DNA from: Rickettsiales bacterium
Lineage (GTDB): Bacteria > Pseudomonadota > Alphaproteobacteria > Rickettsiales > JALZUV01
DNA length: 37,824 nt
Direction: 5' to 3'
Assembly: GCA_023301245.1 (NCBI GenBank)
Contig: JALZUV010000098.1
Coordinates: forward strand, 1 to 37,824
The notes under the pieces are model-generated. The model worked only from the letters and a program-made list of their open reading frames with translations, had not been told where the DNA came from and ran no database searches. This document shows, piece after piece, positions 1 to 37,824 of the stretch; the stretch's first letter is position 1, and each line of letters starts with the position of its first letter. The position numbers were made by a program, and so were the translations under genes.

Positions 1-18
1 TTTGATTTGCAAATCAAA
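1..18. repeat. 18-bp perfect palindrome TTTGATTTGCAAATCAAA at the window edge, overlapping the ssb stop codon
   Basis: Read directly: positions 1-18 are self-complementary. The half-site TGATTTGCA (3-11) recurs at 6086-6094 in the cro/cI intergenic region. Confidence 0.6.
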
Positions 19-487
19 AGGGGATCTCATCGTCTAAATCGAATTTTTGGGCGGGGTCGGGGTCTTCTGACTTGGCTTTGCTTTCGCGGCCATATTCATG
101 CTCGCTCTCAGCCGCCGGCGGGCGATTGCTATCCCCTTTGCTATTGAGCAAAGTCAGACTGCCGTTAAATCCAGACAGCACAACCTCAGTTGTGTATTTA
201 TCATTACCGTCGCGGTCTTGCCATTTGCGCGTCTTGAGCTGTCCCTCGATATAGATCTTACTGCCCTTGTGAACATATCTCTCAATGATACCGACAAGCC
301 CCTCATTAAAGACCGCGATATTGTGCCAATCGGTCTTTTCTTTTTTCTCGCCGGTTGTTTTATCTTTCCAGCTCTCAGACGTCGCCAGGCTAAAATTAGC
401 AACCTTGCCGCCAGTGTTGAAACTGCGAATTTCTGGATCCTTACCGACATTGCCGATAAGGATCACTTTATTGACTGAACCTGCCAT
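14..487 (-). CDS. ssb: single-stranded DNA-binding protein
   Basis: 157-aa ORF. N-terminal OB-fold SSB pattern (VNKVILIGNVGKDPE...TDWHNIAVF...IYIEGQLKTRKW) and the canonical acidic C-terminal tail DDEIPF. ATG at 487. Confidence 0.93.
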   Translation of the reverse strand: MAGSVNKVILIGNVGKDPEIRSFNTGGKVANFSLATSESWKDKTTGEKKEKTDWHNIAVFNEGLVGIIERYVHKGSKIYIEGQLKTRKWQDRDGNDKYTTEVVLSGFNGSLTLLNSKGDSNRPPAAESEHEYGRESKAKSEDPDPAQKFDLDDEIPF

Positions 488-755
488 TAAAAGGCCTCCG
501 TTTTGGCGTCAGTGATAAAACGCAGTAGCCAGGAGCGACGCCAAATCTCCCCCCTGCAAGTTTAAACGAAATATTGCGGGTAATGCTTTCGCCGGAGCGC
601 ACCGCGCCTTGCTGATTATCCGACAAGCAATGCAGCTTAAGACAATCCCCGACCGCAAAGCCGCGGTCATCAAGCCGGTATTCAAAATTTTTCTCGCCTC
701 TAACGATAGGCCAGAAAAAATCAGGCCAACAGTCAAGCTCATGAGTGCGGCTCAT
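468..755 (-). CDS. DUF3850 / ASCH (PUA-like) domain protein
   Basis: 95 aa. HELDCWPDFFWPIVRGEKNFEYRLDDRGFAVGDCLKL fits the DUF3850 signature (HELK.WP..F....G.K.FE.R.nDR.F.vGD). Overlaps the ssb start by 20 nt. Confidence 0.6.
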   Translation of the reverse strand: MSRTHELDCWPDFFWPIVRGEKNFEYRLDDRGFAVGDCLKLHCLSDNQQGAVRSGESITRNISFKLAGGRFGVAPGYCVLSLTPKRRPFNGRFSQ

Positions 756-952
756 TTTAACACCTCATCGAGGACCAGGCACGCCGCAACAAGCGAATTA
801 AAGCTACAAAAATTCAAAATTAACACGATAGGATGGGGTTTAAGGGGAAAATTCCACATCATAGACCAGCCGGTCACAACGCATGTGATTAACGCCCAAA
901 GCGCCATAAACAGCGCTGAAAATCCGACAATATATTTTATAAATTTTCTCAT
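752..952 (-). CDS. small membrane protein (two hydrophobic segments), AT-rich
   Basis: 66-aa ORF with 4-nt start/stop overlaps to both neighbours. Hydrophobic stretches are IVGFSALFMALWALITCVV and IVLILNFCSFNSLVAACLVL. Confidence 0.45.
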   Translation of the reverse strand: MRKFIKYIVGFSALFMALWALITCVVTGWSMMWNFPLKPHPIVLILNFCSFNSLVAACLVLDEVLK

Positions 953-1269
953 TTATACTTACTTGTCATGTGTGTCGCATAGGGCGACGCGATATATATA
1001 AATTGATCAATCGACGGATCGCGCATTTGCTCATTGCGCGCGACAGGCCCAAAAACAATCTTCCATTTATACGCGCGAACTGCCACGCCGCCGCCCCATA
1101 TCTGCGTAAGTCGGCGCGTTAAGAGCCAGGCACAACCTTTAAAATCAACGCCGATATAATATTTTTTCCCTTCATAAAATTCAGGTTCATCAAGAACTTT
1201 CTCAAAAAGCTCAGGGAAAGGCATATCTCCAATTTTAAACCTATCTATATTATCAGTATGACCCATCAC
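949..1269 (-). CDS. hypothetical protein
   Basis: 106-aa ORF in the early operon, with 4-nt overlaps at both ends. No motif recognised. Confidence 0.5.
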   Translation of the reverse strand: MMGHTDNIDRFKIGDMPFPELFEKVLDEPEFYEGKKYYIGVDFKGCAWLLTRRLTQIWGGGVAVRAYKWKIVFGPVARNEQMRDPSIDQFIYIASPYATHMTSKYK

Positions 1270-1574
1270 GCATCCTCCCGCATTGCGCGCGCCCGCGCGA
1301 TATCCTTGTCACGGTAAATCCGCGCCGCTTCTGTCCATTTCATTTCAATAATAAAGGCGTCTTTCTCAGCACGGCTCATAAGACGCGGCTCTTTTAAACC
1401 CAGCAGCCGCGCCTTGATCGCATAAAATCCGACATCAGTTGCGGCCGTCATATCAGGCACACGATCGAGCACTTGATTAATACGGCCCTTAAGCCCCGTC
1501 GCATCGCACGCAACGAAGATCTCAACAACGATCCGCACGGCGTCTGGCAAGGCTGATTTTTCAGGGGCCGCCAT
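1266..1574 (-). CDS. hypothetical protein
   Basis: 102-aa ORF. Its ATG at 1574 overlaps the helicase stop by 1 nt, and there is a 4-nt overlap downstream. Confidence 0.5.
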   Translation of the reverse strand: MAAPEKSALPDAVRIVVEIFVACDATGLKGRINQVLDRVPDMTAATDVGFYAIKARLLGLKEPRLMSRAEKDAFIIEMKWTEAARIYRDKDIARARAMREDA

Positions 1575-3553
1575 TAGAACGGGATTCCTTCGCCGTCGTC
1601 GGCGGCGCCGCCTGAATCATTATTCAGCCACGTCGCTTGCGGGGGCGGCATTTCAGCGGGATCAAACAAAGCAGAGAGCTTTATCTTATGACCATAGCGC
1701 GGCGCCTGGCTAATTTTCGCGGATTTATTGGCCTCTAATATCGACGCTGGAGCTTGTTCTAAAAGATAATGCCATTTGCCCGTCTGTGTTGAGGACGTCG
1801 CCCAATCGGTCCCGCGAAACAGCTGTGATAAACCAGGGTGACGATTTGGAATAAACAGCCAGCCATTTTCAAGCGTGACAGCGCCGCTTTTAGGCCCAAC
1901 AATCCCGCAGCCAAGCTCAGCAAGCTTTTTGCGCACGCCCTTAACAGACATATTATAATCATCAGATTGCTCACCGAAACAGGCAAACAATAATATCCGG
2001 ATAGAGACAGCGCTCTCAGTACGCCACATATCGACCGGCGCATCGAGCACATGCGCGAGGCAGTCCTGCCAGTTATCCGTGCGGCCGCCCGCTTGCGCGT
2101 CAAATTTATCGCCTAATACCTGGACCCATTCATCAATATCCTGCGCGCTCGGATCTCGGTCAAACATCATTATGTGATAACTCGCCATGATCGTTGCATA
2201 ATGATCGGCGTTGCCAGGCTCCATTGAGGTGCGCTTTAGAAAGGCCTCACGAAACACCTCAGACGCGCCGTTAAAGCGCGGGAAATTATCTATCATGCGC
2301 CGCAAAATCTCGCGGCCCCAACCGGCCAGCACTGATAAATCTTGCTCTGGCATGACGCCGCTATTTTTATCGAGCGGCTTTAGCTGTAATCTTGAAAAAC
2401 GGCGCTCATCTTGCGGCCCAAAGCCTGGCGGCGCAATTCCCGTCAATAAAAATGCGCTGCGAATTTTATAAGACACACCGCCGCCCTTATCGCCGCCGCG
2501 GTTAAGCGTTGATCCTAATGTGGCCGCGCGGGCCAGCTCAATAACAGCTTGATTGCGCCGGTCATCAGAACTCGCCTCAAATTCATCAATTGCGACAGGG
2601 ATAGTATCGTAACGCACAAGCTGATAAATACCGGCCGCCGTCGTGTCAGAGGTGGATAGCAAAGCAGAGCCCATCACACCCTTAATCACACCCTGAAAAG
2701 TCGATTTACCCGAGCCCGTCTTGCCGCTGACAAGCAAATGCGCACGGTGACGCAGCGCGCCGCCGATCATCGCTTGCCCTATCCAGCCCAGGCAAATAGC
2801 CGGCGAATAACTATCGGCCCAATTCCACGTTTCAAATGTTTTAAGCAGCTTTGCGCCGCCGCCGCTGGGGGATTGCGCAATTTGATTTTGCGAGGGCTTG
2901 GGCAATCTAGGACGCTTAGGGTAAAGATAATTACCATGCTCGCCCGTCGGAATAGCGTCATCCTCTGTAAACAGACGATCGCCGCCGTGCCAGATAATGC
3001 GGCCAAAGACATCAAGCCATGCACCCGCGCCGCGTATTTGATCCATTGGGACAAACGGCCCCTTGCTTTCAGCCGCATCAATCAACACAGCAAAAGCCTC
3101 GGCCGCGTCCCAATTTTTTAAATTCTTACGATTACCAATTGGCGGGAAAGCCCAAGGCAGAAAATCACGGTGCCCCGCAAATAGCGCTTGAACAACGCCC
3201 TTGCCATTATTACGGCCGCTAATAGCGGACAGCGTGCCGCGTGCCGTAAAGAAATAAAACAAATCGTCATCATATCCCATAGGAATTACAGGGCAGCCAT
3301 CGGGCAGGCCCGTATGAGGATCAGGAAGCCATTTACCAGGCTCAACGCCATCTGCATTTGGCTGTCCTGGCACAGGCCATATTGGAACCTCTGGCGGATC
3401 ATTCTTAGACGCGCCGGAAGGGCCGCCCAGCGCCTTACCTATTATGTTTTGCGCGGCCGAGCGCATCGCGGCGTCCATAGCTCTATTTTCTTGACTGCCA
3501 TCATCAGGATCAGGCCCATAAGGGCCGCGGTTATTATTTGGAGGGCGCGCCAT
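1574..3553 (-). CDS. primase-associated P-loop NTPase / replicative helicase (P4-alpha / D5 / DUF927-like class)
   Basis: 659 aa. Walker A is LVSGKTGSGKST and Walker B-like is IPVAIDEFE. It lies directly downstream of, and is translationally coupled to, the Toprim primase gene. Confidence 0.7.
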   Translation of the reverse strand: MARPPNNNRGPYGPDPDDGSQENRAMDAAMRSAAQNIIGKALGGPSGASKNDPPEVPIWPVPGQPNADGVEPGKWLPDPHTGLPDGCPVIPMGYDDDLFYFFTARGTLSAISGRNNGKGVVQALFAGHRDFLPWAFPPIGNRKNLKNWDAAEAFAVLIDAAESKGPFVPMDQIRGAGAWLDVFGRIIWHGGDRLFTEDDAIPTGEHGNYLYPKRPRLPKPSQNQIAQSPSGGGAKLLKTFETWNWADSYSPAICLGWIGQAMIGGALRHRAHLLVSGKTGSGKSTFQGVIKGVMGSALLSTSDTTAAGIYQLVRYDTIPVAIDEFEASSDDRRNQAVIELARAATLGSTLNRGGDKGGGVSYKIRSAFLLTGIAPPGFGPQDERRFSRLQLKPLDKNSGVMPEQDLSVLAGWGREILRRMIDNFPRFNGASEVFREAFLKRTSMEPGNADHYATIMASYHIMMFDRDPSAQDIDEWVQVLGDKFDAQAGGRTDNWQDCLAHVLDAPVDMWRTESAVSIRILLFACFGEQSDDYNMSVKGVRKKLAELGCGIVGPKSGAVTLENGWLFIPNRHPGLSQLFRGTDWATSSTQTGKWHYLLEQAPASILEANKSAKISQAPRYGHKIKLSALFDPAEMPPPQATWLNNDSGGAADDGEGIPF

Positions 3554-4626
3554 TATGACACCGCCTTTTCTGCAGCCATTAAGTCACGGAGCCAATCATT
3601 CCAATCTTTCACACCTTCCGGCGGATATTTCATTTCTAGCTTTCGGCCGCGCGCTTGGCCTTTTAGTTTTAAAAATGACGAGGCGAGCTGATTACGCGCC
3701 GTCTCGTTTTCATCATTCTGCGCGCAGATAAAAACTTCCTCAAATAGATCTAGCCACGGCATATTGCCGATATTGCCGAGCGTGCCGACATAAACCACGC
3801 GCCAATCTGGACAGGACAAAGCAACAGACAGCGCATCCTCTAACCCCTCACAAATCGCAAGCGTGTCCCATATGCCGGCCTCAGTTGCCTCGCGTATGGG
3901 CAAGCCGCTATGACCGCGCGAGACAGGCACAAACCCGCCCGCGAAACCGCCGAGCATTTTCTTAGGATTGCTGACAGTGTCTAGCTTACCGTCGCCGCTA
4001 TCATTTAAGAATGTGCGGTGTATAGCTTTTGGCTTTAAGTCACCGCCAATCATCAAGGCGCAAATCATAGGGTGTTCTGTGTAATCGCGCCCAATATAAA
4101 AGCGGCCCTTTGGATCAAACCGCAGCGCGCCAGGCTCTTTTTTTAATTGCCGAATATCAAGGCCGCGGTGCTCGAGCAAATAAGTCTCGGCAGGCGTGCC
4201 CAAAAGGCTCTTTTGCCCGCGCAGCCATAACCCTAGCGCCGTCTTGCGGCGGCTTTCCGGAGAGCGCGGCGCGTCAGTGCGCGTAGGCAAATCAGCAGGA
4301 ATAATATGATCAGCTGCAAGCCAATCATTCGCCCATTTTAACACCTTTGAAAATTCACGCGGCAGAGAAAACCCTTTTATATAAGCAATCAGCTGCAAGA
4401 TATTACCTGTATAATCACCGCTCATTTCGCACCAACCGCCAACCTTGGGACCGCCGACCATAATGTAAAAACTGCCAGGGTGACGATCGGGCCGCGTCGG
4501 ATTAATCGGGAAATAATAATTGCCCTGGCGAAACGCCGGCGGCGGGCACAAATCAGACGCGAGCTCGAGCGCGCGGCTTTTAAGGCTCGTAACAATAGCC
4601 TCTTTATCATAAGTAATGAGCGCCAC
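3553..4626 (-). CDS. Toprim-domain DNA primase with degenerate zinc-ribbon-like N-terminus
   Basis: 357 aa with a GTG start. The N-terminus FPINPTRPDRHPGSFYI...GGWCEMSGDYTGNILQLI follows the DnaG CHC2 pattern (CPFH..r.PSF.v...w.CFgCg..GD.i.l), but most metal ligands are replaced. The Toprim-like segment is LAICEGLEDALSV ... FICAQNDENE. Confidence 0.6.
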   Translation of the reverse strand: MALITYDKEAIVTSLKSRALELASDLCPPPAFRQGNYYFPINPTRPDRHPGSFYIMVGGPKVGGWCEMSGDYTGNILQLIAYIKGFSLPREFSKVLKWANDWLAADHIIPADLPTRTDAPRSPESRRKTALGLWLRGQKSLLGTPAETYLLEHRGLDIRQLKKEPGALRFDPKGRFYIGRDYTEHPMICALMIGGDLKPKAIHRTFLNDSGDGKLDTVSNPKKMLGGFAGGFVPVSRGHSGLPIREATEAGIWDTLAICEGLEDALSVALSCPDWRVVYVGTLGNIGNMPWLDLFEEVFICAQNDENETARNQLASSFLKLKGQARGRKLEMKYPPEGVKDWNDWLRDLMAAEKAVS

Positions 4627-4964
4627 TATACAGCCGCACCCAAAGTCTGCATGATAGATTGCGCCGCAACATCAATAGAGTGATCAATCTCAGGCCAAGC
4701 CTCGCGCACATCAACTATTTCTTTTATAGCCGCTCCAATTTGGCGAGGATCTACATTAAAGGCCTTTGCGACGCGTGCCTGGCTAACCATAACGACCGTT
4801 ACCAAGAGATAGCAGGTCATCCTCTGGCCATCCGATAGCGCGCGCGGTATGCCCTTGCGCAAATCAGGGACACAAAACACAAAGCGCGAGCCTTGCACGT
4901 CACTAGCTATGCCGGCGCAATACGCAATATGAGACATAGGAATAGGTTTAAGCGGCGTCGCCAT
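4626..4964 (-). CDS. HTH protein resembling DnaA domain IV (possible origin-binding / initiator accessory)
   Basis: 112 aa. GQRMTCYLLVTVVMVSQARVAKAFNVDPRQIGAAIKEIVDVRE resembles the Bac_DnaA_C pattern (aR.iAMYL.r.l...S...Ig..F.rdhstV.ha.kki). The alignment was done by eye only. Confidence 0.4.
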   Translation of the reverse strand: MATPLKPIPMSHIAYCAGIASDVQGSRFVFCVPDLRKGIPRALSDGQRMTCYLLVTVVMVSQARVAKAFNVDPRQIGAAIKEIVDVREAWPEIDHSIDVAAQSIMQTLGAAV

Positions 4965-5209
4965 TAGCTCAGCAACTCTACGGCCTCAACAGCATTCGCC
5001 GTCGCATCAATCTGGATATTGACGTCACCTGAATCAACCGACCTCAAAACTAACGCCGCGGCCGCCTGAAATAACACACGGTCTTTAACAGCCGTGCCCT
5101 TTTTAGAGGCGCGTTTCTCGAGCAGCTCCGCCACCAATTCAGGGCCGCCGCGCTGCAATAAATTTTTATATTCACTATTTGAGAGTGTCACATTACTTGA
5201 ACGCGCCAT
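4964..5209 (-). CDS. hypothetical protein (81 aa; trimmed start)
   Basis: The track ORF runs to 5380, but its first 57 aa are Arg-rich and overlap the upstream gene. The internal ATG at 5209 (MARSSNVTL...) is preceded by AAGGA and sits 2 nt after the upstream stop (5211). Confidence 0.45.
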   Translation of the reverse strand: MARSSNVTLSNSEYKNLLQRGGPELVAELLEKRASKKGTAVKDRVLFQAAAALVLRSVDSGDVNIQIDATANAVEAVELLS

Positions 5210-5210
5210 A

Positions 5211-5525
5211 TTAATTATCCTTATAAGGAAGCCGCGCCGCCTGACTAGGCGTTGCGGTCTTCCGGCGAAGTTTGGTTTTAAAATTGGTGACAGACGGCGC
5301 GCGCGGCCGCGTGGACGCGGGAACATCGCGAGTTTGCGAGGCCTTTCGCTCCGCCGCCGCGAGGCGCTGCGATATCTCAACTCCGTCCTCAGTCAGCGCG
5401 CCTTGCGCGTTAAGATATCCAAGAGAGCGCAGCTCGGCCGCATGTTGCTCAGAGATAGCACGCCCTAGGCCCAGCGCGCACAGCGCAGTTATAGGGCCGC
5501 GCACAACTAAGCTCACGCCGCTCAC
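5211..5525 (-). CDS. hypothetical protein
   Basis: 104 aa. The GTG start overlaps the upstream stop (GTGA). It shares a GALTE(D/Q)G motif with the upstream ORF. Confidence 0.4.
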   Translation of the reverse strand: MSGVSLVVRGPITALCALGLGRAISEQHAAELRSLGYLNAQGALTEDGVEISQRLAAAERKASQTRDVPASTRPRAPSVTNFKTKLRRKTATPSQAARLPYKDN

Positions 5526-5764
5526 AGGCCAACCCTCACGCCCTCAACATCAAAAAGATGATAAGCCACGGCAAAACCTTGCTCTGTCAGCGCGCCGCCG
5601 TCTTCAAGACCGCCAGCCTCGAGCGCCATCTGACCAAGATCACCGTCGGGCACTAGATCGTTATAAAAAGAATGAAGCCGCGCGACCGTTGGCGAGCTAT
5701 TAGGCCTAACATATTCGGCGCAAGGACCATGTATAGGGCAAGGCAAGCTGCAGATACACGTCAT
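5522..5764 (-). CDS. hypothetical protein with Cys-rich N-terminus
   Basis: 80 aa with an ATGA overlap to the cro-like gene. The N-terminus is MTCICSLPCPIHGPC, and it carries the motif GGALTEQG. Confidence 0.4.
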   Translation of the reverse strand: MTCICSLPCPIHGPCAEYVRPNSSPTVARLHSFYNDLVPDGDLGQMALEAGGLEDGGALTEQGFAVAYHLFDVEGVRVGL

Positions 5765-6048
5765 TGCGCGGCCTCCGCACCCTCGGCCGCCATAGAGCCG
5801 CGCTCGAGCTCAGCCTGCCAGGCAGGCAGCGGGACAAGGTCATTTGGTTTAACCTCACCTTTGGTAAGCAAAAATATTTCGCGCTGCATCGGGAGCGGCG
5901 GCTGAACATAACGCTCAGACGTAAACTCACGCGTCCAATTTAATATAGTTGAATAACTAACGCCTAATTTCGCCGCTAAATCCGTAGGGGTTAATTTCTG
6001 TTTGACAGCCCATTTTGCAAGCGGGGTTTCAATATTCTTTAAGTCCAT
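5761..6048 (-). CDS. Cro-like HTH regulator, first gene of the early/replication operon
   Basis: 95 aa. The HTH is LTPTDLAAKLGVSYSTILNW. It is transcribed divergently from the cI-like repressor across a 127-bp AT-rich spacer. Confidence 0.6.
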   Translation of the reverse strand: MDLKNIETPLAKWAVKQKLTPTDLAAKLGVSYSTILNWTREFTSERYVQPPLPMQREIFLLTKGEVKPNDLVPLPAWQAELERGSMAAEGAEAAQ

Positions 6049-6175
6049 AGCCGTTCTCTTTCCTTGACGGCTACCTTAAAAAGTGTGATTTGCATTAAAT
6101 TGCAACAACAAAATTCATTATTATTCTTGTTTTATGAAAGTGATATAAGTTTTGACGCCCTCTAAAAGCTTTTTT
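6049..6175. promoter_or_regulatory. divergent immunity control region (candidate operators and promoters)
   Basis: AT-rich spacer containing TGATTTGCA-ttaaat-TGCAACAACA (6086-6110). ATTGCAACA (6099-6107) recurs at 6861-6869, and AATGCAAA (reverse complement of 6089-6096) recurs at 6838-6845 downstream of cI. TTGACG lies at 6065-6070. Confidence 0.45.
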
Positions 6176-6793
6176 ATGGCTAAACATCGTATCGAATACT
6201 GGCGCAAGAAGCGCGACTTAACACAAGTCCAGCTTGGCGAGCTAACCGGCAACTCTCAAAATGCTATCTGGCGGCTTGAGACTGATAAGATGGAGCTCAA
6301 ATCGCATCACCTTCCGGTCTTTGCGCGCGCCCTTGGCGTGCGGCCGATAGATATATTGCCGCTTGAGTTTCTTGAAGAAGATATGCGCAGCCATAAATTC
6401 AGCGAAACAGAAGCGCAAGAATACAGACCCTCTGTAAACTGCGATAATACAGGAAATAACACACTCTCATTAGTAGAAATGGCCGTTGGAGATAACCCAA
6501 ATCGGAACGCCTGGACATTACAGTCAGACGTTTTAGAAGATCAAGGCTATATAAAGGGCGATATTCTTATCACTGATATGAGCCAAAACGCTAAAGCCGG
6601 AGACATAGTTTGCGCTGAGCTATACGCTAACGGAACATCGGACACAGTTTTTCGGATTTTTCAGCCGCCATACTTACTTTCTGGATCTCAAAAACCTTTA
6701 TATCGCCAACCCATAATGTGCGATTATGCGCGCGTGAAAATCATTGCCACCGTTACTCAAATGATAAGGCTCAATCCAAGCGCCAAACTATGA
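6176..6793 (+). CDS. cI-like repressor: N-terminal XRE HTH plus C-terminal S24 (LexA/cI)-like domain
   Basis: The ATG at 6176 (MAKHRIEYWRKKRDLTQVQLGELTG...) is preferred over the track's TTG at 6152. The C-terminal KGDILITDMSQNAKAGDIVCAEL...TVFRIF aligns by eye with lambda cI [23 protein letters not shown]...FTFKKL. Confidence 0.8.
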   Translation: MAKHRIEYWRKKRDLTQVQLGELTGNSQNAIWRLETDKMELKSHHLPVFARALGVRPIDILPLEFLEEDMRSHKFSETEAQEYRPSVNCDNTGNNTLSLVEMAVGDNPNRNAWTLQSDVLEDQGYIKGDILITDMSQNAKAGDIVCAELYANGTSDTVFRIFQPPYLLSGSQKPLYRQPIMCDYARVKIIATVTQMIRLNPSAKL

Positions 6794-6928
6794 ACATCAT
6801 TTTTATTTAATATCTTTCACGTGAAATGAATTAAATAAATGCAAAATGTTGTTGACTATTATTGCAACACGCAATAACCCGAGGTTGTCTTAAGGCGTAA
6901 CTCATCCACATCAGAGCCGCCTGCAGAC

Positions 6929-6973
6929 ACAGGACGGCTTCTTAATTAGCCCCTTAAGGCCGTCCTGTCTTTT
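6929..6973 (+). terminator. intrinsic terminator downstream of the cI-like gene
   Basis: 10-bp stem ACAGGACGGC (6929-6938) / GCCGTCCTGT (6959-6968), with further CTTAA/TTAAG pairing inside the loop, followed by CTTTT. Confidence 0.6.
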
Positions 6974-6990
6974 AATAAAAGGACACGGAT

Positions 6991-7158
6991 ATGCAGACTT
7001 TAACTGACGCTAAACTTAATAATAAACAAATGGCCGCCGCCAATCAAATTGATCGTGATTGGGCCGCGGCAATTGCGGCTGCAGAGAAACGGCTGTCAAA
7101 CTTAAAAGCAGATCGCGCCGCAGAAATACGCGCAGCCATCAACCGCTTCGCGGCTTAA
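6991..7158 (+). CDS. small Ala-rich helical ORF, 55 aa (below the track cutoff)
   Basis: ATG at 6991 preceded by AAAGGA. Translation by hand: MQTLTDAKLNNKQMAAANQIDRDWAAAIAAAEKRLSNLKADRAAEIRAAINRFAA, with TAA at 7156-7158. Confidence 0.35.
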   Translation: MQTLTDAKLNNKQMAAANQIDRDWAAAIAAAEKRLSNLKADRAAEIRAAINRFAA

Positions 7159-7175
7159 CCTCAACAAAACCGGAT

Positions 7176-7592
7176 ATGATTATGACAGATAAAACACAAA
7201 AAGACCCACGCGGCAGCACAGACGTTGATAGCTTTGTCGGAACAAAGCTACGCCAAAGACGCCTTGTGCTTGGAATGAGCCAGACAGCGCTTGGCGACAA
7301 GCTCGGCGTTACTTTTCAGCAAGTCCAAAAATATGAGCGCGGCCAAAACCGCCTTGGCGCGTCCCGCCTTTTCAATTGCTCGCAAATACTTGGCGTAAAA
7401 CCCGCCTATTTTTTCGACGGGCTTGACCCAGCCAGCACCGGAGCGCCTGAATATAGCGACCCCGCACGCACGCTTTCTCTAAGCGTGCCAGGCGCGAAAC
7501 TCATGCGGCAACTATCACACTTTACCAAGCCGCAACTCGAGAGCGTGCTAAACGTGACAACCGCGATTGAAGCCGCAACAGCGCGCGCCTGA
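7176..7592 (+). CDS. XRE-family HTH transcriptional regulator
   Basis: The internal ATG at 7176 (MIMTDKTQ...) is preferred over the Arg-rich TTG extension from 7059. The classic HTH_3 pattern is LRQRRLVLGMSQTALGDKLGVTFQQVQKYERGQNRLGASRL. Confidence 0.75.
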   Translation: MIMTDKTQKDPRGSTDVDSFVGTKLRQRRLVLGMSQTALGDKLGVTFQQVQKYERGQNRLGASRLFNCSQILGVKPAYFFDGLDPASTGAPEYSDPARTLSLSVPGAKLMRQLSHFTKPQLESVLNVTTAIEAATARA

Positions 7593-7600
7593 GCCTCGCC

Positions 7601-7897
7601 ATGAGCGGCGCGCTGACATTATCACAAGCTGAAACGGCACGCCTTTTCGGTATGTCAGCGCGGCGCTTTTCAAATGATTTACCCACTTTAATAAATGAGG
7701 GCTTTCCTCCGCCTTATATCGGCAATCTATCAGACGGGCGCAACGGCCCGCGCCGCCGCTGGCTGCGCCGCGCTGTGCTGCAATTCATGACATTGCGCAG
7801 CGTGCCAGGGGAGGGCGGCATGACACTTGCCGCCAATGAAAACGGTGACGGCCTACACAGGCTAGACAGAATCACCCTAGGCGAGGTCAGAGGATAA
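7601..7897 (+). CDS. excisionase / AlpA-like DNA-binding protein
   Basis: 98 aa. LTLSQAETARLFGMSARRF...GFPPPY...RRRWLRRAVLQF fits the Xis/AlpA (MerR-type HTH) pattern. It lies immediately upstream of the integrase. Confidence 0.55.
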   Translation: MSGALTLSQAETARLFGMSARRFSNDLPTLINEGFPPPYIGNLSDGRNGPRRRWLRRAVLQFMTLRSVPGEGGMTLAANENGDGLHRLDRITLGEVRG

Positions 7898-7902
7898 CGG
7901 CC

Positions 7903-9312
7903 ATGCTACCCAAAAAAAGCTATTTACAGTTTAAACGCGCGGCGGACGGCACAGTCTTTGGCCGCTTCTCGCCCAGCCCTAAACTGCGCAAAATGGGATA
8001 TGGCCGCTTTAATATTTGCACTGGCGGGGATCCTTACAGCACAAAAGAATGGGCCGCGCGCGGCTTTAAATCCGCTCTACCCATCACAAAGCCTGGACAC
8101 TATGCCAGTATTGAGGATTGCCTTGATATTATGGACGAGGTTTTAAAAGTCATTGAGGCGCAGTCCCGCGCGGCCGAGCCCCTGGACGTCACAGCCGCCG
8201 CGCGAAAACCTAAACACCGCAGCGCCGCGCGCACGGCAAGCGCCCTCACAGTCAGATCACTATTTAATGACTATCTGCGTAGCCCTGAATTTTTAGACGA
8301 TTGCTCGAGCGCGACGCAAAGAGATTATCGCAACCGCTTGCACCATGTTGCTAACTATTTTGGCACGCGAGCGCCGGCTGATATCGACAGCCTTGACGTT
8401 TATGAAATGTATAAATCTATCTGCGCACACGGGAAACAACACGCCGCACATAGGCAAGTGGCCGTTATGCGCATCGCCTTTGGCTGGGGCCGCAAAAAGT
8501 CGCGCCGCTGGAAACCCTTTATACCTGATATCGACTTTAAGCTGGGACTACCAAAGCCCGCGCCGCGGATCCGCATCGCCACACCCGCCGAGCAAGCCGC
8601 CCTTATGCGCGCCGCAGATGATCCTTACTCAATTTATAAAGAGCTCGGCCGGAGCGGCCCCTTTCGCAAAGATAGCGGCAATGGCCGCAGCTATCCCGCG
8701 CAGCCAACTCACGCCATGCACTCGGTCGCAGATATGCTCACCCTTATGATATGGACCGCCATGCGCCCAACAGACGCGCTACTTGCCAATTGGGATTGGT
8801 GCTACACGCATAACCACACCCAAGACCCAGAGAGCCGGCGGCGCAGCGAAGGCCCAAGGCTTACATACAGCCCAAGTAAAACAGGCAAGAAACATAATAT
8901 CACCGTCGACATACCCATATTGCCGCCGCTGCAAAAACGCCTGGCAGAAATAAGAATGCGGCAGCTCGCAAATGATTGGCGAGGCCGCGGCCGTGTGCTG
9001 CTAACTGATACATATGGCAAGCCCTACGCCACAAGCAAAACAGGGAGCTCAACATTCTCGACTAATTTCTCAAAGGTGCGCAGCTTGGCCGCAGAGATAG
9101 AGCCGAGCGTCGCCACCTTGCACGCGCAGGATTACCGCGACACCGCCTTAACGCAGCTCGCGCGAGGCGGCGCAAGCCTCTTAGAGATACTTGCATTCAG
9201 CGCGCACTCTAGCCTAGACAGTCTTAAAAAGGTGATTGAACACTATATGCAAATCGACGGCGAATTTGCAGACCGTGCCGGCAAGAAACTTATGAAACAA
9301 ATGGGGTACTAA
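7903..9312 (+). CDS. int: tyrosine integrase
   Basis: 469 aa. Catalytic-type motifs are AMRPTDAL (Arg), HAQDYRDTA (H-x-x-R) and SAHSSLDSLKKVIEHY (His...Tyr). It is adjacent to the tRNA-derived att core. Confidence 0.85.
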   Translation: MLPKKSYLQFKRAADGTVFGRFSPSPKLRKMGYGRFNICTGGDPYSTKEWAARGFKSALPITKPGHYASIEDCLDIMDEVLKVIEAQSRAAEPLDVTAAARKPKHRSAARTASALTVRSLFNDYLRSPEFLDDCSSATQRDYRNRLHHVANYFGTRAPADIDSLDVYEMYKSICAHGKQHAAHRQVAVMRIAFGWGRKKSRRWKPFIPDIDFKLGLPKPAPRIRIATPAEQAALMRAADDPYSIYKELGRSGPFRKDSGNGRSYPAQPTHAMHSVADMLTLMIWTAMRPTDALLANWDWCYTHNHTQDPESRRRSEGPRLTYSPSKTGKKHNITVDIPILPPLQKRLAEIRMRQLANDWRGRGRVLLTDTYGKPYATSKTGSSTFSTNFSKVRSLAAEIEPSVATLHAQDYRDTALTQLARGGASLLEILAFSAHSSLDSLKKVIEHYMQIDGEFADRAGKKLMKQMGY

Positions 9313-9508
9313 ATATGAGCGGGAGCGCTCTTAAAGCCTAAATGAGCTACATGCTATTTGCCCTAGAAACAAAATAACGGCACAACCAGACAGCTAATCT
9401 AGTAACCTCTCCCTGTTTTATTTTAATACATAAAATTTCCGCAAACATCAATACCTTTGATTTAAGACTCGCGCGCCAACACTATCGGCGTCACTGCAGC
9501 ATCACAAA

Positions 9509-9541
9509 GCCTCGCCAATTGGCGGGGCTTTTACCGTTTTT
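9509..9541 (+). terminator. intrinsic terminator after int
   Basis: GCCTCGCC-aatt-GGCGGGGC (8 bp including one G.U pair), followed by TTTTACCGTTTTT. Confidence 0.6.
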
Positions 9542-9560
9542 GGCAGAACAAAATATGTAC

Positions 9561-9593
9561 TGTGCGACGAGTTTCGTCGCACACCGTCGCACA
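9561..9593. repeat. att arm-type repeats: TGTGCGACG-agttt-CGTCGCACA-c-CGTCGCACA
   Basis: Read directly. There is one inverted and two direct copies of the 9-mer, 46 nt from the tRNA-derived core. Confidence 0.7.
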
Positions 9594-9638
9594 AAGAATT
9601 TAGACCACTCATTAAGTCATTGTTTTTGCGGGGTTTTA

Positions 9639-9686
9639 TGGTGCCCGAACCTGGATTTGAACCAGGGACACACGGATTTTCAATCC
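9639..9686 (-). other. attP core: 3' 48 nt of a tRNA-Phe(GAA) gene (partial, not a functional tRNA)
   Basis: The minus strand reads GGATTGAAAATCCGTGTGTCCCTGGTTCAAATCCAGGTTCGGGCACCA. That gives an anticodon loop TTGAAAA (GAA), variable loop, T-arm CCTGG-TTCAAAT-CCAGG, acceptor 3' strand and ACCA. There is no D-arm or 5' acceptor strand beyond 9686. Confidence 0.8.
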
Positions 9687-9734
9687 TATATCATTCCAAT
9701 GTTTTCAATGGGTTAGAAAATATTAATGTCACTT

Positions 9735-9767
9735 GTCGCACATTGCAGTCAATTGCTGCGTCGCACA
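9735..9767. repeat. att arm-type repeats on the other side of the core (GTCGCACA at 9735-9742, CGTCGCACA at 9759-9767)
   Basis: Read directly. The motif is the same as at 9561-9593. Confidence 0.65.
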
Positions 9768-9825
9768 AAATGACGGCGGCGGACTCGTCCGACGCCGTCA
9801 ATGCTGACGTCTCTCGATCATAACG

Positions 9826-10197
9826 TCAGCGCCAAAACTGCCAAGCCGGATGCTTAGCAGGCGGGGCAGGGGCAGGGACAACAGGCGGCTCGGGCCGCAC
9901 GATAACCACATAAGGCGAGATTAGATCTTGCACTAAGTTATAATCACGGGCGCACTGCAAATAGGCCGCGTCAGTTTGAACCGCCGCAATCTCGCTACTG
10001 CGGATATCCGCTGTCCCATCGGCCGCCGTCAGGATCTCCGGCAAGCTCTCCACTTTCTCCGTCACCAGCCGCGGCGATAGGTAAACTTTTTCTTTCACTA
10101 TCTTGACTACAGGCGGCGGCGGGGCCGTTGACGCGCAAGCAGTTGCGGCGAGCGATATGATGGGCAGGCAGACGCATTTCAAAAACTGGACTTTCAT
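9826..10197 (-). CDS. o-spanin (outer-membrane lipoprotein spanin subunit), overlapped architecture
   Basis: 123 aa. Signal/lipobox-like SLAATAC followed by a Pro-rich mature part (STAPPPPVV...PEPPVVPAPAPPAK). It starts inside the i-spanin ORF in another frame. Confidence 0.65.
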   Translation of the reverse strand: MKVQFLKCVCLPIISLAATACASTAPPPPVVKIVKEKVYLSPRLVTEKVESLPEILTAADGTADIRSSEIAAVQTDAAYLQCARDYNLVQDLISPYVVIVRPEPPVVPAPAPPAKHPAWQFWR

Positions 10198-10528
10198 CGG
10201 CTTGTACTTCTTTCGTGACAGTGTTGGTACGGGTTACAATTTTAACAGCTTGCGGCTTTACCTCGGCTTCAAGATCTGTAATGCGCGTCTTTGCTTCTTT
10301 TAGGTTTTGCTTTTCAGCGGCGCGCCCAGCTTTTTCGCCCGCCAGCTCGCCCGTAAGGCGCAGCACTTCGGCGTTAGTCGCCGCCTGGACCTTAGCCTTG
10401 TGCATTTTGTAATAGGTAATACCGACGCCGCCAGCAAATGAGATACCGCTAGACGCAAACAGGAGGCCCAATACAGAGCCGCCCGCCATCTTTGTTAATG
10501 CTGGAACAATAAACTTGCCCCAAGCCAT
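9995..10528 (-). CDS. i-spanin (inner-membrane spanin subunit)
   Basis: The start is trimmed to the ATG at 10528 (MAWGKFIVP...), which overlaps the endolysin TGA by 1 nt. It has an N-terminal TM segment followed by a charged helical region (AEVLRLTGELAGEKAGRAAEKQNLKEAKTRITDLEAEV). Confidence 0.6.
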   Translation of the reverse strand: MAWGKFIVPALTKMAGGSVLGLLFASSGISFAGGVGITYYKMHKAKVQAATNAEVLRLTGELAGEKAGRAAEKQNLKEAKTRITDLEAEVKPQAVKIVTRTNTVTKEVQADESPVFEMRLPAHHIARRNCLRVNGPAAACSQDSERKSLPIAAAGDGESGELAGDPDGGRWDSGYPQ

Positions 10529-11316
10529 CAAGCGAGCCCCCGCAAACAATACTCACGCTCTGCGCTACGCCGCCTCACAAGACCGCGCACGACACGGCCG
10601 CCCGCTTTATTCCACCACGTCAACGCCTCGCACGCAGGCGCAATCTTGCCGGCGTTTAGACGCCTTACGGCCGTTGAGCGGCCTGCGCCTTTAATGCCAA
10701 CATTATATGCCAGCGAGGTAAAGGCCGCGTCACGATGCACAGGCAAACGCAGGCGCTTTGTGTCTGTTTTAAAATGCGCGTATAAGCCAGAACGATATTC
10801 CCGAATTTCAAGAACCAGGAGCGCCGCGCATTCTGCGTCTGTTTTATACTGATAAGGTGCCGCCGTGGCCGTATGACCATAGCAAATTGTCCAAACACCA
10901 ACGATATCTTGATAGCTTTCATTGCGTTTACCTTCCCAGCGCGCAATCAATTTAAACGCCGCAGCGTCAAATGCTTCGCGCTTATAGGTGTGATAATCAC
11001 TTTGCGAGATAGCGCGCCCAGGCGGCTCACTCTCAGCCAGAGCGGGCACAGAGACAAAGGCCAAAACAACCAGCACGGCCGCAATGATTGCGCGCCGGCG
11101 AAAGCGGTTTTCTTTTGGCTGCAATATCAGACGCCCGAGAAAACCAGCAATACAGACAATGAGCTGCAGACACGTCCACACGCGCGGATTTGTGTCTACT
11201 TTTAAGACGCCGTAAATGATATCCGGCGCGAGCGTCAATAAAGCCAAGGCATAAAATGCCCAAGCTGTGTAACTTCCAATCGTTATAAACCGCCAGTCTT
11301 TATCTAAAAAAGTCAT
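10528..11316 (-). CDS. GH24 (T4/lambda-type) lysozyme endolysin with a three-TM N-terminal domain
   Basis: The ATG at 11316 (MTFLDKDW) lies 2 nt after the upstream stop and has an AAGGA RBS. In IARWEGKRNESYQDIVGVWTICYGHT the spacing E-x8-D-x5-T matches the T4 lysozyme Glu11/Asp20/Thr26 triad. The first ~90 aa hold three hydrophobic segments. Confidence 0.8.
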   Translation of the reverse strand: MTFLDKDWRFITIGSYTAWAFYALALLTLAPDIIYGVLKVDTNPRVWTCLQLIVCIAGFLGRLILQPKENRFRRRAIIAAVLVVLAFVSVPALAESEPPGRAISQSDYHTYKREAFDAAAFKLIARWEGKRNESYQDIVGVWTICYGHTATAAPYQYKTDAECAALLVLEIREYRSGLYAHFKTDTKRLRLPVHRDAAFTSLAYNVGIKGAGRSTAVRRLNAGKIAPACEALTWWNKAGGRVVRGLVRRRSAEREYCLRGLA

Positions 11317-11318
11317 AC

Positions 11319-11573
11319 TCAGTCCTTCATTCCAAAACCAAAACCCTTTGCAACGGCCGCCAAACACGCGAGCGTTACAACACCAATCACAACATAAAAA
11401 ATACGGGCGGCCGCTGTTTCCTTTGTCCGCCGCAGCTCTCTTGCAAAAATAAGATCTGCGCGAAACTCATTGACGCTTTCAACGCACTCCGTATCAACAC
11501 CGAGCAATTTAAAAGTCTCTCTAATCGTTTTCTGCGCAGCTTCTTCCGCGACGGCTTTTATTTTGGGATCCAT
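11319..11573 (-). CDS. small membrane protein, holin/antiholin candidate
   Basis: 84 aa with a single C-terminal TM (IFYVVIGVVTLACLAAVAKGFGF). It lies immediately upstream of the endolysin. The call rests on position only. Confidence 0.4.
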   Translation of the reverse strand: MDPKIKAVAEEAAQKTIRETFKLLGVDTECVESVNEFRADLIFARELRRTKETAAARIFYVVIGVVTLACLAAVAKGFGFGMKD

Positions 11574-11621
11574 TTTACCAGCCTTATGAGTTGTGAGTTA
11601 TGCTCAAAGCTAATTGAGCGC

Positions 11622-11918
11622 TTAAGCCTCAAAAGACTTGTGAAACTTAGACGTTTTGCCCGGGGCAACATTGAAGGTCACATGCAAGCGCTCGTCTTGG
11701 CCTTTATGCTCAGGCAAGGACTCCATTGCACGATCAATCATTAGGTCTAAAAATCCGGTTTCAGGGTTATGCACACATGTTACTACGCACGTTTTATCAG
11801 CTTGGCGTAATTCATCTTGAAGCGCGGCTTTCGCGGCGTCAGCATATTGCATATCTGTGAAGTTTATATTGTTAAAATGCGCTTTAGACGCCTTTAATGC
11901 TCTTTTGTAAAATTCCAT
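11622..11918 (-). CDS. hypothetical protein (AT-rich insert between fibre and lysis genes)
   Basis: 98-aa ORF with its own spacers on both sides. No motif recognised. Confidence 0.45.
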   Translation of the reverse strand: MEFYKRALKASKAHFNNINFTDMQYADAAKAALQDELRQADKTCVVTCVHNPETGFLDLMIDRAMESLPEHKGQDERLHVTFNVAPGKTSKFHKSFEA

Positions 11919-11954
11919 TTTTGTTTCCTTTTGGCTGGTTTTAAAAATTAATAA

Positions 11955-14210
11955 TTAGCGGCGTAGTCCGTCACGCATATAAGTACCGTTGAACTTAATG
12001 TTGAAAATCGGGCGTTGCCCCTCATTGTCATAATCGAGCGCAACGAATGTATTGTGCCCAATAGCTGACGCAGGAATAGCATCAGTGAAAAACGCGGTGT
12101 CACCGACACCCGGCGCGCTGCCCGGGGAAATAACGCGGCGGCCCGCCGTTGACAAATCAACAGTAGCAAAAGCGTTATTGGTACTTGTGCGCAAGAAATA
12201 GCCCGCATTAGCCGTTGGGCCAGTGTAAGGACGCATGACATTAACCTCGATAGAGTCAATTAACTGAGGGCCGCCCAGAGGATGCAATCCATTCGTGACA
12301 GTTATAGGCACAAGAGGATAACGCATAGAAGACAAAGCCTCACCGCGGCGGCCATCATGTATCTCACCAAGAAAACCAGTTTGATTAAATAAATTCGACG
12401 TCAAATTTAAAGGGCCAGTTTGGTCAATAACTTCCATTCTGCCAATATCTATGCGCTCATGCTGCGGCACAGAAAGCAAATCACCGCTTGTAAAACCGCT
12501 AATAGAATTTGGCGTGATTTGCGTCACATCTATATACACATCAGGACCGCCGACCACGTCTTGATAAAAACGATTTACATAATAAGCAGGATAATCATTG
12601 TGCCAGAGTATGCCGCCCAATGTCATATGACGCACAAATGGCAGGCCTACCGTGCGAAGATCAGCAAGCGAGCATCTCAACCTACCACTAGGCTCAATCG
12701 TAAAGGCTTGAGTACGCGCAAGCCCCTCAAATAACGAAGCTGTATTAAATTCTTTGCCAAGGGTGACGTCGCGAATATCTAAATAAGGCGCGCCAGAAGT
12801 TGTTGCAAAATAAACAGTCGAAAGATGTGGGCGGCGGATATAAGCGCCGTCAATAGTGTATCTATCTAAAGCGCCAAGAATACGCATTGAGCCAATATCA
12901 GCGCCGCCCGTAAGCAGCACTTGCTTACAGCCAGACCCTTGCAGCGCAGCGCCAATAAAGCCGCCATCGACCTTCATTTCATCTAAGCCCTTATCAAACT
13001 CTACATCCTCCTGGATCTCGCAATCTTTGAGCGTCGTATTTTCACTAGAGAAACAATAAACGGACGACGGCGTTTTGACGTCCTGTAAATAAACAGTACG
13101 CGCCCCCCCCGTTGTAAGCCGCCCGTTGCGTGCCTTAGTCGCAAACCCGTCCGTCCACATCGGATTAGGCAAATACTCCAACCCGAGAATTTCAAGACGT
13201 TCTGTTTCGATAAATCTATCAACGCCGCGATCCAAAGACAGCACTTGCGGCGGCCCATTAGCTTCTGGTTTACCAGAAGGCGCGGGGCCGCGCGTACCTA
13301 TCTGCGGCCATTGCGGATCATATTTATACTGCAAGTTTTGTGTAAGCTTTAATTCCAAGCCGTTGATAGCCGCAATAGTTGCATATTCAAAATATCGCAT
13401 AATTTGCGGAGAACCGTTAAGCTGCATACACCAGCCAAAGACTGTGATACGGCCCCCAACTTTAAAATCGGCCATATCTGCAATATCTTGCATACCGATT
13501 GTATCGCCATCGGTGAACGCCAACAATCCGCCGCTATCTAGCCCGATTGGCAAACTACCCGTCGTTGTAGGGTCTTGATCTTGATAATGCCCCTCGAACA
13601 TCATACCAATGTTATTAACAACAGTTGTATCAGCGCCGTGCAAAGACGCTCTTAGGTTTATCCATTTTGCACCATATCCATTTAGCGAAACCAAGTTTCT
13701 AATATTACGAAACGTCCAAGGCCGATCAGAGCCGTAAATCGTCATAGGCTTAAAATTGACTTTGAGCGTTTCATTTCTACGGCCGTAATCACCCATAGCG
13801 CTAAGTGCGTCACTATCGTCATGCACAACAGCAACGGCCGCCGCGCGGCTGGCGGCGTCACCACCTAGCGCAGCCAGTTTGATTGCAGCAGAGCGCGCAC
13901 CTAGAGGATCAGGCGTGCCAACTACGCCAAATTGCTCAGGGCAGACCGTGCCATCGGCCGCCGCAACTATTAAGTATTTTAAATTACCAGCAGTTTCTAC
14001 ATCAAAGAAATTAGCATTATCAGCGACCCGTATATAATCAAATCCGCCCGCCTCAACATTACCTAAATCGGTTTGCGTTGACGCCAAAAACGCCGCTACG
14101 CTAATGAAGGCAGCGCCGACAATGCAATCTTTTAATTGCGCAACAGTTAGTTGGGCCGGAATGCTACCGCGGTAAATATCAAGTGTGTCTGTATCTTTTA
14201 TGCAGGACAT
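11955..14210 (-). CDS. tail fibre / tailspike distal (receptor-binding) subunit
   Basis: The start is trimmed to the ATG at 14210 (MSCIKDTD), with GGAGG 8 nt upstream, 2 nt after the upstream stop. This 751-aa protein directly follows the gp17-N-like adaptor gene and is the last structural gene. Confidence 0.55.
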   Translation of the reverse strand: MSCIKDTDTLDIYRGSIPAQLTVAQLKDCIVGAAFISVAAFLASTQTDLGNVEAGGFDYIRVADNANFFDVETAGNLKYLIVAAADGTVCPEQFGVVGTPDPLGARSAAIKLAALGGDAASRAAAVAVVHDDSDALSAMGDYGRRNETLKVNFKPMTIYGSDRPWTFRNIRNLVSLNGYGAKWINLRASLHGADTTVVNNIGMMFEGHYQDQDPTTTGSLPIGLDSGGLLAFTDGDTIGMQDIADMADFKVGGRITVFGWCMQLNGSPQIMRYFEYATIAAINGLELKLTQNLQYKYDPQWPQIGTRGPAPSGKPEANGPPQVLSLDRGVDRFIETERLEILGLEYLPNPMWTDGFATKARNGRLTTGGARTVYLQDVKTPSSVYCFSSENTTLKDCEIQEDVEFDKGLDEMKVDGGFIGAALQGSGCKQVLLTGGADIGSMRILGALDRYTIDGAYIRRPHLSTVYFATTSGAPYLDIRDVTLGKEFNTASLFEGLARTQAFTIEPSGRLRCSLADLRTVGLPFVRHMTLGGILWHNDYPAYYVNRFYQDVVGGPDVYIDVTQITPNSISGFTSGDLLSVPQHERIDIGRMEVIDQTGPLNLTSNLFNQTGFLGEIHDGRRGEALSSMRYPLVPITVTNGLHPLGGPQLIDSIEVNVMRPYTGPTANAGYFLRTSTNNAFATVDLSTAGRRVISPGSAPGVGDTAFFTDAIPASAIGHNTFVALDYDNEGQRPIFNIKFNGTYMRDGLRR

Positions 14211-14212
14211 AT

Positions 14213-14746
14213 CTATGCCTCCTCTAAATCGCAAATGTTTGGGGTTGAGTTTGAACTTGGCGTAAATGCGAGCAAGCCGTCAGATATTAACTGATCGACC
14301 TCACAGATATTGAGAATTAAGCGGCGATCTTCTACGCCGCGCCCAGCATTTAAAGCCTTAACAGCCAAGGTTAAGTCGGCAACATCATCGCAAAGCCGCG
14401 TTATTTTGAGATTAGCAACCTCATCAGCGCAAGCCAAATCTTGCAAGATATGTGTAATGCGGTCAAAATTAGCCTCTATGGCCGCCGCTGGAAATTTAGA
14501 TAAATCATTATAGCTTGTCGGCTGGAATATATCGGTTTTTCTAAACACCCTTACAGGCACACCCTGCAGCGGCGCAGATGACAATGTGACAGTCGATTTA
14601 TCATCCGCAAGATCGAACGGCACCGCAACGCCATTAACCTCAACGCACAGATCGTCCAGAATTGTAAAATTGAGATCACCAAAGACACGCTGCGCGCCGT
14701 CAGAGATATACGTTACGGAAGGTTTCACATTTGACGCAACAGTCAT
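14213..14746 (-). CDS. tail fibre proximal subunit resembling the T7 gp17 N-terminal (tail-attachment) domain
   Basis: 177 aa. VTYISDGAQRVFGDLNFTI...VEVNGV...STVTLSSAP..GVPVRVFRKTD...AAAIEANFDRITHILQDL parallels T7 gp17 residues ~8-120 (LTYQLDGSNRDFNIPFEYL...ISLTKAW...IELRRVT...AYDLNVAQIQTMHVAEE). Confidence 0.55.
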   Translation of the reverse strand: MTVASNVKPSVTYISDGAQRVFGDLNFTILDDLCVEVNGVAVPFDLADDKSTVTLSSAPLQGVPVRVFRKTDIFQPTSYNDLSKFPAAAIEANFDRITHILQDLACADEVANLKITRLCDDVADLTLAVKALNAGRGVEDRRLILNICEVDQLISDGLLAFTPSSNSTPNICDLEEA

Positions 14747-14755
14747 AATCAGCTC

Positions 14756-17314
14756 CTAATTCACAGTTTCAGACGGCGGGATAAGAAAGGTTTGGCCGCG
14801 CTCAGATTTGACGCGGGCCTCATAGCGCTCAAGGCTGCCTGGATTAACCCATTCCTGCATTTGGTAAAATACAGCGTAATCCAGAGCGGCCCGCGTATAG
14901 AAAAGGTTATTAAACGGTACATTGCCAATTGATTGACGCAGCGCGCGAGCGGCAACATCATCACCATCTTTTAGCGCGCCAAAAATACGCAGCGCATTAG
15001 ACATTTCGCCAATCGCAGGGCCGCTTAAAGTCTCGAGCGGCGAGCCGCCGAACCGATTATAATCAGCTAATAGAAAATCCCCGTAAATACCAAGGCCGCC
15101 GCCCTGGACAAGTGATTGCACCAAGACTTTCATGTTTGGAGATCCGTCTTCCATGACAAGCGGGTGAGGCGACAGACCTTTAACTAGCTGCTTAGCCTGC
15201 AACGCAGCAAAGCCTAGAGCCGTGCCGGCTACAATGAGGTGCGCCGTCGCCATTGTGGGCTTGCCGTCCTGAATAGTGGGGCCGAGCTGACGCGTGATAA
15301 CCGTTGTCGGAAATGACTTAAACTGCATGACAAAGCGCACAGCCTCGCCTAGCGCCGTGCCTGGACGCGTGCCCATTGTGATTAGAGCGTTTTCGCGCGC
15401 GCGAGGCTCCGTCATGGCCGTATCAGCTATGTCACTGAAATAGGCCTGCAAACGCAGCCGCATTTCGCCGCGAGCCGCGTCAGCATCGCTAAAGCCGTTT
15501 TCTTTGCCCCAAGCCTTAGCTTTCGCATTAGAAACGCTGTCAGCGGCTTCTGGCGTGAACCAGAGCCGATTGTCAGGATCACCGTCAATCTTGGCCGCGC
15601 CGCCTCTCACAGCGTCCCACAGGGCATCATCTATGCCGTAGCGGTTCAGACCCGCCTTAAATGCAGGATCGAGCTGCTGGGCTGGCACAGAGGCGCGGCT
15701 GCCCATATGTGCGGACAATACCCCGCCCACAGCACCGCGGACGCGGCCGCCCCACTCGCTAAAGAGATTTATCTTATAAAATGCAGATTGCAGCTTACCC
15801 ATAACGCCGTAAGCGCCGTCCGTTGTTGCATAGCGCGAGGCAATATCGCCCATGATTTGATTAACGCCAACACCCGCGAGATCTGCAGCCTCTTTACTTG
15901 CCGCATTTTGCAAGCCTGTAATACCCTGAAATAGGCCGTTATAGCCATCGAGCAAATCAACGCCGTAACGCTGCAAGGTATGCGCAGCCAAAGACGTGTC
16001 GGAAATTGACGACAGCGTCATACCGCCAAGCTTAGACAAACCTTGCTGCAGACGGAAGCCGCGGCCAAAAGCTGCCAGGCGGACGGAACCCGGGGCGAGG
16101 GCGCTGCCGTCAAGCTCGCCAAATTCTGCGTCACGCAAAGCCCCTTGCACGCCGCCGCTAAGCTGCTTGATTGATACAGTATCGCCCGCCTCGCGCGCCT
16201 GCGAGATATAATCGTCTTTTAAATTCGTATAGGCCGCTTGTGGATTAGGACCGTAAACTTCCATAAGCGCCGCATTTGACGCCGCGCGATCGAGCTGACT
16301 GATATAGCCCTCAAAAATACCGCCTGCGCCAAAGCGGTCATTATAAGCCAGCCAGTCATCAACCGTTTTAAAATGCAGGACGCGAGCGGCTGAAACTTTG
16401 CGCGCGACAAGACCATTAGGCTTAAAGGCGTCAAGATCGTCATGATAGCTCGAACTTGGGTTATGGTGCCCCGTCACGATATCCGTCCACATTTGACCGA
16501 GATAGGCCTCAATATCGTCTACGCCATCAAAGCTTTGCTCTGCCAGGCGCGGCGTAATATAATCAATCCACTCTTTTTTTGATTGCTCGCGCCGCTTGCT
16601 TTTAACACCAAACGGCTCAGCGCCGCGGAAAAATCCGCCGCTGATTTTAATCGCATCATGGCTTTGCCGCGTGACATAACCATCAAGCCGAGAGATCCAC
16701 GCGCCTTGTGCATTTTGCGCCTCGATAGACGCGTCTTGATATTTCTTCATGATACGCGCCGTTGTCAGCGCCTCAGCATTCCCCGTCGACGCCACGTCAC
16801 CACCATTAAGCAAAGACAGCTCGCGTGCGACATCATTCTCAAAATCACGATCACGCTTGCGCAGCGGATTAGAAAGCCGAGACAATGTGCCGGCTTTATC
16901 CAAATCACGAATAAGCGCCGTCGACCATCCGCGATAATAGGCGCGGCTGCGCGTATCAACCGACAAGCCCGCGCCCGCGACGTTTTCCTCTAGGCCAACA
17001 TTAAGCGCGCGCAGACGTTTCCAGAGCGGCAGATCAGATAGACCCTCTAAATGCGCCTCGCGGCGAGACTTCGCGACGGCAGATTTTAAACGCAGGCGCT
17101 TTTCAATCAAAGACGCCTCAAGCGCCTCAGATGTCATATCCTCAACAGCTTCGCGCAGGCGGGCCGTCTCGGCCGCATCCGGAGAGAGGTTTTCTTTATT
17201 AAATTTCTTGCTACGGAAACGCAACGTTAAGCGCTCGAGCGCGTCGTCAATTTCGGCGTCGCTGAAGGCATCGCCCACGCGGCCGCGAATAGTATCTTTG
17301 CAAACCCTACTCAC
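14756..17314 (-). CDS. internal virion / ejection protein (gp16-like, C-terminal portion)
   Basis: The start is trimmed to the GTG at 17314, with GGAGG 7 nt upstream and a GTGA overlap with the upstream stop. Size and position were compared with the T7 module: 450 aa + 852 aa versus T7 gp16 at ~1318 aa. Confidence 0.5.
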   Translation of the reverse strand: MSRVCKDTIRGRVGDAFSDAEIDDALERLTLRFRSKKFNKENLSPDAAETARLREAVEDMTSEALEASLIEKRLRLKSAVAKSRREAHLEGLSDLPLWKRLRALNVGLEENVAGAGLSVDTRSRAYYRGWSTALIRDLDKAGTLSRLSNPLRKRDRDFENDVARELSLLNGGDVASTGNAEALTTARIMKKYQDASIEAQNAQGAWISRLDGYVTRQSHDAIKISGGFFRGAEPFGVKSKRREQSKKEWIDYITPRLAEQSFDGVDDIEAYLGQMWTDIVTGHHNPSSSYHDDLDAFKPNGLVARKVSAARVLHFKTVDDWLAYNDRFGAGGIFEGYISQLDRAASNAALMEVYGPNPQAAYTNLKDDYISQAREAGDTVSIKQLSGGVQGALRDAEFGELDGSALAPGSVRLAAFGRGFRLQQGLSKLGGMTLSSISDTSLAAHTLQRYGVDLLDGYNGLFQGITGLQNAASKEAADLAGVGVNQIMGDIASRYATTDGAYGVMGKLQSAFYKINLFSEWGGRVRGAVGGVLSAHMGSRASVPAQQLDPAFKAGLNRYGIDDALWDAVRGGAAKIDGDPDNRLWFTPEAADSVSNAKAKAWGKENGFSDADAARGEMRLRLQAYFSDIADTAMTEPRARENALITMGTRPGTALGEAVRFVMQFKSFPTTVITRQLGPTIQDGKPTMATAHLIVAGTALGFAALQAKQLVKGLSPHPLVMEDGSPNMKVLVQSLVQGGGLGIYGDFLLADYNRFGGSPLETLSGPAIGEMSNALRIFGALKDGDDVAARALRQSIGNVPFNNLFYTRAALDYAVFYQMQEWVNPGSLERYEARVKSERGQTFLIPPSETVN

Positions 17315-18663
17315 AGCAAACCCTCCGCACGCAAGCAAAAGCCAGCGGCCTCATATAGGTCTTTGACTTGCTCAGGCGCACGCTCCGGCGTTTCAAGCTC
17401 GAGCACATCAGCGTTAAGGCGGCCATTTTCTATCATGCCTTTAACTTCGGCCTCGAGGCGGGCGACGTCTTGTTGTAAAACAGGATCCGCAAGACCAGGC
17501 TCGCGCGCGGCCGCAGGCGCAGCGGCTTCGCCCAAATCAAGCGCCTCATCACCGCGCACAAGCCCGTCCAGATTAAACGGCGTGAAAGGCGAGGCGTCGA
17601 TTGCAGGGTCAAGACTAGGCGCATCAGATATCTCGATATCGCCATCATAGAACCGCAATAGCGTGTCAGTGCGCGCCGCCATAAGCGCGCCCTCTATTTG
17701 AAACTCTGCAGGGATATCATCAGGCCCGACGCCATCAGTATCAGCGACATCATCCACATCGCCGCCTGAATCGCGCGGCGTCGTTTCTGGCGTCTCTGGA
17801 TCCAATAGCGCCGCGGCTCTCTCTTGCTGCGCGCGCTCTATCATTTCGCCGGCACGAATAGGCTGGCCGCTGTCTAAATCATTCAAGGCCTGGTTAAAGA
17901 TATCAACGCGGGTTTCTGCGGGGAGCTCTGCAATATCAAGCGCATTTTCAGGTAACATGACAATCTGGCCCGCTTCCGTTTCTGTAAACGTCTGGTCACG
18001 GCGCGAGCCGCGAGCCTTAAGACCATCCCCAATCAGACGGCCAACAGATCCAATCCCGCCAGATAGCGCGATATTAAAAACCGCATCACTCGCGCCGTAA
18101 TCTCTATTTTCAAATTTTGCGAGCGGAAACACCGCCGCTTCGACTATCACGCCAGACGCAACACCCTCGACCGCGCCGCGGCCAAGGCGTCCAGAAATTG
18201 TTGTTGATTTGGCGACCGTGCGGCCAATAGAGGCCGCTTTTGCGCCCGTTCCTAAATAAGGCACAAGCGCCAAAGCATCACCAACAGGATCAAGAAGGCT
18301 TGCCGCTAGAGCTACACCTAAAATTTCGCCGCTACCTAAACCCGAGCGCGAGATAATATCAGAGCGCGCGAGCTCGCGCTGCTTTATCCCGTTAAGCTCA
18401 CGCGCGCGAAAATCGCTGACAGAGCTGTCAAATGTCAAATGGCCTTCAATACCATAATCTGCATTAGCTTCATCCGCAGATAGAAAATCCGCCTCTTTGT
18501 CCGTATCGAGAAAAGACCGCTCGAGCGCTCTAAATGCGAATCCTGTGACGCCTTCCTCGATGGCACCGGCCGCAATTGCGCCGTAAGCATCAATGCGGCT
18601 CACGCCAAAGCTGGCCGAGGCCTGCAAGACAGGATCATTAGAGGGAAGCGTTGAGCGTATCAT
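17311..18663 (-). CDS. internal virion / ejection protein (gp16-like, N-terminal portion)
   Basis: 450 aa with an ATGA overlap to the upstream gene. The call rests on position in the T7-like order. Confidence 0.45.
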   Translation of the reverse strand: MIRSTLPSNDPVLQASASFGVSRIDAYGAIAAGAIEEGVTGFAFRALERSFLDTDKEADFLSADEANADYGIEGHLTFDSSVSDFRARELNGIKQRELARSDIISRSGLGSGEILGVALAASLLDPVGDALALVPYLGTGAKAASIGRTVAKSTTISGRLGRGAVEGVASGVIVEAAVFPLAKFENRDYGASDAVFNIALSGGIGSVGRLIGDGLKARGSRRDQTFTETEAGQIVMLPENALDIAELPAETRVDIFNQALNDLDSGQPIRAGEMIERAQQERAAALLDPETPETTPRDSGGDVDDVADTDGVGPDDIPAEFQIEGALMAARTDTLLRFYDGDIEISDAPSLDPAIDASPFTPFNLDGLVRGDEALDLGEAAAPAAAREPGLADPVLQQDVARLEAEVKGMIENGRLNADVLELETPERAPEQVKDLYEAAGFCLRAEGLL

Positions 18664-20894
18664 TGCGCACCCGCCCGCAAAATAAGATCTGCAATTTGCT
18701 GCGGGCCTTTCTTTTCAGACGTAAAGCGCACACCGCCAAAATCTGTAAAGCCGCCGCCGACGGCTTCAAGATCATCCCATACCAAATTGACAGGATTGTC
18801 ATTTTTATCGAGCACAGGCACATCAAGACCGCCGCCGTTAATTACAAGCGCAAGGCCGCTTTCATCTTCATTGGTAATCCAGCGGCCATGACGCGAGATT
18901 GATTTGCCATATTGCTCTTGCCGCGCCGCATCAGATTGCCCAGCGATTTGCGGACCTAAACCCCACCACGGAACGGCGCGCTCATTGGCAAGACCGAGCG
19001 CACCCGCGCGGCCGCGTGGGCCTGCGGTGCGAGGGTTAAACGCGCCCATAATTCTATCAACGCCGCGCGTAACGTGATTTACATCACGCGTGACAGGAAT
19101 ACGATATGAGCCCTCAAATTCATATTGAGCCGTAAACGCAGAGGCCGCACGCTGCGCAGCATCAGACGGGCTTGCGCCCTGGGCGACGTATTGGCGCGCG
19201 AGCGCTTGTGTGGACTTTGCATAAGTGCTGCGCAGCCGCGCCGCATCAGGACTAGAGGCAAGCGTTGCAAACAAAGGCGCGAGAGAGGCATCAACGGCCG
19301 TTTCTGTTTTTTTGACATCAGCGCGCGGCAATGTCGCCTTATTGTCCTTATCAGACTTAAGCGCGGATATCATGGCTGTCTGCGCATTTGGATTTGCCGA
19401 TAAAGACCAGATAGGCTCGACCGTGTCAGGCAATCCCGCCTCGACAAGCTCGCCCATAATGCGCGGCTGCAGCGCGCCATAAGCATTTAATGAATTTAAA
19501 AGCTCCCGATAATCTTGCGGCGCAGATGTCTCAAATTGCCCGACGATATCCTCCGCTTGGCCCTTACGCAAAATTCTCTGATCAGAGGCCGCAATGCCAA
19601 AGTCCTCTTGAACCTCAAGGACGGCCTGCGCGTATTTTTGCACATCATCAGGCGTCGCGCCCTCCAAAGATAGCCGCGCGGCTAATTCTTGAACAGCTGG
19701 CACAGCCTGGGCCGCGCCGGCTGGATCTAATTGTCTTTGTTGTAAAATAGCTTTAGCGCGAGATTGAGCTTGCTCAAACACTTGCTGTTTATCTGCAAAG
19801 CCCGCCTCGCCAGGCCGCGGCGCTGCGCCGGCCAAAGTGCTCATTATTTCATCGCGGCTTTGCAGCGGCATATCCGCAGTTGTGCTAAACATATCCCGGG
19901 CATGAGCCTCGCTGCGCTGAAACCGCTTTGCAGCTTTTTCGCCCGAGACTTCGAGCACGCGCTGATACGTTAGGCCGCTCCCTTGGCCGCTGGCTGTGAC
20001 GCTCGCGAGGTGATCTGTCATTTCAAATTGCAAATCAAGACGCGCGAGCGATTGGCGCTCTTTCTCTGCAGCCAAGCGCTTACGCTCTTGCTCTTTTGCC
20101 AAGGACGCGGCCTCGCGGTCTTGGCTGTCAATCTCAGCCTTAGCGCTACGCAGCGCTTGGTTTTTTAAAGCCGGCGCAAAGCGGTCATCAAAATCACCGG
20201 CGGCAAGCTGCGCATGAAATTCACGCGGGTCATTTTCGATATTATAAGCGGCAAAGGCCTGATAAATCTGATCGACCGCGATTTGATTGATTTGCTCACG
20301 CGCGACCTCATCAACCGCTGCGGTCGCAAGCTGCAGACGCGCTAAGGCAACATCGACCGCCGCGCCGCCGCGCACATTGTTTACCAGGCTATCGACACCC
20401 TCTTGCACTTGGCGGCCAGTTTGCTCTGTGCGCAGCTTACGCTCTGTTTGCGCAACGCCCACGCGGCCGCGCTGAAAGCTGCGCTCGAGATCCAAAGCCA
20501 CGATATCGCGCAGATCTTTATCATCCGCGCCAAAGCTTCCGAGCAAAGCCTCTTTACGCGCATTAAAATCAGTTTCATATTGAGCGGCCAAATCTTGCGA
20601 GCCATCAAAACCGCTGGCGTAATCAGCATTCACCTTATCTGTGACAGTATCAAATTCACCTAAAACCTTAACAGCCTGCAGAGCATTTTGCCCGCGCTTT
20701 TGCTGCGCCGCAGCTTGCGCCGCGGCTTGTGCCTCGCGGTCCAGCTGCGCGCCAAATTGATCAACAGCGCCGCCAATGCCCTCGAGGCTGCGGCCAATAC
20801 CCGCAGCCGCGGACGCCGCGCGGTTAGGGCCGCCGTCAATGACGCCGCGCACGCCGCGCGTCGCGCTTCGCGTTAGTGAGGCATCAAGGCGCAT
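18660..20894 (-). CDS. internal virion / ejection protein (gp15-like)
   Basis: The start is trimmed to the ATG at 20894, with GGAGG 8 nt upstream. It is 744 aa (T7 gp15 is 747 aa), Ala/Gln/Arg-rich and helical. Confidence 0.5.
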   Translation of the reverse strand: MRLDASLTRSATRGVRGVIDGGPNRAASAAAGIGRSLEGIGGAVDQFGAQLDREAQAAAQAAAQQKRGQNALQAVKVLGEFDTVTDKVNADYASGFDGSQDLAAQYETDFNARKEALLGSFGADDKDLRDIVALDLERSFQRGRVGVAQTERKLRTEQTGRQVQEGVDSLVNNVRGGAAVDVALARLQLATAAVDEVAREQINQIAVDQIYQAFAAYNIENDPREFHAQLAAGDFDDRFAPALKNQALRSAKAEIDSQDREAASLAKEQERKRLAAEKERQSLARLDLQFEMTDHLASVTASGQGSGLTYQRVLEVSGEKAAKRFQRSEAHARDMFSTTADMPLQSRDEIMSTLAGAAPRPGEAGFADKQQVFEQAQSRAKAILQQRQLDPAGAAQAVPAVQELAARLSLEGATPDDVQKYAQAVLEVQEDFGIAASDQRILRKGQAEDIVGQFETSAPQDYRELLNSLNAYGALQPRIMGELVEAGLPDTVEPIWSLSANPNAQTAMISALKSDKDNKATLPRADVKKTETAVDASLAPLFATLASSPDAARLRSTYAKSTQALARQYVAQGASPSDAAQRAASAFTAQYEFEGSYRIPVTRDVNHVTRGVDRIMGAFNPRTAGPRGRAGALGLANERAVPWWGLGPQIAGQSDAARQEQYGKSISRHGRWITNEDESGLALVINGGGLDVPVLDKNDNPVNLVWDDLEAVGGGFTDFGGVRFTSEKKGPQQIADLILRAGAQ

Positions 20895-21360
20895 TTGTTC
20901 CGCCTCCACTGAGTGATCTTGATTTACCCGCGCCGGTCAGCAGCGTCCCGCCAATATCAAAAGCACCCTTAACCAAACCGAGCTTGGCTGCACTTTCGCT
21001 TTGATTGGCGCGCTCATCAAATCCTTGCCCCCTCAGAAGGCCATCAAATAGAGCGGCGCTTGCGCCCTGCGCGCCCTCCGCCGCCAGCTGCCCGATAACG
21101 TCAGAGGCCGAGCCTGAAATTGTGAAGCCAGACGCACCCGCGCGCGCCGTGGCAGCGCCGACACGCTTGCGCGCCTCGCGCGTAAGGTTAGCTCCATCGA
21201 GCGCGGCCGCCTTGCGAGAACCTTCTGCATTTCTGCGCGCAAGGGCGGCGTCGCGTTTATTGGCTGAAAAGCCAGCTAATGCGCCGACAGCTTGGCCGCC
21301 AACTTTTGCGCCCGTTGCTACTAATGCTAATGTTGCTGGATCAGCCACGCCACACCCCAA
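20884..21360 (-). CDS. small Ala/Gly-rich internal virion protein (gp14-like position)
   Basis: 158 aa. The start is uncertain, either TTG at 21360 or GTG at 21348. The sequence is low-complexity and Ala/Gly-rich. Confidence 0.45.
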   Translation of the reverse strand: MGCGVADPATLALVATGAKVGGQAVGALAGFSANKRDAALARRNAEGSRKAAALDGANLTREARKRVGAATARAGASGFTISGSASDVIGQLAAEGAQGASAALFDGLLRGQGFDERANQSESAAKLGLVKGAFDIGGTLLTGAGKSRSLSGGGTNAP

Positions 21361-21829
21361 TCATATAATCACCATCAGGGCCGAAGTCTTGCATGATATT
21401 TTCGCACTCAAAATCTAAATGCTCGAGCGTATTGACCGCTTGCGGCCACTTCATCGGCGTATAGGCCTCTATGCGGGTCACGCCCGAATGTTTTAAAAAG
21501 AGTTGCGCAAAGGCAAATATGCGGGCCCATGCACGCCGCGGCACATCATCACCCACAAGCGCCCAAGCAACAGCGCGAGATTTACCGTTTTGGGACCAGC
21601 ACATATGCAGCCCTGCAATTAAAATCACGCGGCCATCATAGGTAAATGACAGCGCGTTTTTATTGACCATATCGGCCAGCCCAAGAGCGGTGATAACGCC
21701 GTTTTGCTCGGGCCTCACAGTCAGGCTTGTGCGGTCGCCAAATTGATAAGGCCGGACTTTTAGACGGCTGCCGAGCGATAAAGGATATTTGAGCGGTAAT
21801 GTCAGATTATCCTCCATTAGCTTGCACAT
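21341..21829 (-). CDS. possible GNAT-fold acetyltransferase-like protein in the virion module
   Basis: The start is uncertain, ATG at 21829 or 21817. The C-terminal GVTRIEAYTPMKWPQAVNTLEHLDFECENIM resembles the GNAT pattern (v.ri.a.v...N..a...lek.GF..eg). The comparison was by eye only. Confidence 0.3.
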   Translation of the reverse strand: MCKLMEDNLTLPLKYPLSLGSRLKVRPYQFGDRTSLTVRPEQNGVITALGLADMVNKNALSFTYDGRVILIAGLHMCWSQNGKSRAVAWALVGDDVPRRAWARIFAFAQLFLKHSGVTRIEAYTPMKWPQAVNTLEHLDFECENIMQDFGPDGDYMIGVWRG

Positions 21830-22313
21830 GATATTCGATTGTTCTGATTTGCTGCGGAAAGCCCGGCTCGTTTGTAATCTCAATCATTGGCGTTGTTTCA
21901 AACTCGCTCGCCATTTCATAATCTTCAAATTGATCACGCAATAATACGGCCGCGCCTAAAGCGTCATGAGCTCGGCGCGTCGGAAATGGCCGCACCGCTT
22001 GTGGATCTGTAAGCTTGCCGTTTACGCCATAAACAAAACCAACAGAGCCGCCGAGCCCCGCAGTCTCGAGCGCAAGTCTGTCATAGCTGCGCTTTGCAAC
22101 TCGCGACAGAACACCGCCTAAGCCATCATCACGCGTCAGCGTGCGCAGTCTTGCCTCATAAGGAAGGCCAACCCAGCCCTTTGTGACCGGACAAGGCAAA
22201 TCAATCGCGCCGTCTTTGACCAGAAAGTCACCAACAAAGAAACCATCCGCAATCACGCGGGCCATCTTGCCTTCAAGCCAGGTCAAATTTGTGAGGCGAG
22301 TTGTCTGTTTCAT
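21807..22313 (-). CDS. virion-module hypothetical protein
   Basis: 168 aa with an ATGA overlap to the nozzle gene stop. Confidence 0.5.
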   Translation of the reverse strand: MKQTTRLTNLTWLEGKMARVIADGFFVGDFLVKDGAIDLPCPVTKGWVGLPYEARLRTLTRDDGLGGVLSRVAKRSYDRLALETAGLGGSVGFVYGVNGKLTDPQAVRPFPTRRAHDALGAAVLLRDQFEDYEMASEFETTPMIEITNEPGFPQQIRTIEYHVQANGG

Positions 22314-24256
22314 CTTAAGAAAACCCTAAAACCGTTAAAATCCGCAGTATTAAAATTTATAAAATCGTTAGTATCTTGGAAGTCCAAATCTGGATTAGTG
22401 CCAGGCAGAACCGTCGGTAAAGCCACTGGCGGCAAAGTTGGCGTAACAGCCGGCACATCAACACCGCCAGGAGCGCCGCCCTGGGCATCCTCAACAAGAG
22501 AGGCATCAAAGAAACCTGCAAGATCAAGCGAGCATGTATCATCGAGCGGGACATCATCATCCCAGCGGCGCGTCATGACACAAATATCACGCAGGAAACC
22601 ACCCTCAGTCTCGCGGCGCATAATCATCCAAAGCGCCTCAAAACCATCGGAGCGCCGCGCGATAGACAAGCCCTCAATACGCACATCATCAGCAAAAACC
22701 ATCGGGCTCATTGCCTGATAGCCTTGCTCATCATCATAAACAAAAGCATTTAAAAACCCGTCTCGCGTGAGGATCCAAAGCGTTTTAGTTGTCGCCTCCC
22801 ATGCCCAATCATCAATGCCGCGATTATTAAGCTGCATTGATAAAACAGTCAGATCTATCTCTCTATTGTCAGCAATTCTAAAGCCGCGGACACGGTGCGA
22901 GCCAAGCTCAACAAATAAAATAATATCGCCAACAACGATTGGCATTATGCCGCGCTCGGATCCGATATGCCCGCCGCCGCGCGCAACAGCGCCCGCAGGC
23001 GTTATAGGCTCTGCGTTAGCTGGACCACGCACGCGCCGAGAGCCGCCGGCACCCGCCACAATAAGATCATCGACAGACGCCATCCACGCCAGAGGATCAA
23101 CAGTGCTATTTGCCATTTCGCGCGTTACCGCGTCGCTATCAACAACAAGACCGCTGCCTAGAGCGCTTTTAAAATCTCCGCCTGTGCTGTCATATTTCCC
23201 GCTTTCAGTTGAAAAAAGCGTATCAGGCTGCGTAAGCGTGCCGCCAAAAAAGACCCGCTCTTGGTGAATACCAGATATTGCCGGCCAGCCATCAACATCA
23301 TTGAATGCCTGTATATGCCAGAAAGGCGTTGTGCTTACACTTTCGGGCACTTCATTGTCGCCTTGGCGCTGCGCTGTGACCTGCCCCGCACTATTAACAG
23401 CTGTGATTTTGGCATACACGCCGCCGTCATGCACAAATTCCCATAGCGCAACCCCATCACTCCGGCGGCCGTCATCATGAATAGGGCCGTCACTTCCTGT
23501 GCGCGGAATTTCGCTATCATCAGGATCATCAACAAAACTCACTAGGCGATAGGTGCGGCCCGCATAAGCGTGCAATGCGCCAACTTCCGTTGTGTTTAAA
23601 TTCATCCCTGGGTACCAGCCGTTTTCTGTAATCAGATCAGGGTTTTGCCGCGCCCAAATAAGCGCGCCAACATGACCAGGCTCAAAGACATCAGCCGTGC
23701 TGCTAATTGTCAGCGCATCTGTACCGCTCACGTTGATTGAGACGCCAGAAATAACAGGCTTAAATGGACCATTGCGAAACTCATAAGGCGTGAGGGTCCA
23801 GCCAGACGGCCGATTGGCAAGGATATAAGGCTGTGTTTGGCTGGCCGCATCCGTTAAAATCATGATGTCACTTTGGCGGGACCACATCAGCCGGCGAATA
23901 GCCGCGCCAGACCAAGGCGTGTCTATATTCTCGGCAATCACCTCATAGGTCAAAGCAGACCAAATGCGCATTTTAAATTCTGTAAGCTCGAGAATATAGC
24001 CCTGCAGAGTTGAGCGCTGAAATGGAATAAGCCGGCCGCGGATAGGCGCGCCATTTGATTCAGGCGACGCCGCTTCTATCGCCGCGCCAAGCCGCCAATT
24101 ACCTGGGCGGGTTTCTGCGCCGCCTGGCAACATAGCAATATAATTTATCATTAAAGACGCGCCGACACCGTAGGCGTCAATTTCACTACGGCCTTGCACT
24201 TTGCGGTCAAGCTGTCCCGCCGCGAATGAGGTATGACGCACAGGATTACGGGGCAT
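22310..24256 (-). CDS. tail tubular protein B / nozzle (T7 gp12-like position)
   Basis: The start is trimmed to the ATG at 24256 (MPRNPVRH), with GGAGG upstream. This 648-aa protein follows the gp11-like gene. Confidence 0.55.
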   Translation of the reverse strand: MPRNPVRHTSFAAGQLDRKVQGRSEIDAYGVGASLMINYIAMLPGGAETRPGNWRLGAAIEAASPESNGAPIRGRLIPFQRSTLQGYILELTEFKMRIWSALTYEVIAENIDTPWSGAAIRRLMWSRQSDIMILTDAASQTQPYILANRPSGWTLTPYEFRNGPFKPVISGVSINVSGTDALTISSTADVFEPGHVGALIWARQNPDLITENGWYPGMNLNTTEVGALHAYAGRTYRLVSFVDDPDDSEIPRTGSDGPIHDDGRRSDGVALWEFVHDGGVYAKITAVNSAGQVTAQRQGDNEVPESVSTTPFWHIQAFNDVDGWPAISGIHQERVFFGGTLTQPDTLFSTESGKYDSTGGDFKSALGSGLVVDSDAVTREMANSTVDPLAWMASVDDLIVAGAGGSRRVRGPANAEPITPAGAVARGGGHIGSERGIMPIVVGDIILFVELGSHRVRGFRIADNREIDLTVLSMQLNNRGIDDWAWEATTKTLWILTRDGFLNAFVYDDEQGYQAMSPMVFADDVRIEGLSIARRSDGFEALWMIMRRETEGGFLRDICVMTRRWDDDVPLDDTCSLDLAGFFDASLVEDAQGGAPGGVDVPAVTPTLPPVALPTVLPGTNPDLDFQDTNDFINFNTADFNGFRVFLR

Positions 24257-24863
24257 AATGCCTCCTATCCGTGCTATCATGATAATCATAATTTGTTTGG
24301 CGGCGTGACAGATCACCTTGGCGATTACCAATGCGCGCGCCCTCGAGCTGCGCTGTTTTCAGTGTAAGCCTTTGGTACCGGCGATCAAGACGGTCAGACT
24401 GAGATTGGCTGTCTTTACGCGATAGCGCGACCTTAAGGCCTAAATTAAGGCCCATCAGCGCAATCATATGCGCTGTCCATGTTGGCTCCGTTTCGGAGGA
24501 ATTATAGCGTATTTCTATTTCGCCGCGATAGACATAGAGCAAGCCTTCCTCAACGTACCAATCTTGATATTGGGTGCGCGCAACCGTTGCAATTCGCACG
24601 CAATCTTTTGGCAGTTGATAAGGCGTATAACCACTATGCAAGCGGTCATCAGATTTTTCGACCTCTTGGAGGATCCTGCGGCGCGTCGCGCCAGACCAAG
24701 GCCGCAAGTCAAGGACTTCTTCGACAGCCTGGTTATAAAATGAGAGGATAGATTTTTGTGTATTTGTTTGACCCGTTTCGCCATCACTAAAAAGGCCAGC
24801 GCCAATATGGCCCGCAGCCTCATTTAATATTGCCAATTTTACAGAGCTGGCATTTGACATCAT
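24246..24863 (-). CDS. tail tubular protein A / adaptor (T7 gp11-like)
   Basis: 205 aa. The N-terminal KLAILNEAAGHIGAG...YNQAVEEVLDLRPWSGA parallels T7 gp11 AVNDILASIGEPP...LNKINRQIQSRGWTF. It is the first gene after the capsid terminator. Confidence 0.55.
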   Translation of the reverse strand: MMSNASSVKLAILNEAAGHIGAGLFSDGETGQTNTQKSILSFYNQAVEEVLDLRPWSGATRRRILQEVEKSDDRLHSGYTPYQLPKDCVRIATVARTQYQDWYVEEGLLYVYRGEIEIRYNSSETEPTWTAHMIALMGLNLGLKVALSRKDSQSQSDRLDRRYQRLTLKTAQLEGARIGNRQGDLSRRQTNYDYHDSTDRRHYAP

Positions 24864-24874
24864 GAGCCTTTGTT

Positions 24875-24914
24875 AAAAGCCCGCCTCACAGCCCGGATAA
24901 AACCGTGAGGCGGG
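24875..24914 (-). terminator. intrinsic terminator-like hairpin between capsid and tail genes
   Basis: The minus strand reads CCCGCCTCAC-(15 nt)-GTGAGGCGGG followed by CTTTTAAC. The position is analogous to T7 T-phi after gene 10. Confidence 0.5.
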
Positions 24915-24963
24915 TTCGCGCACGTATTCGCGTTGACGTTTTGGTGCGCAATTAGTCCTGTGA

Positions 24964-25983
24964 CTAAACAGGCGTGTCGGTGTGATTAACCAGGATTTGC
25001 GCGACGGATGTGTCATCCTTGCGAATAAGCCCTGATTGAATGGAATAGTAAGCTTGCCAGTTATAGTGACGCTCTTTGAGCTGACTAATATCAAGCGCTT
25101 GGACTTGCTTTTCCTTGTACTGGATAACGCGCATTGGGAAGACCGCAATTTGCGCCGCATTTGTGCCGTGGCCGACCATATTTTCAGGGTGGATATCCCA
25201 AAAATTCATGCCCAAAAACATCGTGTTTTCTTCTGTCAGGACACGGTCGATATCAGCCAATAGCTTTTGATTGACAAAGTCCTGTGAAGTCAGCTGCAGG
25301 CTTGTTGCGAGATTTAAGATGTCGCGCTGTGAACACACCACGTTAAGCTTGCCGCGCATACGGGCGCTTTCGAGACGCTCGAGCGCGCCAAACAATTTAG
25401 ATTTTGTCAGGCCTTGATCAGCCGAAGCAGGCGCAGGCGCACCGTCTGACTTGTTTACATGGTAACGGTCATAATCCACCGGCACGATTTGCGAGGCAGG
25501 AAAATTAATAGTTTGGAAGGTGTGACGCACGCCGTAACCATCATTCTCAGCATCAACAGCCTCTTGCATTGGCGCAAAAATACGGTTCATGATAAAGGCG
25601 TCGCGGTGATTGTTTTTGCCTTCGCCCATTGCAATGACATCCTCATTGAGAGGGTTCATCATTTTTTCCATACGCTCAAATGAGCTGTCTTCAACGCTAT
25701 CTTCAAAATCTTCAAATGAAGCTTGGCGCTCACCTTTGCGAAGGCGCTTATTGTTGTGATCAGTATAACGATCAGCGCGGGCAACAGGCCGCGGACCGGT
25801 ACGCTGCGCGGTTTTAGACGTGAAAGTTTCGCCTTTTTCCATGACGTTTAAGTCAGAGGTTACGGCATTAACAAGATTGCGAGAGCGCGTGTCATAAAGA
25901 CTGACATTTTCAGCGATCATTTTAACTTGGCGTGAATTTAGGGATTGGTTGTCGGGCGTGCCCGGGTCTACGATAACACTCAT
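24964..25983 (-). CDS. major capsid protein
   Basis: 339 aa (T7 gp10A is 345 aa). It lies after the scaffold gene and is bracketed by terminator-like hairpins. No motif-level proof is available. Confidence 0.65.
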   Translation of the reverse strand: MSVIVDPGTPDNQSLNSRQVKMIAENVSLYDTRSRNLVNAVTSDLNVMEKGETFTSKTAQRTGPRPVARADRYTDHNNKRLRKGERQASFEDFEDSVEDSSFERMEKMMNPLNEDVIAMGEGKNNHRDAFIMNRIFAPMQEAVDAENDGYGVRHTFQTINFPASQIVPVDYDRYHVNKSDGAPAPASADQGLTKSKLFGALERLESARMRGKLNVVCSQRDILNLATSLQLTSQDFVNQKLLADIDRVLTEENTMFLGMNFWDIHPENMVGHGTNAAQIAVFPMRVIQYKEKQVQALDISQLKERHYNWQAYYSIQSGLIRKDDTSVAQILVNHTDTPV

Positions 25984-26205
25984 GAGAGATGTCCTATGTT
26001 AAGTTTCAGGAAGTAACTGGACTCCCCGGACTTAACCGGACCCGCGTCTTTGCCGCTTTACGTCAGACCCGACGGTGCGCCCCAAAGGGCAGCTCATCAG
26101 ACCCGTCACGTGCGCGGCACGCTAGAGCTCCCCTTTGAGCAAATCACGGAGCGACAAGACTCCGTAATATTTTAAAAGTCAAGGTAAATAATTGCAGGAT
26201 TGCAA
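25984..26205 (-). promoter_or_regulatory. 222-nt untranslated leader upstream of the capsid gene, with internal repeats and hairpins
   Basis: No ORF is present. Direct repeat TCAGACCCG at 26063-26071 and 26097-26105, each followed by ..GTGCGC. Hairpin ACGGAG/CTCCGT at 26146-26165, and hairpin TTGCA/TGCAA at 26192-26205. Confidence 0.5.
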
Positions 26206-26520
26206 TTAAATACGTCTACACGCGCTTGATACAATCCGCGCAAGCGGATCACCCGCCCGCTTTTTGCCGTTGATATCTTCGCCAGCTTCTAAAAACCATC
26301 CGACGACTAAAGGCAAAATATCATCGCATTGCTCTTTCGTATATGGACCCTGCCTATAAGTTAGAGTTGAGCTGATAGTCCCATCAGTCAACGTCACAGG
26401 CGGCTGCCCATCATCAACAACAATAACGACTTGGTGCGTATGTTCACCAATTGGCTCTATGGCAGCTGAGGCCGAGATTGAGACTAATGCCAAGGCACTC
26501 GCGAATAAAAACTTTTTCAT
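26206..26520 (-). CDS. secreted small protein (moron)
   Basis: The ATG at 26520 (MKKFLFASALALVSISASA-AIEP) has GGAG 7 nt upstream. It carries a Sec signal peptide with an ASA cleavage motif. It is AT-rich and isolated by hairpins on both sides. Confidence 0.65.
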   Translation of the reverse strand: MKKFLFASALALVSISASAAIEPIGEHTHQVVIVVDDGQPPVTLTDGTISSTLTYRQGPYTKEQCDDILPLVVGWFLEAGEDINGKKRAGDPLARIVSSACRRI

Positions 26521-26539
26521 AATAAACTCCAAATTAAAT

Positions 26540-26574
26540 TAAAAAACCCGCCGCGACACTCCTCATCACGGCGG
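26540..26574 (-). terminator. intrinsic terminator inside the late operon
   Basis: The minus strand reads CCCGCCG-(15 nt)-CGGCGGG followed by TTTTTT. Confidence 0.65.
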
Positions 26575-26595
26575 GCCCATCTTCGTGGGGGAAGA

Positions 26596-26940
26596 TTATT
26601 TTTGCGCGGTAGATCCCGCGCCCGCTGCATTTGCGTCTGCAGCGCCATTAGATTTGGCGGCATCTGAATCAGCCGGCGCTGTCTCTAATGACTTTAGGCG
26701 CTTTGCGATATTATCAATATCTGCATGCAGATTATCATTGTCCTCTTTAAGATCTTCAATTTTACTCTCAAGATCAGCGATAACCTTAGCCTGCGCTTTA
26801 ACTAGAGCAGCCAATTCCGCGTTATCGTCTGGCGCAATTTCAGTTTCGGTGAGGCCTGCTTTTTTAGCGGCTTCTTTGGCCTCGGCTTTAATCCTCGCAT
26901 TAATGGCTGCGGTTGAGCCTGGGTGTGGTTTTTTTGCCAT
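26596..26940 (-). CDS. coiled-coil protein (scaffold-associated or decoration candidate)
   Basis: 114 aa, Lys/Glu/Ala-rich, with heptad-like LVKAQAKVIADLESKIEDLKEDNDNL. Confidence 0.5.
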   Translation of the reverse strand: MAKKPHPGSTAAINARIKAEAKEAAKKAGLTETEIAPDDNAELAALVKAQAKVIADLESKIEDLKEDNDNLHADIDNIAKRLKSLETAPADSDAAKSNGAADANAAGAGSTAQK

Positions 26941-26987
26941 GATAATTATCCTTTCGCGGCGGTTAGTGAATTATGATTTGTGAAAGA

Positions 26988-27917
26988 TTAAGCCTTGGAG
27001 CGCGCCGCAGCTTCCTCTCTGATATTAAAAAGGCGCGCGCGCTCTTTAGTGGCAAAGATATGATCTGCGTGAGAGGCGTTAATTATGGCGTCGCCATAAG
27101 TGTTTAGATGGGTTTGATAGGCCGTTTCTGCCTCTTGCGCGCTTGCGATTACCGCGCGATTAACGTCGCCTGGCAGGCCGCCATCCTCCGCCACAAAGGC
27201 CGCAAGCTTATCCATCATGCGCAGCATACGCGGATCATCACCTAAGCCGCTTTCATCAAGAAAGGTCTTAAAGCCGTCATCAGCGTGCTCGCCAACAAAA
27301 GACACGGCGCGATCTACGCGCGCATCATAATCAGAACCAAAGTCCTCTTTGAGCTGCGCGCCCATAGCCTCGAGCTCTTTTGTGGCTGATTTAACCTGTA
27401 AGGATCCGCCCTCTGCCAGTAAAGCAAGGCCCGCCTCTGTGAAGCCTTTATAGGCCTCATCAGTTAAACCATGAGAGAGCGCCAAAGCCTTAAGCTTTGC
27501 GCCCCCCTCATCTGTCAGGCCAAAATTGGCGACCTGGGGAATGTCGGAATAATTATCGGCCGTTTCAGGAACGCCCATAGCTTTGCGCACCTCGGCCCAG
27601 GCTTCAGGATTATCCGTAGGCGTGCCGGCAGGCTTGACCATAAGGCCGTCTCTATCTGCGACGCCGATTAATTGCTGCGCGTGTATTGCGCTGTCAATCA
27701 ACGAGCCGACATCTTTAAATCCATTTTTGGCGATAAAGTCAGAATGCTTTGCTGCGAGGCCATCAAAAGCCGTCGGCTCAGGGCTTGGCGCAGGTGTCGG
27801 CGCAGGTGTTGGCGTCGGCGTCGGCGCAGGTGTTGGCGCAGGTGTTGGCGCAGGTGTCGGCGCAGGTGTCGGCGCAGGTGTCGGCGCAGGTGTCGGCGCA
27901 GGTGTTGGTTCTGTCAT
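26988..27917 (-). CDS. putative scaffolding protein with N-terminal (TPAP)n repeat
   Basis: 309 aa (T7 gp9 is 307 aa), lying between portal and capsid. It is acidic and helical. The N-terminus is [16 protein letters not shown].... Confidence 0.55.
27787..27906. repeat. 10 tandem copies of a 12-bp unit GGCGCAGGTGT(C/T), one variant being GGCGTCGGCGTC
   Basis: Counted directly. It encodes the (TPAP)n tract of the scaffold-like protein on the minus strand. Confidence 0.9.
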
Positions 27918-27929
27918 AATCGTCTCCGG

Positions 27930-28199
27930 TTAAGTTTTTGAGTTAAGTAAATCAGCCGCGGTAATACCGCAGGTTTTGAAAATATAGCGGATCAACTGGT
28001 GCTGCCCCGCCAGAAAAGAATGGCCCTCTTTTGTTTGCAATCCCGCCGCAGGGTTTGGATCCAGAAAGTTTGAGGCCTCCATTAGATCCACAAGCACAGC
28101 GCGGCCCTTTGGTCCGTCGATAAATTGGCCGCGATAGAGTGATTTTTTACGCGCGGCGTCTACTTGTTCGCGCGTAGGTTTGTTTGTCTTATCCGTCAT
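27930..28199 (-). CDS. small conserved-position protein between portal and scaffold
   Basis: 89 aa with a 4-nt overlap to the portal stop. Confidence 0.5.
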
Positions 28200-29836
28200 G
28201 AATTACCTTCGTTGGTTTGTTGAGCCGTCGCGAGATTAGCGAGGCCTTGACCGCCTGCCTGTAGCGTCTGCGCCGCGGCGGCGGCCTCTTGCTGCTGGGC
28301 GGCTTTCGCCTGTGCATCCGCGCGAGCCGCCCGCGCCGTCTGCACGTCATCGTCAGACTTAAGAAGGCCCGACGGCAGACCTGCATTTTTAGAAAAGCGC
28401 CGCCCGATTTTGTCAAAATCTGGCAAATCAAGCACATTTTGATCAAGCTGCGCCATAGCACTAAAGCCCTGCAACGCAGAATTTATTGCGTCATTTTCGC
28501 CAAGGTCTTGCGCGTTTGAGAGCGGGCTGCGGTAGCCAAATATAATATCTTCGCCGACAAGACTGTCAGGCATAGGCGGGAAGGCTTTAGCCTCGGCCAT
28601 GATTGCAAAGGTGCGGTTTATGATCGGATCAAAGAAACCGCTTTCGAGCTGCGCCACAATTGTTGACATCGAGCGAAACCGCATTTCGCGCTGATCTAAA
28701 ACCTCAGTCGCCGTGCGCACGCCGTCTTGAATGGATTGCAGCCAATCAATAAAACAGATTGTGTTGATTTGCTGGCGTTCATCACGGATTATTTCAATAC
28801 CAGGGCGAAGATCTCCGGACGGCGGCAAGGGCTGCAAGGCCTGCGTGACGCTCGAGAAACCAAGCGCCGCCCAATCGGCACGGTTCCAGCCGCCGGCGCG
28901 GCGGTCTAGTTTGTCCAGCTGACCACCCGTAAAATCAAAATAGGGCGGATCAACTGATTTTTCAGCGCCGTTTTGCATAGCCTCTTTGAGACGGTTTAAA
29001 AAACGCGCGGCAGGATAAACACGGTGCCCAAGCCCCGTTGGATAAGTCTCGCCTGGGCGCAAATACATTGTCGCAACAGAGAACGGCATATCATCATAGC
29101 CGCCAACCTCTAGGCGGCGCGATTTTTCAACCCATATCACATAGGATTTCCACGGCTTCATTGTGCGCGGGCCGCCGCGCTTACCGTCTGGATTTGGCTC
29201 TATGGCATAAAGCAAGGTGACTTTTTCGTCATCATTGCGGGACTTGTTTTCGCCGGCATATTTTATAACCTCGGCGTCATCAGGATATTTAAGCTTTAGC
29301 GCCGCCAGAGTAATCTCGCTTTCCCAAAAGAAATTCATGAGCTTTTTATCGACATCAAATCGCCAATAAATATTAAACGCGCTCATAGCTTGATAGCGCG
29401 GCATATTATCTTTGCCTTTAGCGGTATAGTTTGCCGAGAAACCAAAGGCGGCATAATCGAGCATGGCCTCTGACATTGCTGGCCGCCAGCTTGTCGAGCC
29501 TTGCGTTAAAAATTCGTGCATGATGTCGCGCACAGCATCCAGCCAATCGCCCTCATCGCTGCCGTCTATCTCGCGACCCTTTATGGCGGGAATGACAGAC
29601 GGCGTATGGGGAGGGAACATAAAGCCAAAGACCATAGCGGCGAAGCGCTCGACCGCGATTTGCGCCGTTGTGTCCATATGCTCGCGGTCTTGAATATCAT
29701 GTTCACGCTCGCGCCATCTATGCGGCAATCGGCTTGGCGCAATAAAGCGCGCGATATTATCCATATCGCCGCGCAGCTCTGACTTGGCATTTTTAGCGGC
29801 GTTAAAGGCCGCAATCATGGCTGCAGCTATGGTCAC
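28196..29836 (-). CDS. portal (head-tail connector, podovirus T7 gp8-like)
   Basis: 546 aa (T7 gp8 is 536 aa). It lies downstream of terL. Its Gln/Ala-rich C-terminal tail (AQAKAAQQQEAAAAAQTLQAGGQG) resembles the T7 gp8 tail. It has a GTG start with a GTGA overlap. Confidence 0.7.
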   Translation of the reverse strand: MTIAAAMIAAFNAAKNAKSELRGDMDNIARFIAPSRLPHRWREREHDIQDREHMDTTAQIAVERFAAMVFGFMFPPHTPSVIPAIKGREIDGSDEGDWLDAVRDIMHEFLTQGSTSWRPAMSEAMLDYAAFGFSANYTAKGKDNMPRYQAMSAFNIYWRFDVDKKLMNFFWESEITLAALKLKYPDDAEVIKYAGENKSRNDDEKVTLLYAIEPNPDGKRGGPRTMKPWKSYVIWVEKSRRLEVGGYDDMPFSVATMYLRPGETYPTGLGHRVYPAARFLNRLKEAMQNGAEKSVDPPYFDFTGGQLDKLDRRAGGWNRADWAALGFSSVTQALQPLPPSGDLRPGIEIIRDERQQINTICFIDWLQSIQDGVRTATEVLDQREMRFRSMSTIVAQLESGFFDPIINRTFAIMAEAKAFPPMPDSLVGEDIIFGYRSPLSNAQDLGENDAINSALQGFSAMAQLDQNVLDLPDFDKIGRRFSKNAGLPSGLLKSDDDVQTARAARADAQAKAAQQQEAAAAAQTLQAGGQGLANLATAQQTNEGNS

Positions 29837-30060
29837 GTTCTACCCCGCGTTAGGAGCGTATTTCGCGCAGCCAATGGACCGCCGCCGCTGGCGCCGCTAT
29901 CAACGCGCAAACCCAAAGGCTTGCCCCGCGTCAAAAGAGTTGAGCCACGGCCTTTGCCATCAAGCGCGTTTTTTGCGTCCTCGGCCACGCGTATGCGCGT
30001 CGCATCATCCGCCGTTGGCGGCGCGGGTACTTCTGGAACGTCAGGCGATAAATCGACCAT
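29833..30060 (-). CDS. hypothetical small protein
   Basis: 75 aa with an ATG at 30060 and an AGAGG RBS. It carries the repeated motif (S/N)TLLTRG. Confidence 0.4.
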   Translation of the reverse strand: MVDLSPDVPEVPAPPTADDATRIRVAEDAKNALDGKGRGSTLLTRGKPLGLRVDSGASGGGPLAARNTLLTRGRT

Positions 30061-30074
30061 AGGGAAACCTCTTG

Positions 30075-31634
30075 TTATAAAAGAATTTTAGGAGCTGAAT
30101 TTGAATGGCTCCCAAAATGTGACTTAGACGCCATGCGGACAGCGTCATGCAGGCGCTCAGGGGAATGAATGAAAAACATGCAGCCATATTGCAGCGCGTC
30201 GTGGACGTGCGAAAAATGGCCCTTGTCGGGCTTTTCTCCATAACGCGTGCCATCAGCGCCTTTGTATTCTTTGATTTTATATCCGGACTGAAAGCCCTCA
30301 CGCACCGTCATGCAATGATTATTGATCTGCAGACGCGGCACGCCGACATTGAGCTCATTTAAAAGCCGGCGCACAGCTTTAATGCGGGGGTCCAGATTAT
30401 TGCTGTAGCCAGGCAAAACCTTAATTTTGGCATGAGTTTGGAAAGTCATAATCCAGCGGGTCATATCGCCATTGCTTTCGCGGCCGCCCGATCGGTTACT
30501 TGCCGCAGGATCAATCACAGCAATCGCGGCGCGCCCAGGGTATTTCATAGCCAGCAAAGCCGCTACGCGCTCACCAAAGCTTGCCGCGTCAGTGAAGTCG
30601 CCGGCTTCCGTTACGATTTCGTCAAGTACGTTTAAATTACCAGAGAGCGTCGGCTCGAGCACAACAGCGGCCGCAGAGCCCCCGCCGTCAACGCCAATGA
30701 TGAGCGGCAAGGTGCCGTCGCCGGTCATAAGCCGCGAGGCGGTATGCAGATCATCAACGTAATCACCATAGACAGGCTTGCCCGATCGGGAATAGCCGAC
30801 GAGGTTTTCTATCTTGCGTTTGATTTCCAATGGATCACGCATCGTACTGGCGAGATATTTATAATATCCGCCCTCTGGCTTGGGTAGGTTTTTGAGGTTT
30901 TCAGCGTCCGGAGAGAAGCCAGACGGAAATTCTATGAAATGATCCGTGTTTAAATTGGTTTTAAGAGCTAGGCGGCGATAAAGCTCATTTGTATCATTAG
31001 GCGCGTTGAAGTCGCCCCATAGCTGCGTGAACATTCCGCGGCCTTCATCTGGCAAATCTTTGATATTCGGCCAGCGGCCGAGGCGCTGCGCGAAACCGTC
31101 AACAACTTTTTCTGGAAGGTGATCAGGCTCATATAGGTGAACGCAGGTTGTGCGCAGGCCCGCAATCATGGCCTCAATAGATTTATCGCCAACCGCCACA
31201 AAATGCCAAACCGTTTTGTATTGGCATTTTTTATCGCCCCAAAGGTAGGTGACTGTGACGTCCTCTCCCTTGCCACCCTTATACTCAACGCCCGGCGCAT
31301 CAGGCGGGATTAAATCACGGAAACTATCGAGCGCTTTGTTGTGGACGGTCTTATAGGTATCACAAACAACAGTTATCTTGCATTCCTTACGACCCGTGCT
31401 ATAGCGCACAGGTTGACGTTTTGTATTTACCATCCCTTTAAAATATGCCGTCGACGTTTTTGCGCAGCCAACGGGCCCCATTGCGAGCACGATTGGCTTT
31501 TCGCTCATAAGGTATTCTAGGTTTTTTGGGCCTGGACAGCTCCACCCGTCGCGCAGGACGGGCCCGAGCCCATTTTGCAGACCCGCCCTCGGGTCACTGG
31601 CGGCCGCCTCACGTTGTAAAAGCGCGGCGGTCAT
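30075..31634 (-). CDS. terL: terminase large subunit
   Basis: 519 aa. Walker A is LAMGPVGCAKTS, and there is an acidic nuclease-type C-terminal half. It lies upstream of the portal, with a strong G-rich RBS. Confidence 0.8.
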   Translation of the reverse strand: MTAALLQREAAASDPRAGLQNGLGPVLRDGWSCPGPKNLEYLMSEKPIVLAMGPVGCAKTSTAYFKGMVNTKRQPVRYSTGRKECKITVVCDTYKTVHNKALDSFRDLIPPDAPGVEYKGGKGEDVTVTYLWGDKKCQYKTVWHFVAVGDKSIEAMIAGLRTTCVHLYEPDHLPEKVVDGFAQRLGRWPNIKDLPDEGRGMFTQLWGDFNAPNDTNELYRRLALKTNLNTDHFIEFPSGFSPDAENLKNLPKPEGGYYKYLASTMRDPLEIKRKIENLVGYSRSGKPVYGDYVDDLHTASRLMTGDGTLPLIIGVDGGGSAAAVVLEPTLSGNLNVLDEIVTEAGDFTDAASFGERVAALLAMKYPGRAAIAVIDPAASNRSGGRESNGDMTRWIMTFQTHAKIKVLPGYSNNLDPRIKAVRRLLNELNVGVPRLQINNHCMTVREGFQSGYKIKEYKGADGTRYGEKPDKGHFSHVHDALQYGCMFFIHSPERLHDAVRMASKSHFGSHSNSAPKILL

Positions 31635-31870
31635 ACCCCCACACCCCCTAAGCCAGATAATAAACGTTCGCGATTTTTGAATATTTGCACTTGTTCTAAA
31701 ATATGTTGAGCTGCCTGCGATAGCCCCCCTTTGAGAGACTGGCCGGCTTCCTTGGCGGGGTACCCTTGCGCGAAAGGGTAGGGGGGTAAGGCGCTGCAGG
31801 TCGCACGCATGGGATTAGATATCCGTTGTTGCGCGCATGAAAAGCTTATATGTTTCAACAGCTTAATCAT
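31631..31870 (-). CDS. possible 79-aa ORF filling the terS-terL spacer (alternative: structured non-coding RNA)
   Basis: The ATG at 31870 overlaps the end of terS by 8 nt, and the stop overlaps the terL ATG (ATGA). The composition is unremarkable. The region also holds a perfect 7-bp hairpin, TACCCTT-(6 nt)-AAGGGTA, flanked by C6/G6 runs. Confidence 0.3.
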   Translation of the reverse strand: MIKLLKHISFSCAQQRISNPMRATCSALPPYPFAQGYPAKEAGQSLKGGLSQAAQHILEQVQIFKNRERLLSGLGGVGV

Positions 31871-32330
31871 CTTGTGCGACGCTCACTTGTGCGACGGTTG
31901 CGCTTTCGTCAGCGTAAGCTATTGATTTTGCTACATTAATTTCAAAGACTTCATCCGCGTCATCAAAGTCGCCAAAGCTCGGCACATTGATAGTCAGCGG
32001 CGCAACGTCCTCCACACGCGCAATGATAGCCGTGGGCCGCTTGCTATGCACATAATTGGCTAGACGTGTATTGACTTCCAGCAACAGCTTAGCGGCTTCC
32101 AATCGCGTGCAATTCAGCGCTCTCGCAAGGTTTGGGATATCTAGCGCGTTCATTTCAGCGAGATTAATCAAAGGGTCGCCAAATCGCTCCAGCAAAAATT
32201 CAACAGTCTCTTTCGTGCGGCGATTAATCGAGCCTTTAGGACGGCCGCGCAGCTGGACCCGCTGATCCTCGGCCACGCCGAAAAGGTCGCCCTCTGCCTG
32301 TGCTTCATTGGATGTCGCGCCTAAGCTCAA
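31863..32330 (-). CDS. terminase small subunit (putative)
   Basis: 155 aa with a TTG start. The N-terminal LRGRPKGSINRRTKETVEFLL (AT-hook-like RGRP) is typical of podoviral TerS N-termini. It lies upstream of terL and is the first gene of the late operon. Confidence 0.55.
   Translation of the reverse strand: MSLGATSNEAQAEGDLFGVAEDQRVQLRGRPKGSINRRTKETVEFLLERFGDPLINLAEMNALDIPNLARALNCTRLEAAKLLLEVNTRLANYVHSKRPTAIIARVEDVAPLTINVPSFGDFDDADEVFEINVAKSIAYADESATVAQVSVAQDD
31871..31896. repeat. direct repeat CTTGTGCGACG x2 (31871-31881, 31886-31896) inside the terS 3' end
   Basis: Read directly. The core TGTGCGACG is identical to the att arm 9-mer at 9561-9569, which is the reverse complement of CGTCGCACA. 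Confidence 0.7.
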
Positions 32331-32912
32331 TTGTTTAATACCCTTGCCGAGTTGATTTGACCCGAGCTCATAGCACAGCTGCGCAGCCCCCTACGCCGCG
32401 CAGCAATTATTGCGGCCCTATCGGATAGCATTTTTTTGCAGCTTACTGACTTACCGAATAACTCACCGATATGAGCCGCTAAGTTATTGATATATATACC
32501 TTTTTGTTTTTGGGTAAGTAAGTAAGAGAGTAAGTTGAGTATCACCCTTACGCGCGCCCTCGCTCGCAAGACAAAAGCCTATAGGCGCGCTCCCTGACCC
32601 GCTGACTGACTGACCCGTCAAAAATTTTCAAAACCATCCTTAATTTGGGGTGAGGGGAGAAAACCGATAACCATCAACCGCTTAGCCCTAGCCCAATGGG
32701 TGTTAAAACGGGGGTAAAGGGGTCGAATTGAGAGTAAGTCAAACGGTAAGACAGTCAGCGCCGAGCTCTTACGCGCGCGCGATATCGCGCGCGACTATCA
32801 CGCGCGCGGGCGAGTGCGTATAAATTAAATTACATATTTGTATTTTATCGCTTGTAATTACCTTACAAATCTGTATGGTATTTATATCAACAACCCTAAC
32901 GGAGATTACCAA
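32331..32912. promoter_or_regulatory. 582-bp repeat-dense divergent control region between the late operon and the ArdC operon
   Basis: CTTAC-TGA-CTTAC at 32442-32454. (GTAA)3-GAGA-GTAA at 32514-32533. CTTACGCGCGC at 32547-32557 and 32768-32778. CTGACCCG-(CTGA)2-CTGACCCG at 32594-32617. A 20-bp perfect palindrome CGCGCGCGATATCGCGCGCG at 32774-32793. Confidence 0.7.
32852..32879 (+). promoter_or_regulatory. candidate sigma70-type promoter of the ArdC operon, with an inverted repeat over the -35
   Basis: TTGTAA (32852-32857) - 16 nt - TATGGT (32874-32879). The inverted repeat TTGTAA-ttacc-TTACAA spans 32852-32868. Confidence 0.4.
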
Positions 32913-33812
32913 ATGACCAAAACAGACCTATATCAGGACGTTACAGACCGCATTATTGCCCAAATGGAAAAGGGCGTATTACCCTGGGCACGGCCTTGGA
33001 GCGCAGACAAAGCGCCTTTCGACTTCCCAAACAACGCCGCAACAGGGAACCACTATAGCGGGATTAATATTCTATTGCTTTGGGACGCGCAGCTCGAGGG
33101 CGAGCATTCAACGCATAGCTGGCTTACATATAAGCAAGCGCAGAGCCTCGGCGGCAATGTGCGCAAGGGCGAGCGCGGCTCTACTGTCTGCTATGCCAGC
33201 ACATTTACACCCCAAAAAGAAAAGACCGCCGCCGCGCAGGAAGGCCGCGACGCGCGGGCGATTGGCTTCCTAAAGCGTTACACGGTCTTTAACGCTGACC
33301 AATGCGACGGCCTAGGCGATAAATTCACGCCTGCCGAGCCCATGCCAGAGCGGGAAATGATACCCGCTGCAGAGGCCGTGATTGCCGCAACGGGTGCGGA
33401 TTTTCGTCACGGCGGCAATAAAGCATTCTACAGCCCTTTTCATGACTTCATCCAGACGCCGCACCAACAAAAATTTGATGACCAGATAAATTATTACCGC
33501 ACGGCCTTTCATGAGCTCGGCCACTGGACAGGCCATAAGAGCCGCCTAGACCGCGATTTAAAAAACGGCTTTGGTTCTAAAGACTATGCGCGTGAAGAAT
33601 TGATAGCTGAAATGAGCGCCGCTTTTAGCTGCGCGCGGCTCGGCATTACGCCAACCGTCCGCCATGCTGACTATCTGGGGTCATGGCTTAAGGTTTTGAA
33701 AGAGGATAAGCGGGCGATATTTAAAGCCGCGTCTATGGCGTCTAAAGCTACAGCCTTTGTCATGCAAGACACGCCAAAGGACCACGCGCAGCCTCTACAG
33801 CAAGCCGCCTAG
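32913..33812 (+). CDS. ardC: ArdC-like antirestriction protein (ssDNA-binding N-domain plus zincin metalloprotease-like C-domain)
   Basis: ATG at 32913 (MTKTDLYQDVTDRIIAQMEKGVLPWARPWS...NHYSGINILLLW...) with an HExxH motif, FHELGHWTGH. The track's TTG start at 32838 was rejected. Confidence 0.85.
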   Translation: MTKTDLYQDVTDRIIAQMEKGVLPWARPWSADKAPFDFPNNAATGNHYSGINILLLWDAQLEGEHSTHSWLTYKQAQSLGGNVRKGERGSTVCYASTFTPQKEKTAAAQEGRDARAIGFLKRYTVFNADQCDGLGDKFTPAEPMPEREMIPAAEAVIAATGADFRHGGNKAFYSPFHDFIQTPHQQKFDDQINYYRTAFHELGHWTGHKSRLDRDLKNGFGSKDYAREELIAEMSAAFSCARLGITPTVRHADYLGSWLKVLKEDKRAIFKAASMASKATAFVMQDTPKDHAQPLQQAA

Positions 33813-33897
33813 AGCCTACCGCTTTGGCGTCGCCTGATTCAGGCGACGCTCTAGCCGTGGACTTAACCGCGATAACCTTAACGGAGATTACCAAATG
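33813..33897 (+). repeat. 85-bp intergenic cassette, copy B (hairpin 33827-33849 plus shared RBS/start)
   Basis: 81/85 identical to 35066-35150. It ends in TAACGGAGATTACCAAATG, which also precedes ardC (32897-32915). Confidence 0.9.
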
Positions 33898-34551
33898 ACG
33901 CACAGCAGCCAACATAGAGACGCAATTGCATATATTGAAACGCTCGAGCCTGAAAACATGACAGGCTGGATGTATAAAGAATTTGAAACTGTTAGCGGAC
34001 TTATAGAGGGGCAGACCACCCGCGACTATGTAAACAATATGAGCCCTAAAGATTTAGTTAGCTATATTTCACAAAACATTAATGAGCGGCCAATCTTTGC
34101 GGATGTATGGGACATCATGAGTGAGCTTTTACCAGATGCACTCAATCCTAAAAACTACATAGCTACCAAAACAGAGACAATGCAAGACGGGTGGAAATGG
34201 GAGCGCGTCACAGGCGCACAAGACATGAGCGCCGCTCAATTACTTAAAGTATTTAACACAAAAGGCCGCGGCGAGCTTTGCCTGATTTTTGACGAAGGCG
34301 AGACACCTGAATTTACTTTTCAAGAAATGGTAGCGCATATTTTAGAGGGTCTTGAAATTGGATTTCACCCAAATGAAACCAAACCCAAACCAATTGTTTA
34401 TGATTATTTTGTAACTATCACGGAGCACCGCAAGTACAGAATAACAGCGGAAAGCGAGCAAGACGCTATTAACAAAAGCGGCGACTATGCAAGAGACGCT
34501 AATCCAATTTCATATGATTATGACCCTGTAAAAGTGGAGCTTTGCAAATGA
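33895..34551 (+). CDS. acidic orphan protein (218 aa)
   Basis: The ORF has the shared RBS GGAG. It is lower in GC than its neighbours. My hand count gives roughly 37 D/E versus 21 K/R. Confidence 0.6.
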   Translation: MTHSSQHRDAIAYIETLEPENMTGWMYKEFETVSGLIEGQTTRDYVNNMSPKDLVSYISQNINERPIFADVWDIMSELLPDALNPKNYIATKTETMQDGWKWERVTGAQDMSAAQLLKVFNTKGRGELCLIFDEGETPEFTFQEMVAHILEGLEIGFHPNETKPKPIVYDYFVTITEHRKYRITAESEQDAINKSGDYARDANPISYDYDPVKVELCK

Positions 34552-35066
34552 CACACCCTTTCACACTGGACGATTGCAACGGCGAAAGCCTCGAGCTAAT
34601 CGCGCAGCTCTATGAAGCGGGCGAGCAAATTCAAAAAGACCACTCACGCGGCCTCTACTTTTCAAAGTCTGAATATAAGCTTGCAGGAATGCCCGCGCTA
34701 TATCGCGGCGCAGACGAATGCGCCATGTGGACGCTGTACCGTCTTAAATCACTCTCGAGCGCGCAAATGATAGAACACGGCCTTGACGTCATGGCCGCGC
34801 AGACTGAAATCCGCTGCGCGCCTATGCGCCGCGACCCAAATGATGACAGCTCTACAGCCTGTGACGTGCTCGAGGCCGAATTTTTTGACGTCTACACGGT
34901 TATGATAGACGCCAGCGGCGATACAATTGACGGCCCTACAGTCATAGCCCCCAAAGGTCACATGGATATAGACGTAAGCCTTAAGACAGAGCAAGCCGCC
35001 GCGCGCTATGCGCAAGGCTTACATGAGCTGACAGCGTGGCCGCTCGATTTTGGATTAATGCAATAA
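34548..35066 (+). CDS. acidic orphan protein (172 aa)
   Basis: The ATG at 34548 overlaps the upstream TGA (ATGA), with GGAG 9 nt upstream. My hand count gives roughly 28 D/E versus 13 K/R. Confidence 0.6.
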   Translation: MTHPFTLDDCNGESLELIAQLYEAGEQIQKDHSRGLYFSKSEYKLAGMPALYRGADECAMWTLYRLKSLSSAQMIEHGLDVMAAQTEIRCAPMRRDPNDDSSTACDVLEAEFFDVYTVMIDASGDTIDGPTVIAPKGHMDIDVSLKTEQAAARYAQGLHELTAWPLDFGLMQ

Positions 35067-35150
35067 GCCTACCGCTTTGGCGTCGCGTGACTCGCGCGAC
35101 GCTCTAGCCGTGGACTTAACCGCGATAACCTTAACGGAGATTACCAAATG
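35066..35150 (+). repeat. 85-bp intergenic cassette, copy C (hairpin 35080-35102 plus shared RBS/start)
   Basis: See copy B. The four differences all lie in the hairpin apex. Confidence 0.9.
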
Positions 35151-35504
35151 ACAACAACATTCACAGCGCCGCCATTGCGCAAGGCCGCCCGCAACGCTTT
35201 AAACCTGCCAACCCTAAACGGCATGGGCCGCCCCAAAGGCAAGCCGCCCACAAGCCGCCGCGCAGGCGCAAGTAAAACAGAACTGCGCGACGTGCTAGAG
35301 CATGGTTTTGCCGCTGCTAAAATCCCCTCTCTAATGGCCGCGCTATATCCTGATAGAGATTTTAAATCGCTAGACGCTGACCAGCTCTTTAATATGCTTT
35401 ATGCGGCGAGATGGTGTGACGCGTACAGCCGCGCGCCTAACGAATGGCGCGGCTTGATAACAACAAACACACAAGAGACGCAGGCGCAGCTTATAGCGGC
35501 TTAG
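35148..35504 (+). CDS. hypothetical basic protein with an AT-hook-like GRPKGKPP motif
   Basis: 118-aa ORF starting at the shared RBS/ATG of cassette C. Confidence 0.55.
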   Translation: MTTTFTAPPLRKAARNALNLPTLNGMGRPKGKPPTSRRAGASKTELRDVLEHGFAAAKIPSLMAALYPDRDFKSLDADQLFNMLYAARWCDAYSRAPNEWRGLITTNTQETQAQLIAA

Positions 35505-35595
35505 CGGTCGCGGGCGCGGCGAGATTACCAATCAACCACCGCGCCCACGCTGCAGCCCTTCACAGAGCCGCCTAGACCCTATAGAGAGAGACGCT

Positions 35596-35859
35596 ATGAC
35601 AGACAAGACCAAAACAATAGACATTACCCCCGCGCGATATAGAGAGCTCATTAAGATGATGTATGATGACGCGCCTATAACAGCTATATGCGCTGACCTT
35701 GGCATTGGCCGCCCCGCGCATTATGAATTTTTAGAGCGCGGCGTTTTGCGCAGCTCCATAGCCGAGCGCATAGAGACGAAAGCCGCGCAGAAAACGGCGC
35801 AGCTGACCTTGCGCGCCAAGCGGCTCACGCAAATTATAAAAGATATGAACACGGCATAG
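35596..35859 (+). CDS. small HTH DNA-binding protein (Aca-like position at the operon end)
   Basis: 87 aa. ITAICADLGIGRPAHYEFLERG fits a resolvase/HTH_7-like helix-turn-helix. It is the last gene of the plus-strand operon. Confidence 0.55.
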   Translation: MTDKTKTIDITPARYRELIKMMYDDAPITAICADLGIGRPAHYEFLERGVLRSSIAERIETKAAQKTAQLTLRAKRLTQIIKDMNTA

Positions 35860-35871
35860 GCCGCTAATTTA

Positions 35872-35936
35872 CGGCTAGAGCTTCGATGGCCGATTGCGGC
35901 CACGCGCCCGATCACCGGCTAGAGCTTCGATTGCCG
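35872..35936. repeat. two 21-nt direct repeats CGGCTAGAGCTTCGAT(G/T)GCCG (35872-35892, 35916-35936) in the convergent intergenic zone
   Basis: Read directly. The core CGGCTAGAGC also occurs inverted in both 85-bp cassettes (GCTCTAGCCG). Confidence 0.8.
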
Positions 35937-36032
35937 TTTTGCCTGCAATCAGATCCAGCGACATCAGCAGCGACGCCAACGCGCGCGGCGCTGCGCGATC
36001 GTCAAAGCCCTGCCAGACAGCCCCAAAAATTA

Positions 36033-36317
36033 TTATGAACACTTGCGCGGGCAGCTCGGCCTCGCCGTCACCTGCAGCGGCGCTTCAGTGACGTCACGCG
36101 CGGCGTCTACGGCCGCAGCGCTGCGGTAATGATAACTTGCCTTAACATGCGCCTCAAATTCATCATGAACAATCCCGCACGCGGTCGACATCGCGCGGAT
36201 CTGCGCGGCAAGGCGCGGCGGCAAACCCTCAACCTCGAGCCAACGCGCGAGAGCGGCCTGCGCCGCAGACGCCCTATGCGCGCTGCGGTTTATGTCCCGG
36301 GCATCATCGCGGGTCAT
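36033..36317 (-). CDS. hypothetical protein
   Basis: 94 aa with a 4-nt overlap to the upstream ORF. Confidence 0.4.
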   Translation of the reverse strand: MTRDDARDINRSAHRASAAQAALARWLEVEGLPPRLAAQIRAMSTACGIVHDEFEAHVKASYHYRSAAAVDAARDVTEAPLQVTARPSCPRKCS

Positions 36318-36580
36318 TGGTTGTTAACACTCTCTTTTATAGTTAGGCCATGCAAAGGATATTTGTTTTTAAACCCATATCTTTTACGGGTCTCTAAACT
36401 TTCTTGCACCTTATGACCTTTGTAATAATCTAAAGAGGTAGGGCTCATGGCATAAACGGCACCGTGCCTATGTTTTATAATTGCATTATGCGGGCCGTTA
36501 CCACCCGACCATGTAACAACAACCTCTTGGCCTTCATTAAGTTTATAAATTTCATCTGTGGTCAAACATTTATTATTCAT
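36314..36580 (-). CDS. hypothetical protein (AT-rich)
   Basis: 88-aa ORF, markedly lower in GC than its flanks. Confidence 0.45.
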   Translation of the reverse strand: MNNKCLTTDEIYKLNEGQEVVVTWSGGNGPHNAIIKHRHGAVYAMSPTSLDYYKGHKVQESLETRKRYGFKNKYPLHGLTIKESVNNQ

Positions 36581-36677
36581 TGTCTATCCTTGTTTAAGCG
36601 GTGCTCGCTGCGCGCATCCGCTGCGCGGTTACTCTTTCGCTCCGCCCTTATCGGCGCACCCGCTACGCGGGTACGCC

Positions 36678-37376
36678 TTAATCTATGCCCTTCATCACGG
36701 CCGCCAGTAGCGCGAGCTGCTCTGCAGGGCCGCAGGAACTTACTGCGGCCGTCCACCGTTCACATTTTTTCTTTATGCGCCACCGCTCGCGCCTATCCGT
36801 GCCGGCGACAGAATGAAAATGCGGCTCAGCTTCGTCAAAGCTAAGCCACAGAACCTCAAGGCAGGTTTTCTTATGGTGCCGCGTGACATACTCCACACGC
36901 CTAAACCCCATGCCGCTACAGAGCGCCGCATCATAGCTATCATGCGGATAGCCGCTTATCATGACTTGCACATTTTGGTTTTGAAAGAGAAAGACCTGCA
37001 GCCAACGCAGAAACTCAGCATGATCGGCCGCGCTCCAATCATAGCGGCCGTAGCCGCAGCTCATCGTGCGCGTGTCCGGATGATAAGGCAGATCAAAATA
37101 TATTAGAACCTTGCCCATATCCCTAATCTCTAGCTGCGTTTCAAGAACGTCATAAAACGAGCCGCGAAATAACACAGCATGGTCCGGCATATCAGCGCGA
37201 AACTCAGCCAGGACAGCTTTGTTTATCTCAATTCCAATGTCGCGCGGGGAAGGCGGCTTACGGCGCATGACCTGCCCCGAGCCAAGACAGGCCTCGATAT
37301 AAACATCATGGCGCGGCATATGGCCGATGATACGCTGCCAGACGCCAGACTGCCCCTTAGAGCCGAGATATGACAT
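36678..37376 (-). CDS. D12-class (Dam-like) N6-adenine DNA methyltransferase, orphan
   Basis: 232 aa. N-terminal YLGSKG, AdoMet motif EACLGSG, and catalytic motif DLPY (a DPPY variant) in IYFDLPYHPD. No adjacent endonuclease-like ORF. Confidence 0.75.
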   Translation of the reverse strand: MSYLGSKGQSGVWQRIIGHMPRHDVYIEACLGSGQVMRRKPPSPRDIGIEINKAVLAEFRADMPDHAVLFRGSFYDVLETQLEIRDMGKVLIYFDLPYHPDTRTMSCGYGRYDWSAADHAEFLRWLQVFLFQNQNVQVMISGYPHDSYDAALCSGMGFRRVEYVTRHHKKTCLEVLWLSFDEAEPHFHSVAGTDRRERWRIKKKCERWTAAVSSCGPAEQLALLAAVMKGID

Positions 37377-37567
37377 TAGCTAACTATGCCAAATATAATC
37401 GACGCTCCAAAAAGGAACGCCGCAATAAGAATAACGATAAACTTACCGCTTTTAGCCTGGCGGTCCCAAACAAGCTCATTCAGCAGCAAAAAGACAGAGC
37501 CGCCGCAGACGAATAGACCGAATATGACACCAAGAATGTTTAGGAATGTGTCTAGGAGGGTGCTCAT
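37376..37567 (-). CDS. small two-TM membrane protein
   Basis: 63 aa. Hydrophobic segments are ILGVIFGLFVCGGSVFLLL and FIVILIAAFLFGASIIFGIV. It is coupled to its neighbours. Confidence 0.45.
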   Translation of the reverse strand: MSTLLDTFLNILGVIFGLFVCGGSVFLLLNELVWDRQAKSGKFIVILIAAFLFGASIIFGIVS

Positions 37568-37773
37568 TTATAGAGCCTCCTAACTTCAACAACACAAAAA
37601 AGAATGCCAGACAGGCTAAGCGACAACCACCAAGAGATAGCGACATAAACCTGCCAAATCTGCAAACCCTGCTCATAAATACTGTAAAGCGTTTTTATGT
37701 TTATCACGGAAAAGAAGAAATATCCCATGCCCAAAAAACTCAGTAAAAAGCCGCGAATAACTGCAATCCACAC
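37564..37773 (-). CDS. small two-TM membrane protein
   Basis: 69 aa and AT-rich, with a 4-nt overlap to the downstream ORF. Confidence 0.4.
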   Translation of the reverse strand: MWIAVIRGFLLSFLGMGYFFFSVINIKTLYSIYEQGLQIWQVYVAISWWLSLSLSGILFCVVEVRRLYK

Positions 37774-37824
37774 TGTCCGCCCCCACTTATAATTTTTGCG
37801 CTGTGTTTTTAATTCCGTATCAAC

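Follow-up and report, generated by a model that had tools for sequence, protein, structure and literature searches.

The window analysed here, a stretch of 37,824 nt, carries a five-gene cluster led by an ArdC anti-restriction gene, which we read, with a probability of about 0.5, as an accessory restriction-countering cluster of a circular temperate phage, inverted between the early and late operons. A counter-defence role is plausible for the five genes as a group. The original prediction had described a counter-defence operon; its general idea is supported by ArdC and by the synteny and cargo swap seen in one related phage (L005), whereas DNA mimicry, the specific promoter and operator, and membership of a known Aca family are not supported.

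The cluster and its setting

The phage is temperate and encodes an integrase, CI-like and Cro-like regulators, a primase/helicase and a T7-type portal; the CI-like repressor, which has a self-cleaving S24/UmuD-type domain, sits beside the Cro-like gene, and the genome has no phage RNA polymerase gene. Three public contigs are identical to the phage (100% over the stretches covered), and the genome, of ~37.9 kb, is circular because two of them span the window's ends. The early/replication operon ends on one side of the cluster and the packaging/late operon begins on the other; the cluster adjoins a 582-nt control region, and a convergent orphan Dam-like methyltransferase gene and an SSB gene lie near ArdC. 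An accessory insertion in inverted orientation at this early-late junction is supported. The features of the locus are as follows.

32331-32912, no strand: non-coding control region, 582 nt, between the divergent TerS-like m155 and ArdC
32772-32791, no strand: perfect 20-bp palindrome CGCGCGCGATATCGCGCGCG, ~120 nt upstream of the ArdC ATG
32846-32879, plus: promoter-proximal block, with TATCGCTTGTAATTACCT at 32846-32863 conserved with L005
32892-32917, plus: first leader copy, AACC(C/T)TAACGGAGATTACCAAATGAC, Shine-Dalgarno GGAG, preceding ArdC
32913-33812, plus: ArdC, 299 aa, HELGH; Pfam, PHROG and structure match
33813-33899, plus: J1, hairpin, leader and orf218 ATG; 11-bp perfect apex at 33826-33850
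33895-34551, plus: orf218, 218 aa, acidic, three-module; no family match
34548-35066, plus: orf172, 172 aa, acidic; start overlaps the orf218 stop (ATGA)
35066-35152, plus: J2, second hairpin-plus-leader copy of the 87-nt repeat, ahead of orf118
35148-35504, plus: orf118, 118 aa, basic, pI 9.9, GRPKGKPP; no relatives found
35505-35595, plus: orf118-orf87 spacer, with a decayed leader copy and a junction copy
35596-35859, plus: orf87, small and basic, 87 aa; three short helices and a long C-terminal helix predicted
35872-35939, plus: two 24-nt direct repeats CGGCTAGAGCTTCGAT.GCCG.TT, directly after the orf87 stop

Each of the five ORFs is scored as coding in its own frame, and the plus-strand ORFs and motifs of the original prediction (HELGH, GRPKGKPP and orf87 ITAICADLGIGRPAHYEFL) are present where it had placed them. 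The ATGA coupling it had noted is real for orf218 and orf172, which overlap at 34548-34551 and form the only translationally coupled pair; the remaining genes are separated by 82, 81 and 91 nt. At 81-91 nt these gaps are longer than the 55 nt that serve as the operon criterion for acr-aca loci (PMC9410906). The transcription unit is assumed, because no promoter passes a consensus scan and no terminator was found to close the cluster.

The cluster's first gene encodes a genuine ArdC, as predicted. It combines an N-terminal ssDNA-binding ArdcN domain with a C-terminal zincin metalloprotease domain carrying HELGH and the glutamate helix EELIAE, and both are recovered by Pfam (ArdcN, 5e-41; MPTase-PolyVal, 1e-54). 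It also matches the anti-restriction family phrog_7245 (7e-93) and, over residues 2-285, the structure of R388 ArdC (6i89; E 2e-68), a protein whose shown role is in conjugation (PMC7213743) rather than in phage infection. ArdC is the only cluster gene with an assigned function, an assignment made by homology alone; the functions of the others are putative. Close homologues of orf218, orf172, orf118 and orf87 were absent from every library searched.

The hand counts of acidic against basic residues in the original prediction are exact: 37 versus 21 for orf218 (pI 4.67) and 28 versus 13 for orf172 (pI 4.49). The description "strongly acidic" holds in rank, as they are the second and third most acidic among 51 ORFs and the most acidic non-structural proteins, but not in density: their net charges per residue are -0.073 and -0.087, compared to -0.239 for T7 Ocr, about a third of the Ocr value and close to the densities of several structural proteins that the phage encodes. 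DNA mimicry by the pair, as had been proposed, is not borne out, with charge density threefold below Ocr and an orf218 model that has no match among known folds. This AlphaFold2 model shows a three-module alpha/beta protein (pLDDT 69.5), and Foldseek returned no match to it in PDB or BFVD; orf218 itself has no match in Pfam, PHROG, PADLOC, NCBIfam or PDB. Its six distant relatives (E 3e-10 to 7e-4) are consistently acidic and modular. In a relative an AcrF2 Pfam match reaches E 0.07 and 14 bits against a cut-off of 27. One orf218 relative, in an unrelated 47-kb phage contig, leads a small-gene operon that diverges from large minus-strand genes and includes a Lar-like restriction-alleviation gene. 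The GC content of orf218 is 0.42 versus 0.54 in its neighbours, a jump that supports a mosaic composition.

A search of 5.8 billion clusters with orf172 returned only orf172 itself; PDB, the family libraries and a set of 50,697 phage records gave no match to it. The GRPKG arm of orf118 resembles the RGRPKGS motif of m155, and the 5-mer common to the two is not significant by BLAST. The roles of orf172 and orf118 are unconstrained, because neither has relatives.

We regard orf87 as a putative helix-turn-helix protein. Its AlphaFold2 helices (12-23, 28-35, 40-47 and 53-86) are HTH-like, and its best profile match, the TetR-type HTH of DhaS, aligns in register, but the match is sub-threshold (E 0.17) and the model has a pLDDT of 66.6, with ~60 over the HTH segment. 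Its placement in a known Aca family is not supported: orf87 resembles neither a solved Aca nor a Pfam HTH family and has no PDB or PHROG support. Comparison with the late-activator families Q, Ogr/Delta and Mor/C gave no match either.

Junction repeats and the control region

Two 87-nt direct repeats, 95% identical and overlooked in the original prediction, bracket the orf218-orf172 pair. Each folds into a stable hairpin, with an RNA folding energy of -35.7 kcal/mol (z -4.75) for J1 and -33.7 kcal/mol (z -3.96) for J2. All four differences between the copies fall at the hairpin apex and keep its pairing (P ~0.007 for the location alone), and J1 has no U tract downstream and no Rfam match. A 21-nt leader, TAACGGAGATTACCAAATGAC, was likewise overlooked; it occurs in three exact copies against none expected, so that ArdC, orf218 and orf118 have identical translation-start regions. 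In the orf118-orf87 spacer, the junction that links the 3' end of ArdC to J recurs at 70% identity, together with a decayed leader, GAGATTACCAATCAACC (35521-35538), in which ATG has become ATC and which lies inside an 8-bp GC hairpin. In each of the 24-nt repeats following orf87, 14-15 nt are complementary to the sequence that flanks the J hairpins on their 3' side, and the four exact copies of the 10-mer GCTCTAGCCG found in the window all lie at the cluster locus.

Upstream of ArdC, the control region separates the cluster from m155, a likely small terminase. Public assemblies call no genes in 32331-32912 and its sole ORF scores as non-coding; short motifs recur in it (GTAAGT five times, CTGAC six times). 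Four collinear blocks are common to this region and L005 3387-4168, the best of which, at 32472-32496 on the TerS side, scores 35, where shuffled sequences reach 29 at most. The 20-bp palindrome is collinear with L005 3977-3996, a GC-rich inverted repeat that has TATC at its centre. The TATCGCTTGTAATTACCT block matches L005 4128-4144 at 16 of 18 positions with one gap, and it overlaps both the proposed -35 and the proposed operator of the original prediction.

That promoter consists of TTGTAA (32852-32857), a 16-nt spacer and TATGGT (32874-32879). Hexamers and spacing are as described, but they agree with the consensus at only 8 of 12 positions, a sigma-70 scan of 32320-32930 found no site, and the -10 falls within ~26 nt absent from L005. 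The inverted repeat TTGTAA-ttacc-TTACAA (32852-32868) is also present, but at a frequency expected by chance, since the genome has about one perfect repeat with 6-bp arms and a spacer of 0-8 nt for every 254 nt. Half of it lies in the L005-conserved block, where the L005 arms read TTATAT and TGTAAC. The 20-bp palindrome is a better candidate for an operator or structure than this 6-bp inverted repeat.

The L005 locus and the competing readings

Comparative support for the cluster comes from a single syntenic relative, L005, a related phage with an inverted locus at the same place. Identity to L005 is 32% for the portal, 41% for the large terminase TerL, 38% for the TerS-like protein, 36% for the methyltransferase and 51% for DUF3850. 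Its divergent plus-strand locus encodes, in order, a 70-aa protein, a 282-aa N6-adenine DNA methyltransferase (phrog_3820, 4e-79), a 61-aa protein, an orf218 homologue, a 244-aa protein and the one orf87 homologue found (33-34% identical, E 7e-9). The methyltransferase occupies the place of ArdC, the gene between the orf218 and orf87 homologues is unrelated to the cluster of this phage, and the orf87 homologue is the last gene of the co-directional run. As L005 swaps the cargo and keeps an orf87 homologue, the comparison favours an anti-restriction island of variable content that closes with a conserved small gene for a putative DNA-binding protein. Variable anti-restriction cargo with a conserved small regulator-like gene fits the acr-aca logic of the original prediction. 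"Regulator last" is not a strict rule, because a C5 methyltransferase gene follows the L005 orf87 homologue on the same strand, ~690 nt further on. In the more distant L009 and L010, helicase, TerS and TerL are co-directional with no such locus, and no orf87 homologue occurs within 12-20 kb of flank; at the corresponding junction of L009, a different gene, of BRO-N type, is inverted.

In the mechanism that we propose, the cargo would run from ArdC through an orf218-orf172 cassette and orf118 to the helix-turn-helix-like orf87, and copies of one junction element, made up of a stable hairpin and a fixed ribosome-binding leader, link the genes. A single polycistronic transcript would cover the cluster, with the hairpins acting as RNA processing or stabilising sites, not terminators, and the repeats may serve as recombination joints for cargo swapping. 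The product of orf87 would most probably bind within the divergent control region and control the cluster, with autorepression as the leading guess. Gene content, the identity of ArdC, the repeats with their fold, and the synteny and cargo swap with L005 are observed; the transcript structure, the timing of expression, the role of orf87 and any action of orf218, orf172 or orf118 as inhibitors belong to the proposal.

The original prediction went further, to an acr/aca operon in which orf218 and orf172 are Ocr- or ArdA-like mimics and orf87 is an autorepressor at TTGTAA-N5-TTACAA. An Aca protein is an HTH repressor whose binding site is an inverted repeat in its own promoter (PMC9410906), and this version fits the leading position of ArdC, the acidity rank of orf218 and orf172 among non-structural proteins, the orf87 homologue closing the L005 run and the inverted repeat lying half inside a conserved block. 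It is distinctly improbable in full, given the charge gap to Ocr, the unmatched orf218 model, the sub-cut-off AcrF2 hit, the 8/12 promoter with its -10 missing from L005, the chance-level repeat with differing L005 arms, and an orf87 unlike any solved Aca or Pfam HTH family. Alternatively, the main target of orf87 might be the divergent packaging/late operon, or the two arms of the control region together, with the other genes as unrelated accessory cargo. An inverted insertion would block early read-through into TerS and so call for a regulator; the continuity kept in L009 and L010, whose flanks have no orf87 homologue, is broken in the window and in L005, which both carry orf87. The best-conserved non-coding block lies on the TerS side, and with its own diverged leader and 91-nt spacer orf87 may be separately expressed. 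We nevertheless consider this unlikely, as the absence from L009 and L010 covers only the 12-20 kb flanks, no late-activator family matches orf87, and a regulator at the end of a cluster more often controls that cluster.

A module expressed from the prophage and aiding the lysogen, by superinfection exclusion or in a toxin-antitoxin-like manner, would suit a temperate phage, a cluster of heterogeneous GC content opposed to both flanking lytic operons and hence expressible from a repressed prophage, and the inverted BRO-N-type gene at the same junction of L009. ArdC and DNA methyltransferases, however, shield DNA as it enters and have no known role that benefits the host, none of the five genes matches a PADLOC defence model, and no toxin-like domain was found in them, which makes such a module very doubtful. 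A protease-repressor switch of the ImmA/ImmR or IrrE/DdrO kind, controlling induction, is suggested by the structural relation of the ArdC protease domain to IrrE (PMC7213743) and by the HTH gene in the cluster. It is extremely unlikely: the alignment of ArdC with R388 ArdC is full-length and includes the ssDNA-binding domain, the phage already encodes its CI-like repressor with an S24/UmuD-type domain beside the Cro-like gene, and L005 retains orf87 without ArdC.

Comparison with known systems

In mobile elements, anti-defence genes are known to occur in clusters together with methyltransferase and SSB genes (PMC11541004). Like the anti-defence islands of plasmid leading regions described there, the cluster groups an anti-restriction gene with DNA-protecting genes and has variable content at a fixed position, with many uncharacterised neighbours and, in L005, two methyltransferases. 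It differs in belonging to a temperate dsDNA phage with no oriT and no Frpo single-strand promoter, and in lying at the early/late junction beside packaging genes. With acr-aca operons (PMC9410906, PMC6765145) it shares variable, mostly orphan cargo upstream of a conserved small HTH-like gene, and partly conserved promoter-proximal sequence. Compared to these operons, it has no known Acr or Aca family, gaps of 81-91 nt with hairpins, no conserved inverted repeat placeable in a recognisable core promoter, and identified cargo that is anti-restriction, not anti-CRISPR. The R388/IncW ardC gene, with its regulators ArdK and KfrA (PMC7213743), encodes the same two-domain protein with HExxH kept (E 2e-68) and likewise lies among establishment genes with regulators and SSB; the setting here is a phage, and orf87 appears unrelated to ArdK and KfrA as far as this can be tested.

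The T7 early region also places its anti-restriction gene first (0.3, encoding Ocr) and has long imperfect intercistronic hairpins without U tracts. According to Dunn and Studier, the T7 early polycistronic mRNA is reportedly cut by RNase III at these hairpins; the hairpins here are candidate cleavage sites. Ocr truly mimics DNA (-0.24 charge per residue), and the present phage is temperate and lacks a phage RNA polymerase gene. T4 PeSLs are promoter-early stem-loops that contain a promoter, whereas the junction element has none; integron attC sites differ in that the phage has no integron integrase and no GTTRRRY core site. Unlike either, the element has only two full copies here, and none was found in other genomes. 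As in both systems, a repeated hairpin-containing element brackets optional genes, with signs of repeated recombination at the joints in the decayed copies and the jump in GC content.

Gene set, ArdC and the acidic proteins

The cluster comprises five plus-strand genes, all of which lie where the original prediction placed them; the four open reading frames (ORFs) that follow ArdC are named by their length in residues:

32913-33812, plus strand, ArdC, 299 aa
33895-34551, plus strand, orf218, ORF
34548-35066, plus strand, orf172, ORF
35148-35504, plus strand, orf118, ORF
35596-35859, plus strand, orf87, ORF

In a codon-usage test trained on the long genes of the phage, each of the five ORFs scored positive in its own frame and negative in the other two, and an 80-codon ORF in the upstream spacer was non-coding by the same test. 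The ATGA overlap between the orf218 stop and the orf172 start was confirmed at 34548-34551. Overlap is limited to this pair; the intergenic gaps of 82, 81 and 91 nt are all wider than the ≤55 nt between coding sequences used as the acr-aca spacing (PMC9410906). PADLOC and NCBIfam searches gave no match for any of the five genes, nor did an Rfam search over 32300-36100 return a family.

The identity of ArdC was borne out by Pfam domains, a PHROG family and a structure match. It has an N-terminal ssDNA-binding ArdcN (DUF1738) domain (PF08401, 5e-41, residues 5-126) and a C-terminal zincin metalloprotease domain (PF18818 MPTase-PolyVal, 1e-54, residues 152-274), and the PHROG family "anti-restriction protein" matches it at 7e-93. 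The crystal structure of R388 ArdC (PDB 6i89) could be aligned near full-length from residue 2, with an E-value of 2e-68, which places the HELGH and EELIAE motifs against the HEATH (catalytic HExxH) and EELIAE (glutamate helix) motifs of R388 ArdC, the pair that defines the protein (PMC7213743). In R388 ArdC, the protease activity is dispensable for alleviating type I (HsdRMS) restriction (PMC7213743). Judged by sequence, the protein encoded here is a secure member of the ArdC anti-restriction proteins, and family membership is claimable for this gene alone.

The acidic-to-basic residue counts first made by hand, 37 to 21 for orf218 and 28 to 13 for orf172, are exact (pI 4.67 and 4.49), and the two proteins rank second and third in acidity among 51 ORFs, at the top of the non-structural ones. 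The proposal that they are DNA mimics fails its single quantitative test, because the charge density of both is modest compared to T7 Ocr: their net charges per residue are -0.073 (orf218) and -0.087 (orf172) against -0.239 for Ocr, computed from the T7 record, and their acidic fractions are 0.17 and 0.16 against 0.29. It is possible that the two putative inhibitors act via protein-protein contacts.

The AlphaFold model of orf218, built with six relatives (mean pLDDT 69.5, pTM 0.37), predicts three modules, one helical at the N-terminus, one alpha/beta in the middle and a small beta-alpha-beta one at the C-terminus. Structural similarity search of this low-confidence model using Foldseek found nothing below E 0.1 in PDB or BFVD, and the high-probability matches were only uncharacterised phage proteins of 50-70 aa aligned to a single module. 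A PDB sequence search gave no match for orf218, orf172 or the orf218 family profile. Among 5.8 billion protein clusters, orf218, orf172 and orf87 matched only themselves, and tblastn of orf118, orf172 and orf87 against 50,697 phage records gave nothing or one chance match. A HMMER search over 1.8 billion representatives revealed six real but distant orf218 relatives (E 3e-10 to 7e-4), all of them acidic and sharing the same three modules in differing combinations. The likeness of the orf218 C-terminal module to DpnD/PcfM, with E 0.047 in one relative only, is a lead and not a finding. A Pfam match to AcrF2 in one relative, at 14 bits against a cut-off of 27, was taken as noise; AF2 predicts an all-helical structure for the equivalent part of orf218. 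A C-terminal domain common to orf218 and orf172, suspected by eye, gave no BLASTP alignment.

Genome context and syntenic relatives

Three public metagenome contigs match the window with 100% identity over the stretches compared. Two of them span the window's ends, bridging 37824 to 1 with 96 extra nucleotides that are missing from the window (L001 13278-13373); therefore, the genome is a circle of ~37.92 kb. It carries a lysogeny module (5761-9312) and also encodes a primase, a helicase, a T7-type portal and tail genes. With this gene content, it is assigned to a temperate podovirus-like phage. The features that surround the cluster or define the lifestyle are:

5761-6048, minus strand, Cro-like gene, lysogeny module
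6152-6793, CI-like repressor with an S24/UmuD-type domain, lysogeny module
7059-7592, second HTH regulator, lysogeny module
7903-9312, integrase, lysogeny module
30075-31634, minus strand, TerL-position protein, 519 aa
31863-32330, minus strand, TerS-like gene m155, upstream of TerL
36678-37376, minus strand, Dam-like orphan DNA methyltransferase, convergent with the ArdC cluster
14-487, minus strand, SSB, early operon end
468-755, minus strand, DUF3850 protein, early operon end

A minus-strand early operon crosses the window's ends and finishes at 36033, facing the convergent ArdC cluster. On the other side, a 582-nt region separates ArdC from the divergent packaging/late operon, in which m155 is followed by TerL and the portal. 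Two small genes without relatives and with extreme GC contents (m88, 0.37; m94, 0.65) also sit at the early operon end (36033-37567 and 14-755), which is a mosaic accessory zone whose methyltransferase and SSB content recalls plasmid leading regions.

The TerS-like protein, with counterparts in the syntenic relative L005 (2877-3386) and in the farther relative L009 (9752-10345), matched no Pfam or PHROG terminase family. An AT-hook-like motif, RGRPKGSxNRRT, is kept in the window, L005 and L009, and L010, another farther relative, matches over the same residues; orf118 has only the GRPKG core in common with it. The 519-aa protein at the TerL position is 27-41% identical to those of L005, L009 and L010, and no Pfam or PHROG family matched it at E up to 0.1; it represents a divergent TerL lineage.

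Blastn against the 50,697 phage records found no close relative of the phage, and searches of IMG/VR and GTDB with TerL, orf218, orf87 and the TerS-like protein returned nothing useful. L005 is a distant relative with the same gene order (identities to the window of 32% for the portal, 41% for TerL, 38% for the TerS-like protein, 36% for the methyltransferase and 51% for DUF3850), and it carries one of the orf218 relatives. Its divergent locus reads as follows:

Gene 1, plus strand, 70 aa
Gene 2, plus strand, 282-aa N6-adenine DNA methyltransferase, NPPF motif, phrog_3820 at 4e-79
Gene 3, plus strand, 61 aa
Gene 4, plus strand, orf218 homologue
Gene 5, plus strand, 244-aa zinc-ribbon protein, unrelated
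Gene 6, plus strand, 82-aa orf87 homologue, 33-34% identical, E 7e-9
~690 nt further, C5 cytosine methyltransferase

By homology, L005 has methyltransferases in the place of ArdC and keeps the orf218 and orf87 families; methyltransferases are likewise a means of evading restriction. The more distant L009 and L010 have helicase, TerS and TerL on one strand without such a locus. On L009, a 242-kb contig that is presumably a prophage, a BRO-N/antirepressor-like gene (7743-8513) is inverted at the helicase-TerS junction, which may be a preferred site for accessory genes in inverted orientation. The unrelated 47-kb phage contig L007 has a small-gene operon that diverges from the large minus-strand genes; the first gene of this operon belongs to the orf218 family, and a Lar-like restriction-alleviation gene lies in it as well. 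This comparative evidence amounts to guilt by association drawn from few genomes, but all its parts agree.

Hairpin-leader repeats at the gene junctions

Two junctions of the cluster carry copies of one repeat, which did not figure in the original prediction:

33813-33899, plus strand, J1, 87-nt direct repeat, 95% identical to J2
35066-35152, plus strand, J2, 87-nt direct repeat, 95% identical to J1

Each element runs from the upstream gene's stop codon to the fifth base of the next gene, and together they flank the orf218-orf172 pair exactly. Both form a long, imperfect hairpin with an 11-bp perfect apex and an extended stem of ~20 pairs, with folding energies of -35.7 kcal/mol (z -4.75) for J1 and -33.7 kcal/mol (z -3.96) for J2, and no shuffled sequence was as stable. 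The hairpins are followed by the leader TAACGGAGATTACCAAATGAC, and the same 21-mer precedes ArdC, giving three exact copies against zero expected. J1 and J2 differ at four positions, all at the hairpin apex (33834, 33838, 33841 and 33842), and the probability that four random changes would all land inside the 25-nt hairpin is ~0.007. Two of the differences swap a C-G pair for G-C, one turns U-A into U-G and one lies in the loop; pairing is therefore kept in both hairpins.

Further traces of the joint are found in the spacer before orf87, which holds a degraded leader (GAGATTACCAATCAACC, ATG changed to ATC) within a GC hairpin, in addition to a copy, 70% identical, of the sequence where the ArdC 3' end meets the J element; orf87 itself is preceded by a diverged form of the common leader. 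Moreover, the GC content is 0.42 in orf218 compared to 0.54 in its neighbours. The repeats, the decayed copies, the exact bracketing and this jump in GC together suggest that recombination at a common joint built this locus and probably remodelled it later. No exact copy of the leader or the J element was found elsewhere in IMG/VR or GTDB. One assembly (L002) breaks within the J repeat, where the identical stretch is 57 nt. In L005, a ribosome-binding/start context, AGGA(G/C)AAAAAAATGA(T/A)AATTTC, is duplicated within the cluster, at 5231-5252 upstream of the 61-aa gene and at 5710-5731 upstream of what is probably the true start of the orf218 homologue. Leader reuse may be a feature of these loci.

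The 10-mer GCTCTAGCCG has exactly four copies in the whole window, all confined to this locus: two immediately 3' of the J hairpins (33848-33857 and 35101-35110) and two inverted ones inside a pair of 24-nt direct repeats after the orf87 stop (35872-35939). A single DNA-binding protein could recognise them, or the 3' untranslated region could pair with both junctions over 14-15 nt.

As to what the J elements are, a terminator scan did not flag them and their hairpins are followed by no U tract, inspection gave no acceptable hexamer pair for a promoter, and they were rejected as attC sites, since GTTRRRY is absent from both elements and RYYYAAC matches once. Integron cassettes need paired RYYYAAC/GTTRRRY sites and an adjacent IntI, whereas the only integrase in the window is phage-type and ~24 kb off. 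RNase III-processed polycistronic mRNAs carry imperfect hairpins between cistrons, spanning about two helical turns and lacking a U tract, and both J elements have this form.

Control region, orf87 and the reading of the cluster

The non-coding region between m155 and ArdC has short repeated motifs of its own (GTAAGT five times, CTGAC six times) and four collinear blocks in common with the control region of L005:

32331-32912, unstranded, control region, 582 nt non-coding, adjoining the TerS-like gene
32472-32496, unstranded, block 1, 25 nt, TGAGCCGCTAAGTTATTGATATATA, against L005 3532-3556; score 35, shuffle maximum 29
32529-32540, unstranded, block 2, collinear with L005
32772-32791, unstranded, block 3, GC-rich palindrome, perfect over 20 bp in the window
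32846-32863, unstranded, block 4, 18 nt, TATCGCTT.TA.TTACCT

Because these blocks are common to both phages, the region likely contains real regulatory sequence, and it may be a pac/cos site, an origin or the late promoter. The specific elements first proposed fared poorly. The promoter TTGTAA-N16-TATGGT (32852-32879) matches 8 of 12 consensus positions, a sigma-70 scan of 32320-32930 finds no site, and its -10 falls in ~26 nt that are present in the window and absent from L005. The inverted repeat TTGTAA-N5-TTACAA (32852-32868) is of a 6-bp type that occurs once per 254 nt in this genome, which is the chance frequency. Block 4 overlaps the proposed -35 as well as one half of the inverted repeat, and its L005 counterpart overlaps a pair read by eye, TTGACT-N17-TATATC, which the scan rejects because its last base is C. 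Other motifs, GTGAACT and AGTTCAG, are repeated in the L005 region. The comparison covers a single relative, too few to footprint the putative orf87 site. A T7-type phage-polymerase promoter considered at CCTATAGAGAGAG upstream of orf87 is a single copy at chance level, and no RNA polymerase was found among the ORFs scanned against family libraries.

The orf87 model, folded from a single sequence, predicts three short helices (residues 12-23, 28-35 and 40-47; the putative HTH segment, of low confidence at pLDDT ~60) and a long helix (residues 53-86). All its Foldseek matches were non-significant, many of them to XRE- or HipB-type HTH proteins. The best PDB match of a two-sequence profile was the TetR-type N-terminal HTH of DhaS (2iu5, E 0.17), in register with the conserved segment ITxxxxxxL...PxxAICxxL...xxYxxxERGVLR. 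We consider it quite likely that orf87 is a small HTH DNA-binding protein. It had no Pfam match (E up to 10) and no PDB match to any solved Aca, and on this comparison no described Aca family includes it. In both the window and L005, the gene follows the cargo and is read in the same direction.

The gene set, the identity of ArdC, the J repeats and how they fold, the synteny and the exchange of cargo are solid. The original prediction is partly supported: a counter-restriction accessory cluster that carries a conserved small regulator is the probable reading, and neither DNA mimicry nor the specific operator is supported. The genes would be read from one transcript starting in the conserved promoter-proximal block. 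The T7 early region has RNase III sites, and by analogy the J hairpins would be processing or stabilising sites, with the identical leaders equalising translation starts. Orf87 would regulate the cluster, and autorepression is the leading guess. Its main rival is that orf87 instead controls the divergent late operon, which the inverted locus has cut off from early read-through; consistent with this, L009 and L010 lack both the inverted locus and, in the flanks examined, an orf87 homologue.

A bolder extension of the counter-restriction reading, which as a whole we think improbable, would make the 87-nt hairpin and leader elements the joints of a small cassette system, by which a temperate podophage lineage exchanges its counter-defence cargo (ArdC, methyltransferases, the acidic orf218 family and genes without relatives). 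A gene gained in this way would come with its translation start already in place and with a hairpin to stabilise the RNA. Pairing of the joints with the complementary repeats downstream of orf87 would tune expression, and the orf218 family would be a new class of defence inhibitor travelling with anti-restriction genes. 

If the counter-restriction reading itself is right, this locus, in appearance an ordinary accessory cluster, has four candidate counter-defence genes beside the validated marker ArdC, and L005 is a second example with the marker swapped for methyltransferases. Guilt-by-association signals of this kind have already yielded anti-CRISPR and anti-restriction proteins. The orf218 family, with seven detectable members among the 1.8 billion representative proteins, neighbours anti-restriction genes in two phages and shares an operon with a Lar-like gene in a third, and the repeated joints could reveal how phages assemble anti-defence islands.

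Anti-defence gene clusters of mobile elements are a known kind (PMC11541004). As in such islands, anti-defence or DNA-protecting genes, assigned by homology, lie together, with ArdC and the convergent Dam-like methyltransferase in the window and N6-adenine and C5 methyltransferases in L005, and the content varies at a conserved position, where the window, L005 and L009/L010 differ at the junction. The present cluster probably belongs with them, and its cassette-like architecture is unusual.

Follow-up and report, generated by a model that had tools for sequence, protein, structure and literature searches.

Why should two orphan genes within a phage operon be bracketed by nearly identical copies of an intergenic sequence? 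The question is posed by the window, the whole 37,824-nucleotide stretch of DNA that we analysed, which is the circular ~37.9-kb genome of a temperate podovirus-like phage whose host is probably alphaproteobacterial. The two genes, ORF218 and ORF172, belong to an operon led by ardC (Pfam PF08401, 5e-41, and PF18818, 1e-54; phrog_7245, 7e-93), with all genes on the same strand and gaps of 82-91 nt (Table 1). Annotation of the whole window found no gene for a phage-encoded RNA polymerase, and the operon is presumably transcribed by the host RNA polymerase as one mRNA, a single transcript. The AT-rich region ahead of ardC contains the promoter-like elements TTGTAA (32852-32857) and TATGGT (32874-32879), with an inverted repeat TTGTAA/TTACAA spanning the putative promoter. 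Its sigma70-like score is the highest in the operon, 8.5 vs 7.0 in the cassettes, for a candidate that falls under the consensus-scan threshold. In the related loci described below, TTGAC(T/A) stands ahead of the operon's first gene only.

Table 1. Features of the ardC operon and its intergenic cassettes, in window coordinates.
Feature	Positions	Strand	Remarks
AT-rich region upstream of ardC	32820..32896	+	likely the operon's only promoter region
TIR copy 0, TAACGGAGATTACCAAATGAC, ahead of ardC	32897..32917	+	exact match
ardC, anti-restriction protein, first gene of the operon	32913..33812	+	ArdcN and zincin metallopeptidase domains
Cassette copy 1	33813..33899	+	repeat and fold; covariance model 121 bits
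Copy 1, hp1	stem 33826-33836 / 33840-33850, loop 33837-33839	+	
Copy 1, lower stem	33821-33823 / 33853-33855	+	extendable to ~21-22 bp, stop codon to 33866
Copy 1, hp2	33856-33860 / 33867-33871	+	
Copy 1, SD GGAG	33883-33886	+	ATG at 33895
ORF218, cargo gene 1	33895..34551	+	ORFan; acidic, pI 4.67, 42.3% GC
ORF172, cargo gene 2	34548..35066	+	ORFan; acidic, pI 4.49
Cassette copy 2	35066..35152	+	repeat and fold; covariance model 122 bits
Copy 2, hp1	stem 35079-35089 / 35093-35103	+	
Copy 2, hp2	35109-35113 / 35120-35124	+	SD 35136-35139, ATG 35148
ORF118, basic protein, no assigned function	35148..35504	+	third gene with an identical TIR
Relic: decayed TIR and copy of the ardC 3' end	35521..35581	+	local alignment
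ORF87, small basic protein, last gene of the operon	35596..35859	+	HTH-looking by eye, no family match

The two cassettes form a direct repeat of 87 nt with 95% identity (83/87) and a spacing of 1253, and both run from the upstream stop codon (TAG/TAA) through the downstream ATGAC. An earlier note on this DNA had reported 81 identical positions in 85; our repeat search confirmed this count and carried the match two bases on, to ATGAC. Each copy is ordered in the same way, with a long imperfect GC-rich hairpin (hp1) followed by a small hairpin (hp2), the SD GGAG, 8 nt and the ATG. Two samples and the Logan unitigs agree on the arrangement, which is not an assembly artefact, and the depth of the 57-mer common to both copies is about twice that of its flanks.

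As first described, all four differences between the copies (33834 C>G, 33838 T>C, 33841 A>G and 33842 G>C, copy 1 to copy 2) lie in the apex of hp1, which reads GCGTCGCCTG-ATT-CAGGCGACGC in copy 1 and GCGTCGCGTG-ACT-CGCGCGACGC in copy 2. They leave 10/10 stem pairs intact: one C:G pair is swapped to G:C, one U:A becomes U:G, and one change is in the loop. The hairpin had been put at 10 bp. Those ten pairs stand, but the stem has 11 bp when the closing G:U is counted, with a 3-nt loop, and sits within an imperfect inverted repeat with 25-nt arms and ~21-22 pairs. This palindrome is confined to the 5'-most 55 nt of the cassette.

Four random substitutions in 85 nt would cluster inside 9 nt with P ~0.002. 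The probability that all pairs survive is 0.074 for four substitutions in the 9-nt apex and 0.013 for four anywhere in the 23-nt hairpin, modest values that were computed post hoc and rest on two full cassette copies, all that this genome has. Four differences in 9 nt beside 78 identical flanking positions could also have arisen in one complex mutational event, such as a template switch within a quasi-palindrome, for which no selection is required. A search of the rest of the genome for a donor of the variant apex gave no convincing match.

Both copies fold stably as RNA (copy 1, -32.4 kcal/mol, z = -4.9; copy 2, -31.2 kcal/mol, z = -3.7), and in both the SD is unpaired. Two folds compete, the long helix of 21-22 bp and the combination of hp1 with hp2, in which hp2 competes for the lower stem. 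In copy 1 hp1 is also a perfect DNA palindrome, whereas copy 2 has a T opposite G and keeps the pairing in RNA. Because the opposite strand would have a C-A mismatch in place of this U:G pair, the variation favours a structure in the sense-strand RNA.

The 3' part of the cassette is shared more widely. The 21-nt translation-initiation region (TIR) TAACGGAGATTACCAAATGAC, for which 0 occurrences are expected by chance, is present in exactly three copies, at 32897, 33879 and 35132, all on the + strand and each ending in a start codon. The earlier note was right that this string is reused ahead of ardC, but it had counted 22 nt where there are 21 (32897-32917). It was also right that three genes share one initiation region, although the exact copies are not the whole set: the TIR of ORF172, GGAGCTTTGCAAATGAC, is a diverged copy of the common one, and a decayed copy, GAGATTACCAA, lies at 35521-35531.

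We then asked how far the element extends beyond this genome. The search of relatives that had been suggested gave a divided answer, as searching 167 related loci with the element by blastn-short produced chance-level matches only, but a covariance model identified a weak, positionally meaningful match in L005/L012 (in L005, at the equivalent position after ardC, 20.6 bits, E = 0.013 in 1.47 Mb). A DNA similarity search against 50,697 deposited phages gave no match, and a close relative of this phage was not found in INPHARED, IMG/VR or Logan; IMG/VR returned nothing, whether scanned for the exact patterns of two element parts or with the TerL and ORF218 proteins as seeds. In the Logan k-mer search the element and operon appeared only in two runs, both from one plant-metagenome study, and no RNA runs carried either sequence. 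Contigs encoding an identical ArdC revealed no variant context. Unitig depth in X1 was 10.9-12.8 over the cargo vs 13.8-15.1 in the flanks, with no difference in X2, in data consisting of unitigs with k = 31, a length that the 57-nt repeat exceeds; we treat the X1 dip as noise or GC bias.

At the level of layout, relatives are easier to recognize. Four other loci (L005/L012, L007, L026 and L042), with TerL ~30-40% identical to that of the window, have the same arrangement, in which a cassette operon runs divergently from the terminase genes (terS/terL) and the series of stop codon, hairpin, SD and start codon is found again downstream of ardC or in the corresponding operon. The cassette sequences are lineage-specific but internally homogeneous, and likeness within a genome with difference between lineages would follow from recombination among cassettes. 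In L007, L026 and L042 they separate unrelated genes, and the genes between cassettes are mutually unrelated. For example, in L007 an 85-nt repeat with 94% identity flanks a single 220-aa gene unrelated to ORF218, while L026 contains six hairpin cassettes and one TIR common to nine genes. The TIR is used three times in L005, and that of L042, GCTTTGAGGAAGG, three to four times. Strict TIR reuse occurs in three independent loci (the window, L026 and L165) of ~165 surveyed, which confines the trait to a subset; L005, L007 and L042 contain looser copies. By an eye count, the distance from the end of hp1 to the ATG is 43-51 nt in the window and in L005, L007, L026 and L042.

Base changes in the relatives also respect pairing. 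Between the window (CGUGG/CCGCG) and L005 (CGUGC/GCACG), hp2 has undergone a G:C to C:G and a U:G to U:A change, and in L007 a C:G pair of hp2 has become U:A. One-sided stem changes yield a G:U pair on the sense strand in 4/4 cases (the window, L026, L165 and L042). As judged from comparison of the sequences, these observations support the view that selection acts on the hairpin as an RNA fold of the + (sense) strand.

A palindrome might instead act in DNA, binding a dimeric regulator such as the product of ORF87 and giving each cassette a repressible promoter. There is precedent in p576, in which ardC and its neighbours have repeated operator motifs at their promoters and are repressed by a small regulator whose gene lies in the same region (PMC6294495), the operons of the window and, by inspection, of its relatives close with a small HTH-looking gene, and hp1 of copy 1 has the required symmetry. 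Nevertheless, we regard this reading as very improbable. The cassette gives no promoter signal: a consensus scan found none, and its best sigma70 match (7/12) is equalled by 65% of random 83-nt windows. The DNA symmetry is broken in copy 2 with RNA pairing intact, and in L042 hp1 differs wholly between cassettes of one genome while hp2 is conserved. In L026 the stem is kept (6-8 bp) and the loop (4-6 nt) and apex vary by indels, changing the half-site spacing by 2-4 bp; a constant stem with a variable loop and apex marks hp1 there as a hairpin rather than a fixed dimer operator.

If the hairpin acts in RNA, does it end transcripts? The stem of hp1 is followed by TCTAGCC, and both the sequence and a terminator scan, which made no call, agree with the earlier statement that no T-run follows it. 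We rejected an intrinsic terminator in this genome on the lack of a U-tract and its absence from the terminator-scan list, and calling the element "not a terminator" was reasonable in the classical sense of the word, as there is neither a U-tract nor a cassette promoter to restart transcription. A milder possibility is a transcriptional attenuator like the T4 PeSL, with hp1 setting a falling gradient of expression that a phage antiterminator might override. In reporter assays, PeSL stem-loops lower expression to an extent comparable with a strong terminator (PMC2839356), and two relatives have T-run versions, L165 a canonical terminator (10 bp and T6) and L007 a hairpin followed by TTTT. Set against this, the hairpins of the window, L026 and L042 have no U-tract, and since the cassette is promoterless, efficient termination would silence ORF218, ORF172, ORF118 and ORF87. 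We consider attenuation distinctly unlikely for the window. The T-runs in L007 and L165 do suggest that the hairpin class may be partly transcriptional.

Alternatively, the hairpin could be cut. At a T7-type site, host RNase III would cleave the long hairpin, splitting the early mRNA and leaving a protective 3' hairpin. This proposal is a specific sub-case of the reading that we prefer, in which the cassette acts on mRNA, and it suits both the location between cistrons of an early-type operon with an anti-restriction gene at its head and the shape of the extended helix, whose ~21-22 pairs with small symmetric internal loops make roughly two helical turns. The first cassette of L042 is longer still, at ~24 pairs and -50 kcal/mol. 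Yet the hairpins of L026, L165 and L007 have 6-10 bp at the equivalent position, too short for RNase III, and hp2, the part with covariation support from L005, competes for the lower stem. Additionally, the window operon matches no Rfam family at E <= 5, nor does any of nine related loci match one. Cleavage by RNase III is conceivable, and on balance unlikely.

What, then, do the cassettes enclose? As the earlier note had observed, they flank two acidic ORFs of which the first is lower in GC (42.3% vs 53-55% in its neighbours), giving ORF218 a foreign look, and the start of ORF172 overlaps the ORF218 stop (ATGA). The same note had taken the pair for anti-defence cargo, which our searches leave unsupported. 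Neither has a Pfam, PHROG or PDB match, ORF218 matched only itself in a search of 5.8 billion proteins and gave seven weak matches in an exhaustive HMMER search, and single-sequence AF2 models of both are unusable (pLDDT 36 each).

The second cassette might simply be the scar of a recent insertion or duplication, with a hairpin that has no function beyond that of a spacer. An identity of 83/87 implies a recent common origin or gene conversion, there are two full copies only, ORF218 seems recently acquired (42% GC), and the clustered differences could stem from a single mutational event. We find this neutral account improbable in view of the relatives, which keep the layout of stop codon, two hairpins, SD and start codon at a TerL identity of just 30-40%, with compensatory stem changes and constant spacing. 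Moreover, the cassettes flank unrelated rather than duplicated genes; paralogy among the genes that follow them, which would mean tandem duplication, was not found. A trace of an older rearrangement does exist downstream of ORF118. Following the decayed TIR, the 37 nt at 35545-35581 are a copy of the 3' end of ardC with its TAG and the start of the cassette. The local alignment scores 40 vs a maximum of 29 in 2000 shuffles, the TIR relic has p ~2e-4, and the segment 35521-35581 is the relic of an earlier duplication of ardC bounded by TIR and cassette.

Arrays of promoterless, same-orientation ORFs separated by imperfect palindromic repeats superficially resemble integron cassette arrays, most clearly in L026, and ACTTAAC at 33861-33867 fits the RYYYAAC motif of a site-specific recombination site such as attC. 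This identification is almost certainly wrong. By inspection, no GTTRRRY lies at the 3' boundary, the palindrome is not element-wide, and the unit ends in an SD and a start codon. The only integrase in the window (7903-9312) is phage-type (phrog_1) and lies ~24 kb from the cassettes, and no integron integrase or attI is adjacent. We rejected an integron attC on motif and context.

Taken together, these results favour the interpretation that the repeat is an mRNA-level intercistronic expression cassette of the ardC operon that doubles as recombination homology, to which we assign a probability of roughly 0.6. The RNA-level element proposed in the earlier note thus gains support from pairing-preserving differences and from a layout that recurs in distant relatives, and its recombination scaffold from the unrelated genes between cassettes in L007, L026 and L042 and from the ardC relic. 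We suggest that one mRNA is made from the promoter upstream of ardC and that hp1 forms in the sense-strand RNA, marking the boundary of a segment. The hairpin would shield the upstream cistron from 3' exonucleases, serve as a point of processing or mild attenuation, or both, and RNA-level stabilisation or processing by the cassette is what we infer from its structure. Its 3' part would offer every gene, of any origin, the same accessible initiation region. With identical tracts of 57 nt and 21 nt in direct orientation, the cassette also constitutes recombination homology, through which unrelated genes could be inserted, duplicated, exchanged or deleted. Recombination of this kind presumably placed ORF218 and ORF172 at their present site.

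A broader proposal is possible, and we offer it tentatively. A lineage of temperate, mostly alphaproteobacterial podovirus-like phages may keep a "plug-and-play" platform for gene capture beside its packaging genes, in which cassettes insulate and equalise expression, entry-phase and anti-defence genes turn over and only the hairpin apex drifts. Such a platform would be a counterpart of the integron array that uses homologous recombination and is free of an integrase, and it might even release mini-circles like those of PeSLs.

Should the cassettes mark a hyperplastic entry-phase operon, they would be inexpensive sequence markers of accessory genes and of candidate counter-defence genes in phages that have not been cultured, with ORF218 and ORF172 among the candidates. 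In L026, DUF3560 and DUF7007 are among the genes lying between cassettes; elsewhere ardC is a neighbour. Cassette-mediated modular shuffling, documented so far in lytic T4-like myoviruses, would be extended to small temperate phages, in a promoter-less, RNA-level version. The units would also be natural, context-independent intercistronic parts. In practice, de Bruijn assemblies break right at the cassette because of its identical 57-nt tract (scaffold_491 and the Logan unitigs), which makes it easy for metagenome assembly to mis-join or truncate such operons.

Several known systems resemble parts of this arrangement. The early polycistronic mRNA of T7 is processed by RNase III at irregular intercistronic hairpins, the T7 early region begins with an anti-restriction gene, and the sites within its genome resemble each other. 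The window also has hairpins between cistrons, possibly of the same irregular kind, an operon led by an anti-restriction gene and similar copies within one genome, but there is no sequence relationship, and the hairpins of the relatives are much shorter at the equivalent position. GC-rich stem-loops that lack a U-tract, such as the REP sequence in malEFG and the puf hairpins of Rhodobacter, protect upstream mRNA and set differential expression. The window hairpin is likewise GC-rich, intercistronic and free of a U-tract, whereas those stabilisers come without a copy-pasted ribosome-binding region, and we know of no case in which they serve as boundaries for gene swapping in phages.

Other parallels concern repeats upstream of genes. 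The establishment genes of p576 have repeated promoter/operator units controlled by Reg576 and are expressed transiently after DNA entry (PMC6294495). Both systems have ardC and neighbouring entry-phase genes with repeated upstream units, but those of p576 combine promoters with heptamer operators and work on DNA, while the window cassette has no promoter and its variation points to RNA. The start-associated sequences (SAS) of Cluster K mycobacteriophages and their extended form, ESAS (Pope et al. 2011, PMC3203893), share with the window TIR an asymmetric, conserved, SD-containing sequence in one orientation just upstream of several starts, there of non-structural genes. Some of the SAS have an inverted repeat ahead of them, with a spacer that varies and a consensus that differs between sub-lineages, and in the window an inverted repeat is present at 2/3 exact TIR copies. 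Nevertheless, the Cluster K consensus, 5'-GGGATAGGAGCCC, is unrelated to TAACGGAGATTACCAA in the window, and the 17-bp imperfect inverted repeat of ESAS abuts SAS, whereas the window hairpin ends 33 nt before the SD. The variation in ESAS gave no support to RNA pairing, and a DNA-binding protein was favoured; that in the window supports sense-strand pairing.

The PeSLs of T4-type myoviruses, repeated units of a sigma70 promoter and a stem-loop (Arbiol et al. 2010, PMC2839356; Comeau et al. 2014, PMC4122927), differ in having a strong sigma70 promoter, of which this cassette has none, and in numbering ~50 per genome of a lytic 170-kb myovirus, compared to the 2-3 copies that a single operon of this temperate, podovirus-like ~38-kb phage contains. 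Mini-circles and PeSL-bounded indels have been shown experimentally for PeSLs. In design, however, the two are alike: both span the distance from an upstream stop codon to a downstream SD and start codon, both carry a stable stem-loop, both cluster in a variable region beside ORFans, and both have been proposed as the homology for modular shuffling.

Between positions 30000 and 37824, a repeat search returned a single dominant direct repeat, in which 33813-33899 matches 35066-35152 over 87 nt with 4 differences and a spacing of 1253 nt. The earlier note had held that these near-identical spacers (cassette copies 1 and 2) differ only at the apex of a hairpin and in a way that preserves it, and both observations stand. 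All four mismatches (33834, 33838, 33841 and 33842) lie in the apex of the first hairpin, hp1 (GCGTCGCCTG-ATT-CAGGCGACGC / GCGTCGCGTG-ACT-CGCGCGACGC), where 10/10 pairs are retained through a C:G to G:C swap, a U:A to U:G change and one loop change. Random substitution would cluster the four within 9 nt of 85 nt with P about 0.002, and would spare every hp1 pair with P = 0.074 if they were placed in the 9-nt apex or P = 0.013 if placed in the 23-nt hairpin, all three values being post hoc, computed with the data known and from one sequence pair. The repeat is not an artefact, because assemblies of two samples share the same arrangement and the 57-mer common to both copies has about double depth in Logan unitigs. 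This 57-mer (33843-33899) fragments assemblies and leaves flank order ambiguous at k = 31; both ends of scaffold_491, a metagenome scaffold of this phage, lie in it, and Logan unitigs break there too. The start of scaffold_491 (33843) and its end (about 33897) both fall within the repeat; the genome is thus circular, and it was exactly at this 57-mer that the assembler broke it.

The window is a complete small temperate phage. Besides the genes in the table, it has primase/helicase genes and encodes a T7-type portal, tail and internal virion proteins and an endolysin; no RNA polymerase gene was seen among its genes. Its TerL has few relatives, which in GTDB genomes are overwhelmingly from Alphaproteobacteria prophages. 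Divergent from terS/terL runs a plus-strand operon consisting of ardC, cassette 1, ORF218 overlapping ORF172, cassette 2, ORF118, a 91-nt spacer and ORF87. The two bracketed genes are indeed acidic (pI 4.67 and 4.49), and the first is lower in GC, as had been noticed (42.3% in ORF218 vs 53-55% in its neighbours). A search of 1.8 billion representative proteins gave ORF218 no more than seven relatives, all very weak, and a word-indexed protein search found none for ORF172; the putative anti-defence label of this cargo derives solely from its position beside ardC.

Features of the window, its cassettes and other ArdC loci
Feature	Location	Description	Basis
Integrase	7903-9312
HTH (cI-type) regulator genes	6152-6793 and 7059-7592
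TerL	30075-31634
hp1		11-bp stem, 3-nt loop, above 3-bp lower stem	RNA fold
hp2		5-bp second hairpin CGUGG-ACUUAA-CCGCG	RNA fold
Shine-Dalgarno sequence (SD)		unpaired GGAG, 8 nt ahead of ATG	RNA fold
Different structured leader	L124 3197-3283 and 4656-4741
Different structured leader	L125 4383-4429 and 5539-5586
Different structured leader	L127 5906-5955 and 7033-7083
Different structured leader	L146 5907-5969 and 7418-7480

Several other repeats surround this operon. At the ardC promoter, an operator-like inverted repeat, TTGTAA-ttacc-TTACAA (32852-32879), overlaps the probable -35 and spacer sequences. In the 580 nt of non-coding DNA that separate terS from this promoter region lie GC-rich palindromes, CGCGCGCGATATCGCGCGCG and then CACGCGCGCGG (32769-32812), a possible packaging, end or termination signal. 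In the convergent gap past ORF87, two 24-nt direct repeats, CGGCTAGAGCTTCGATGGCCGATT (35872-35939), are 92% identical and 44 nt apart, and their 5' part is complementary to the cassettes' CGACGCTCTAGCCGT (15 nt, 93%). Another repeated intergenic unit, GGGCG.AGCGAAA...GCGAGCACCGCTTAAA (about 62 nt, 80% identity), belongs to the minus-strand operon; its copies lie at 36581-36677 and where the two window ends join (window 1-26 plus 13925-14060 of locus L001), each ahead of a different gene. Beside one copy is a perfect palindrome of 34 nt, GATCCCCTTTTGATTTGCAAATCAAAAGGGGATC, and it is there that the window contig is cut.

Each cassette spans from the upstream gene's stop codon to the next gene's ATGAC. 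The sense-strand RNAs of copies 1 and 2 fold at -32.4 and -31.2 kcal/mol (z = -4.9 and -3.7) into two hairpins followed by an exposed SD. Folded as the minus strand, copy 2 has two fewer apex pairs; its U:G pair works in sense RNA only. The translation-initiation region (TIR) is indeed reused before ardC, in three exact copies of TAACGGAGATTACCAAATGAC (32897, 33879 and 35132; 0 expected by chance), although it measures 21 nt rather than 22 and the earlier end at 32918 was off by one. The likeness upstream of ardC reaches 33 nt in the repeat search, and a diverged copy, GGAGCTTTGCAAATGAC, precedes ORF172. The earlier view that the hairpin is not a terminator is reasonable: sequence inspection found no T-run at the cassette, and a terminator scan did not flag it. 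The best sigma70-like match within the cassette is 7/12, a score that 65% of random windows also reach; the top score falls in the AT-rich region ahead of ardC. Nothing in the operon matched Rfam. An integron attC site was also considered and rejected on both motifs and context.

Of the conservation in relatives that the earlier note had looked to, that of the exact sequence was not borne out in deposited phages, IMG/VR, Logan or the related loci; the architecture, unlike the sequence, recurs, and across the loci compared the genes enclosed by cassettes are unrelated to one another. In L007 (TerL 34% and ArdC 62% identical to the window), an 85-nt repeat with 94% identity brackets a lone 220-aa gene, unrelated to ORF218, straight after ardC, and its hp2 and TIR portion also stands ahead of ardC. 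L026, from an alphaproteobacterial MAG, has a nine-gene operon divergent from TerL with AACCAACGGAGAAnnGAGAyCATG before 9/9 genes; six spacers are hairpin cassettes of about 86 nt, TGA stop included, that vary mostly in the hp1 apex (stem 6-8 bp, loop 4-6 nt) and at one second spot, and the genes between them include DUF7007 and DUF3560. The first ORF of that operon (3586-3685, minus strand) encodes a 26-aa hydrophobic peptide, which may be a leader peptide, with a standard TIR and a TAA stop inside the next gene's TIR. After ardC in L042 (a Pseudolabrys MAG) come cassettes with a variable hp1, the first of about 24 pairs, a conserved hp2 (GGTGCC-GCCARU-GGCAYC) and the TIR GCTTTGAGGAAGG, of which one of four copies lies ahead of ardC. 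In L005, the same element as L012 (a Robiginitomaculum MAG contig), three genes share CAGACGAAAAGGAC...ACCAATG, and a covariance model of the two window copies found a full-length match in the spacer directly after ardC (20.6 bits, E = 0.013 in 1.47 Mb), with the window's two-hairpin layout and hp2 changes of G:C to C:G and U:G to U:A. A separate 25-36-nt C-rich repeat, GCCCCTCACCCCAACCCTCTCCCCA, occupies three intergenic sites of L005 (608-642, 4464-4499 and 6813-6837), one just past the ardC operon. Wherever hp2 is present, hp1 ends 43-51 nt before the ATG, as counted by eye in sequences of the window, L005, L007, L026 and L042. In L165 a canonical terminator (10-bp stem, 3-nt loop, T6) is fused to the TIR on both sides of ardC (677-747 and 1602-1671), its copies differing by U:G to C:G and one loop base, and a third gene has the same TIR.

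We interpret the element as an intercistronic cassette acting at the level of the mRNA. A neutral scar is contradicted by the conserved architecture and compensatory stem changes. One-sided stem changes give a sense-strand G:U in 4/4 cases (window, L026, L165 and L042; chance P about 0.06). A promoter/operator unit of the p576 kind is likewise contradicted: the cassette has no promoter, the copy 2 change is asymmetric, arm spacing varies in L026 and hp1 sequences differ within L042. Transcriptional attenuation fits L165 and L007, but it fits the window poorly because a U-tract and a downstream promoter are absent. As a sub-case of the mRNA-level reading, the hairpin may be an RNase III site: in longer context an alternative fold, competing with hp2, lengthens the lower stem to about 21-22 imperfect pairs reaching the stop codon (25-nt arms), although the short equivalent hairpins in relatives weaken this possibility. 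We infer that the hairpin acts on RNA; it would mark a segment boundary, as a 3' stabiliser, processing site or mild attenuator, and the 3' part would provide a standard, unstructured initiation region for the next gene.

Because 57 + 21 identical nt recur in direct orientation, the cassette would supply homology for gene gain, loss and exchange, and ORF218-ORF172 was presumably placed in the window by recombination at the cassettes. Such a role as recombination homology would explain why cassettes are homogeneous within a genome and divergent between lineages. The ORF118-ORF87 spacer carries a relic, a decayed TIR (GAGATTACCAA, 35521-35531; p about 2e-4) and, 14 nt further on, 37 nt that copy the last ardC codons, TAG and the first cassette bases (35545-35581; local alignment score 40, where 2000 shuffles scored at most 29). 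The simplest reading is a remnant of a former second ardC unit; unequal exchange among TIR or cassette copies would have created this unit, and its body would later have been deleted. Apex clustering of differences recurs in L026 and L165; the apex may be the sole unconstrained part of the cassette, or palindrome-specific mutation may act there.

Of about 165 loci, three independent ones (window, L026 and L165) show strict TIR reuse, and most ArdC loci, probably plasmids or ICEs, do not have the cassette trait. Four of the other ArdC loci (table), probably plasmid or ICE, have a different conserved structured leader, GTGACGGG...GCGAGAGAGGCTCGC...CCCGTC-GGAGA-ATG, ahead of ardC and again ahead of the next gene; it has no Rfam match. 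Among known systems, the closest is the promoter-early stem-loop (PeSL) cassette of T4-like phages, which resembles the window cassette in its boundaries, stem-loop, ORFan association and shuffling role, but differs in phage type and in having a promoter. For a copy-pasted initiation region with an upstream inverted repeat, the closest parallel is the (extended) start-associated sequences of Cluster K mycobacteriophages, for which the authors favoured DNA binding (PMC3203893).
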